NCBI GenBank assembly: GCA_951406725.2
Contig: OX597820.1
Coordinates: 85,002,001-85,066,000, forward strand
Length of the DNA: 64,000 nucleotides
Direction: 5' to 3'
DNA from: Octopus vulgaris
Lineage: Eukaryota
The notes under the pieces were generated by a model that was not told the origin of the DNA, searched no databases, and saw only the letters and a program-made list of their open reading frames with translations. A program made the translations under genes and the position numbers. This document shows positions 1 through 64,000 of this stretch, one piece after another; position 1 is the first letter of the stretch; every line of letters begins with the position of its first letter.

Positions 1-818
1 TATATATATATATATAATTCTTGTATTGTTATACTTCTTTCAGTTATTTGACTGCGACTATGCTGAAGCACCGCCTAAGACAGTAAAGACAATACTTAAT
101 GGAGTATATGTTATGTTCAGAACATTATTATTGAAGAGCTTAGATATTCTGAAGAACCGAATGCTCTCCTATATTGGTTATAATTTCGGTATCTCAGAAG
201 CACTGAAAGTATACGGTTGATGTCAGGTTGATTAGTGCATAGGTATCAAAACTCAATGATACAAGCTGACGTATAACTAAAATAGAATACATCTGCCTAA
301 ACGTATAGTTATGCATGAAGTTATCTACAGATAAGTATATGTAATACTGCATACAAACGCGCACATGCTAGAATCATTAAATGACTAATGCAATATACTA
401 ATATAACATTGGTGGCTGTATTGACACTTGCACGAATACACATACATATAATACGGTGCAAGTAAACTTTAGTTCATACATTCATGCATATTTACGTCTG
501 AATGCATTAATGCCGCCATATTTTAGAATTTTTAACCAGAACATATAAGAGAGAGAGAGAGAGAGAGAGCTGAGGGTATAGGTGATAGAGAGGGCAAACA
601 ATAAATAGAGAAGCAGAAAGACGGAGGAAGGGAGGGTTGGGGTTCATATGGATGGATGTTAAATATATATATATATGCATGAGTATGCGTGAGTGTATGT
701 GTGTATGTATGCATGCATGCATGTATTTATATATGTAGATGCGCGCATATAATGTGTGTGCATATATATATATGTATACACACACATATATATATAAAGA
801 TTAACACACGCACACACG

Positions 819-862
<44 letters not shown>

Positions 863-1944
863 ATATGTAAAAATATTTGTGTGTGAAATCATGCTTACAT
901 GAATATATTCTGTAGCATATGTGTGGCGTGGTTCCTTATATGCATGATATATATATATATAGATATGGATGAATGGATTGTTAATGTGTCGTAGTTTGAG
1001 TTAGAATGTACATCATAGTGTTTGTATGCGCTGACATCTATTAATATTTTAAGTGTAGGCGTTTTCCATTATATAATTATTCGAGTATAAACATACGCGT
1101 GTTTGTGCATCTCTGATATTGCATCGTCTTTAAACAAGAAATTTTGAAAATTCATGTTGAAAATTTCCCATAATCATTGCCCATTTTTGGTTGCATTACA
1201 TCGCCTTGAAATTCACGATCACAATTTTAACAAATACACCAACCCACTCAGGAAAAGCCATTTTCTCAATTTCTTTTTTTCTTTTTTTTTTTTTACTGAT
1301 TTCCCTACTATAGATTTTCTCATATCTACATATATGTTTGTTTTTTTCTTTAGAGCTTTCGTAATACAACAGCGTTTTCCATTACACATACTTGCCCTTC
1401 CACGCGTTAGTATATGCGCATTTACGCGCTATACATTTATATGTGCACATATCGTTTAAGCATACATCTGCGTATAAACAAGCTAGCAGATATATACAAA
1501 TATATAAGTGTTTTTGCGTATATGTGTGTGCTTGCGCATGTGGAAGAAAATAGTGTTATATATGGCCTATTCGTGCTCTTCTTCTTGTATATATGCGCTT
1601 GGGATAAGTAAGTATATGCCTCAATACTCACGCCTGTCTACATGTATCCGTCTCTATAGTTATGTACATACATACATTCCCTTGCGTATATGTACGTATA
1701 ATATCTTGTGTGTGTCTCTAAATTTGCATGTACTGAAATATATATGCCCCCACCCTCTTTTTTTTGAGCATGTATGTTCGTGCGCTATGCAATGATGATG
1801 TATGCATGTTTTTCAAATAATAACATATATATGCATAATTTTGATGTAGATAAATTTCGTATAAATAATGCATTACATTACATAAGTGAATTTTCATATC
1901 TATGCACTTAATTCAACATTTTCACGATACACCACATGCATGGA

Positions 1945-2072
1945 TATTTGGTGGGGAAGTTTTCTTTGAAAACACGTTCCACTGCGCAGGAGAATGGGCA
2001 AGTGCCTTCTTCTATATCCCCGAGCCGCCCAGTGCCATGTGGGCAGATTTGGTAGGTGGAAACTATCAGACA
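1945..2072 (+). mobile_element. Degenerate 5' fragment of tRNA-derived SINE family A
   Basis: ccactgcg...gggcaagtgccttcttctat...gatttggtaggtggaaact resembles the head of the copies at 8338 and 11745. Confidence 0.5.
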
Positions 2073-2124
2073 ATATATGAATTTAAGTAATTTAATTTAT
2101 ATCCACTTTCTGTATATTTTCAGC

Positions 2125-2168
<44 letters not shown>

Positions 2169-2331
2169 TGTATATATACTGATATATATTCAAATATAAA
2201 TACAAATATAAAAATGTGTGTATATGTGTGTGTGCGTGTGTACAAATAATCTCAAAACGTTTTATGCTTTACCCAGTATATATGGTTTTATTTCGAAGTG
2301 ATCTTGTAGCGACATGCTTTAAGAAATGATG

Positions 2332-2445
2332 AGGGGTGCCTCACTGGAAGCAGTGTTCTATGCGGCAGACATCTGTGGGCTGATGCTATTGCTAGATAAA
2401 CCTTCCACCTCCGTGCTTGAAGACCAATGACAGTGAGGCACCCCT
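2332..2445. repeat. 114-bp element bounded by a perfect 15-bp inverted repeat (possible mini-MITE)
   Basis: aggggtgcctcactg (2332-2346) / cagtgaggcacccct (2431-2445). Confidence 0.6.
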
Positions 2446-3339
2446 TCACTTTTCTGTGAAACCTCTGTCTAATAGCAGACCACTGAGATATAAAGCCAAA
2501 TATGCGGGGAAAGGCATAGGACAGTCAGGGGGTTTTTGTTTGCGCTCGAGGACATAGCTTTCTCTCTCTCTCTTTCTATATATATAATCAAAATAATTGA
2601 GATTCAGGTGAATTAGGTACTTAAGTCGAGGCACCGAAAATTAGTTCGGTAATATCCGTAAAATTTCAAAATAATGTGAATAAAATCAAAATTAGAAACA
2701 GAATATCTAGAGGCGATGCAGAACGAAAGTTACAAGCGGCTCCATTTCATTGAACAATGCAAAAATTTCATCATTTTAGATGCCGAGCTACTTTGGCTGC
2801 ATAAATAAATAAATATAATCCAATCAGTCGGACAAATTTGTATAATTGTACTTGTGTCCTCTAAGAGGGTAAGAAGACAGACAAAGTCCACGTTGTTTTC
2901 ACTTAAGCTTAGAAGCTACTGAGACATCAGGAAAAAATAAATTTTAGGGTTCTAGCTTGTCACTAATCTTTAGTTCGGTTTTGATTTACAGTCCTAGTTT
3001 AACAAATCTTTTTATATCAAAATCTAAGACAATAGAGTAATGTTTGTTAGGAAAGGACAGAATCATAGTGGGTATAGTCATAAAACTTGTCAATATTACT
3101 TGGAAGTAGTATAAAGTAACTGGCTATAATGAGGTTAGGTAAAGGAAGATCTTAAATCAAGATGTTAATTCCAGTTAAAGGGGAAATACTCTAATAAAAG
3201 CAATGATGATAATACATGGGAAATATTTAAACAATAATGTTATATTGTATAAAGATAAAATTTAGGGTTATCAAAAAATATTAAGAAAATATTGTAACCA
3301 AAATCATAAATTTTTGAATAATTTTGAGCATATACCAAA

Positions 3340-3712
3340 CTTTACAACAATAGAGAGACAGTGTGTTTGTAGTAGATGGTGATAGTGAGAGCGGTGTGGT
3401 GTATATTGAACGAAATGTCGAGAAATGCGACAGAAGTGTTGGCATTGAATTCGAGGGTAGGGTGGAAAGATAGGATAAAAGAGAGGAAGGAATCTAATTC
3501 TTCGCGTGAGAGTAAGACATCTAATTCTTCGCGCGAGAGCAAGGTCGAAACGATACAATCATCATTATAACGACTGTATAGTCCGGGAGTTGGAGCAGAG
3601 AATCGTGAGAATATTTGGTCCTCAAGTCGACAACGAACAGGTTCGCATAGTTTGGGAGCATTCTCGTTCACATGACCACACCCGAGTTTGTTGGTAAAGG
3701 TTCCCAGTGAAC
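3340..3712 (-). mobile_element. Penelope-like element RT core fragment (pseudogenised)
   Basis: NLYQQTR.. motif, then ORF 3342-3671 with LYSRYNDDC (RYxDD), SFHPTLEF, FLDI and TIYYKHT; contains an internal ~27-bp duplication (LSREELD x2). Confidence 0.85.
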
Positions 3713-3746
3713 AAGTACCAACAAATTTTAATCAATATGTTTTGAT

Positions 3747-3749
<3 letters not shown>

Positions 3750-3817
<68 letters not shown>
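3750..3817. repeat. (TA)n microsatellite, representative of dozens in the window
   Basis: direct inspection. Confidence 0.95.
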
Positions 3818-3818
<1 letters not shown>

Positions 3819-4468
3819 CTGAAATTATAAATGTTCCAATCAGCTTTGCATCAGTAAGTTGCGAAAATCGTTTTGCCGGAAACCAGCCATTTTTGTAAGT
3901 CAGGTCAACAAAGGCAGAGATATATAATTCATAGAAAAGCAAGAGTAGAAGCACTAAGTATGTATGCAAAATACCTATTTTGCAAGCCCCAGTTTTATCT
4001 TACGTTGAAAAATATCCTGGTTAACATACCATTCGCACTTATCATCGCATTTCCTCAAACACGAAGACCTCCATCGACAAAAGAGTTTTATCATTCTGCA
4101 AATGAAATAATAAATAAATTCCACATACTTACATATACACATACGCATGTGTCTATGTTTTATATATATATATCCTTCGAAATGTATACGTTATTTCCCT
4201 AAACATTTAATCTCCATTTTCTCTTCATTCCATTAATGTAATACATATAATTTTCATACCACGTACCATAAAATTGTTCCTTTCAGACAATTATACGTAA
4301 TTGATTGAGATTTCTGAAATAACAATTATTCATCGCTGCTAATAGATATCAGCAAATAAATTCTCAGTTTAATAGAAAGAGGGAAAGCCTTAAGAAATAA
4401 TCAATAATATATGCTTTTGAAATGTGATAACACCAAAAGGATAGCACTATTTCCATTACTTTTTTTAA

Positions 4469-4562
<94 letters not shown>

Positions 4563-4756
4563 AGATATACTCGAAATATTGTTCAGGTGAGAAAAGCAGC
4601 AGCTGAACATTTCTAGCCTATTTTCTTGCTATTGTTATGATGGCGATGTTTATTTCCTGTAAAGAGTTTATGGAAATCCACATACAAATGTTTTATCATG
4701 AAATGCAAGATATACCAATATTTTCAACAACTAGCAAGTAAACATCAGTAGAAATA

Positions 4757-4980
4757 CGAGGGTTGGCTCAAATGTTCATTGGCTGGCTATGAAGGAGTGA
4801 TGAGAATATGTGAAATACAAATCTTAATAACTGCATTGTTTTGCCTTTTTTTTTCCCAGTGAAATATATCTGACTATTCAAAGATCTCAAATGTAACTAG
4901 TAACGACTTCTGTTGAAACTGGAGAAAATTTGAAAACGTGGTTTTATGAAGTACTTGTATAAAAGGCGGTTTAGCCCCCT
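4757..4980 (+). mobile_element. mariner 5' end fragment
   Basis: TA|CGAGGGTTGGCTCAAA TIR-like start; decayed transposase N-terminus EKI*KRGFMKYLYK. Confidence 0.55.
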
Positions 4981-5203
4981 ACTATTAGAGCACCCTCGCT
5001 GACTATGGCTTAAAAAGTAGATATCAAACAGCCCTGCCCTAACAAGAACAGGCCCTTAAACTAACCTTGGGAAGATATCATTTAAGCTTCCTCTTTTTCC
5101 TTGAATATTAAAACTAATGGGAAAAATACTAGTCTCTGACAGATAATTCTTCTACAGCCAAATATATAAATCTTCAATAGACATTCCGTGAAAGTGTGTC
5201 TAT

Positions 5204-5375
5204 AGCAGTGATGTTAATTTAGCACGAAAGGGAAAATGTTTAGTGGTACTCCGTCTGTACTTACGTTCTGAGTTCAAATTCCGTCGACGTGGGTTTTGCC
5301 TTTCATCGTTTCAAGGTCGATAAAATAAGTAGCTGTTGAGCAAGAAATTGCTGGGTTTGTGCCGAAATTTGAAAT
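5204..5375 (+). mobile_element. SINE family B (degenerate)
   Basis: acgttctgagttcaaattcc...tttgcctttcatc...gtcgataaaataagta...aaattgctgg...gtgccgaaatttgaaa; related to the copies at 28609 and 51853. Confidence 0.75.
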
Positions 5376-5596
5376 ATAACTAACATCGTTTAACGTAAGT
5401 AAATTTTGTCCCCACCTTTCAGCAAAGTAACATAATTAAACAGCAATTTCCTTTGAAGCGTGTGAGGCAATAAAATCACTCAAATATGGCAAGTCTTTAT
5501 TGGAATCCGGTGGAGCCGCCCAGTGAATCTTGCTGAAGCTTTAACGTAGTTGTTCATAAATTTTTCCACTTTCTACGGTGTATCATTTCATATGAA

Positions 5597-5666
<70 letters not shown>

Positions 5667-5772
5667 GTGTGTGATTGTGTATAGAAGAATATATTAATAA
5701 AAAGAATATATTAAATATATAATATATAATAAAAAGAATATATTTATAAAAGACATAATCAAGGATCGAGCT

Positions 5773-6231
5773 ATGGTGCTTAGTAAAATACAGCCTAAAA
5801 ACTTGAAAACATTACTAACAAAGGCAAAATTTGACCTCAGCAACAAAGACCAAACATTCACGGTATCTAAATGCAATGATAGCCGATGTGGCACATGCCA
5901 ATTCATACATACCGGTCAATATATAAACACAAAAACCGGGAAAATATTCACAAACGCGAATATGAACTGCAAAAGCAGAAATTTAATTTACTGCATCAAA
6001 TGCCCAAATTGTGAAGAAATATATGTAGGTCAGACGGGAAACGCACAATTAGAACGCTCACGTGTACACCGGCAACAGATTAGAGACCCAGAGGTCCGTC
6101 AGATACCTTTGAGTAACCACCTAGCAACATGTGGTCGGAAAATATATATAATATTTCCATTCTACAAATTACACAGCCCAAGTGAAATCGAGAGGAAAAT
6201 CAGAGAAAAGAATTTTATTGATAAATTCTAA
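5773..6231 (+). pseudogene. PLE GIY-YIG endonuclease domain (5'-truncated)
   Basis: KCNDSRCGTC...NMNCKSRNLIYCIKCPNCEEIYVGQTG...R..H...RKIREKNFIDKF*PKLN; premature stop just before PKLN. Confidence 0.9.
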
Positions 6232-6739
6232 CCCAAGCTAAATAAGCAATAATAATAATACTTAGAGGTATTACTTCCACTGCTACGACCATGACCACTA
6301 ACAACAACAACAATACTAAAGGTGATCAAGACGAAGATAGCAGGAAAATTATCTTATTTAGGGTTAAAAGTTCTATTGCCACCACCATCACCACTAGCAA
6401 CAATAATTAAGGTGCTGACAATGATGATGATGACAATTGAAATATAAAAATATAAAAATCTCTGACAAAGGATATTTACAACATTTCTAAAAATAACCCA
6501 ACAATTGCTGCTTCGGCCAGGGTCAAGATACAGGACTCTTGACCTGTCCAACAAAGCGTGATGCCTAAACCAATCAGCTCAACCAACCAATCAGCTTAAG
6601 TAATTGAGTGATACTACACACTGATTGGTCAGAATACAGTTTGCAAAACCTAGCACTCTGGAGCCTACATATTTATAGCACAGAATCACTCATCTTGCTA
6701 CAGTAAAAATTGTGAAGCATGACTGTCAACACTACTACA

Positions 6740-6784
6740 TGAACCCGAAGATTGCAGAATTCAATGCATGAAAGTACTAGTTCA
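6740..6784 (+). ncRNA. Type I hammerhead ribozyme-like motif (C4 core variant)
   Basis: stem I TGAAC/GTTCA; core CCGAAGA; stem II TGCA/TGCA with a T-T first pair; GAAA; palindromic stem III AGTACT; CUA cleavage triplet. Confidence 0.65.
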
Positions 6785-6894
6785 ATCAGAATGAATATTT
6801 AACATATATATATTTTATTCAATTATAATATATTATCTTATAATATATCATTATAAGATTGTAAATAAAACGTGAAAATCAGACAAGGTATTTT

Positions 6895-6942
<48 letters not shown>

Positions 6943-6944
6943 CA

Positions 6945-7017
<73 letters not shown>

Positions 7018-7024
7018 CTGTACC

Positions 7025-7305
7025 ATATTTAAGGAAAGTGTTTGTTCAAGACAGATGGGGAACTTTTACCATTGTTGGTTTCAACATAAAGTGAAAGAAA
7101 TGGTGGGGGCTGGACAAATTATTCTGCTGGGTTATATTTTTAGGTTTTCGTAGTCTTCGTATCGTTAGAAGAGGAGTTGTACATTAATTTATCAGTTAAG
7201 TCATTATTGCCTAATGTATTGTTGTAGTAGGGGGTTGCCTTCTCGAAAATTTCTTTAGAGGAGATGTTGGATATTCTGTTGATAATGTTGGATATCAGGT
7301 ATTTT
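7025..7305 (-). mobile_element. Penelope-like RT thumb/linker fragment
   Basis: minus-strand translation RISNISSKEIFEKATPYYNNTL...VETNNGK...LNKHFP. Confidence 0.7.
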
Positions 7306-7458
7306 AAGCACTATGAGTGGTAACAAGACTCAGTAAACTGTGTTTTTCTTTAGTTCGTTTATTATATATTTACTTATTTACTGGTAGCTGGTTCTGTACA
7401 GGATATCGTGATTTGGAATGATATTAAATGGAGTACGGCTCATTTGTTATATAGGTAA

Positions 7459-7832
7459 CAAGGGCGCGCTGAAGAGTACCTGGCTTTAACCCATATATAT
7501 ATCTGGTCGTGTTTCCGCAACGCAAAACCTGCTCCTACTTGTTTGGATATGAACTCGCCGGGAAGCATCTGACTGAGCATACAGGATGTTCAGTAGATAA
7601 TCTAAATACAATGAAATTTTAAGATTTCTTTTATTCTTTTCATAGGCATATATTGGTTAAGGTTATTGTGAAAGGGCGGGTTGGACGCCTGACATTTCAA
7701 GTCCTTTTACAGAGATTAGAAAAAAACCCCCGAAGGACCGCTGCAATCTGAGAGGGGAGTACGTTCAATAAAATCATGATTAACTCATCTTCCTGTATTT
7801 TTGTTTATCCAGGATGTATTCAGCACGCCCAC

Positions 7833-7833
<1 letters not shown>
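7459..7833. mobile_element. mariner-type MITE (~375 bp)
   Basis: 25-bp imperfect TIRs caagggcgcgctgaagagtacctgg / ccaggatgtattcagcacgcccacg (18/25 by eye), TA at or next to both ends. Confidence 0.6.
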
Positions 7834-7874
<41 letters not shown>

Positions 7875-8337
7875 TATCATAGTTTTAAATTTGAAACATC
7901 TGAACCTGCCGTTACTCAATTCACATCTCTCTTCGAATTTATAGCTTTACAAATTATCCCTACCAAACTGCCTATCATCATTCTTCTATAGCTGAACCAT
8001 CTACCCGAAAATCTCATATTGTGAAGACGTAAAAGAACAATAATGATTGCTCGACTTCCGTAATTTAAATTATGAATCACATAGCAAATACTTTTAATTT
8101 TCCAACAAAAGGAAAAGGAAATGTGATCGTGACGTAGAAATCGATACCACATGTAGGCTATTGCTGTCGTGGGTAGTTGTGTAAAGCATGATTCGCAACC
8201 AATTTATGGTCGTTAATTCGAGAGAAGACAACGGCATCGAAAATTTGTGCATCCGTATTTGGATTTGTATGCACTGCCTGACTCGCTGTGTCATTGATTC
8301 ATATATGCTGAATACGATTTTGCTTTGTGCACATGCA

Positions 8338-8630
8338 GGCGTAGGTGTGGCTGTGTTGTAAGAAGCTTGTTTTCCAACCACATGGTTCCTGGTTCAGTGT
8401 CATTACGTGGAACCTTGGGAAATGTGTCATGTACAATAGCCCTGGGCCGGTAAATGCCTTCTGAATGGATATGTTAAACGGAAACTCAAAGAAGCCTGTC
8501 GTATATATAATATATATTTCTGTATGTATTTTTGTGTCAGTGTTTGTTCCTTACCGCCGCTTGACAACCAGTGTTGGTGTTTTGTATTTGTGAATTAGCG
8601 GTTCGGCAGAGGAGAACAAGTACCCGGCTT
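8338..8630 (+). mobile_element. tRNA-derived SINE family A
   Basis: A/B-box-like head gtggctgtgttgtaagaagcttg...ggttcagt, then ggaaact..aagaagcctgtcgtata and gcttgacaacc..tgttggtgt. Confidence 0.85.
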
Positions 8631-8639
8631 ATGTATATC

Positions 8640-8664
8640 TGTATGTATATAATACATATATATA

Positions 8665-8700
<36 letters not shown>

Positions 8701-8729
8701 TGTATGTAGCTAGCTAGCTAGCTAGCTAT

Positions 8730-8804
<75 letters not shown>
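8640..8804. repeat. Compound (TA)n/(TATG)n/(TAGC)n/(TAGA)n microsatellite
   Basis: direct inspection. Confidence 0.95.
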
Positions 8805-9216
8805 TTCTTTCATTCTTTTCATTTATTTGTTTCAGTCAGTTGATTGCGGCCATGCTAGAACACTGCTTTCATTCGAAGAAATTGACCCCATGGCTTATTC
8901 TTCGTAAGCCTAGAACTTATTCTTTCGATCTCTTTTGCTGAACCAGTAGAATGCGGTAACATAAACACACCAACATCGTTGTCAAGCGATGGTGGTTGGA
9001 ACAAACGCAGACTGACAAAAATATATACACCTCCAGACTCACTCACACACACATATATATGACAGGCTTCTTTCAGTTTCCGTCTACCAAATCCACTCAA
9101 GGATTTGGTCGGCTCGAGGCTATAGGTAAGGAGATTTGCCTAGGTGCCACACAGTAGGACTGAACCCGAAACCATATGGTTGGTAAGCAAGCCACTTTCC
9201 ACACAGACACTCCTGC
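8805..9216 (-). mobile_element. tRNA-derived SINE family A, near full length
   Basis: reverse complement of the family A head (9100-9216), body and tail; inverted relative to 8338-8630. Confidence 0.9.
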
Positions 9217-9913
9217 TGAAAGGCACAGCATGACGCCTAGGTTAAGAACTAAATTTACGATAAAATCATCGTAAATCAGAATACCTCAACTTCTTCAACA
9301 TTGAGCATTCACACACCCAGACACTGATAGACAGCCTTCAGAATACGTACACACGGAACTCTCTACACAATCACAAACACACAACATTTCCCCCAAACCT
9401 ACACATACATACAGCCAACCATTCGAACGCGCGCATTCATGAAAAAAAGAACTCATAAATTTGTAGTTTGGTAAACACGTTGAACAAATTGCATTCTTAA
9501 AATATTCATTGACCGATAAAAATCACTCAACAAGAGTAAACATTCATTTGCTAATAAAAATATATCTAATGCAAAAACATTCATTCACTGATTACAACAT
9601 TAATCGAACATAAATTTCACCTACGGAACTCACTCCTGTATCCGTATTCAGTATTAAAGCAAATATTTACCGATGTAACCTCTCAACAGACCTCATGACA
9701 ATCAATTATCAAAAACGTTCATCGACCTCGTTATACGAGATAATGCATCCCACAGTAGTTGGTCTTGGCCAAAGCTGCTATTTATCGAACAAACCAATTT
9801 CCCGAAATAAACTCTTCAATTACTAAAACAACAGAGAAACACCTTGCTAAATATATCCTACACGGAAAAATAAATCATGTAATTCTGACACACAGGCGCT
9901 AGCGCACAATATC

Positions 9914-9968
<55 letters not shown>
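9914..9968. repeat. (TAG)n microsatellite
   Basis: direct inspection. Confidence 0.95.
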
Positions 9969-11744
9969 TACAGGATGCCCCGTTTAGTAGCAACAATAAT
10001 TTGCCCTGAATACCCTTCGATAAATGTTATGATATTTTATGAAACCAATGAAGTGATAGAAAAAGAAAAAAAAAAACAGTTCAAGCAAGTTCCTTATTTT
10101 GTCTGTTTGTTGTTGACTTGGTGAATGTTAAATGGTGTAGTTGGCTTTAAATATGGATCGATCCGGTTCTTGCATATCTTGGCAAATTATACAGTAGTTT
10201 GGAAAAAGGATTTTTGTGGCTTGAGTCACCGCATTTAAAAATCTTTAAAAATATTTTTCAGTATAGTATATAGATATAATTTGTGAAGCTGAATCCGAAT
10301 TTGTTATCTATTTATTCCAGATAAATTTTAGGAAAATATTACAGGCGTTCAAGGTTTGATAATTTTCAGAACTTTCAGCCAATAAGAAAACAGCGTTCAG
10401 TGCCTCTTTCATCAAAACATTAAAAGTAACAGTGAAAAAGATTAAAACATACTCGAATAAATTAAATATTTAAAAGCTTCGAGCAAACCAACTATAGTTG
10501 CTAGAAATAACAGTCTAAATGTTGCTTAAAACAGACATGAAAATAAACAATTATGGAACACGGTGTGGTTAAACTGCTTGTATGCATGTAGTGCATATTT
10601 GGCAACTGTGGAAACAGAGTTCTTTGCAAACGGTTATGGAACATGTAGTGGTTACACTCCTTGGTTACTAACTTGGGCTAAGAGAACTTCAATATGATGT
10701 GTAAAATACTCGCTTCTGATTGGTTACAATACCCAAACTTTGCAAACTTTAATGTCTAGTAACTTTTTGATTATAAATTTATTGGAAAAATGTTTTTCGT
10801 TTTCATAATTAGTATATAAAACTTAATCTATATGCGAAATAAAAAAAAAAACCAATTGGAACAAAATTGGAGATATTCATTCAAACCACAAAACTCCTGA
10901 AAGTATAACTACAATTTCAAAACTCCAAATAGATGCACATTGCCACATGAAAGAGTACAGTGTTCTTGGTAAGGATTGTGACTTGGGAAGCGATGTCCTT
11001 GGTATCCCTCGCAACAGCAAATTCCTGCGTCTGGCATGCAATTATGAAGGAAACAATGAAAAATCATTGATTAATTAAATGTCTTTCAGTTAATTAATTC
11101 TCTCATGAAAACTTTGCTGAATCATGCCGTATGTATAATGTAGGGAACCCTAGATTATTGACAGACAAAAGTAAGTTGTATTGGTTGGAACTAATCATTC
11201 ATCACAATGTTGTACATCCCAGTCTGTTTGAATGAGATATTAACACTCCTTCTGGAGGTGTCTTCATGCCAAGCAACATACGGTTTATTATCCACTGCAT
11301 GCCGCGTTGTATTTTCAGATAATTTAAATTTCACCTTTGCCATCACTCACTGTTTTCAGTATTAATGATGTATATATTTCTTTTCATTCTCTATGCTTTT
11401 TTAATATAATACACACGTATTATCCCACACTATATAATATATATTTACCCCTCCATCCCCCACTATCCTTCAACTGAATAAGCTTAATCATCTATATTGT
11501 GCGATGCATCATTTTGATTTTCACATTGTAAGGAATTGATTTAAGGCGATTTGATTTCATTTATAGAAGAGCAAATACGTTGAGGAATGGTTTTAGGTAC
11601 GAAATATTGGGATATTTTGCCGGATAGAACTTGTTTTCTTTTAATTTACTTCATGATAATTTGATTTACAATAGTACAAAAAGAGATCGAAGGTACATTT
11701 TTCTATATAATTTCTCTGAATTTTGTTAAAAACATTACTGTGCG

Positions 11745-12165
11745 CAGGCGTGACTGCGTGGTAAAAAGCTTACTTCCAACCACATGGTTCAGGATTCAGT
11801 CCCACTGAGATGTACCTTGGTCAAGAGTCTTTTGCTCTAGCCTCGCGGCGAGGCTTTGTGATTTGATGTGGTAGACAGCAACTGGAAGAAGTCCGTCTTA
11901 TATGTGTGTGTGTATGCGTGTGTGTGTATGTGATGTGTGTGTATGTGTATTTGTGTGTGTGTGTGTGTGTTTTACCCATCACAGTTCACAACTGGTGTTG
12001 GTTTCTTTATATCCTCAAAACTTAGTTGTAGAATGAACTTACCGACAGAATAAGGGCCAGAGATATCACTGGGCCTATTTATTAAATGAAAAGTTTGTCA
12101 AGTCGATGTACCAACTTTGCCGTAGTTTAATAACTGAAACTGAACATGATGTAAAATAAATGTTA
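11745..12165 (+). mobile_element. tRNA-derived SINE family A
   Basis: gcaggcgtgactgcgtggtaaaaagcttacttccaaccacatggttcaggattcagtcccactg head, internal (TG)n, decayed tail. Confidence 0.85.
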
Positions 12166-13439
12166 TAAAATGTTATACTTCCCGACATTTATTACATTAT
12201 TTCTTTGATGTCTTTTGATAAGTATACATAGTGCTTCCACTTTTAAGAGTGTATATTTGCTTCTATTTAGTGCCAATAATTTACTAGTCATATGGTATTA
12301 GAATACTAGAATACCTTCGATTTTTGGGAGGAGGTCTCTCCACAACTATATGGTTTTTAATTCAATTCCACTGATAGGCATCTTTGAAAAGTGTTTTAAC
12401 CGAAGTCCACCACAAACATACAAACGAAACTAAGGAATTGATTGATTCCATTGACGACGACGTTCCCGTACTTGAATAGTATTCCTAATGTGCCTCTATC
12501 ATTTTTCATTTGCTTTTCTTTAACATATTCCTCTCTATTACCAGTATTCAAGTAAGCTTTCCACGTTAGAGATAACGTCCTCTATTGATCCTTTCTTACA
12601 AACATGGGGACTTATCAAAGTGGAAGACGGATGCTTTTAATTCTCACTTTGAATACTCTGTTTAAAAGATGTTGCGAAAATGTCATATGTTTGCTTTTTA
12701 TCATTTAATTATTTATTTTTAAAGTGCCTTAATTGTTAAGGAAGTCTCTGAAGGATAGAGGGTCTCCATGTTACTGACGATATTTACAATTTTCACTGTC
12801 GCATGAAATATTCCCAGCATTTATTAGCAAATGTATCTGGCTAATTCCTTGCGTATTTAAGAAACCTATATTGATTCTGTACTACAAAATATGAACATTG
12901 TTACATCATGTTGCATCCCATATTCTCGCCAGAAGTAGAAATCTATATACCAAAATTGTTTTCTTAAGTGTGCATTTGTAGCAAGAACATTATCTGTGAT
13001 CAAATTTTGCTAAAGTATTTAAAGAAATTCTGACAGCAGTGTATTAAATGTGTTCATCAGTTATTCTTCCAAACATGCAGAGAAATATTTCTTCATATGT
13101 GTTGCGCATATAATAAATACATGTCATGTACATGCTTAGAATCTGCAATTATCTTGTCGTAACATTCTTCGGGAGTGCATGTGATTAATTTCATTTTCCT
13201 GTGATTGAATTCCTAAGCAACTATTAATATCACTAATCGTTTTACTACACATACACACTCACATGTACATGCACATACACACTAACACATGTATAGACAC
13301 ACATACGCACCCACACTCATATGTGTCTCTCTGTTTATTTCCTCTTCTTCCTTTCTGCTGATGCGCGTAGGCTTGAAATGTAAGTGCCCATTTCCTTTTT
13401 TTGTTTTTCTATAAATTTCGTCTGTATATATATACATAG

Positions 13440-13536
<97 letters not shown>

Positions 13537-13703
13537 CATATCATAAGTTGAAGACGGGAAGGATGACTTCCCTTTGCAAATACTGACAGGACACAGAAAG
13601 TGTGTCTATGGCCAGCTGGAGGAGTGTGTCCTCCTGGGGCTAAAAACTACAGTAGCATCCACCCTTAGGGGTTAGCCATATTGAAATGGCAAAAATACGT
13701 CAC

Positions 13704-13845
<142 letters not shown>

Positions 13846-13876
13846 TTTGCTTTTCGAAAAGCTTTGCCCGCTGTTG

Positions 13877-13907
<31 letters not shown>

Positions 13908-13910
<3 letters not shown>

Positions 13911-14052
13911 AGCAAAACTATTCGACGAACGGGAACGTGAAACTGAGTGACAGCTTTTTTTCTGCTGCTTTTAAATAAACCATATTACTCTGCCTCTGGT
14001 ATTTGAGTACTCTTAATTCCACCTCGTTTCACATGTATGTGTTTACTCCGGT
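13908..14052 (+). mobile_element. PLE terminal-repeat-like fragment with degenerate hammerhead (13918-13953)
   Basis: CTAT-TCGACGA-ACG GGAA CGT-GAAAC TGA GTG-ACAG followed by an AATAAA-containing tail. Confidence 0.5.
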
Positions 14053-14589
14053 ATGTATATATAAAGATGTGTGCTTGTGTGTACACACACGCAGAGTAAT
14101 AAAAAAAAACGTAACCTAGTGTTTAAGGTCTTGGACTTCATAGATCATAAGGTCTTCTGAACTTTTAAACAAGGGCAGTCATCATTGCGTTCTTGAACAA
14201 GACATGTCATGTAACGTTGCGTCTGTATACACAAGTAGGAATATGCATTGGCCGAGTACTGGGCCAGCTCCTTCTTTACTCTTACACCTGTCAAATCCAT
14301 GTGTTCCTTGCGGGAATGCTCAGGAATGTGGGGAAGGTCTGTGTCGAAAAAGGCTCCCTGATCATTTTGAGAGGAAATGGGATGAGCTGCATGGTCGTAT
14401 TCGCATGCAAATGTCTCATACACGCACATGATTGCCATATATTTATAAATGATATAAACCTCACCATTAAAAAACCGACAAAGGAAATAAGGTAGTGTTG
14501 ATTGACACAGAATACTACAAAAAATTAATACTCTCCATGTTGGAAAATAATATTTACTATGAGAAGATAGTACAATACAACCAACAGAA

Positions 14590-14990
14590 GATACTTAAAA
14601 CTTATCCTCCTTACTTTAAATACATGCCAAGGGCCTCGCGAACGAGGACTTCTTGAAATCAGATCAATACTAATCAAAAGGCATTACCAAATATCATTAA
14701 TAAATGATGGCGTTAAACGGATTAAGAACATATATATACGAACATTAAAGGAAGTCAACCGAAATACTAAACCAGAATTTAAAATACTCCAATGCATCTC
14801 CACACATAATCCTAGAAACAACAAAGCCCTCAAAATTATCATCCAAAATCTACCCATCTTCACAGGAGGTAACACAATAAAGAAAATTTTAGGCTCACAG
14901 CAAAATGCAACCTAAACCATTGAAAAAAATATTAACCAGCGCAAGACTATATCCATTAACAACAGAACCAAAAGTGAAAATATTACACGT
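14590..14990 (+). mobile_element. Penelope-like RT thumb/linker fragment
   Basis: LLEIRSILIKRHY...ISTHNPRNNKALKIIIQNLPI...PKPLKKILTSARL; homologous to 41361-41733. Confidence 0.8.
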
Positions 14991-15047
14991 AATCTTTTTA
15001 CTCAAGGACTAGTAGACCTCACACCGTTCAGTATTCGGTTTGCATCC

Positions 15048-15086
15048 AAAGCAATGATTAGTAATTTTACGAAACCGGTATGCTTT
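15048..15086 (+). ncRNA. Minimal type I hammerhead with A3-U8 core pair
   Basis: stem I AAAGCA/TGCTTT; core ATGATTA; stem II GTA-attt-TAC; GAAAC CG GT; GUA triplet; directly downstream of the PLE fragment. Confidence 0.75.
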
Positions 15087-15326
15087 TGAATCTCTTTATC
15101 AATTCACTATAATGACTTTTATTACTTTTATTCCTACCTCAGTTCATCTAATTGTATATATCTAACGTTACTTTTCTTAAAATCCTTTAATTATTTTATT
15201 TCCAATGTGCATTTTAGCTTACTTTTCTTCTTATTTTCCCCTTACATTTCCACGTGTAGTTTCTAGTTCCTTTTGGTAACATATTTATATTATATACAAA
15301 TATATACATCTATATATGTATATAGG

Positions 15327-15383
<57 letters not shown>

Positions 15384-15458
15384 GTATATATATATGCATA
15401 TATATATATATATATGCATATATATATATATATGTATATATGTACGTATATGTATGTA

Positions 15459-15496
<38 letters not shown>

Positions 15497-15497
<1 letters not shown>

Positions 15498-15902
15498 TAG
15501 AAAAAATGAGGCACTCAGAAATCTAGATGGTTTTATATTTACAGATATTTATTAGTATGTTACATGTTTTTATAAATCATATATTAGCGCTTTCGTCCAC
15601 TCTAGTGGAGTTGTCAAATTGAACTTTTGCAGGAATTTTGTCTCTTTTTATTGTTTTATTCAGTGTGTAGTAATGGGGAGAGATATCTCCTTCTTCTTCC
15701 TTTCATTCTTTTCTTTAAGACCCTTTTCAGATACAAAACAAACACACACATACAAGCCCTCTCTCTCACTTTCTCCCCATTCCTCACCCTCTTGTACTAT
15801 CTTATATCTCTCCCCACCCCTATACACACAATAATCCTATAAAAAGTGACAAAATCCCTGTAAAAGTTCAATTTGACAACTCCACTAGAGTGAGCAAGAG
15901 CG

Positions 15903-15980
<78 letters not shown>

Positions 15981-16070
15981 GATATATGATTTATAAAACA
16001 TGTAACATAGGAATAAATATCTGTAAATATAAATCTATCCAAATTTCCGAATACCTCATTTCTACTAATA
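15497..16070. repeat. Inverted pair of PLE-type terminal repeats (~15497-15690 and ~15800-16070), each with a degenerate U3-A8 hammerhead
   Basis: gatatttatt..tatgttacatg...cactctagtggagttgtcaaattgaactttt present in both orientations; minus strand at 15583-15620 reads TTGACAA-CTCCACT AG AGTGGAC-GAAA GCGC TA. Confidence 0.85.
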
Positions 16071-16640
16071 TATAATACCTGTACATTATCTCCAAAACTT
16101 CTGATATACATATATGCAAGTGAGTATATTTTTATGAGTATATATATATATGTAAGTGAGACAAATTGTATTCTTAAGTGTACACATTGAATTTGGAAGC
16201 AGATATGACGTAAAATATATCAATCAGTGAATGGGAGAAGAATTTAATCTGTATATGTCTCCCGTTGCCTAATCCTCTCCATTTGTATGAATTCTCAGCC
16301 GTGGCGAATCCGTTTAAGATATTTAATCACACCAACATATCTGTCTTATGCCAGAATACAACGCTGTCTGCAATAATGTATTGCGACATTTCGTCATTGA
16401 TATGCTAAGTAATGTTTTAATAACATCTCCCCAGATAAAGTGTTATCATTTTAGAAACACATTTCATGAAGTATTATATACTTATCATATAGTACATATA
16501 GAACTCATATGCATAAATGGTGTGCGTAGTATACTTACATCTGCACGATATTGCGATTATGCATGCAGAAATTATCCTCGAATGCTCTAACTCACGCACA
16601 CTCTTACAAAAGCACACACACACTTATAAGCAGACATACC

Positions 16641-16697
<57 letters not shown>

Positions 16698-18556
16698 ATA
16701 TACATATGATTGTATGAATATACATTCATTAGTTATCTTTATATAGACCTCAGAGAGCATATGCATTAATGTACACAGATAGTCTTTGCCAAAATATACA
16801 CACAAGCTTAGGTGATTGTGCGCGTATAAACATGTGTTTGTATTTGTTTATGTGTATATAACTGTCTTGGTTTTTATGACTGTCTGCACATATATTTGAA
16901 ATATTTTATATTAAACCAGTATCATTTTACAATCATATAATTACTTATCAGCAGATAACTCTTCTAACAACAGTTTTACCATAGTATATTTTCATGTTAT
17001 TTTGCGTACTTACCAAATACTAATACAAGGTAAACTCCTCTGACAGTAAACATAAGCTGGGGATGGTTTGGGCAAAATACATTAGTCTCCTATCTACAAA
17101 TAGCAAGTATCCCTGAATCACAGCCACACATATTTCGCCTACATACTGTACTGCAGAATACATTGATTATTCGGAAGCCGTACAAAGCTTTCGTCTCAAC
17201 ATGACAGGCTGGCATTAAAACTTAAATCAGACGGATGGGAAGCAATAGTTTGTGAATGACGCGTTTTTTTAATAGCAATCAGGAAGATTTATTTAGAAAA
17301 TATATAAAATAAATTCTAATCCCAATACTACTACTAATAGTAATAACGACAATATAAGTCTCTAATCTGAGCTCAAGTTGAGCAGTTTCAAGAAAGTTGA
17401 CTTGTGGATAATACTAACACCCATCACTTAATTCGTGCAGCATTTTTGATACCAACTCGCCTGAGCCCAACCCCAGGTTTTATGGCATAAACTCACTGTT
17501 TTAACGTACTCTGAATTATAAACTACCATCAAAGTTTATGCTAGATTGTTCCAGATCTCATCTTAAAAGTGAAATTTATTTTACTAAATTAATCATTGTT
17601 TTAAAACTGAATAGAAACAAAGACAGCTTATGTTTGACAGACAGATAGTAGCAAAATTGCTAAATTTATCAGTCCCAGAGGATGAAATGCGAAAATATTC
17701 TGGGCTAGATTTGAACGATATTGAAGGAAATCCGCAGTTTTTCGACGCTTTAATGTTAAAATACCGTTGATGATTTTATTCAGCAGCAGCAATTTCTACG
17801 GCTTTGAAAACCACCAGTTACAGCAGATGTCTGACAAGATCTCGGCTTATAAGATCTCGTTCTTTATTTTTACATCACTCGTGATTCTAATGTGACTCGA
17901 TGTAGGTAGTTGGTGTAGGTAGTAACAATAGCAGTTTCCGTTCTACTTCTTTCTCCCAGCATATGTGGAAAGTATCACTCAAAGACCACATGCATGGGCT
18001 TGGAATCGACAAAGAAATGTACTTCCTGCTCTGTCAAATAATGAATTACGGCTTTATGACCGCGTTACATTTCTGCCACAGAGGGACATCGAACGGCTTG
18101 TCTTTCCCGTGTTTTAAAGCACATGACATAGCTCTGCTAATGCAATAAACGTGTGTAGTATTGAAAAGTTGGTCAATCGCCATTCTCATAGCTACGACAT
18201 CTATTTTTAATCGTTGTGTCTCCAAAGTTGCTCACTAATTTGGCATTTAATGTATTGTGACGTTTCTACGCTTATTAGCCGCTTCAGACCTCATCATGGC
18301 CGGAGTGTTTGGATTGCTCTAATTGGTATTTAACTATCTTGAAAATATACACGCAGTTAAGGAAAAATATGTTCGCCGCAAAGCTATCTAAACCCTCTAA
18401 TTTCTCTATTTTATTTTCAGGCTTCGCTTATTGTTCTGCATTAAACAGTGTTTTGCTCATCATGTAGCTACGTACCTTCATATGCATATATGAATACATA
18501 TGTAAGTTTTAAAAACTTTATAGTTTCACGCTGATTCTGCTTCCCACTCACACTTT

Positions 18557-18601
<45 letters not shown>

Positions 18602-18715
18602 AATAGATAGATAGATAGGTAGAGAGAGAGAGAGGAGTTAATATAATGATAAGCAAGTTAGGCTAGTCAAAACCTCAAACGTAAGACTTCTTCTCTGAAT
18701 ACGGAGGGCGGTATA

Positions 18716-18783
18716 ATCCGATGATGGAGTCAATTTAGAATCATTATTTTGGAACCCCAAGCCTCTAGAAACAGCTGTCGGAC
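18716..18783 (+). ncRNA. Degenerate type I hammerhead
   Basis: CCGATGA-TGGAG...CTCTA-GAAAC AGCT GTC-GGA; stem I/core register ambiguous. Confidence 0.5.
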
Positions 18784-18957
18784 ACACAAAACTCTTATTC
18801 AGCTCCTTTAATTTCTGATTTCATTTCTATTTAATATTATTTTGTATATCGACATGTTTAACTGGCTTATTCTTTCATTTACTTCTCTACATGCTCAAGT
18901 TTAAACCGTTTGAGCATTACGAAGTGTAATCTATATGGAAAATATGTGACTGATCCA

Positions 18958-19009
<52 letters not shown>

Positions 19010-19603
19010 ATAAAAAAAGGGTGAAATATAATTAATTTGATAAAATTAATAAATTTCACGTAGTAGTTTTATCGGTATGGAAAATACCATATTTGCTAAG
19101 GATTATATTAATTATAAGAAAGGGTTAATTGCAACAAGGTGCTCAAAACCACATACCGAAAATATTATAAATGGCAGCCAAATAGGTCACCATTTCCCCT
19201 ACTAGTAAAAAAGTCTCCACAAACAAACAGGATTTGCAACCCGTATATGGCAAAGAGAAAGAAAATAACGTAATCACAGCCTATTTGGATTAATTATAGA
19301 CGAAAATTCGTTTCTGGATTAGAACCGTAGGTTCATTTCCTTGTCAATATAATATTTCCTATAAATCTAGAAATGCTAGGGGAAGAAAACTCACCCACTA
19401 CACCGGCTCGAAAGTGACATCGAACGATATAATGGTCTGTCAGCATCACTACATTTATATAGACAGGCGAAATCGTATCTCCCTCCAAAATTACCACGTG
19501 AGTTGCAAAAACATTGTCAAGTTTCGCAGATTTATTGTATGGGAGTAATAGCGTACAATATACAAATATATTTGCTAAAGATTATATTAATTATAATAAA
19601 GGG

Positions 19604-19606
<3 letters not shown>
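19010..19606 (-). mobile_element. Non-coding terminally redundant unit (PLE repeat or retrozyme-like)
   Basis: 39-bp direct repeat at 19089-19127 and 19568-19606 (2 mismatches), hammerhead inside, (TA)n on both flanks. Confidence 0.6.
19293..19353 (-). ncRNA. Type I hammerhead with U3-A8 core pair
   Basis: minus strand: ATTATA-TTGACAA-GGA aat GAACC tac GGTTC taa TCC-a-GAAA-CGAA tt TTCG-TC-TATAAT; GUC triplet. Confidence 0.75.
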
Positions 19607-19668
<62 letters not shown>

Positions 19669-19770
19669 CTGATGCACCACTGTTTTGTGCTACGCTGTTA
19701 TTGCGAAGAACCTCGTCTAATATGTGGCATATTATATATTTTTGTATGTGCGTGTGTGTGTGTATACATA

Positions 19771-20926
19771 CTAGCAGAGATGCCCGGCGTTGCTTGGGAT
19801 TAAAAGGGCATAATTTGTATATATATTATAGTTGCGTTAAAAAAAGGTGATACGGGAAAGTACAGCATTGACTACAAATCTTTCGTGAAGTGAATGGTGA
19901 GCTAATTCAACTAAGCGACATGTCATGCATCCGTTTGGAGAATTCCAGTACCTAACCTGTCAGGGAAAATTGGGGGTGGGGTTATGTGGTTTTTGAACAC
20001 ACCGAAAAGCTGTCAGTGGATATAATCTCCATTGCGGCGTCTGTGCTACATCTAACATGACCCATTGTCTGAAGTTTTGACACCTGATTCGGATTTGTTG
20101 GCGAACATCACTCACAAAGTAAATTTAGAGAAACTTTGGTTGTTCATTTGTGGGGAGCAGGTAACCAATAAGGTGACAGACTTGCCCTTGAGCTTTGAAC
20201 ATCGGCATCAATCCATGTTTAACTATCTCCTTAGATGCACCAAACGATATCATTTGAAATGCAAAGTTGTATAGTCTGATATTATTGAGAACACCCTTTA
20301 ATTGGATGGAAGTGCCTTCCAGAAGATCCGTAAGAGTTTGAAGAGAAGCAGGTAGTGCTGACAATCTTACCTTACCGCCTGAGCAGCACATGCAATTAGT
20401 TTTATTTCGAAAAGAATTATCATTTTTATAAGAATGGGATGGATCATATCTAAAAGCAGCTCTAAGATTTGTGAAGAAAGAATTTGCAATTGTTTTCTTT
20501 CTGAGACCTAGTCTATTGGACCGCTGTCTAATCATTAAAACTCTGTTTTAATGAATTAGTATTAAGTGCTACAGGATGCCTTTGTTGCTCTTGGGAACGT
20601 CTCACCTCACTTCTGTCTTGAGATTCTATTTGACGTGCTGCTCTTGAGAAAGTCTCATCTCTCTTCTCCTTTGAGACTCTCGCCTTCGGTTTTCTACAAT
20701 CTTCCTTGATTTATACTTGTTTCTGGAGAGATTATTTCCTTTTTCTTTGGTGGAATTTTTTTCAATATTATAAATAGCAAATTATGAACATAGAAAAATC
20801 ATAATTAATCTATATTTTTGCAATCAGTTGCATGTCTCTATTTTTGTATGCATTGTAAATTAACCAAATAGAAGCATATGTACGAAATGGTAATTTAACG
20901 GTAAATGCCACAGGCATTATTATAGA
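19771..20926 (-). mobile_element. Internally deleted Helitron with both termini
   Basis: 5' A|TCTATAATAAT at 20926; 3' CCCAAGCAACGCCGGG hairpin-like motif then CTAG|T at 19771; RepHel N-terminal coding relic inside. Confidence 0.88.
20125..20755 (-). pseudogene. Helitron RepHel N-terminal region relic
   Basis: PPKKKG start region; MCCSGGKV, NNIRLYNFAFQMISFGA and FKAQGQVCHLIGYLLP...PKFL*IYF motifs typical of RepHel. Confidence 0.88.
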
Positions 20927-20940
20927 TACATTTTTTTACG

Positions 20941-20995
<55 letters not shown>

Positions 20996-21104
20996 TGGTA
21001 GTATAATAATAAGAGTAATATAAAAATATAATAATATCGAATTCTACCAGTAAATAATTGGGTTTTTTTTAAAAGCCTTTATAGAAATTATTTACTCTTA
21101 TTAT

Positions 21105-21142
<38 letters not shown>

Positions 21143-21146
21143 TATA

Positions 21147-21263
21147 TTGGCCTGCTCGCTTAGCCAGCGAGGTGGCGTCATTCGAAGGCTAAAACAATGC
21201 GAATGCATTTTGACCAGCGATGTGTAACTACATATGATGGACTGGTCGGTTACGTGAGCACGT

Positions 21264-21267
<4 letters not shown>
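21147..21267 (+). mobile_element. 3' half of SINE family C
   Basis: ttggcctgctcgctt...gaaggctaaaacaatgcgaa...gaccagcgatgtgta shared with 35656-35943. Confidence 0.85.
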
Positions 21268-21310
<43 letters not shown>

Positions 21311-21593
21311 CAAAAGTGGGGCAAGAACGGAAAACATCCCCACAGTTAGGTGAAACAAAAAAGGACAACAAAATATACAGACAGAAGATACAAGGTAAGC
21401 AAGGACGGATCATCCGGAGTTTTCTATCCTGATTCCAGTTCCAGATTACCTCTGCAACTTCGGCCGTTATACTCGAGATTGCTCCAATCTGGCTAGCCCC
21501 AAAGAAAAAAAAAGCTACGAAGAAAGCAGCAAATGTTTAAGAAAACGAGGACGGAACAAAACACAGATGTTTTGCGTACTTGTCCCATTTTTG
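21311..21593. mobile_element. 283-bp element with 28-bp inverted ends (inverted PLE repeat or MITE)
   Basis: caaaagtggggcaagaacggaaaacatc vs gatgttttgcgtacttgtcccatttttg (4 mismatches). Confidence 0.65.
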
Positions 21594-24189
21594 TGTTTTC
21601 TATATATAAAATATAGCGGCGTAAATACACCTTGGTCTCTTATATATATGTATATATACAGTACATGTATTAAATGTTAATTTAAGGGTCAATATGTAAC
21701 TGTAAATACTTTACAACTTAGCAACTGCTGCGATAATTATTTACTGGTAATTGAATGGTAAATGTAATGTATACTTTTATATACCTTTGAGCTGCCATAT
21801 CATTGTGTTTTGTCGAGCGTTTACCCTCCAGTCGTTTTTTCTGTCAGTCAACACATATACCCCGACACACCATTTCCCTCCCTGTCATGAACTTAAAGTC
21901 GGGAAGTTGCCGAAGTGTGATCTTGTTCACATTAGGATATAGATTATTCCTTTATTTCAAATATAATAGAAATAAGAATTAAATGTGAAAAAGTAAAAGT
22001 TTTATTTTCTTATCACATTAGAATAATCACATTAGGCTTACCACATTAGAATTAAAGGTGAAAGCTTAAATGTGACACAATATATCTTTTGACATGTAAT
22101 ACAGAACCAGTCTAAAAGATTGCTCTGATCCGCATTAGGCAAGAAGTTGAAAATCTTTTTAGCCCATGACACTACATGGACCCTAGATAATTCATGTGAT
22201 AAGTCATAAATACAACAGCATTTAAAGACAAAATAGTTTAACAAAAGCGAATTAACATTACTGAAATTATAAACCTGTTAATTGAATACATAATTATTTA
22301 TGTAAAAAGATGTACTTTCAAACGACTGTACCCTCTTTAAAGTATGCTGCTTCTGGAAATACTTTACTTCATGTGAAACAAAATTCTGGATGAAACTACA
22401 ATGAGCAAATGATGAAAAACAATTTTGAATGATTACTTCCCTGTTGGAAATAAAGATTGGAGTACAAAACATAATTATATTTAACCGATCGTTGGCCGTT
22501 ATACTTCACGAAGCTTGTGGTCATGAAAGGACGTGAATATCTGATATTTTCGCCAAAAAGGAACCACAACTGATAAGTGGGAAATATTTCTTTAGTCATC
22601 GCAGTGTAGTATATGACGGGATTAAAAGTAAGAACTTGAAATTTAATGCAAAATTTAATGTACAGCTATTTAAAATACACTAAATTTATTGAAGTTTGCG
22701 TTTTTCACTAACACAATAAGAGTAAAATCAGAAAGCCTACACGTTAACATTCCGAAGAATTACATAAGGATATGCGACACTTCACGCAGAGAAATCTTGA
22801 AGCAATGCTGTGAGAATAAAATCAAGAATAACTAGAACAATTACATTAATAAGTGGAAACACTTTGTTTGCAATTTGTAATTTGATTTTACTTTCCAATT
22901 GCGATAACGCTAAGAGCAATGCAAATAAAAGCGTATTATTTGGTAACCGAATAATAGAAGATGGAAGACTTGTTTTAACGAAATATAAGATGCGTCAAAG
23001 AAAATTGTGAAAACAATAAATGACAAAATTAGGAAAATAAATCATTGCTAACATACGTGTTGACAACAGACTGACAAGTATATTGCAAAGGTAATATGGG
23101 AAGACTCTTAATTGTTGATGTAGGCTAGATTAGGTGAACGTAAAGAAACAGAATCTTGAATCCTGGGAAACTAATGGCGAATGTCATCGACAAAAACAGT
23201 TAGTAATAAAGTTTAAAGCAATAAGATTTCCATATGTTGTGATGAGAAGGGGTTGGTTTTAATGAAAATAGCCTTTTCGCAAACACTTTGCATAAAAGCC
23301 GACAAACATACGTTTTAATCATATAATAGTTCCAGTTTTGATCTTACAGTTATTTCAAATCATTGCATTAGAAACACTGGCTCATTATATTTACACTTCA
23401 AGACTACAGAGTACTAATAGTACGTGACGTGTTATGGACTATTCGGCAGCTGATATACTTAGAACTGAAAATATATGACCAAGCCTCGCTGTAAATTAAT
23501 ACAATTTTTGATTTCAGTTCATATTATTTAAGAATGTGTGCCACATTGCTCCCATCAAACATGTTAGAATACTGCAATAGGGGCAGTTTTCAGATATGTA
23601 GGTTAATGTTCACATTAATGCCTATCTCGAAATGATCAATAACTATTTTGAAAATAACATCAAAATATTTTCGCGGAAGTTCATAAATAAAAACGACAAT
23701 ATTGAGCAGGTGTTTGCTTGCCTCTCAAAGAGAAAAGATCTAAAGTTTGATAAGCATCACTAACCAGAAAGAAAATACACATTCAGGCCAATATCATGTT
23801 CGGTAAGATAATTTCCCCTTTAATATGCATGTCGTTCGTAAAGAAATTAATTATTGTTCGGTGTGAGTTACAGAGGTGGAATTCCTGCATTTGGAGTTCA
23901 AGGATTTGTAAATAATATGCCGATAGCAATAAAAGTAATTTCACAGACACACACACACACACACGATTATTTATGGTGTGCATGCAGATGTGTACATGTG
24001 TGTGCATGTGTATAGGTAGTATATGGGTTTCCAGTTCACATTGGAGAAGATATTACAAGGAACAAATATGTAGGTCAAAGTAGAATTCCAAAAGATACCG
24101 GGTCCATTAATCTGCCTTTAGGTTGATTCGAGCTCGTAAGGACATTTTTTATCTAATCTATGAATGGGGAATCTCATGGTTGCAGGAGG

Positions 24190-24500
24190 CAGCGTTTGAA
24201 TTGGATGCAGAAGCCATACACCTCTTGTCGGGAATATGATAATCCTGGTTCCAGGGAATCTCTGTGGATCCTTGCTCGCTCATCTCTGCAAAGCTTGCAG
24301 CGACAGTTCTCATCGATAAACAGTCACGACCGCCCTATGATACTCCACTTGATATCATATGGAGCCCCTTCGTCTTTAAGGCACCACACGACGCTTGTCA
24401 GGGACGTCATGAATCATCTTTCAGGATTCTGTTAGATACTGATGGTTGTGGCTATCCGTTTACTGGAACAAAGCTGAGAGCTAATACGGTATCCACCCGA
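24190..24500 (-). mobile_element. PLE GIY-YIG C-terminal fragment
   Basis: minus translation TSLTSVVWCLKDEGAPYDIKWSIIG...CRCKLCRDERARI. Confidence 0.7.
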
Positions 24501-25727
24501 ATATCACACCCCTCCAAAATCCCTTCTGTGTGTGTGTATGTGTGTGTGTACTGTAATTATATATTTATGTACTAATCGAACTATCAATATCAATAAACTT
24601 GGGGAATAATGCTAAAATGGCTGATACGTTCTCAAGAACAACATCGACTTTCTAGAATAATGCCAATAACAAATTTACTCTCCTAGTTACAAGCTCTATA
24701 AATCGGACAGCCATATCTAGGGATATAACAAAGAGATATATTAAATTTAAAAACTGATTGTAGTTGCAACATTATTCCTTTTAACACTAGTAGCAGTATA
24801 TGTTGTAACAACGGTTTCTTCTAGCAGCCTCAAGTATGTATATAGGAATAACAGTAATGTGTCTTCGCTTTCTACTTCTCTAGCTGATAGTAAATTAAGC
24901 AAGTGTAACTGTAGAGTTGTTAGTAGCATTCCAGTGATTGGTAACTTCCTAAGACAAAGAAATGGTCATATATATAAGTGTAATGTACTGATGTGTAATG
25001 TTCTGATGCGTAATGCATGCAAATATATAGGCTCCATAGAAAATTACTTTAAATATCAACAGCCATTGTTTTTCTTGCCCAAATCATGGGTGCACTTCTT
25101 TCTGAATTGAGCACAGTTGTGTTTGAAAACTCAGGGTATCTATTTTAAACCTATAAGGCTATATCTAATGAAGATGATAGGAGGATTACTGCTTGGATAC
25201 CTGCATGGATCAGGAATTGTTGCTGCTACATGAAGATTTCCTAATGGTAAAGTTTGTAGAATGATTGCGGTGATAGTCAATGGCAATCATAGGATGCTCA
25301 GAATATTCCATTATTGCCAAATGTGTATTAACTATGTTTATAAGAAGCCTCGTCTGCCAGTACGCAGATCTTTCATAAGATGCCATAGAAAGCAACGCGT
25401 ATTACCTAAAATAATTTATTGATATATTCAACACTATCATTTCTTCTTTCAAACACTTGCCTTTTTATATATATATATATTTATCTGAATTTGGATTAAA
25501 CAATTTGAGAGCAACGAGTAATATCATTCTAAACACTTAGACATTACTCTTTCTTCTTTTTACTAATTTGCTAATTTACCTTCTTTAGTAAATATATGTA
25601 CAGAAATATTGCATGCTTTAGTTATTGTATTTGAAAGTTCTAGAAATTTTTTGATTAAATGCTTATGTACTAACATGTCTATGTACATATATATATATGT
25701 GTGTGTGCGTGTGTGCGTGTGTGTGTT

Positions 25728-25758
<31 letters not shown>

Positions 25759-26344
25759 TTGTGTGTGTAAGAACAAATCTTATTTTACTACGCTAGTACC
25801 TTTTTATTCAAGCTTTTTGATATGCTTATGTTGATATGATATGCTTATGTTTAATTTATATTGATATGCTTATGTTTAATTTATGAGTTACTTTACTATG
25901 TTTAATGGCAAATGCACTTTTTTATTCATATAATCACATCAATATATTTAATATGTGGTAAAACATGCATGTTGATTTACAGATGGATTACATACGTATG
26001 TGTTTCTATCTTAATAAACTCTTTTCTAAAAGCGTATGCATAAGAGTGTCGCATTCATGTCAATGTATTATGAACAAACACGCCAGATGAGCATACATAA
26101 ATGTATACGAATTTATGCATTATACATGTATATATATAATGCATATATGTATATATGTATATATAAAAATAAGATATAAGGAGGATCGAAGCGCCACAAA
26201 GATCAATCACTAAGAAATAAATGGCATGACATGACTTGATTATTGAGCTAGTCTTAAACAGCAGAAACTCTTTTCCTTGCAACACGACCGTGAGCGATAC
26301 ATTATTTGCCTCATGTAGAAAGTATTCTACCAAAATTATCGAAA

Positions 26345-26716
26345 TAATATCGGTATTATGCTTACAATTCACCCTCGATTAGGCCCCCGAACAATGTGTC
26401 AGCTAAAAAGGTTGAAATCACATCAGATAAGAACATTGTGATACAATTTATTCACTGCTACTCGTCCTGCTCTTTCAATGTTATCCGAAAAGAAATTAAA
26501 GTAGAAAAAGGCCCCACAACTTTCAAACTGTACCTGGAGAAATTCCTCTAGGAAATACTGGATAAACCACATACACCTGGATACGTCTCAACCAAAAACA
26601 ACTCTCAGCTTGAGTGGTCCATGGTGTCCCGAAATAATTAACTAAATGATATTTCCAGTTATGGCCAGGGACGATAATGGCCAAAACTAATCTAAGTAAC
26701 ATAAGTTGCCTAAGTG
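26345..26716 (+). mobile_element. 3' end of a CR1-like LINE
   Basis: PALFNVIRKEIK...TTFKLYLEKFL*EILDKPHTPGY...NSQLEW, ending in (c)taagt tail repeats. Confidence 0.7.
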
Positions 26717-26756
26717 TACACTCACACACACACACGCACACACACACACACACATA

Positions 26757-26803
<47 letters not shown>

Positions 26804-26825
26804 ATATATATATATGCATATATAG

Positions 26826-27370
26826 TTAGAGGACGTCACCAATTGTGCAAGCAACACAAAATACGTAAACGACGTGAGAAAATAGAAAGGGAAACACGAA
26901 AGTAAACACAGAGAAATGAACCTTCATCAGTTGTCGGTTGTCTATTATGAGTCTTCAAAGGCAGTTGCTTCCATAAATTCTAAAATAAAATTTAGGATTT
27001 ATGGAGGGTCACATTTGGAAAGAAAAATAGGAGACATACAAGTAAACCAAATGGAAAAAAATACATAGACGTTCCTTAGACTAGAACGAGAGGAAAATAG
27101 TGAACACTAGAAGAATTATTCTCTTTGAAAACAGAAAAGATAGAAGAGAGAGAAATAAAACGTCTAGTCCTTTGAGCGTCCGTACAGGAAAAGAAAGATG
27201 GTCACGTAAGGAAAAGAAATATGGACAATGGTCACGTTGGAGCAGCGAGATAGGGAACAAGAGAAAGAATGGGATATATATATGTGTGTGTGTGTATACA
27301 TTGTTTATATTTACAGAAGACAAACGACGAAGACAGGTGAAGGAACGTCAAACAGTTGTGCTAGTTTGAT
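26826..27370 (-). mobile_element. Probable PLE terminal-repeat-like sequence
   Basis: purine-rich unit between microsatellites with a minus-strand CTGATGA at ~26924-26930; family assignment weak. Confidence 0.35.
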
Positions 27371-27929
27371 GCGCAGGATGGTATGTATTTTTATGTATAT
27401 ATGAGTATACGTACGCATTCAGCATTGTGAATATGCATCAGTATACGCGTGAGATATTGTCTATAAGCAAAGTACTGCTAACTGTAATCCCTTTCACGAA
27501 TGCCTCCGTATGAATTTCATCGTATAATTTTATTTATGTGTGAGAGTATGTTGCTTCTTTTCTACATGTGGTGAGATATGTTTGTCAATGCCTGGTCGTT
27601 TGATTTAACTTTTGCAGTCTGTAATTCAATTTTGCTAATATATTTTTCTGATTTTATGTTTTGCTTTTATATTTAACTCGCAATGACTTAACCCCCTTAT
27701 CTACATTATGTTACTTAATCTCGTCTCACTCAACACTTTAAATACTAACTTGTATTTCTTCCATAAATCCTCCGATATGCTAAATGTCTATGAAATTTGA
27801 TATTTGTAATGTACCAATGTATATTGTTTGACTACTAACTTTCTTTCTCAAACCCCGTCACATTGTTTCAAATTTAATGAATAGTCTTTGTTTTATAATT
27901 GTAAATTCTAAATTTCTCTGATAATGCAG

Positions 27930-28428
27930 TGCGAAATTTTTCTCCCACGAGAGTTCCGATTTCCAGGAATAAACTCATTTGCATACAGCCAATCAGAGCT
28001 CACCTTGACATTGTCAAGTTAACAAGCACACTCTACCAAATAAATTCACAACGAACAACGGTGTTGTAAATCGATTTTATAAGGGGACAAGTAATTAGAT
28101 TGATCTGTATCTATACCTACTATTGAATTGTAAAGATATGGATAGGGAAAATGTGGATAGGAGTGATGTGCTAGCAACCCTATCCCCTTACTGTTTTAGG
28201 AAGTAAACAACAACAAATAACTACGCTGAGGTAACCATGGCTAAAAAAAGAAGAACACAGGCATTATCAACAGAGAAAACACGCCTGATCATTCCTTACC
28301 CAAGTGACCTTATCTTATCGCCCATCACTTGTTATGCGCTCATAAATTAGTTTGAGAGTTGAGCTCTGATTGGCTGTTTGCAAACGAGTCCATAACTGGG
28401 GTCCGAAGCACTCGTGGGAAAAATCGCA
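27930..28428. mobile_element. MITE (~500 bp) with ~70-bp terminal inverted repeats
   Basis: cccacgag...tttgcatacagccaatcagagctca (27944-28002) vs tgagctctgattggctgtttgcaaa...ctcgtggg (28360-28418). Confidence 0.8.
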
Positions 28429-28608
28429 TAATGAAGAACAGTTGATGTACTTGTTAAACATCATTTACTCGATGTTATTTATATTTATTACCTATGCATT
28501 ATTTAAATATCAATGATGGTAACCAATTACTAAATCTCAGTCATGATAATAGATATTTACCAACAATACTCTTACTCCATTTGTCGACGCCATACTACCA
28601 GCATCTTT

Positions 28609-28811
28609 AAAGCGGTGAGCTGATAGAACCGTTAGCCCATCGGACAAAATACTTTGCAACATTCCATCCTCTTCATGTTCTGTGTTCAGATTCAGCATTG
28701 CATCATTTCCGGGTCGATGAATAAGTACTATTTGAACTTTGGAGTTGGTTTAATCCACTTAGGGATGACTCGAAATTGCTGGCCTTGAGCAAAATTTTGA
28801 AGCCATTATTG
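28609..28811 (+). mobile_element. SINE family B with target-site duplication
   Basis: gcggtgagctgatagaaccgttagc head; 11-bp TSD ccagcatcttt at 28598-28608 and 28812-28822. Confidence 0.85.
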
Positions 28812-29578
28812 CCAGCATCTTTCGCCTCCTAATTTTCCCAATATTCATTGAACCTATATCAAATTTTGTAATTATTTAAACTTATATAATGGTAACTGTG
28901 ACATGCACCAAACAAAGGTAAATGTTCTTGCGAAGCTAGGTAAGTAAAGTGCAATCATATGAATGATTACGTTCCTCAAATCGGAAACCACATCGTATGA
29001 AAGATACTCTGACGAAATAGATGCATGCACATATCACAAAACAAAAACCGGAAAACGTAAACGGAATAATTACAACAGCGTGTAAATGTAATTATTAACG
29101 TGGTTAAGATATTTTATTCTTTTTTTTCCATTAGATTTACCAGCGCATAGCAAAGGCAAATATTCATGGTTGGTACATTTGCAGAGCTTCACCGACATAG
29201 GAGACGTTGATACATCAATCGATTTTAGAAAATGTTGAATGTTTTTAAATTGGGGATTCGATGCCGAAAACATTTAATCATTGATGCTTCAATAATGTCA
29301 AAATGTTTTATTGTATTATTCGTTATTGGTTACCGGTTACGCTGAAAGGGATTATAACTTTTTAGGATAATTCCACAAAAGCACGCATAACAGGTACCCG
29401 TGCATTTCTAATAAATTTAAATGACAATGACAAACATACATACATACACACACACACACACAAATATATATATATATATATATATAGGTGCATGCACATA
29501 TCATAGGTATATGTATATATGCATATACATGTACATGCATATATCATATATATATATAAATATATATATATGTATATA

Positions 29579-29673
<95 letters not shown>

Positions 29674-29688
29674 GTCATATATCATATA

Positions 29689-30538
29689 CGAGGCTTGATC
29701 AATATGTATCAGGACTGTTGACCTAGTAACGAATCCTTAGCACTCGGAGTGAAGCCTCTTGACACAGACTGACCTGACGTTGAACACCGTGCTCTTTATG
29801 GCAGTACTTGGAAGGAAGGTGTGTAGCATGTGATCTTCGCATTGACCATGACAGAGGACGTTGTCATGGTGATACCTGGTCAGAGGCCTACTTAATGTTG
29901 CAAAAAGTGTATGGAGAGGGGTATATGAGCCGCACTCAAATGTAGGAGTGGTTCAGACGTTTCGAAGATGGCCAGAGAAATGTCGATATTGACGAAAGTT
30001 CTGAGAGACACGCAATGAGCAGAACTGAAAAAAAGCATCACAGATGTGCGTGCATCTGTGAAGAGAAATCGTCGAATAACCATCCGTAAACTATCAGAGG
30101 ATGTGCACATTAGTTATGGTTCAGTTCAGTCTATTATCACTGAAGATTTGGGTATGAGATGCATGTCATCCAAATTTGCGCCAAAACTGCTTTCATCTAA
30201 CCAAAAAGACAGGGTTTCAGTAGTAGATCTTGATTGTGTACAGAACGATGAAAACTTTTTGAAAATGTGCATAGGCCTCTGAGCAGGTATCACCAAGCTT
30301 TTTGCAAAATTTGATGCAGCTTCTCTTCTCAACTTTCTCTGCCATGGTCAATGCGATGATCACACGCTATATAACCTCATTCCAAGCACTGCTGTATACA
30401 AGGAAAGTGAGCTAAAACATTGAAATTCGGTGCGCATGCACATTAGAGTTCAAGGTCCATTTTTGGCAATTGGTTCTACTTGCGTGATTTAGCTTCGTTA
30501 CTATGGCTATTGTCCAAATACTTATTGAACAGACCATG
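29689..30538 (+). mobile_element. Non-autonomous mariner derivative with long inverted ends
   Basis: TA TSDs; matching TIRs; transposase HTH relic (ORF 30046-30282 RRITIRKLSEDVHISYGSVQSIITEDLGM..SKFAPKLL); right arm is an inverted copy of the 5' end. Confidence 0.9.
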
Positions 30539-30598
30539 TATAATTGCATATACATATACATGTATATATCATATATATATATGCACATACATGCATAC

Positions 30599-30642
<44 letters not shown>

Positions 30643-31369
30643 GTAATACATGCATATATACATGCATAATTATATACATATATACTTACATACATACACG
30701 CATACACGCATACAAACGTATATACATACATGCATACATACATACATATATACATATATACGCACTTACACATCTATGTACAAACAGAGAGAACGTGCAG
30801 GGAGTAATTTGTAGACAGATACTAGTTATTACAATTTTAGTTTTGTTCAGACTTTTTTAAATCCGTGAGTTCGTTTCCCAGACAGCCCATTACCCAGTGT
30901 GCTAGGGCTCGTCAGCTTATTTCAGGCTAATTCAGTCCCCTCCGATAAAAGAAAAACTACATTTATTGAAAGTGTGGTGGTGTTTATATGTAAGATAGTG
31001 CATCCCCTTCCGATATTTTTGCTTAGAAACTAGATAAAATCTATGTTAATAATTATAAATTACATCGCAAACCGGGAATAGATTTTCTAAACATTTTAAT
31101 GAGAATAAAATAAATTGGATATTTTATTGAACGAATATCTGTTAGATGATAACAATGAATATTATATTGATAGCATTATTGATGTCATTTATAATAAACC
31201 ACATCAAATAACATATTAATTATCATTGGACTATTAATCTAAATTCATCATAGCATAGCATGAAAAATGAAAATTGGAAAATGGAGATGAAGAGGATGAA
31301 CAAGAAAGTAAAATTAGTTTTGTCTTAAGAAGGAAGAAAGCATGATTTAAATAAATACAAGTAAATTAT

Positions 31370-33148
<1,779 letters not shown>

Positions 33149-33149
33149 T

Positions 33150-34000
33150 TCCATATAATCCCTTCCACAAGACTAACGAGAACCTTAAATATATCAATAA
33201 ACACTCCTCTCATCCACCTTATTGTATTGAAAATCTTAATTCCAAATATGAGCCGTAGCATCACATACTGTTCTTCTTCTAAAGAAATATCTTAAAATGC
33301 TGCAGCATATTATAATAAGGCCCTTCAGGATGGCAGCTTTATCGATAAAATATTCTATATCCCTCACCTTCTTCTATCATCTAGCCGTAAAAATAGGTCT
33401 CTGAAAGTGTTTTTATGCTCCCCACCATTTACTTTTAATGCTTGAACACTTGCGTAGATACCATAGATACAAGAAAATCGTTAACACACGCGCGATAAAA
33501 GTTACCATTTTTTCCGCCTAATGTTAAGTCATGTATCAATAAACCACGGATGACTCAAGCCTGCTCTGGATGTACATGTAGAGACCAATCTCAATGTTCT
33601 CTAAGACAGGCGTGTGATATATTTTCAGTTGCTTCTCAAGCATATGCTTCAGCCAATTACGACAATATTCGCACAAATATGAAAACATTATATCGGCGTC
33701 GTGGAAGGAAAATCCCCTTCAAATTCAAACCATATATTAACGAGTCTACAAAATAAATGTTCAGTAAGACAGGCGTGTGATATATTTTCAGTTGCTTCTC
33801 AAGCATATGCTTCAGCCAATTACGACAATATTCGCACAAATATGAAAACATTATATCGGCGTCGTGGAAGGAAAATCCCCTTCAAATTCAAACCATATAT
33901 TAACGAGTCTACAAAATAAATGTTCAGTGTGTTCTCTAGAAAAATAGTCTCTGTCTTGTAAAACTTCAGAACCTCCAACGAGGAACGAAATTTTTTTTGT
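33150..34000 (+). mobile_element. PLE RT-thumb to GIY-YIG relic
   Basis: LKYINKHSSHPP, SSSKEI..NAAAYYNKAL, PPFT, GCTCRDQSQCSL and KHYIGVVEG motifs across frames. Confidence 0.8.
33602..33927 (+). repeat. 163-bp tandem duplication (2 copies, apparently identical)
   Basis: 33602-33764 matches 33765-33927 by eye. Confidence 0.95.
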
Positions 34001-34282
34001 ATGTCCTCATTTCAAGAAATACATATCGGAATTTCAAAGTGGACAACCGGACACTTAGTAAACTATTAACATATGGTTTACGTCTGCTTGAAATAGTTGT
34101 AACGTTGGTTATCCGCCTTGTATTTTCTCTTTGTCTTCTTCTTTATAAGCGATCTTGTTTAAAGGTTATCTACAAAAAAGACAAATTGATAAATGGCATA
34201 ATAAATTGTTATCAGGACCAGAAAAACCTGGGTAGTTGTATTTACAAAGTTTGTGAGATGCTTAAAGATCACACACACACAC

Positions 34283-34349
<67 letters not shown>

Positions 34350-34406
34350 GATACATACATATATACATGCATACATGCACACCCAAACACATATATATAC
34401 TATATA

Positions 34407-34783
34407 AACAAATAATCAATATAAAGCTTAATTTATTAAACAAAGTTCAAAAAATTTCATTAAATAAATAAAATATAGCAGACTCGCTGTTAAAATGGAT
34501 TATAGTTTTGTTTCATAATCCTAGACAATTGTTTCTGACAAAAGGACCAAGGTTTCCTTCTATAGAATATCACAAGGAGAACATCACTTACTGAAGAGTA
34601 CAAATTCGACCGTTGTGAAGTTCTGCTTTTGGAAATCTAGGTCATTTTGTCAGAAACAATTGCCGGGGATTAGGGAATAAAAAGATAATCCATTTTAACA
34701 TCTCACCTGCTTCCTTTTATTTACTTGTTGACATTTTATTGAACTTCGTTTAATAAATTAAGTCATCTATTGATTATTTATTT
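34407..34783. repeat. Fold-back (~150-bp arms) of a PLE-type repeat containing a hammerhead (34587-34668, +)
   Basis: tgttaaaatggattat...caattgtttctgacaaaa vs ttttgtcagaaacaattg...ataatccattttaaca; CTTA-CTGAAGA..ACAAA..GACC..GGTC..TTTGT..GAAAC AATT GCC. Confidence 0.8.
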
Positions 34784-35655
34784 ACATACTGCCATACCTG
34801 TACGATTTGATATATTCGTAAATAACGTATCATGAAAAGTCATTGAAAACTATGAAAACGTATTCTATTAAAGAACGAATATATATTCATCCGAATAAAT
34901 ATAATATATAGAAAAGCAGAGTTAGTGGTTTTATTAACCGTCTAAGGGATAATAGTATCCGTATCAATTGCATGTGCAATACCTGAGCATTTGTATGTAG
35001 GCACATTATGCTCATAAGGTACAGACACCAACAGAATAAACAAACGTTTATCAGGAATTAAATTTAAATGATTAGAAAATGTAGACAACTTTTGATCAAC
35101 GAACAAACAAATTGAACCACATCGGTTGATCAGAGTTGATAACTTACCATCCACCCCGTGCATCAGAGCAACCACGACAAGCATCATCGTTACTATGAGG
35201 GTTATTAGTACTATTGCATACGAGCACCAAGCTCGCCACCATCATAGCAGTTAGTGCCACCACCGTCGCCTGTTGTGTTGAGGTTTGATGCTGTTGTCAG
35301 CCACCACTCTGTCAACAACTACTACAAGTACGTACACCAACGATCCGATCAACGACAACTAGCACCACATTTACCACCATCATTAACAACACTGATGTAG
35401 ACAATGCTATCACGGCATTAAACATTATTAGAACCATTAAGCCCCACGTGGGTAATAAAAAATCAATTATTACAATCATATAAACAACCATTTCTGCATT
35501 GATAGAGATGTTTGTGTGTGCGTGTGTACGAATATATCTGTATATATATGCATATTATAACTGGATGTACATGTATGTATATATGTATGTATTTATGTAT
35601 GTATGTATGTATACATATATATGAATATATATGTGTGTGTGTGTGTGTGTGTGAA

Positions 35656-35943
35656 GGTGCAATGGACCAGTGGTTATGGCAGCGCACTCGCGGTCGTAGG
35701 ATCGCGGTTTCGATTCCCAGACCGGGACCGGGCGATATGAGTATTTATTGAGCGAAAACACCTAAACGCTCCACTAGGCTCTTACAGGAATGGTGGCGAT
35801 CCCTGCTGTACTATTTCTCCACAACTTTTGCTCACTCTTTCTTCTGTTGGCCTGCTCGCTTTTTCATTTGAAGGCTAAAAAACAATGCGAAGCACATTGT
35901 GACCAGCGATGTGTAGCAACATTGGTCAAGGTGATCACGGTGA
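35656..35943 (+). mobile_element. tRNA(Arg)-like-headed SINE family C
   Basis: ggtgcaatggaccagtggtta...actcgcggtcg...ggtttcgattccc head with A/B boxes; tail shared with 21147. Confidence 0.85.
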
Positions 35944-36944
35944 TATATATATACATATGCATACAATCACAAACATGCACATAGATAAGCACGCACACAT
36001 ACGCACCTACACGCACGCACATACAAACACATACACACACACACTCATAAACACACACGACCACATAAATTTAATTACATAGATAATTTATAGTTGTGTG
36101 TCCGTGTTTAATTTGATGATATTTACGTCACGTTTTGGGGAAAAAATCTTGACATATTGGGGAACGGTCAACAGTTGTGAACAGCTAAAAATAAGAGTTC
36201 TGGTTGAGAAAAAGTTAGCTAACAAGAACTACTATTCGAATCAAGTTACCACCTATCATGATTATTCGCGTCCAGTATCAAAATAGTGAGATCTTGACTG
36301 ATGCCGAATGCACCATGACCATTAGTACTGCTGTAAGACGTGTCATGGACGGCTGCAACGGAGACTACGAAACCGTGGTTAGCATGATGCGTCAATGCAG
36401 GTATTTTAACTGTGTTCGCATGATATTACGTATGAAATATAAAATTAAATCCAAAAATTACTGGTTACTTCTGGGAAAACGATAAATTGCTCCCTGGGGA
36501 GAGGTTTTAGCAATTATAAAGGACTCCATCATGAAGAAAAGCATGCGTACATACATGCATGCTTGTGCAGGTACACATTACCATCCACACATTACACATA
36601 CAGGAATGTATATAAATTTTGTGGGGATATATCACCATGTAATAAGTTTGTTGAAATATACTATATTAATACATTTCAAGACACAGAATGGCAACACAGG
36701 TAATTTAGCATATCCATAAACGAATATTTCATCTATATATAACAACGCGTATATATAAATATATGTATATATACGCATATGTATGTGCGTATAGCGTATT
36801 TATATATACATGCATATATATATATGGGTGTGTGTGTGTTTGCATATAATCATGTATGAATACATATATGTATACGTGTATGTTTGTGTTTGGCGGGGTG
36901 GTTAACTACTTTCGTCTATAAATGCGCATGTATATAGTGTATGT

Positions 36945-37012
<68 letters not shown>

Positions 37013-37100
37013 TACATACATCTTTATTTATATATGTATATATAGATGTGTCTGTGTTGTGTCTATGTGTGTAAATATATATTTAAAGGTGTACTACGTG

Positions 37101-37154
<54 letters not shown>

Positions 37155-37565
37155 GACATATATATATATATATACATATACATACATACATATGTATATA
37201 TATATATATATATACATGTGTATGTATGTATGTATGTATGCATGTATATGCATGTACATTTGTACCTTTCCAGAAACAGAACACACACGCTGATACATTG
37301 GCAGGAAATGGCTTTAATTTCCTCTTGTATATACCAAATATAACATTGATATATCTAATATGGAACTACCATTGTTCCTTTAATGAAAATATGCCTACTA
37401 CATGCCAGAAGCAGTGTCAAATTAAACTGCAACTGTACTCATGTAATGAATTTGCAAATGGGTTGTCGTCTTTCTATTATACTCTCAGTTTATACGCACC
37501 GTACACAAATACACACTCGTTATAAGAAGCACACATATTCAAATACACGAGTATATATGTATATA

Positions 37566-37613
<48 letters not shown>

Positions 37614-37614
37614 A

Positions 37615-37645
<31 letters not shown>

Positions 37646-38735
37646 TATGTGTGTGCACGTGTATTTGTGTTTGTGTGTGTATGTGTTTGTATGTCTATAT
37701 TTATATATATATTATATATATAGGCTTATACATACATACACACACATATGTATATATGTATGTATTTATGTATGTATTCCAAGCAATTGTTTATATTCTC
37801 GTTCATATTGTTATCCATAGAATTCACGCTCTGTGCTAATTATCAGTGTCATATATATAGTAACACGTATAGAAAATTTAGAAAAAAAAATGCCACATAT
37901 ATTAACAGGAAAATGTAATGTTTATCATAGTTTAGAAATAGCACGATAGACTTTTGTTTCTTTGTCATATATGCATTGATATTTTTTATTATCATAGGTA
38001 TGTGTGTAACTGAGTGTGTGTAATTTTCACTTATGTACCAATTGTATTTATATAACTGTTTGTGCCTATATTTGTGCGTTTATATATTGTTTTTGAATGT
38101 AAGAGAATTGTGTACATATACGTTTGCTATTTATGACATTATTAGTATTCGGAAAATACATTATTTACTTAAACTTAGAGCCACATACAAATGTACTTTC
38201 TCGAGCACAGGCGCACTCACATACGTACACAAACATATATTTAACTCTTCATATATGTTATGGGTTTGTATGTGATGATCGATATTGGGCAGTGTTTGTT
38301 GTAGTCTGTACGTGTACGGGTATATATATATATATATCAATGCGTATATATATATATATGTCTTTTTCTTAACAATACACAATATTGTGTCAAATCATAA
38401 TGGTTGTTGAAAGGAATTAGACTTGTAACGGTAAAATGAAAGGCTTAGGTAATGGATGGTATCAGTTCAATAGAATGAACTGAATGTGATATTTCCGTAT
38501 ATACCATTCTGTCGTATTGTGTTCCACACATCTATTTTCAATTGATTATTGATCAAATATGTAGCCAGAACAATACATACATTGGCACACACGTATACTC
38601 ACATGTATATATATATATATGTTTGTAAGTATACATTGTTGTATGTACATATAACAATACATATCTATCTACATACCACTCTCTCACTCTCTGTCTCTTT
38701 CTCACTCTCTCTCTCGTTCTCTCTCTCTCTCTCAC

Positions 38736-38811
<76 letters not shown>

Positions 38812-39245
38812 GGTATGTATGTATATATGTATGTATGAATGTATGTATGTATAAAATAACTGGATCTCCGTCGGTTGATTCTTAGTAGACTATCAACTGC
38901 TACTCCAACACCAATACAAACTAGTCATACAATTGTCTAGTAAGGACTGACCATTTGATAATCAAACTTCACAATAATTTATTTTCAATTCGGACTGATG
39001 CTATGCAAAAGTTAAATATACTAATACTGAGAAAAAAAAATTACCACACACCTAGTGTCAAAGCGATGTTAGAAATGTGTTTCAAAAATGGTTTCCACCC
39101 GAAGGCGTAGCGAAATAAAAACTTGTGCAATTCTACAATACATCAACAATGATTCTAACCAGTATGTTGTTGCGGATTCGACCCTGGTGCATCTGACAAT
39201 AGACACATAAACATACATACAAACATACCCAGATACGTTAACATG

Positions 39246-39278
<33 letters not shown>

Positions 39279-39306
39279 ACATACTCATACACACATAACA
39301 TAAACA

Positions 39307-39348
<42 letters not shown>

Positions 39349-39435
39349 ATATGATTTAACTTACTAAACAGTGTTCACCAAATTCCTTCATATTTTACGT
39401 AAATGAAGGATATTAGATGTTAATATAGCTCATAT

Positions 39436-39515
39436 AGCTATACCATCGTTTCATACAGAAGGGGAATAAATTCATTTTAAGAATTTGAGTTGTCAAAAAA
39501 TATTCATCAGTAGCC
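39436..39515 (-). ncRNA. Type I hammerhead ribozyme, canonical core
   Basis: minus strand: GGCTA-CTGATGA-ATAT...GTAT-GAAAC GATG GT A-TAGCT. Confidence 0.8.
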
Positions 39516-40494
39516 AAAAAACGTTTAAAAAGCTAAGAAGATGTTATAATTACATACGTATTGTGTTATTACTCATTTTTATAATGTGTTATTGTTGTTG
39601 GAGTCATGAGTATTTAAACCAGAGTAAAAGATAACACTTGGTGCTGATATATATAATACTAATAAGGGTAACTCTCTATTGATTTGTATAAAGGAGCTAA
39701 TTTAAAACTACCATATATGTAGTAAAATATTGATGAGGCCGTATTTTCAGGAAAATACAAACCAAATAAGGAAGAACACGAATTTTTAAATAGTGGAGAT
39801 TAAGATATTTATTTAACCGTCAATAACCAACAAGGATCAGTAATTAATTAGAAAAACATGCTTAATAGTAATTATAAATGCTTTCTGGTTTATGAAATTT
39901 ATAATATTTTTGGTAAATAATATGTCTGATTTTTATAGAAAAAAATAAATGTAATATTACGAAATTTAGTTAAACTAGTAGAAGGATATATGAAGAGGTA
40001 GATACCAGAACACGGTTGATAAAATTCAAGTAAAATTAAAACTACAAGAATAAAAAATAAAAATAAAAAATAAAAAATTGTAAATATTGAAGATGAGGTT
40101 AAAATTTAATTACATTATCCGCTGCTAAAAACATATATAATCATATATGGAGTGGTATAGAAAAGTTATATTTTATAATAACGAAAAGACTTGTGTATAA
40201 TTGTGGAGAAAGGCTAAAAAATTGAGTAGTGTAGTGTAGGGGAGGTAACAATTAAGTGAAAAACTTGTGGCCTTACTTGCATTTACTATTTATATAAATA
40301 TAAAAAGATAAATATAAAAAGTAAATAGATTGAAATTCGTATGTATATGGATACATACATGCAACAAGTATGTCATACATAACTTTATACGTAAAAAAAT
40401 TATGCGTGTACATACCGGTACAGCCATATATGCATATACAATCGTTTTTTTTACATAGAAGAAACATCCATGCTTACGTACATGTATATAGAAG

Positions 40495-40617
<123 letters not shown>

Positions 40618-40652
40618 AAATATATGTGCATAAATATATATATATATATATG

Positions 40653-41045
40653 TATTAAGTTGGCAACTAAGTACCCGCCGTTTTTTTTATTTGAAATTTT
40701 TAAAAGGTCTCTAAAAAAGTAACAACGAATTAATCAATAATTGTTCACCTTTGTTGTTTACAGCTTCTTCCCAACGTGCAACAAGATTTTCAATACCTCG
40801 TTGGTAGAAATCACCTGATTTCGACTCAAAAAATTGGTCCAACCAAGCTCTCAATTCTGCATCAGTATTGAACGAAACTCCGCGCATGACATTTGAAAGA
40901 GACCTAAAGAGGTGGAAATCCGTTGGTGCCAAATTAGAAGAATACGGTTCTTTCAGCTATGACACCTTCTCCATACACAGCATAAATGTCACGAGCAGTA
41001 TTTGCGGCCTTAGAAAAAAAAGGAGGTGTCGAAAGTGAAGGTTGT
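40653..41045 (-). mobile_element. Internally deleted mariner (N- and C-terminal transposase relics, 3' TIR)
   Basis: HFRHLL..SKAANTARDIYAVYGEGVIAERT joined to PYSSNLAPTDFHLFRSL...FYQRGIENLVARWE; TA|TTAAGTTGGCAACTAAG end at 40653. Confidence 0.9.
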
Positions 41046-41142
41046 CGTGGATAGATTTAACTACCTACTACTATCATACCACCTGCATTCCTTTTATTAT
41101 TCTCTATTCTCTTTCTCCTTTTTCTTCGTCTTCTTCCTGTCC

Positions 41143-42005
41143 GCAGAGCCATCCTTTGACGTAGACTGATTTTTTGTTTGGCCTATGTATAGCCCTTCAC
41201 ACCCAGAGCAGATTAGTACGTGTATCAGGTTCTCCGAATAACATGTGAAGCTGCTTTTCACTGTGAAACGTTGTCCCTGTTTGAAAGAGAACTCTGATCC
41301 CCCAATTAATTTGACGCACACCCCATAGTTGGGTCTTAAGCATTTTTTTACTGACGGCTTCTATGTTGTTGTTGAGCGTATTCGGGCTTGTGTCAGGAGG
41401 CTTTTTCTTAGCTTTGGGTTGTTTCTAGTGTGTGCTTGGAGGACTAAGTTCATTCTGTAGTCCTTTGTTAGCAGGGGAATATTTTGAAGGATGGAGTCGA
41501 ACGCTTTATTGTTAAGAGGGTTGTATGTGGAGATGTATGGTAGGGCATAATTTGGGATGTCTGAGTTCGTGGATCTTGTGTTGTAGGACAGGATGAAAGC
41601 ATATGTCAATAAGTGAATCTGGGTAGTTCCTGGTGATGAGTGTACCCTTTAGTTCATGTAATCGTGTGTTTCTGGTGCTTGCATTAGAAACTATAATACA
41701 TATCCTTTTTGCTAGGTTGAAGGGGATATTCATTCTGGTGTGTCTGGGATGGCATGAGTTGAACGGTATATATATGTTTCTCTTACGTTGTTAGATTTCT
41801 TAATGAGGATGTCGAAGAAGGGTAGTTGATCATGGCTACATTTCACCGTGAATTGAATGTTTACGTCAAGTCCATTTATAATTGCTTGGAATAGTCTTTA
41901 AGTCTCTCTATACTTTCATGCCAAAGAATGAAACAGTCATCCAGGTATCTCTTCCAGTTATATTCTATGTAATGGGAGAAAGGGCTGCCGTATTTTTCTA
42001 GAACC
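41143..42005 (-). mobile_element. PLE RT plus N-terminal half of GIY-YIG (inverted segment)
   Basis: NWKRYLDDCFILW, PFFDIL, NIPFNLAKRIC, ISTYNP and FTCYSENLIHVLICSGCEGLYIGQT. Confidence 0.92.
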
Positions 42006-42009
42006 TTAC

Positions 42010-42440
42010 GAAAGACCAAATAAAAAACAGTCTACGTCAAAAGATGGCTCTGCACAGATCTCTGACCAAAATTTCCCGAAACAGAAAACTAGCATTCAGC
42101 CAACACATCGACTTTTGCGCGAATAACAAAAATCCAAGCTTCAGAATGTTTCCCCTCTGCCAATTCAGGGACGATAGAACCTGTAGTAACGAATTAGTAA
42201 AGAGACTCTCTTTATTACAAAATACAGACCATTTTTGAACGCATCTACAACAAACCACACATCCAATATGACCATGGAATAACACAAACACACAAGCTAA
42301 CATTAAAAAGGATACATTCAAGAGATACCCAAGAATTCATTAAAAATCAGTCCCAATCATTGATATAATCGATGACTAGCCAATTTTAGTTTCACTTGAC
42401 CATTTAACATCCTACTACTATCATGTCACTCCCGCATTCT
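42010..42440 (+). mobile_element. PLE GIY-YIG C-terminal half and 3' region (sense segment)
   Basis: SLRQKMALHRS...FSQHIDFCA...FRMFPLCQ continues the protein where the minus segment ends. Confidence 0.8.
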
Positions 42441-42496
42441 TCTTCTCCTCCTCCTCCTACTCCTTCTTCACGACCTCGAGCCTACAAGAGTAAACA

Positions 42497-42527
<31 letters not shown>

Positions 42528-42637
42528 TACAGGCAGGCAGAAACAAGGAAAATGCTCCTTGTAATTAAATACTATGCAAATATTCTTTTTAAAAAACTTT
42601 TCTTTTAAGTTTTCCAAAATTTAATTGTTTTCCATAT

Positions 42638-42679
42638 TTAAAGTTGAAAAAATCTCAATGACTGAAACATGTACTGAAA
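42638..42679 (+). ncRNA. Possible degenerate U3-A8 hammerhead
   Basis: AG-TTGAAAA-AATC tcaat GACT-GAAAC AT GT A-CT; weak stems in AT-rich context. Confidence 0.35.
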
Positions 42680-42727
42680 TGTTTTTTTATAAAATTATTT
42701 TGGTATTTCCTACCTTGACTTTTTTCC

Positions 42728-42811
<84 letters not shown>

Positions 42812-44285
42812 TTCTGACTATTCCTAAATTTTCAAATCTTTATGGATTGTAACCAAAAAAGAAATAATATACCATACGCGTTTATTTAACCTGCATATAT
42901 TATTTTAAAAAATTAATATAAGTAAAGTGAATAAAGTGAAATAAAATCTTTTTAAATTTTATATAAAAGATTGCATAAATTCCATATATCTAGTGAAATT
43001 ATTAAGCTCATCTTGGTTAGCTCCCTTCCATTACATTTTAAAATATTTTAAAGGCTCTTGATATATGTGCGAATTGATAAGTTGTTTTTTTGTTTTTTTT
43101 TTACTAGGAATATTCACTTGATTAGTTCTTCTTGATTCTCCTTAATTAATATTCAAAGCCTGATAATAAAATAGATAATACTATCTATGCTATTTAGCTT
43201 CTATTCTAAAATGGTCTGATTATTTATAATACAATTTCTAACCAATAGTTTTGATCAGTTACCAATCTCTCCCATGATAAATTATATTGATTCTAGTCTT
43301 ATAATTATTAAATTATATTATAATTATTAAATATTTTCTTATAATAGCTTACCTCTCATATTATAAATAAACTAGGGATATCCTATAATAGGTTTTTTAG
43401 AATACAAGCCTAGTCTACCCCTGATCTACTATAGTCTAAATTTATTTTTATTTTTCAATTTGCTGACTTAAATATTTTTCTCACTGTAATTTGGAACTAT
43501 TTTATCTTACACTTTTACCCACTATATCATCTTACCAAATAATACATTTCTATTAGACACGCACTTAACCTATATAGAACCAAACTGTTATAACTCTATT
43601 TTATAACTCTAATAAGTACATTCTAAAATTATAAACATGCAGGAAATAAATGATACGTATAGCATATTCCTTTAATTTAACTCATTAATGCAAATAAACT
43701 ACTATATACTACCTAACTATAAATATTTATTAATAATATTCTGATATATATATATTTATAAATATGAAATGATTTCTATACTCTCTATTCCTATATAAGG
43801 TACTAAAATATTATTACAATCCTTTAGAAAACTATCTAAAGCATATTTATTTCAAATCACAAGTAGGATTATGGCTGTTAAATGGTTAAGCTATTCGAAA
43901 TCTCTATTCTCCCTACCCCACTAACTTCAGCCTACTAACTTTAGCTGAAATACATTCAAATGTACCAGAGTAAAAATTCTTCATAAATGCGTTGGTTGTA
44001 TAATTCTGCCACTTAAACTGCCCCTTCCTCTATCTATAAATAGATAAATTATTGATTGTCTCCACTGAACTTAATAGAAAAAAAACCGTCACCAGTGGTA
44101 AATCTAAATATCAAAGGAAATTCAGTGAGAAGAAATCTACCCATGAGGAAGGATCTTATAATGCCATGCTTCTAATGATGAATTTCACCTCTCTGTCTAT
44201 ATACCTACCCTATTTGTAATGTTGGCAAATGGAATTAAGTAGAAAAATGAACATTGTCAATTTAATTTTATAAACAAATTTCATA

Positions 44286-44365
44286 TGTGGCTGATGAGTG
44301 CTCTACATTTTGAAACTGATGTAATACTTACATTGTTTGAAGTAGCATGAAACGATCGTACTACA
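44286..44365 (+). ncRNA. Type I hammerhead ribozyme, canonical core, extended stem II
   Basis: TGTGG-CTGATGA-GTGCT...AGCAT-GAAAC GATC GT A-CTACA; palindromic stem III ACGATCGT; predicted cut after 44360. Confidence 0.85.
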
Positions 44366-45358
44366 CTACCTTTGGATATCCTTGTTGCTTACTTTGAATA
44401 TATATATATATGTAAGTGAGATAATAGTTTTACTTTTAATAGTTTCAGTATTATTAATGAAATTATTATCCCACATTACAAGAGAGATATCATTGTTTTC
44501 CTTTTAGCACGTAATGCTGAAATAGTGTAAGAAATAAGAGAATGCTCCGGGCACGCATTAGACAAACAGTTCAGATTTCTTTGGCCCATGACATTACATG
44601 GACCCTTAGTAAGCCTTGTGTAAAATTTGAATGAAATATCCTTCCTGTAGGTCTCCAGTATTGATGCACACATACTGACAGACAGAGAGACAGACAGGCA
44701 CATATTCAATTTAATATATATAAATATATATGCAAATATTTATGTACCTAACCTTCCCACTCCCTCTATTCATATTTGTTCGTGCGTATGCATGTGTTTG
44801 TGAGTGTGTTTTTGTCTGCGTGAGTGACAAACTAAATCTGAGATAATTAGTTAACGTTGCTTCCAGCATGCAACAACTGTTTCTAAATGATGCAGTCAAT
44901 ATAAGAGTTTATCCTTTATTACCTTCCATCTAAGAACTGCACTAATAGAGAAAGTCTACATGGAGATGATAATTAAAACACTTTAGGATGTTTATCTAGT
45001 ATCCTAGATTCAGAGGTGGGAATGTTAGAGGACTGGTGTAAGAAAAATTACATTCAATGCAGAAGCAAAGTAAATAGAAAAATAATTCTAACGGCAAATG
45101 GAAAAAAGAAGAATCCAAATAAATACATATATAATTTGCAATGGTATTTCTAATATATTTTCGTTTTTTTTAATGTTTATTCGAACAGTATTTTCTTTCC
45201 TGCATGATTTACAGCTTTTTATTTGATATTATTTTTGTGCCTGTATATTTGTAAGTTTTATGTTTGTATATGTATGTATATATATGTGTGTGTGTGCGCG
45301 GATATATAAACATATATATATACACACATACAGAGATACATACACACACATATACATA

Positions 45359-45408
<50 letters not shown>

Positions 45409-45421
45409 CACACACATATAT

Positions 45422-45477
<56 letters not shown>

Positions 45478-45497
45478 GTATTTATATACACACACAA

Positions 45498-45579
<82 letters not shown>

Positions 45580-45918
45580 CATTTATATGCATTTGCGTGT
45601 CTTTCTGTGTGTTTCTGTGTAATTGTGGTGCAAAATTATCCTATTACATTCCTTTAGGATACTTTGACGTAATTGGTATTTACACTTTTCATTAATTTAT
45701 TTATATTCTTAATTTTGTTTTACTACATCTCTTCCATCATGTCTTTTTCTTTTCGTCTGCAAATTATTTCTCACAGTTTCATCATGTTTTTCTACTTCTT
45801 ACCGTTGGACTTCATTATTCCTGTTTTGCATTTCCATCCATGCATTTTGTTCACTCTACTTTTATTTTTTATACATTTTTTATTTTGTGTGTGTCTCACA
45901 TATTCATTTACGTGTAAT

Positions 45919-45952
<34 letters not shown>

Positions 45953-46059
45953 TGTGTGCGTGTGTGTATACACATACATACATAAGCATGCCTCTGCATA
46001 TATATGCATTCATATAATTCAAAATGTGTTATATATCACGTATGATTTGTATATGCCCC

Positions 46060-46250
46060 CAATCCTCTCCACAATCCGCCGTCTGTCAAAGTTTCCTTGG
46101 CACCGATGTGCATTTTCCTTGTCACTACATTATCAGCACCTCTGAAGTAACTATCAACGTCAGTCGTCGTATCGCAGGAAAACTAGGAAACCACATGAAG
46201 CTGAAGGATCATAGACTCCCCGAGAGACATTTTATTCGTGAACTGTCCAT
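46060..46250 (+). mobile_element. RTE-clade LINE C-terminal scrap
   Basis: GNHMKLKDHRLPERHFIRELS resembles the GH..RM.D.RLPK....EL motif. Confidence 0.5.
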
Positions 46251-47918
46251 TTTTCCTTATGGTGGCCTTTACGATGTCTGTCAAGTACCTGCTGTGTTTA
46301 TTATGGGATTATTGGAGCAACAAAGATGACCTTCATTCTATTGTCGAGCGAGAAGATTTCTTTCTGCTCGAAAAGTTGCAGTTCCATCGCTAGATTCCTC
46401 CAGTTCTTTTACAACTCTGAAAACAAAGAACACAACCACAATGTAGATGCTGGTGTACACCAGGGTTTTGAAGTTACCCAAAGCATGAGGCATCGTGATT
46501 ACCTTACAAAGGGATTCTCTTTCTACAATGTTGTAGTAATGGTATAAATGTAAGGAATTCGAGATTGATATCATGTTATATTCTGTAGAGCATTTCCATG
46601 GGCAGGAATATATACAAGAAAGAAGCAACTATGAGCATAAGCATATATCAGGCAGCGTTAGCCATTTGTTTTGTTTTGAGTATTAGTGAAGGACGCGGCA
46701 GCGAGCTTTTAAAATCTTCACCGCATCGGTAATACGATTTGAGATAATTCTTCTTAAAATCATGTGTTCGAATTCTAACGACATCAGTTTTCCTTTTCAT
46801 ACATAGGAGAAGTATTGTAGCCTTCAACCAGTGCTGCTGAAAGCATGGACAAAACATCTCACTTCACCTCATATTTGATGGCTTTGTGCCTAATTACAAA
46901 ACGCTATCACTGAAGCATTAACCGTATATACAATTTAATGTTCCACTTACTTAGGATTTAATTTCAAATTTGATGTTTATAGGAATATATGGAATTTAGG
47001 CTTTCTGAATGTGATAATTAATGATTGCATATTTTATGAGAATACAGTCTTTCATTGCTTATCTCATTTTTGTTTCTACATTAGCAGTTATTTTTAATAA
47101 AGTTGCTGATAATATTTGTGCGTTCACACTATAAAACTGCTGTGATCATGCAATAGCCATGTCTCCTAAAAAGTGGCATGTGATTGAAAGCCACTACATT
47201 TGTCTCCCTATACATCATTGCAGATATCTGTAGTAATTTAACATAGAGAAAAATCATAATTTAACACGCAACCCATTGATCTACATAAAACGCTACATGT
47301 TTTTGTATATAAGTATACATTTTGCGAGTAAAACTTTAGCTTTTGAAATTATTGGCTGTGTGCCAAAATATAAGATTTAATTTCTCTATCATTCAACATG
47401 AACCGTAGTGCTTCTGTCTACATTTATCTCTAAATGCATAATAAAATAGTTTGAAGCATTTAGAATTATCCAGCAGCATTTCTACTCAGTATAACAGTGT
47501 TTCTACTTAGTTCTTCTGTTTGTTTTTGTATTTGTAAGTTCTGCTTTATTAATGCTTAACCAATCTTACATCGATAATGAAATGGAATGTTTCACACTGG
47601 TCACGATGGAAAAGGAAATTGACCAACACAGTAAGAGTGAGTGATACAAATATCTATACTCAATGCAGGCACACTCTAATGAGAGGTTTTTCTCAGATAT
47701 TGTACAGATTTTTATCGGAAAAAAGACTTATAATAAGAATTTCGCACACACGTATATATAAATACATATGAAATTACATATTACAGTTTTCCTGCGTCTT
47801 CCATTCTTACCTGGCCTCAACTGACCCTCATTTATTTTTCTAAGAGAAAATAAATTCATACACACAGGCATGCACATATAAAGGCGCGCATGGACATATG
47901 TATGCACTTGATTGGATG

Positions 47919-47968
<50 letters not shown>

Positions 47969-48040
47969 TGTGTGTGTGTGTGTGTGTGTTTGTGTGTAAT
48001 TATCTATCACTCTCTCTCTCTCTCTCTCTCTGATACACAC

Positions 48041-48076
<36 letters not shown>

Positions 48077-48099
48077 CAACACAGATATTGTGTCGTATA

Positions 48100-48740
48100 A
48101 CTAGCCAGAAACGCTGTTTCTCTGGGCTAAAACAACAGTCTCATAACCTGACCCTTAAATTTACTACAACACATAACTATACCTCTTGAAAAAATAGAGA
48201 ACGACACAGAAAATACCTCCGGGCATAATAATTATCATTTTACACAAATACTCAGCACCACCCCCAACTCCTTAATAAATACTAATCTTAACGCCAGCAA
48301 TAATAACGAACCCAACGCCGGTTCCTCACTAAATAGAAATCCCCTCACAAGCTCATCCCCAACACCCCCTACAAATTTATGCAGATGTAGACGCCGAAAC
48401 TCTTCTCCTTTAAATAACCGCTGTGTTACAAAAAAGCTTCGTTTATCAGTCTAGAGTATCAACTGCCAAGTGAAGCTACATATATATATCGTCTCTTGTA
48501 ACACTACCTTCAAAGCTAGAGTGTGGATCCACGTCTCCAGTTTCAAATCCCAAAGAAAATCCAACAATACTTTGTTATCTCAACTTATCAATAAACTAAA
48601 GTTTGATTCAACTCCTTACACGCCCAAATGGTCCATAGTTACCCACGCCAAAACATACAATAGCTATAATAACAAATATTAAAAACTACATAGCCGAGGT
48701 CTTGGCTATTTTGCAATCCATGGAGTGTCTCAATGAGCGC
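48100..48740 (+). mobile_element. PLE GIY-YIG relic followed by 3' repeat region (to ~49720)
   Basis: CRCRRRNSSPLNNRC..VYQ..YIYIVSCNTTFKAR..H.SSF...LSQLINKLK..YTPKWSIV. Confidence 0.8.
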
Positions 48741-49756
48741 AACAATATAATTTTTACCTGCAATCATCGGTCACTAAATCTATTCTCAAAATACAAATAA
48801 CAACAACCTCACCCCGCTTTTCCCACTAACCTTGATATATTTTGCCTCTTATCTGCCCTAAATACTACTATATGTCAAACAAACAATGTATCTTCCTTTT
48901 AATTCCTTATTGTCTTTTACATACTTGTCTCTCTATTTTTCCTTACCTACTAAAAAAAAGTTGTTTGGTTTAAGTTCTCCTATTTTCCCACTCCTACATC
49001 TCCCCTCGAAATTTTACAAGTACATACGCCAACATACTAATTCATACTGTACAAACACTCACGGCACACAATGTAACTGCCGCCGCCATTCTTACCTATC
49101 ATTTCTTGCTTTCTTCCTGCATATATATTTTTTTCTCCTCCTTAACCAAAAACTTTTTTACGCTCTTTTCCGTTCACATTATCTTTTTCTAATGCCACTT
49201 CCCTTGCTAATTTCTGTTTTTCGGCCAGAACATCCTTATTCAGTAGCACCGGTCATTAAATTCTTCATTATATCTTGCTTTCTTCATGCACACTCTTTTT
49301 CTAATCCTTAGTCAAAAATATCTCCCCACCATCTTCCGTCCATAGTATCTTCGTTTCAAATACCACTCCCCTTGCTAATTTCTGTGATTCAGCCAAAACA
49401 GCCCTATGGAATACTACCTGTCAAATGGCCTTATTTAAATTCCTCACTTCTCTCAATCCCTTATATATCCTCTTTATCTTTCTTTTATTGCTTAATTTTT
49501 CTCTACACTCATATTCACCTCCCCTACTGTGCTTTCTGCTCATTCTGACTGAATCTTCAATGCGTTAACAGGGACTTCGTTGCAGCAATGTAAACTTTCA
49601 TTTAATCAAGATATCCTCGACTTGAAGAGTAGCCTACAGTGTACACCTTTCCTGGATATTTACCACATCTGAGATGCCGCTCGCCATGAAACATTTGTCT
49701 CTCTGGTCTTATCTTCTCAATTAACATGTATATAAATATATATATATATATAAAGA

Positions 49757-49789
<33 letters not shown>

Positions 49790-49792
<3 letters not shown>

Positions 49793-49890
49793 AACGACGG
49801 GATTCTTTCAGTCTCCGTCTACCAAATGCACTCACAAAGACACGTGCCATCGTTGGGGCTGAACTTGGAACCATATGGTTGGGAAGCAAG
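49790..49890 (-). mobile_element. SINE family A fragment
   Basis: tctttcagtctccgtctaccaaat..actcacaa...ggaaccatatggttgggaagcaagctt. Confidence 0.75.
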
Positions 49891-50114
49891 CTTAATTATT
49901 TTATGAAATTGGCCGTGAAAGCCGTACATAGAGGGAACAGCACAGGGTAAGGACAAAAATAAAACAAAATGAATGGAAAGGATGAATTGATATAATGAAA
50001 GATGAAATGAAGCCGTTTGGCGCTACCCGCGAGCGACTTCATTAAACCTGTTAATACAACTTTTAAAAAAAACTAGTTTACAATGCTTTTTTAACGACAG
50101 CTAATTACTATCTT

Positions 50115-50213
50115 ATGTATGTATGTACGTACGTACGTATGTATGTATGTATGTATGTATGTATGTATGTATGTATGTATGTATGTATGTATGTATGTAT
50201 GTATGTATGTATG

Positions 50214-50247
<34 letters not shown>

Positions 50248-50252
50248 TGTAT
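50115..50252. repeat. (TATG)n microsatellite
   Basis: direct inspection. Confidence 0.95.
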
Positions 50253-51852
50253 GAATGTATATCACTGTCTCTTTACTTCTTCTGGAAGTACCTCTTATGT
50301 ACCGCTTCTCTACTGAAGAGTTTCTATCCTCTTTTATGCATTCACTAATCGATCTGCATGCTATTATTCTATAGTTTACTATCTGAAGGATCTAGCAACT
50401 AATATCATATTTTACTTCAGACACTCTTTAATCCCTCAATGGATTAACGATATTTCTTATTTCTCTCACACTCACTCTCTCTCCCCTCTCTCTCCCCTTC
50501 TCCTCCTCTCCACCCTTTCTCCCCTTCCCCTTTCTCCCCTTCCCCTCTCTCCCCTTCTTTCCCTCATCACCCTTCCCCTCTCTCTCTCTCCGATGTCGGA
50601 ATTCTTTGCTAAAGTGGAAATCTATATTTAATAATATAATTTCCAAATGCTTAGTTCTTCTAGAAACACATGTAAAAGACTTTACGAATTTGCTATAACT
50701 ATTTCATAATACTTTTAACTTATAAATGTAATGCTCTAAAGACATACTTATGCTTTGCTTGTTCATTCTCAGTTTTTAATATCTATTTACTCAGTCAAGA
50801 ACGAACCACTGCTAGCGATGCACTTCAAAGCAGAATATTATTGGTAAACCGAATTGAATAGTTATAGTGTGTGCCTATTAATTTACTTCCTCGGAAGTAA
50901 AGAATATGTTTGCGTATGTGCGTGCGTGCGCGTGTGTCTGTCTGTTTCTGCGTGCGTATATGTATGTGTGCATGTATGTGTGTGTCTGTGTGTGTATGTG
51001 TGTCTGTGTATGTACATACATGTGAATATTTGAGTATACATACATACACGTACAATCGACCTTAGTAATACGTGATAGGTAACTTATTTTATCGATTGAG
51101 ACAAAAAAATATTGAAGTGTTGGTCACGCCGGACTTAGAACTGAAGATAATAATTCGTTCCCATATTTAACTCTCATATCGATAACAATGATGATTACTT
51201 ACAGACAAAATAATACAGATTTGGTGAGGAAGAACTGACAATTAAATCTGCCTTATTATATTAATTTATTAGCGACTAAGGAACTATGAAAAAACAAGTG
51301 ATTCCTCTGGAATCGCAAAATTTGAAAATCTAAAGATGTTTACCATTGATAAGCTGTAAAACATTTTCTCCAGCGCTCCGCCAAATTTATTAATTGACTG
51401 CTCTTGATGTTAATAAAATCGGCCATCAATAATTTAATAACCTTACATAAAATACTATTCCAAAATGAAAACAAAGAAGTGCATTAAATCATTGCACATA
51501 CTCCAAGAACAGAAATATATGCTCGATTGTGCAATGAAATCATGCTTTAAAATCAGATTACTCAAATAATTATAGTAATATAAGAATAATTAATAAAAAA
51601 AACGATAGTAATATTAATACTGATAATAATAATAATATGGGAATTTTTTTTTTTTAATCATTTTCAGCAAAAACATAAAATATAGTTTAAGAAGTCTGCA
51701 TCTTGATATATTGGGCTAATACCTAAAATTCAGTTGAATACTAAATCAAAGTAATAATAATGAATAATGCTCATGTAATAATTTATAGTTATAAGATTTT
51801 TTCACGTGTAAGATAACCGAATTACTATGGGGAAAACAAAAGAAAAATAATC

Positions 51853-52067
51853 TTTTCTACACTAGGTAAAAGGCCCGAAATTATGGGGGAGCGGGGCCAG
51901 TCGATCGGATCAACTGTAGTATGCAAATGATACTTAATTTATCGACCCCAAAAGGATGAAAGGCAAAGTCGACCTCGGCGGAATTTGAAATCAGAACGTA
52001 AAGACAGACAAAATACCGCTAAACATTTCGCCCGGCGTGCTTAACGTTTCTGCCACCTCGCCGCCTT
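51853..52067 (-). mobile_element. SINE family B, well preserved
   Basis: ttatcgaccccaaaaggatgaaaggcaaagtcgacctcggcggaatttgaa...aacgtttctgccacctcgccgcc; possible aaaaataat TSD. Confidence 0.9.
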
Positions 52068-53469
52068 CAAGGGAAAAAATAATAGCATTTATACCACACT
52101 GACTCGAAAACATATTTAACATGGATAAATGGAAGTATGGTATTTGTTCAAGTTGAAAGATATTATCTACGATTGTGTGATGGGGCATAGTCGTCGCATA
52201 CATGGTAGCATGTAGCATGCTTTGACCAACGATTTTATATGTCCATATATATTCGTGGACTTGCTCAAATAAATAAACGTATAAAACCCTCTCAACCTTC
52301 CTAAACTTGAGGCAGAACATCCCATACAAGGGATGTAGCATAGGATGCACAGCCAAAGTAATTCATAATATTTTTATCGATCTCTAAACAATTAAATACA
52401 AATTAGACATAGACGGAATTTTAATATGCAGTGGGACAAAACATCACTATATATTCCGTGCAGCTTTCAATCAACTGGGCCAACGAACCACAAATTATCT
52501 ATGATAATTTCACAAAAACTTGAAGCAGACCCTAAGCTTTGTGTGTATGTGTGTGTATGTATGTGACTGTGTGAATGTGTTTGCATATGTATTATCTCGA
52601 AGCGTGTGTACATTGTGCATTCTGGTCGTGAATACTTTTGTCATGAAAGTGTATGCCTCTGTGATCATTTATCATGAACGTGCGATTCACGTAGCCTTTT
52701 CTTCCTACTCTTTTTTGATTAGATTCAATTTCTTACGGAGTCTCTTAGGAAAATTTTTCTTCTATTGTGAAAATGATGCATTGTCATTTACGTCAACGAG
52801 GAAATATTGAATTCTCTTCTGCGAGCAGGAAATCTGTATTTTTGTTTTAATTTTGTTTAAAACATTGGTGCCTTGTTCAACTGGTTTTTGACAGATGCCA
52901 ACGATGGAAACTCTCTTTGTGGTCGTGATTTAAGCTATAATCTGTAGTCAGTTGATTCTCACTCTAATCTCGTATTCCTAATTAAGAAATTGAAATTAAT
53001 TTCGTCGACAATATGATCCTACATATTGATAAGCCTAAAAGGAATACTGGCTGTTCGTGGCTGGAACATCTTTAACATTATCCATGCAAATCCGAGATTT
53101 ATTGGGTGTTGATCAGCAACTACTTAAGTAATCTGTTTGTTTAATCTATCACAGTGTATTTTTGTAATATAAGTGGATGTCATATGCATATGAATTTCTT
53201 TTCAGTGTTATTGCTATGAAATATAGTTAGGTTATATAGGCTCATGTAGGTATTTATACTGAGTACTGATTTTTGCATTCTAGCAATGCTGCTGCACACA
53301 TTGTAGAAGAGATCTAGCAGCGTAAGCAATCAACTGGTAGGGAATAATTCACGCATTAATATGCGTCAATCATTAGTTATAGATGATTTTTACTACACTT
53401 TTTTATTCTATAATTATAATGGCTCTTGCCCTGTCCTTTGTCAATTACCTAGCTATATAACATCTCCAT

Positions 53470-53800
53470 GTCGGAAACAGGCACAACCTTAACGGCAATA
53501 AATCGAAGCGTCGGCAGCAGGGCGTGGATTTAGTTATCCGCAGGACCTAGCAGATCAGATTCCTGGCTTTGAACTAGCAGGATAGCATACAGAGGATCTT
53601 GAATACAAGACAATGTATGAGACCCTAATATTCTTAGTTCGATGGGAACTGCGGGACCACATACAGCAGAAATCTGTGACTCCCATAGTATGCGCAACCG
53701 AAACCCCTATATGGGGCGTACTATGGGACGACCTAGATGAGATGATGAGATTACTCCATCAAATATTGAAAATTTTAATAAATGATCCATCATTAGCTTT
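53470..53800 (+). mobile_element. RTE-clade LINE 3' scrap
   Basis: LALN*QDSI, RWELRDHI and GRTMGRPR*D motifs. Confidence 0.55.
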
Positions 53801-54729
53801 TGTTCGAGACTACATCTATACTATAATGGAGAAAGCTGCTTATTAATTTGGTATGTAACAATTACTAAAAGTGCTAAAAGAAAGCAGTTATTTAAGGGTT
53901 GACCGTGTGGAAATATTTTTATAAATTCATGTTCTTAGAAATTTTCCAAGTTTATTGAAATTTTTAACTCCAATTTCACACAAATTTAAATATTCATTGC
54001 ATTCAGTGCGGAGTATTCCATTTTCCAATGCAAGTTTCTCACTTTCTCTTTTAAGTTTTAATTTACTATTTGGAAAACAGATAGTCTATTCTATTAATGT
54101 TTACGTAATGTAAAAACATTATTTATTGAATGAAAAGTTTTTAAAATAAACGTATATTTTTTTTAATCGGGATAGCTATGACAAGAGCCTAGAAAGTTGG
54201 GTAATTACAATTAGAAGACGAGGAGAAAAAAGTTATCGACGAGTACTCGAAACTTGCATCTTATTCACAGTTTCCAAACGCTTTGTAACTCTAAGCCAAT
54301 ATTTATACAAACAAGTTGTATGAGTGACTTCAACAGTGACACACACACATACCTATACACACTTGCGCACACGCGTAGATACATATACGCACAAATAATA
54401 GGCAATGAATAAAGAATCAACAAATAATAGGCAATGAATGTGTGCGTGTTTTTGTGTGTGTATACTGTTCACTGACAAAATTTCGTGCTGCATTACTTTT
54501 GTGAAGTTATGTCAGTGAACATGTCGCGGTTTCAAAGTGACGAACATATTTTGACACAAAAGAAACTTTTAATGTTGAATTGAGCTAACGGTTTTTATGT
54601 GTTCTTGAATGGCTTGCACACGATCTCAGATCAATTCATTTGCTATGCAAGTACATCTCCGTTTTTGTTTTTTTTAACTCACTGTGGATAAATGCCAGCA
54701 ATGACTTCAGGCACTCCAATAATTTAATT

Positions 54730-55447
54730 TCTTAACAGAGTCCATTGGGAGCAGAGAGTAGGGTTTCAAAACTTTCACAATTTCTCAAATTTTCTTTTTT
54801 ATAGGATATAAATGTATTAATGGGGAAAAGTTTGAAAAATATCAAACCATGCTGGAATGATAAAGAAACGATGTGGGTTATCTTTGGATGTGTTAGAAAC
54901 AATTACCAAATCGCCCTTAAATCACTCATATTTCCCTCTAAAATATCACATTTTTAATACTTTTTTTACCGAAAATGTTCTTCCCGTGGTTTTGAAGTTC
55001 AAAAAAAATAGGTCCGGAATGGGATGATGCGGGAGGTGGTGTAAAAAACAGTTTTCAAAACTTATTTTATACAAAGACACCGCTAACCCCGTCATTTGGA
55101 AGGTTGTGGTTTAAAAAAGTGCGGAAAAATCCCCTAAACAATTTCCCCACAAATTCCTTTATAATCGCATTATATGCTGTTTGAAAGAGATTTGTATAAA
55201 TTTTTATAAAAAGATACTTATCTTCCTAAAAGTTATGAGGATTAAAATTCAGAGCGTGTGAATTTCTGAAACTCCTCTTTCCACCACCTTTGAAAAGCTC
55301 TTTCCCATAAGTCCCTATATATTCTAAAACTACATCATCTAAGCTCTTATTTTGGAAAACTTTGTCGAAATGTGTCCTTTTGTCTGGATGATATGTCGCA
55401 ACAAATTCGGAGGCCTATACATCTGTATAGCATTTTATTTATATGAT
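54730..55447. mobile_element. Probable non-autonomous DNA or rolling-circle element
   Basis: homopolymer-run-rich block ending cattttattatatga (reverse complement TCATATAATAAAATG, like a Helitron 5' end); other end not defined. Confidence 0.3.
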
Positions 55448-55776
55448 ATTTGCATTTCATGTTTATTTCATTCATTGTGTACTATGCTCTCTCTCCCCTT
55501 CGTTCGCTAACACACACACACTGCAAAGCTTATAGATAAGCTGCTGAACTGAAATCTCTATGTTGCTTTGAGGAGAATGTAAAACTTTACAAACTGCTTC
55601 TCCCTCTGTTGTTGGACTTCGGTGATATTTGTTTAAAAAAGAGAGATTATGATCGTGATAAAATAATGAATGCAATATTTACTACGCAAGTGAGTACTAT
55701 TATACAAAGAAATAATTAGACGTAAAGTATTAAAATTATTAGAATTAGGAATCAAATACGAACATTTTATCAAGGG

Positions 55777-55816
55777 GCTAGCAGAAAACCGCCCGGAGAT
55801 CGGTCTTTCTGCTAGC
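55777..55816. repeat. 40-bp hairpin
   Basis: gctagcagaaa-accg-cccggagat-cggt-c-tttctgctagc. Confidence 0.75.
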
Positions 55817-57569
55817 TTTCATAATTTACTTTCCAACAAATATAAGCAGTTGTTAAATTTATCAGATTACAGATAATAACTGGCATCTTATCCATTGTTG
55901 AATTTTATATTGTTTGTTGTACCATATTTTTCAGTTAGTTTCAAGAAAACTTTCCGAATTGTCAATTTTATCAATTCTCTTGATATGTATTGTGTTATGA
56001 TTTAAATACAACCGATTAGAATATATTTTCTGCCATACTTAAGATGTTCTACGGTTAATACAGAACATTTCGTTTATGTTTACTTATATACAAGACGCTA
56101 CAAAGAAGAACCGATCTATAATTGTTTCTATCAATACGTAGTATAGCTATATCATGAAAGTAATGCTATTTTTCCCTTTTCTTCCAGTCACCTACAATTC
56201 AGAACTACCTGCATGGTGTTGAATGAAGATAATAGATATTTCAAGCTCCGTATCATCTGGGAGCAGATATTTCAATGCTTTTACACATTCCGAATTCCGC
56301 AACATATCATCTATGATTGTTATTTGAATCATATACTTTCCCCCGTTTTCTTCGAGGATATTGAATAAATTCCGTCAGATTTTCATGCAATGAAAGTTAG
56401 ATCCTTTCATTCATAACCATTTTATTTGGGAAGCACTAAACAAAACGATAGATTTGATACCACTAAATATCTTTGTTACAAGTATAAGGCTATTTACTAT
56501 TACCGATATTTTCGTATACCCATTATAACTTCACCAAATGAAAAGATGTGAAAACTATTTAAACATAAACATCTTTCTTTAAGTCGTATTTAAGTAAAAG
56601 TTTCTTGACAGATTTCGTTCAGCAAAGAATCACAGTCAATTCCTTTTCATATATTTATGTCAAGTCTAATTTTGTTTTTAATGGTGATAATATGGTTTTC
56701 TACTGTGTCTATATAAGCACATAATAATCTTTGCAGTCAGAATAGTTAACCATTCCCTTTCACTGAAATAACTGTTACTTTAACTGATGCATGTAAAACA
56801 AATACAAGCAGTATGTAAATACACACACATTGCACTAGACAAAAAGCATAACTTTAGCATTCATTCTCTCAGATTCAGTGCTCCTGTCTTCAAACATGTT
56901 GAGTTTTGGTTATCTAGTGAGCTAGATCCGTTAACATCACACATTCCTATTTCCTTCAATTCGGCTGACCATGTGTTTATACGTGGCTCAGGAAACGTAA
57001 GAAACACGCATCACAACAAAGCATAAACAAAGCATCGGCAGCAACTTTACACATTATAATCAAATCACATATTAATCATTTTGATTTCCCCAATGCACTT
57101 TCTCCTTCGTTCTTTCCATCTTCAATTAACCGTGATTATCTGCAAAGTAGAAGTACTACGGGAAAATGAAACTGTTAGTTAGAATCCACACTAATTGTGT
57201 TTGGATAATGAAGATCAATTCTATTAGATGCAGATGTGTCATATTCTACGATGTATAATGACATTCATTTAGATCTCAATATATTTGAGAATTTGATAAC
57301 GGCTTGTATTATGTGATTGTGGTCGAACTCCCAATTGCATTAACACAGTACGTTGGCCTACTCTGCCAGGAAAGGATATTTCATTATACTACATTAACGG
57401 AATTTTATATAATACACACTCACACAAAATTATATAGAGAAACATACACATTAACAAGCTTATATATGTATACGTATATACATATTAATATATAAGTATA
57501 AACATATTTTTATATACATAAGAATGTTAGTTATTATATTTATATGCGTGGATCTATGTAAACAAGTAT

Positions 57570-58130
57570 GCAAACAGGTCGCTTCTAACGCACCGCCGAT
57601 TTACAGATGACGTCGCACACATCGCCGAAAACCCAGATAGGCTACAAACCAATAGCAGAGCAGTCGGCGTTAAAATAAAGAACCTGAAAAAAAATTACCT
57701 GCGGTCCAAAGACATGACGCAAGGCTGAATACAGGTGAAAGTTTATGTTTTCGAGGAGGTTAATTGGTACGTTATTGGGGGCACAAAGCATATATATATG
57801 TCGGGATATGAACTCTGAAATCGTATGCTCGAAGTAAAATAGTAAAAGATCCTACGTACTAGTGCCGTCATTACGAATAAAACCTCTAGCTTTATATGCA
57901 AGTGATACGTGGGCTACAAGGAGAAGGGAGGAATATTTATTGCCTGTGAGGCAAGCTAAAAATACCATTGCGGGAGCGCATCTGAAATGTGTTGGACTCG
58001 AGGATGAAGTGTGATTAACTACCTCATCATCATAGAATAACGAAAGACCATGTTTCACTGAACCTGGAATCTCGCAAGCTTCATAGACAACTGGAGGACG
58101 TGTCCAGTCTCAGTGTGTATGCAAGTGATA
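57570..58130 (+). mobile_element. RTE-clade LINE RT fragment
   Basis: LLTHRRFTDDVAHIAENPDRLQ (FADD), VGVKI, YVFEEV and IKPLALYASDTWA motifs in order. Confidence 0.75.
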
Positions 58131-60202
58131 AGAAAAAGCTACTCAGCTAAACAACAGCACCATTATAAAATACCTAAGTGGAAATATCAACTTCTTTGGT
58201 GGAAGGTGGTAAAAAAATCTATGCATTTCTTGACGTTCTTTGCAGCCCGTGCGAATTTGATTGGTGTACCGGAACAAATCTTGTAAAAGAAATATATACT
58301 GTATAAAAATGTTATCGTTATGAAATTTTCCGTAAATTTCAGTATGGAAAAGTAATAGCCCCTCTTGGACTTTTACTCTGGATTCCATTTCGGTGCGAAA
58401 ATTATGCATGGCTAGAAAATATTTTAGCAAGCTGCAACAGTTGCAAAGTACTTGGAGGTAGAAACAAGTAGTTGTTGTTCTCGACACCGCAAGATCGAGA
58501 AGGAAGTAAATCTTAGACGACTGATTTATTCCGTGTTAATGTCTGTTAGTATCAGGCATGTTAAAGAACACTCATAGTCTGAAACCCATTGCAATTATCA
58601 TACAACACAGGAAATTTAATACATAGTGCATCTTGTAAAAATGCATGCATCCCACAGGATAGCTAGGGAACACTGCAACCTGACTTAGTGTGTTTACACT
58701 TACTCCTATAAAGCTAAAATATTTCTCCGTGTCAAGATAGAGTAAATGGCTTTCTAACGGAGATTCAAATATGCCTCAGTCATTTTTGAACTGGTAACAT
58801 GTTTATATATATATACGTCACAGCTTATATCTATTATTTATTTCATTATGCCCGAACCGTTTACTAGCGCAATCAGTAACAGTATACTGACTGGAATATA
58901 ATAAGAAGAGAAAACTGTCTCGGGTCAGTCTCTTGCCTCTATCCCTTCCATTGTCTGATGTTGAAGAGGAGATAACCACTCCGAAATGCATACATGCATC
59001 CATCAGTCTGGTTAAGGGTTGCTTCGAGCTGATTTACTGTGTGTACAGTCTTGATCGGAAGCAAAACTAGAATTTTTTCCGTTCATTTGAGACCGTGCTC
59101 CAGCTAAGCCATTACAAGTATGCTTTTAGTCATTAATCATTCAGTCGAATGCTTCCACTCTATGAAATCCACCCTCTGAGCATCATTCAGCCCTCACTTG
59201 TTCAAATCTGAATATTAATCGCATTATATCCCCTCCCCTACCTATCATATCTTAGTGAAATGGAAACTTAATAAGACACGAAAAGCATAAAGAAATCAGT
59301 TATCTGTCATGAAAATAAAGTCGAAATCTTGCGAAATTATATTTGGAACAGACTGTCAGACCAAAAGAAAACATACTCGGCTGCCTCTATGCTGGTTGTT
59401 GCATAGAAATTTTAATCGATACCAAGCATCCTTTACAATTTTAAACATTTCGAGATTGGAAGCTAAAACAACACCGGTTGGACTTGAACTTCAGATTTTA
59501 TGACATGGAACTGTATATAGCAAAATATATGAACCGAAATGCTCACCAGTTTTACCAACATGAAATTAAATGAAACAAAGCAGCGTAATAATAAGATTTA
59601 CAAAAAATAATATCCCAAAATAACTGTGGAATATGTTTGTCTCTTTCTAGAGGAGACTGAAGAGTGCAATGTAATTCATTTGATAACATAACAATGGCTT
59701 TTGTGCTGCCATTAAAAAAAGCGACCTGCTGCCATTGTTGGAGAATATTTTCTGCAGTAAATGTTGTAGCTGCTATTATTATTTGTTTCTTTTTTCTTTT
59801 TTTTCCTTTTTTGTAAGTTGACATTGTTGTAATTATAATTCATATAATTACATCATCCTTTTGATTCAGCTGTTTATTCTAAGTGTATTCGTTTAGAAGT
59901 TTACTATTATGTCTGTATTTCTGTAAACATGTACTTCGCTATCTGTGTATACATGTACTTAGTCATTGTATATACATGCACTTAGTGATTTATTAACTTG
60001 GAGCATTTTGCACTCAGTGCATTTCAAACAAAGAGTTAAAACAAAACAAATAAAACATGATATACAGAATAAAGATATTCTGAAACGATATTTTAATGAA
60101 ATATGAAATAGCCTATACAACTACTCAACACAGCCTCCATATCACATTTTGCCTGAACTCCAAGTTCTAAACAATATTTGTTTGTAGATCTATGTCTATG
60201 CT

Positions 60203-60212
60203 GATATTATTA

Positions 60213-60273
<61 letters not shown>

Positions 60274-60475
60274 CATTATTGTTATTATCATTATTATTAT
60301 TATTGTTGTTGTTGTTGTTGTTATTTTTGTTGTTGTTATTTTTGCTGTTGCTGTTGCTGTTGAAGTTGTTGTTCGTGTTATTATTATTATTGTCATCATC
60401 ATCATCCTCCCCATCATCACCATCGTCATCATCATCATCATCATCATCTTCCTCATCATCTCCATCATCATCATC
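60203..60475. repeat. Compound (TAT)n/(TGT)n/(CAT)n trinucleotide array
   Basis: direct inspection; explains the poly-L, poly-N and poly-I ORFs. Confidence 0.95.
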
Positions 60476-61429
60476 AAAATTACTGATAATTTCGATCAAA
60501 GCTATTCAAAGTATTTCAAAAGTTATAGGAAAATATCAAATATGAATTATTAAGTTACTTTGCATCTAAATATTGAAGATTATAAATAAAATCCAGTGGG
60601 AATTAAGAAGCATTTATTTGCAGCCCTTCTAATCGCTCGGTATTCTTTTTTTATTTTCAATTAAATATGTTCTAATATATAATAAATTCTGATAATTTCA
60701 CACAAACACACACAAGAAATATATAGATAATGAAAGAAGGCATATAGCGTATCTATTCAAATTACTCGACCACATATATATTGCGCTATGTGCTCAGACG
60801 TCCACACTTACTCTTATGAAAACCCAACTATACATAGTTTGAGTATGTTGTTTCTAGATAAGCCTTCTACGCAGCTACGATATTTCCGCTTACCTGGATA
60901 CTCCAAGTTCTATTTAGAAATCGCATATTTGCACATTACCTTCCAGATTTTTACTACTACCATGACCCTCAGACTTAGCGCATTGAACAATCGCATCTTT
61001 CGTTGATGAAACAGGAATGAAGCCGAATGTAGGTAAAGTTGTTCCATTAAACATGTTTTAAGAACACTATTTCTTTCAAGTAACACAGAATTCTTTTCAG
61101 GCATTATAAGTCCAGTGCTCATTGAAATCATCGTTATGCCATTAACGATTTAATTTAGTTCTTTGACATTCCTGATAAATAGGAGTTTCTGTGTCTATAA
61201 CCCCGCTCGTGTTATTAACAGGTAATACTTTCTCAACAGATATTACAAAGCAGCATCGTGTTCGAGGATTTGACATTTTCTCCAGTGCTATTTCTCGAAT
61301 TGATACCTTCTTTAGCAACTCATGAGAGTGAAATATAGCGCTGAATCAGGGTTCTTAAACTGAAACAGCAACATAGGAAACTTCGTATGATAAGACAGTC
61401 AGTAATTAATACAAAATATATGAGAATAA

Positions 61430-63540
61430 ATTATATACGTGCTGACTGCCAGGACAGGACGTAGTTGAAAGGTACTGGTTAAAAAAAATTAGTAGATTGC
61501 ATGTGAGGCTGAGGGAACAAATTATAGATTGCCCTAATGAAGGACTAAAATTAGATTGGATAACTAGAGGGAGAACGGTATTCCCTATGGAAAACTATAT
61601 CAAGGGTAATACCGATAGCAATTACAGACCAATCACTTGCTTACCGTTAGTGTGGAAGCTGTTCGCAGGAATGCTTTCATGAGGTTTTTACGAGCACCTT
61701 GACAACCAGAATTTACTGCCAGAAGGACAGAAAGGTTGTAGGAAGAAGGCGAGAGAAACATATGAATTATTATACAAAGACAATGCAGTTCTAAATGAAG
61801 TAAAATCTAGAAAGAATAATCTAAAAATAGCATGCATAGATTATAAGAAATCTTATGATATGATCCCACACTCATGGAAAAGTGAATGCTTGAGTATTAC
61901 AGACAGCATATTGAGAATTAATTAGACAGAGAATTAATTGGAATTAGCACGAAGAAATGGAAAATAAATCTCTACAAAATGGGAAGTAGATTTCTACAAT
62001 TTTCCAAGGAAACTCGTCATCCTCTTAATATTTGTCTTATGTTTAATCACCTTCAGTTTAGATTTAAAGAAGGCAAAGGAAGGGTATCAGTTCAGAAATA
62101 CTAAAGGTAGAAATTAACCATTTGCTAGATGAATGATCGGAAGCTTTGTAGTAAGAAGGAAAAATAGATGGATTCTTTAATACATAGTATAAGACACATT
62201 ATAAAAAAAATAGGTATGGCATTTGGCATAGATAAATATGCAAAATTATTCATGAGAATGGGACATGTAGTTAAAAGCAAAGGCATCTAATTACTAGATG
62301 GACATGTATTAAAATCGTTGGAATGAGGAGAGGGGTATAAGTACCTAGGATTATTACAATGTGATAGAGCACTAACTATAGAAATGAAAACGAAAATTGA
62401 GAATGAGTACATCAGAAGGATGAGGACGCTGGGGAGTTAAAGCTAAATTGTCTGAATCTAGTAATGGCTGTAAATATATGGGCAGTATCGTTGCTAAGCT
62501 ACTCAGAAGCTTTGTACATTGGACTAAAACTAGATTAGCAAAGCTTGAAAAAATAACTAGGAACGGATTCGAGAGGAATGGAGGACTCCACCCACGAGCA
62601 GGATTAACAAGATTATACTTACCTAGAAGGGAAAGTGGAAGAGTGTTAATATCAGTTGAAGACTGCGTAGAGTTAGATATAAACTTCTATGTAGGTAATC
62701 GTGACGAAAGTTTATTAAGAGCTGCTAGAGTCACAACGGGACATAGGGAAACCAAAAGTCAAAATAAAGTTAAAACCAGGAAAGTGAACAAATATAATCT
62801 GACTGATAAAAGAAGGCTCTGCATGGTAGATTCCTAAATATATTTGCAGCAAATAGTAGTAGTGGAACATAGTTATGGTTGCAGAAAGGAAGGTTGAAAA
62901 GGGAGACACAGAGTTTGTTGGCAGCAGTACAAGATCAAGCATCAAGGAATAACTGGATACAACCCATAATGGACAAAACTAAGTGGATTCCCAGAGTAGG
63001 TCATGCAAATCAAAGGAAGAAATATTTACTCATATAGTAAGTGAATAAAGCATACTCGCACGGAAGGATACAGGAAAACACATGACAAACTAGGGAGAGT
63101 AATCCACTGGGATTAATGGAGGAAGCTATTATTTTACCATACTGATAAAAGGTATGGACATGAACCTTGTAAAGTACTAGAAAGTAAGAGACACAAGTTG
63201 CTGTGGGACTTTAATATTCCGAAGTTAGAAGGCCTTATTTAGTGGCAGGAGATAAAGAGAATAGAAAGTGCCATATAATTGACTTTGCAGTCCCAAATGA
63301 TAAGCAAATAAAGATGTGGTACAGAGAAAATAGCAAGGTACCAGGATTTAGTTATTGAAGTACAGAGACTATGGAAAGCGTGGGTAAAATATATCCCAGT
63401 AATTATAGGTACATTAGGAACTATCCCTAAATATTTGAAATGGTCGGTAGAGGAAATAGGCATAAAACCCAGTCAGTTATATCTCCAGAAAACTGTGATA
63501 TTAGAAACATTAAGGAGACTTAGGGTTTTGACATGTAAGA
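61430..63540 (+). mobile_element. 5'-truncated R4/Dong-type non-LTR retrotransposon (RT, Zn knuckle, restriction-like endonuclease), decayed
   Basis: NYRPITCLPLVWKL, QKGCRK, IDYKKSYDMIPHSW, YKYLG, LHPR..RLYLPRRESGR, RKTHD..VIHW, LLWDFNI, IIDFAVP, KIARYQDL, PVIIGTLG, LQKTVIL. Confidence 0.9.
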
Positions 63541-63631
63541 TTACATATTGTTGTTCGGTATTAGGAATGTTTCTATTCTTGCAGTTTTATCTGTTGCGAG
63601 CGTAATAATGAAAATGATAATAATAATAATA

Positions 63632-64000
63632 AGAGACCTGGATAAATGTGCAAAAGCTACCTTTATCAAAGGAAAATTGACAGAAACATCTAACGTTAAC
63701 CTTGACAAGCAGAACGTCATAAAAGAGTTAGAACTACAAATACCTAGGGGTAATTGAAGTGGACGGAATCAAACAAGCAATGATGAGGGAAAGGATCAGA
63801 AGAGAATGTTATCGCAGAGTGAGTGCTATACTGAATACAGAGCTGAATGCAAGAAACAGGATCGAAGCAACCAATGTTGTAGCCATACTAGTGGTGACTT
63901 ACAGTTTCAATATCATTAACTGGCCAATTACTGAAATATTTAATCTTGACAGAAAAATACGGACACTGTATGGAATACACCACGCTAAGGCAGATATAAA
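63632..64000 (+). mobile_element. Second 5'-truncated R4/Dong-type element (runs off the window)
   Basis: begins right after (TAA)n; LDKCAK, YKYLG, YRRVSAILNTELNARN, YSFNIINW, LDRKIR, HHAKADI. Confidence 0.88.

Follow-up and report, generated by a model that had tools for sequence, protein, structure and literature searches.

A hammerhead motif in the tail of a Penelope-like element

The window analysed here is a stretch of 64,000 nucleotides of Octopus vulgaris DNA (contig OX597820.1, positions 85,002,001 to 85,066,000), and positions 15048-15086 of its plus strand hold a 39-nt hammerhead-ribozyme motif in the tail of a Neptune-like Penelope-like element (PLE). The remnants of this element, all on the plus strand, begin with a 5'-truncated and frameshifted piece of an ORF (14635-14983), whose translations cover the end of the reverse transcriptase (RT) region and the start of the linker between RT and endonuclease (EN), and which is 83-85% identical to the copies L003, L008, L014, L019 and others. 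At 14983 an internal deletion joins position 972 of L003 to 1494, and position 2162 of L019 to 1648; about 510-520 nt are missing there, and the lost stretch includes the CX4CxxC linker and the GIY-YIG endonuclease as well as the first part of the 3' UTR. According to the family comparison, positions 14984-15047 are the 3' UTR, or pseudo-LTR, upstream of the ribozyme. Within it, 15044-15047 lengthens stem I of the ribozyme in the family, and a private change at 15046 weakens this extension in the window copy. Downstream of the ribozyme the tail of the pseudo-LTR (15087-15290) corresponds to 5' UTR sequence of full-length copies and stops before the ORF start codon. The 3' end of the element meets an (AT)n microsatellite (15281-15497), which is the likely insertion target, and the same type of junction is present at other family loci.

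A first look through the 2.8-Gb genome produced 918 candidates for the repeat carrying the motif; 40 of them were scored, and the best 30 loci were aligned. Translations of the family reveal a single ORF with RT followed by a C-terminal GIY-YIG domain, and a CX4CxxC linker between the two. In 3' copies the ribozyme lies about 197 nt past the EN stop codon; in partial tandems it is also found upstream of the ORF, the start of which is about 225 nt beyond the cut site. A related intact ORF of 784 amino acids (L141:2561-4912, plus strand) matches RVT_1 with an E value of 2.9e-8 and GIY-YIG with 22.4 bits, just under the cut-off of 22.6, and the decayed EN piece of L019 had no Pfam matches. The 784-residue frame belongs to a young U3-A8 family, which may still be active. 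The layout of the octopus element is like that of Neptune-type PLEs, an assignment made by layout, and Nematis has the same linker. As the available text of Craig 2021 (PMC8557442) describes them, EN+ PLEs of the Neptune clade likewise combine RT, a CX2-5CxxC linker and, at the C terminus, a GIY-YIG domain; insertion into microsatellites, 5' truncation and inversions are further points of likeness. The preliminary description of this DNA had linked the motif to PLE repeats carrying minimal type I hammerheads with a palindromic stem III, and its location in a PLE pseudo-LTR bears this out.

The window copy differs from the majority of its subfamily at 21 of 298 sites (~7%), none of which is inside the 39 nt of the motif. 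Truncated, internally deleted and diverged, this copy is likely a dead fossil. The intactness of the motif is no sign of function at this locus: at 4.5-7% divergence, 39 unchanged positions are expected about 6-17% of the time, and the intact ribozyme is what inheritance plus luck would yield.

Two other features of the window are recorded here. A second hammerhead-like motif occupies positions 58955-59006 of the plus strand, with a 6-bp stem I, a U3-G8 wobble core, a 4-bp stem II, a stem III of 5-6 bp that is formable in the monomer, and a UC cut site. Positions 33593-33928 hold a 163-bp tandem duplication with 98% identity.

Sequence and predicted fold of the motif

Re-reading of the letters reproduced the layout of the motif as it had been described. 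The two strands of stem I (15048-15053 and 15081-15086) form six of six Watson-Crick pairs, and both sides vary across hand-picked representatives of the family, in which the stem is extendable to about 10 bp with a single bulge. The core box A3-U4-G5-A6-U7-U8-A9 (AUGAUUA, 15054-15060) has A3 at 15054 and U8 at 15059, so A3-U8 replaces the canonical C3-G8 tertiary pair. Stem II (15061-15070) is closed by G10.1-C11.1, and G10.1 directly follows A9 with no extra nucleotide between them. We count 3 bp and a 4-nt loop in this stem, since with four pairs the loop would shrink to 2 nt; its predicted pair probabilities are 0.70-0.79. Loop 2 is variable in the family, and no recognisable conserved tertiary contact between loops 1 and 2 was found there. 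Next come G12-A13-A14-A15.1 (GAAA, 15071-15074), the palindromic stem III hexamer ACCGGU (15074-15079) and the GUA triplet (15078-15080). The cut is predicted between 15080 and 15081 from the sequence, the NUH rule for the cleavage triplet (PMC3884650) and genomic 5' junctions nearby. Thus U4, G5, A6 and A9, G12, A13 and A14, the A15.1-U16.1 pair and H17 are all present, and only the literal C3 and G8 of the strict consensus (as given in PMC3088659) are absent, which is equally the case for published U3-A8 members.

In the monomer, stem III would consist of 2 bp around a 2-nt loop, and therefore a second copy is needed. The computed energy of the hexamer-hexamer duplex is -8.3 kcal/mol, and when two copies are co-folded the minimum-energy structure is a double hammerhead (-19.1 kcal/mol) with a 6-bp intermolecular stem III. 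The three-way junction, with 6 bp in stem I, 3 bp in stem II and 6 bp in stem III, is predicted only for the dimer. Lunse (2017) reportedly found that small PLE hammerheads with a diminished stem III cleave as dimers, in which the octopus motif would be like them.

A descriptor that admits any Watson-Crick pair at 3-8, provided that stem II is closed by G-C and has 2 bp or more and that stem I has 4 bp or more, found one match in the window and none in 200 first-order Markov surrogates; the motif is therefore not a product of chance. Rfam gave no matches on the window at the gathering score and none on 14950-15200 at E values up to 10. The curated models therefore miss the motif, as had been anticipated for strict searches.

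A3-U8 across the family

The 33 aligned rows, which contain the 30 best loci and the window and were picked for likeness to the window, comprise 31 with A3-U8, one with A3-G8 and one with G3-C8. A genome pattern in which positions 3, 7 and 8 were free had 79 matches and none in the control. Scored by eye, these matches are A-U in 62 cases, G-C in 10, A-C in three, G-U in two, and U-C and A-G in one each, and C-G does not occur among them. Positions 3 and 8 are consequently Watson-Crick paired in 72 of the 79 and mispaired in seven, which is about as many as a post-insertion decay of 4-5% predicts. Pairing is also found in 13 of 16 hand-picked alignment rows; the other three are misaligned in the core. 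A3-U8 is inherited by dozens of genomic copies and is not private to the window copy; the outcome that would have refuted the preliminary description at the sequence level, a CUGAUGA family consensus, did not occur.

These counts also dispose of the reading in which the motif only resembles a hammerhead by chance, or is a canonical one that has acquired two mutations of its own. A3 and U8 are family-wide and the surrogates contained no such motif; moreover, a search for relatives with a canonical or U3 core and this stem II context gave two rows, one U3-C8 and one C3-C8, so the only C3 match there does not carry the canonical pair. We regard this reading as refuted and give it practically no credence.

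Several copies with A3-U8 cores have peculiarities of their own. In one A3-U8 subfamily (L075, L090, L091, L162, L193, L194) the 5' strand of stem I and the core box are tandemly duplicated just upstream of the ribozyme, and joints of a similar kind turn up among the RNA reads described below. The partial-tandem elements L256, L259, L260 and L292 combine A3-U8 cores with longer stem III palindromes (8-10 nt), and L259, L260 and L292 have an extra U within the GAAA box. Directly upstream of one A3-U8 PLE copy, units of about 493 bp with 99% identity are repeated in a tandem array (L218:275-2964, minus-strand numbering).

Origin of the A3-U8 pair

The cluster to which the window belongs has 120 rows, 91 of which were assigned to eight subfamilies. 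Between the A3 subfamily of the window (24 copies) and the closest G3 subfamily (14 copies), seven of 848 shared sites differ, positions 3 and 8 among them: C8 is present in all 14 G3 copies and U8 in 22 of the 24 A3 copies. The groups were themselves defined by position 3, and the chance that should be quoted, that of finding position 8 among the other six differences, is therefore 6/847 (~0.7%). Positions 3 and 8 have changed jointly between sister subfamilies, and the proposal that the two deviations are compensatory is upheld. The starting pair, by contrast, needs a correction. A switch from C3-G8 had been supposed, but subfamilies and tree make G3-C8 the likely immediate precursor, from which A3-U8 likely arose by a matched double change, as judged from sequence comparison. 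The direction from G-C to A-U, possibly by way of a G3-U8 wobble, follows from the same comparisons, and no intermediate G3-U8 subfamily was seen between G3-C8 and A3-U8 among the subfamilies. Beside these groups stands a G3-C8 family (L095, L112, L181, L182) without the G10.1-C11.1 closing pair of stem II.

The tree was built from 58 endonuclease DNA rows. Coverage of 95 or more of 150 residues qualified 57 rows, from which one duplicate was dropped and to which two outgroup rows were added. In a clade with 100/100 support several G3-C8 subfamilies branch first, and the A3-U8 group of the window is nested inside, behind starred branches. Resolution within subfamilies is poor: L019, with G-C, falls inside and L024, with A-U, outside the main A-U group. 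A second A3-U8 cluster lies outside the window's clade, with A-U in 22 of 23 rows, different stems and a GUC triplet. When all 26 A3 rows were forced into one clade, a group named after a quick tree had been viewed, the AU test rejected the constraint (p-AU 2e-5). The A3 copies do not form one clade. There were either two origins of A3-U8, or one old origin followed by a reversal through G3-C8, two histories that are not separable with a root placed by a single outgroup family; in both of them the pair changed more than one time. L292, which has A3-U8 and lies in the window's clade, is not counted as a third origin because its branch is long and its place uncertain.

A Watson-Crick pair is the majority state in all eight subfamilies and in clusters 1-5, and we infer that selection on the 3-8 pairing, acting on the replicating element, is likely. 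On the one hand, both changes are GC-to-AT transitions, the commonest type of mutation, in a genome with 33% GC, and one derived A3-U8 subfamily has a stem II of only 2 bp. These features would suit neutral drift in a decaying ribozyme, in which positions 3 and 8 of a master copy with no further need of the ribozyme were struck, by accident, by two common transitions, and the naive chance of ~0.7% is small but above nil. On the other hand, such drift does not account for paired majority states in every subfamily and in all five clusters, nor for A3-U8 in at least two separate lineages, and the mispaired copies are about as common as decay after insertion alone predicts. Drift is therefore largely refuted, and we consider it improbable.

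Another possible reason for an A at position 3 is that A3-U4-G5 reads AUG, which could have been selected as the start codon of the ORF; there is a precedent in an anole Poseidon element, where the ORF start overlaps the hammerhead (PMC11167929). However, the frame opened by this AUG stops after 11 codons, the long ORF starts about 225 nt past the cut site, away from the motif, and a conceivable intron would join the two out of frame. The idea moreover leaves unexplained why position 8 changed, a synonymous substitution in that frame. We reject this idea as very improbable.

Insertion junctions and RNA reads

Some insertions start at the predicted cut site. In a near-full-length copy (L253/L280), (TA)n is followed at once by the base just beyond the cut, and this copy carries both of the diagnostic A-subfamily alleles that could be scored. 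Genome-wide, 16 copies lose their match to the family in the 9 nt that precede the cut; by eye, these are six junctions at 0 to -2, two at -3 to -9 and eight internal changes. If junctions were uniform, the split of six against two would have a P of 0.011, and four of the six abut (TA)n with TA microhomology, which may contribute. At the cut site there are seven junctions in 13 rows, compared with two in eight at a control site about 55 nt downstream in the same TA context (P 0.09 raw, and 0.012 after correction for anchor frequency, 17 vs 31 in 88 copies). These comparisons share copies, and one further junction, from an earlier pattern that excluded (TA)n junctions, is not counted; only one junction copy is assignable to the A subfamily. 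Taken together, the junctions give a weak hint of cleavage in vivo.

Other copies have different ends. About 22 of 81 copies in the window's cluster begin 5-22 nt upstream of position 3, and therefore many short insertions keep exactly one whole ribozyme. Among the 17 near-full-length loci listed, five still have their upstream ribozyme uncut, and in ordinary copies the sequence continues for about 200 nt beyond the 3' ribozyme; uncut or religated RNA therefore also served as template. No 3' ribozyme was recovered for L253/L280, L256, L258 or L260. Two sets of raw RNA reads, from a species that may differ from that of the window, were covered to about 6% each and gave 170 and 126 reads matching at 85% or more and none at 99% or more. 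The reads of both sets lie on both strands with no site where many molecules begin or end, positions 3 and 8 are absent from the rows shown, and the reads have no bearing on cleavage.

A proposed dimer-cleaving ribozyme

We think it probable that the motif is a minimal type I hammerhead of a Neptune-like PLE subfamily, in which A3-U8 is inherited by dozens of copies. The pair likely derives from G3-C8 through two compensatory transitions that selection on the replicating element has retained, and the motif would cut the element RNA after A17 (15080) once a second motif is bound to it by way of the palindromic stem III. Transcripts that read through or span a tandem would carry a ribozyme at both ends, and the two motifs could join through the palindrome, as the predicted dimer fold suggests. 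The core would then fold with A3-U8 in place of C3-G8; the general acid is the 2'-OH of residue 8, which the 3-8 pair holds in place, and G12 serves as the base (PMC6155905), so that the 2'-OH of U8 and G12 could act in these roles. A cut after A17 would free an RNA whose first part is the 5' UTR, the ORF following after about 225 nt. Reverse transcription would start about 200 nt past the 3' ribozyme, as internal initiation of the kind reported for the anole Poseidon element (PMC11167929) would allow. Cleavage would be slow, with activity probably low, and may need the protein of the element.

A different possibility is that selection acts on the hammerhead fold and its 3-8 pair for their structural part in binding the element protein or positioning the RT, and that A3-U8 cleaves negligibly, any cutting being incidental. 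For the Poseidon element, hammerhead mutants left insertion in vitro unaffected, the ribozyme needs protein, and no RNA-seq ends were seen at the cut site in the data that the consulted portion of Frangieh 2024 (PMC11167929) presents. The minimal hammerheads of PLEs cleave poorly (PMC4209133), A3-U8 is not among the combinations reported as rescuing in the available part of the mutational scan of Roberts 2023 (PMC9901934), and the octopus copies contain sequence beyond the 3' ribozyme. Against a purely structural role stand the insertions that start at the predicted cut, and the preservation of U4, G5, A6, A9, GAAA, U16.1 and H17 across the collected families, an argument that is partly circular as the search patterns demanded most of these nucleotides. 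We consider the structural role unlikely, although it is the most serious competitor of the cleaving dimer described above.

Relation to known hammerheads

The octopus motif shares with the minimal type I hammerheads of metazoan PLEs (Cervera & de la Pena 2014, PMC4209133) the pseudo-LTR site, the short helices, G10.1-C11.1, the palindromic helix III, the predicted activity as a dimer and the many dispersed truncated copies. It differs from them in the A3-U8 pair (G3-C8 in the sister lineages), where they have C3-G8 or U3-A8, in a stem II of only 2-3 bp in the octopus family, and in the absence of an extra nucleotide separating position 9 from 10.1, which some published rows also lack. No purine-3 row occurs in the portion of the supplementary alignment of that paper that was examined. 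U3-A8 is a known natural core variant (Perreault 2011, PMC3088659), and the Schistosoma PLE Cercyon has it in about 1,300 matches (PMC4209133). That variant is likewise a compensatory change of the tertiary 3-8 pair; it keeps, however, a pyrimidine at 3 and a purine at 8, a polarity which A3-U8 and G3-C8 invert.

Inverted pairs have been made in the laboratory. As far as the available text of Roberts 2023 (PMC9901934) goes, only the G-C swap at 3-8 restores activity, and in the Poseidon hammerhead single mutants at 3 or 8 are dead and C3G/G8C partly rescues (PMC11167929). These engineered G3-C8 ribozymes are laboratory mutants, and their state is that of the octopus sister subfamilies.

Engineered 3-8 swaps are also reportedly tolerated, the extent depending on the elements around them (Przybilski & Hammann, 2007). 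In the literature found by full-text search, as far as its text was available, no natural A3-U8 or G3-C8 hammerhead is named, and only U3-A8 appears in PMC4209133 and PMC3088659. The scope of this negative also takes in PMC3884650, PMC6765202, PMC6155905, PMC8557442 and bioRxiv 10.64898/2026.07.22.740005. It is limited in that an earlier report of A3-U8 is possible in Lunse 2017, Przybilski & Hammann 2007, Nelson & Uhlenbeck 2008 and Hammann 2012, as well as in supplementary file 1 and the rest of file 2 of PMC4209133 and in Figure 5 and the supplements of PMC3088659.

Pair states across the genome

A generic pattern for one stem III type gave 6864 matches in the genome and 179 in the control, with variable gaps counting a few sites twice; A3 accounts for 381 of the matches (control 74) and G3 for 216 (control 42). 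By eye, the first 100 generic matches listed are about 80 U-A, nine C-G, four U-G, three A-U, one G-C and three other. Among the first 100 A3 matches listed 79 have U8, and among the first 100 G3 matches listed about 62 have C8, both again by eye; much of the remainder consists of point mutants derived from large U3-A8 families. Repeated families with each of the four Watson-Crick 3-8 pairs are thus present in one genome. The U3-A8 families are young (end branches of ~1%) and the purine-3 families older (4-8%).

A3-U8 is a real, family-wide variant in which selection likely maintains the pairing, and the motif is predicted to cleave. The switch from G3-C8, resolved on a tree and accompanied by only five other fixed changes in 848 sites, is an unusually clean case of natural covariation for a tertiary pair, and the sister subfamilies are a matched set of natural constructs. 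Pairing kept through several lineage switches implies selection on the geometry of the active fold, and this bears on the question of whether Penelope elements need their hammerheads to cut. A broader and more tentative proposal, to which we lean somewhat less than to its opposite, is that PLE lineages in this one genome have replicated on all four 3-8 pairs, and that the purine-3 cores (G3-C8 and A3-U8, with hundreds of copies and at least two A3-U8 lineages) are active in vivo as dimers despite the mutational scan, a class invisible to searches for CUGANGA or UUGANAA. In practice, descriptors should allow any Watson-Crick pair at 3-8. For the one stem III type searched, leaving the pair free adds about 600 raw purine-3 matches (116 in the control) to about 6,300 pyrimidine-3 matches.

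Three further observations concern the pyrimidine-3 cores. Canonical C3-G8 cores seem to be outnumbered in this genome, and young U3-A8 families dominate the first 100 matches listed. Two near-identical copies (L136, L137) have a U3-G8 wobble core and are sister to U3-A8 families; they may represent an amplified intermediate. Finally, a retrozyme-like tandem array with a unit of about 355 bp (L135, at C1:20.002-20.005 Mb, with L134 and L202) carries a canonical type I C3-G8 hammerhead, and its dispersed relatives have U3-A8.

Follow-up and report, generated by a model that had tools for sequence, protein, structure and literature searches.

The window analysed here, a 64,000-nucleotide stretch of the Octopus vulgaris genome (contig OX597820.1, positions 85,002,001 to 85,066,000), carries on its minus strand a hammerhead ribozyme motif within a solo, non-coding copy of a ~560-nt repeat that sits between two (TA)n tracts. 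The features of this locus, in positions of the window, are as follows.

18979..19005, no strand: (TA)n tract that directly adjoins the repeat at its fixed 3' end (position ~291), from sequence, the same junction being seen in many copies
19007..19566, minus strand: whole ~560-nt unit of the likely retrozyme, circularly permuted, with a single hammerhead, from alignment to a tandem copy
19287..19359, minus strand: hammerhead plus outer stem I extension, from the fold and the family alignment
19293..19353, minus strand: type I hammerhead with core UUGACAA and a predicted cut after C19299, from sequence, descriptor scan and family covariation
19568..19606, minus strand: additional 39-nt segment, matching ~171-209 of the unit as numbered from the cleavage site, at the insertion's 5' edge, from alignment
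19605..19665, no strand: (TA)n tract, the target on the 5' side, from sequence

Numbered from the cleavage site, the unit in the window has both its start and its end near position 283-291; it is 91% identical over 574 columns to a tandem copy elsewhere in the genome (locus L007). With its single ribozyme this copy could be cut once and could not release a unit alone, and it is probably a dead end. A 140-aa frame also occurs in the window at 20125-20547 on the minus strand; it has no significant Pfam match, and we take it to resemble a Helitron Rep/helicase fragment.

An earlier note, made from this DNA alone, had placed a U3-A8 hammerhead on the minus strand at 19353-19293, and direct reading of the sequence confirms it. 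Three helices surround the core with stem I open, as in a type I hammerhead. Stem I has 6 bp (AUUAUA at 19353-19348 with UAUAAU at 19298-19293) and leads into the core U3 U4 G5 A6 C7 A8 A9 (19347-19341), where U3 (19347) and A8 (19342) form a Watson-Crick 3-8 pair. Stem II opens with GGA (19340-19338) paired to UCC (19318-19316), passes through a 3x3 internal loop (AAU/UAA) and ends in an apical GAACC/GGUUC helix with the loop UAC. The G12-A15.1 segment (GAAA) occupies 19314-19311, and C17 lies at 19299 in a GUC site, after which self-cleavage is predicted; G5, A6, A9, G12, A13, A14, A15.1-U16.1 and H17 are all present. The core departs from the consensus at two points, namely the U3-A8 pair and an additional A at 19315, which intervenes between C11.1 and G12 where the two adjoin directly in the type I consensus, and which is invariant in 28/28 aligned copies. 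For stem III the note had given ACGA(A)/(U)UCGU, of which ACGA/UCGU stands as 4 bp around a 4-nt loop (AUUU), while the fifth pair falls because only 2 nt would be left for its loop. Stem I also has an outer extension, absent from the note, which consists of a 3x3 loop (AAU/UAA) followed by GGA (19359-19357) paired with UCC (19289-19287), and in the 28 aligned copies this outer helix is 94% paired with one pair altered on both sides. The motif GGA-AAU ... UAA-UCC is common to stems I and II (19359-19287, minus strand) and is largely kept across subfamilies, and this twin motif could serve alternative pairing, a tertiary contact or a protein contact.

Taken alone, the 76-nt hammerhead fold is only modestly unusual (z -2.21, with 5/200 shuffles equally good), and a descriptor scan of the window, run without a shuffle control, gave two matches, this hammerhead and an A3-U8 motif at 15054. 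When the element alone was searched against Rfam no hammerhead match was found at E <= 10, and a search with the whole window gave, among the best 150 of 294 rows, microsatellite-driven miRNA matches only. The case for a hammerhead rests on the repeat family and not on the fold of a single copy.

This family is a non-coding, AT-rich repeat of ~560 nt, present in hundreds of copies in a microsatellite-rich genome of 2.8 Gb. A 201-nt query gave 748 candidates genome-wide, of which 40 were scored, and a 17-mer across the core has 169 exact matches genome-wide against 1 for a control pattern, the dispersal expected of a mobile element. In one array (locus L031) seven hammerheads are spaced 558-560 nt apart, so that each non-coding unit in the head-to-tail series carries a type I hammerhead of its own, the arrangement that defines a retrozyme, and one inverted truncated copy accompanies them. 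The monomer fold is well below that of shuffled sequences (z -4.25, 0/100 shuffles as good). The 3' ends fall at positions 186-195 or 282-299 from the cleavage site in 62 of 76 rows (overlapping loci kept), most of them running directly into (TA)n; the 5' ends are variable and often inverted, with 5'-truncated inverted copies present, and in many two-ended insertions one of each 3' end faces outward around variable 5' breaks. Family copies extend through the cleavage site, and the one in the window is a whole permuted unit, so the template would have been either circular or multimeric and uncut. A non-LTR retrozyme is the likely identity of the family. A separate array (L021/L022, G000:C10:27.05 Mb) is built of internally deleted units of ~265 nt that keep the hammerhead; both 3' end sites are gone from these units, and stems II and III carry mismatches.

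The window copy belongs to a lineage with a 7-nt core that has 244 matches genome-wide against 1 for the control. Among the first 100 listed of these 244, a hand count found U3 in 99, C3 in 0, A8 in 97 and G8 in 3, with U3 and A8 together in 96. A direct search for C3 in this lineage gave 1 non-hammerhead match versus 2 for the control, and 20 loci fetched as canonical look-alikes from 63 matches of a non-U3 pattern contained no C3 family member, 19 showing no relation to the family at the matched position and one, L060, being an inversion junction. Because U3 and A8 are near-fixed and the search for C3 stays at control level, the U3-A8 pair is inherited and does not reflect decay of the window copy. 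The note had argued for a covariant U3-A8 core in a repeat family as opposed to two chance transitions, and had held this family to be unrelated to the A3-U8 element; both claims are borne out, the latter by the absence of any sequence in common with the motif at ~15048-15088. Its proposed check, a look for canonical copies, came out in its favour within the 7-nt-core lineage, where none has C3, although C3-G8 relatives exist in separate sister subfamilies.

These sister subfamilies are ~72% identical to the 7-nt-core lineage and have one base more behind A9. Counted by hand over the first 100 listed of their 195 matches, U3-A8 was found in 47, U3·G8 in 42, C3-G8 in 8, C3-A8 in 2 and G3-G8 in 1, and exact C3-G8 copies number 14. 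A hand count of the other core positions in the same 100, found with a search pattern that left G5, A6 and A9 free, gave C4 in 22, G5 in 97, A6 in 100 and A9 in 99, so that positions 3, 4, 7, 8 and 9b vary while G5, A6 and A9 are kept; G12-A15.1 were among the anchors of another search, and their conservation is no independent evidence. In the 28 aligned copies, which are related and were hand-picked to span subfamilies, 97.4% of cells in the helices are paired and 6 pairs are altered on both sides, a level of pairing reached by 0/500 shuffles (counts that are not to be read as probabilities) and by slid controls only up to 45%. Pair 2.1-1.1, for example, is G-C in 19 copies and A-U in 9. Across the family, pairs of both stem I and stem II alter on both sides, and stem III, although variable in length, stays palindromic or nearly so.

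The same data bear on a reading in which the element is mobile while its hammerhead is crippled or dispensable, with copies spread from uncut tandem transcripts and odd cores that are products of decay, the 7-nt core having possibly arisen from UUGAUGAA by deletion of G8. Such a deletion could stand in place of compensatory change, and the alignment does place a one-base gap at G8. This reading would also accommodate the 42 U3·G8 and 22 C4 copies per 100 listed sister copies, the additional A in the core and the lack of any dip in read depth at that site in sequencing runs that are probably DNA, and it agrees with the available part of a 2026 preprint in which 8/9 Xenopus retrozyme dimers gave no cleavage in vitro (10.64898/2026.07.22.740005). 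We nevertheless consider it unlikely, given that G5, A6 and A9 are nearly invariant while their neighbours change, that stem I and II pairs change on both sides, that the first two stem III pairs are kept through many loop lengths, and that C3-A8 mismatches are few (2/100 listed). The inactivity of the Xenopus dimers, the departures of the core from the consensus and the U3·G8 and U4C relatives do count against our preferred explanation, a retrozyme with a working hammerhead.

The order in which the 3-8 pair changed was approached with a tree of 155 copies from which the core columns were left out (158 found, minus 2 too short and 1 duplicate). The tree is a ladder with C3-G8 copies at one end, U3·G8 copies in the middle and the 7-nt U3-A8 lineage, including the window copy, at the other end; the C3-G8 copies sit inside a 26-row group with a support of 99, and U3-A8 also arose several times inside the 8-nt group. 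Median end branches of 0.057 (C3-G8), 0.038 (U3·G8) and 0.018 (7-nt U3-A8 lineage) would favour a path from C-G through U·G to U-A, although uneven sampling affects them. A second abundant non-coding family was encountered (L180-L204, first seen at L066:3485-3795, minus strand), with 1,621 candidates that are 95-98% identical. It has a canonical CUGANGA hammerhead with a long stem II, shares both 3' ends and is 67% identical to the present family over the 3' part. Used as an outgroup in a tree of 97 rows whose bootstrap had not settled, this second family forms a long branch and attaches in an open fork among U3·G8 and not C3-G8 copies, so that this tree does not fix the order as C-G, U·G, U-A. 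The position of U·G between C-G and U-A nonetheless suggests a natural wobble route, which may have been taken in either direction. A bolder view is that a retrozyme lineage kept retrotransposing throughout a U·G passage between C-G and U-A, while also acquiring U4C and, to either side of the stem II junction, additional bases, so that the genome would preserve an ordered series of working cores. The conserved additional A and the two AAU/UAA loops would then be a new stabilising architecture under which such odd cores are tolerated; this is possible, though we lean against it.

The note had further held that stem III is long enough for possible monomeric cleavage, a claim that is weakened here, since the stem has 4 bp, is marginal, faces a competing GAAA/UUUC pairing and is shorter still among the youngest copies. 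In the window copy the hammerhead fold has -14.4 kcal/mol versus -14.9 kcal/mol for the fold that pairs GAAA with UUUC, and the pairing probability of stem III is 0.05-0.36 in five sequence contexts. Stem III of this copy is quasi-palindromic, with -1.4 kcal/mol alone and -10.1 kcal/mol as a homodimer, and that of the youngest subfamily, ACGAGUCGU, has a shorter loop, no fold alone and -9.6 kcal/mol as a dimer. From these models it is more likely that the family acts as dimers through stem III, and the window copy may have weak monomeric activity. True monomeric cleavage as an evolved property of the window subfamily, whose stem III has 4 bp, would fit the ability of ACGA-AUUU-UCGU to fold alone, a hammerhead fold within 0.5 kcal/mol of the minimum and coral retrozyme monomers that cleave well according to the consulted part of PMC7229834. 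The low pairing probability, the GAAA/UUUC competitor and the far more stable homodimer speak against this, as does a stem III loop whose length varies in the family and is less in the youngest copies, and we give the idea almost no credence.

No sequencing run that contains the element is recorded as RNA; two of them (X1 and X3, from one study) are guessed to be RNA. Aligned to one young monomer and taken without a silent control, assembled contigs from these two runs give it an even depth (34x and 46x) and include a head-to-tail joint, and in X1 two contigs jointly close a 560-nt cycle with the U3-A8 core unaltered. In two large runs that are probably DNA, cover drops steeply towards the 5' side, with no joint and no step at the cleavage site. 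The joint hints at circles or tandem transcripts, between which contigs cannot separate.

The window also contains, at 14471-15090 on the plus strand, a broken Neptune-type Penelope remnant ending in the A3-U8 hammerhead at ~15048-15088; a relative has a reverse transcriptase (RT) match, and the A3-U8 motif follows the frame in 5/29 other loci, with ~5,900 candidates genome-wide. Among 30 sampled GIY-YIG loci, 15 (one of them weak) have a minimal UUGAUAA hammerhead near a (TA)n end, and most of these belong to one Neptune-type family that includes 781-aa frames. That family (L241, L246 and related loci), with many such frames and (TA)n ends, carries its minimal U3-A8 hammerhead ~100-150 nt ahead of (TA)n and has two alternative 3' ends ~38 nt apart, and it is a candidate helper. 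Other Neptune-type families have an A3-U8 hammerhead (L255) or, as read by eye, a C3-G8-type one (L238, L038), and with U3-A8 this makes 3/4 of the Watson-Crick 3-8 pairs in this genome. The rarity that the note had ascribed to U3-A8 is thus not borne out, given these 15/30 loci and the ~1,300 Schistosoma motifs in Penelope elements reported in the part of PMC4209133 consulted.

Neptune-type Penelope elements probably move the octopus family in trans. Alternatively, an autonomous Penelope element with coding copies that escaped sampling might contain the unit as its pseudo-LTR or 3' end, the short copies being 5'-truncated insertions, as the inverted and tandem layout and the (TA)n targeting of the family equal those of autonomous elements and U3-A8 is known from Penelope pLTRs (PMC4209133, in part). 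This is very unlikely in view of the six consecutive full units in L031 that lack a coding insert. The proposed movement in trans has a difficulty of its own, in that none of 60 Penelope loci (30 via the window's Neptune remnant and 30 via PF01541, from ~6,000 candidates per search) yielded an autonomous partner sharing the 3' end; matches in L242 and L261 were ruled out as separate retrozyme copies nearby. As for the pseudo-LTR reading, a tblastn search with two Neptune frames against 689 kb of family loci matched 9 loci, of which the two read by eye (L038 and L018) proved to be separate insertions, and no RT plus GIY-YIG frame continuous with the repeat was found in the L031 array or in these two loci.

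The preferred explanation, in which we place fair confidence, is that the window holds a solo full-unit copy of a ~560-nt repeat in (TA)n, likely a non-LTR retrozyme with predicted GUC self-cleavage that would be mobilised by Neptune elements in trans. In such a system, tandem arrays would be transcribed, the hammerheads would cut after GUC, probably with stem III pairing between neighbouring units, and the units would be ligated or left multimeric. A Neptune-type RT and endonuclease would then nick (TA)n and prime at one of the two AT-rich sites, and copying across the junction would give permuted, truncated and inverted copies in new TA tracts.

As far as the consulted parts of the reports go, metazoan non-LTR retrozymes (Cervera & de la Pena 2020, PMC7229834; Li, Clavereau & Pollet 2026) likewise consist of AT-rich, non-coding units in tandem, each bearing a single type I hammerhead, occur as solo, dimer and multimer copies, have a structured monomer and a length range (51-972 bp) that includes the present one, and have been proposed to be mobilised by Penelope elements. 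The octopus family, as read here from sequence, differs from them in U3-A8, the extra A before G12, the long interrupted stem II, the two fixed 3' ends in (TA)n accompanied by inversions, and the U3·G8 and C3-G8 sister subfamilies. With the minimal hammerheads of Penelope pLTRs, Schistosoma Cercyon included (PMC4209133, same part), it has in common the U3-A8 covariation, G10.1-C11.1, a palindromic stem III suggesting dimers and, in the sister subfamilies, an extra base between 9 and 10.1, whereas the 6-bp stem I with its outer extension, the 3-4 bp stem III, the extra base between 11.1 and 12 in this lineage and the lack of an attached coding body set it apart. Natural core variants, as far as described by Perreault et al. 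(2011, PMC3088659), also include the change from C3-G8 to U3-A8 and U4C, the former reported from nature and described as active, the latter as tolerated in vivo, but they are not described to include the 11.1/12 insertion or a U3·G8 lineage as seen here. The Neptune clade, in the part of its description consulted (Craig et al. 2021, PMC8557442), shows the same (TA)n targets, partial tandems, inverted 5'-truncated copy and extra tail at one end only, but the present family is non-coding and its second end lies ~100 nt further, versus 30-40 nt in Neptune; no sequence in common with the sampled Neptune 3' ends was found. A literature search found no publication on this octopus family, although comparable motifs might occur in the alignments supplementing PMC4209133 and PMC7229834, and, among titles, none on an insertion between 11.1 and 12.

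The type of element and the U3-A8 pair are already known, and what is new is the series of C-G, U·G and U-A cores in related subfamilies; this series and the fixed extra A are the features that most deserve testing. These motifs escape the Rfam models, which means that genomes of this kind contain more hammerheads than are counted. With C3-G8, U3·G8 and U3-A8 subfamilies in one lineage, the crossing of a core pair by way of a wobble in a replicating RNA becomes testable, and the same series of subfamilies bears on whether retrozymes need an active ribozyme.
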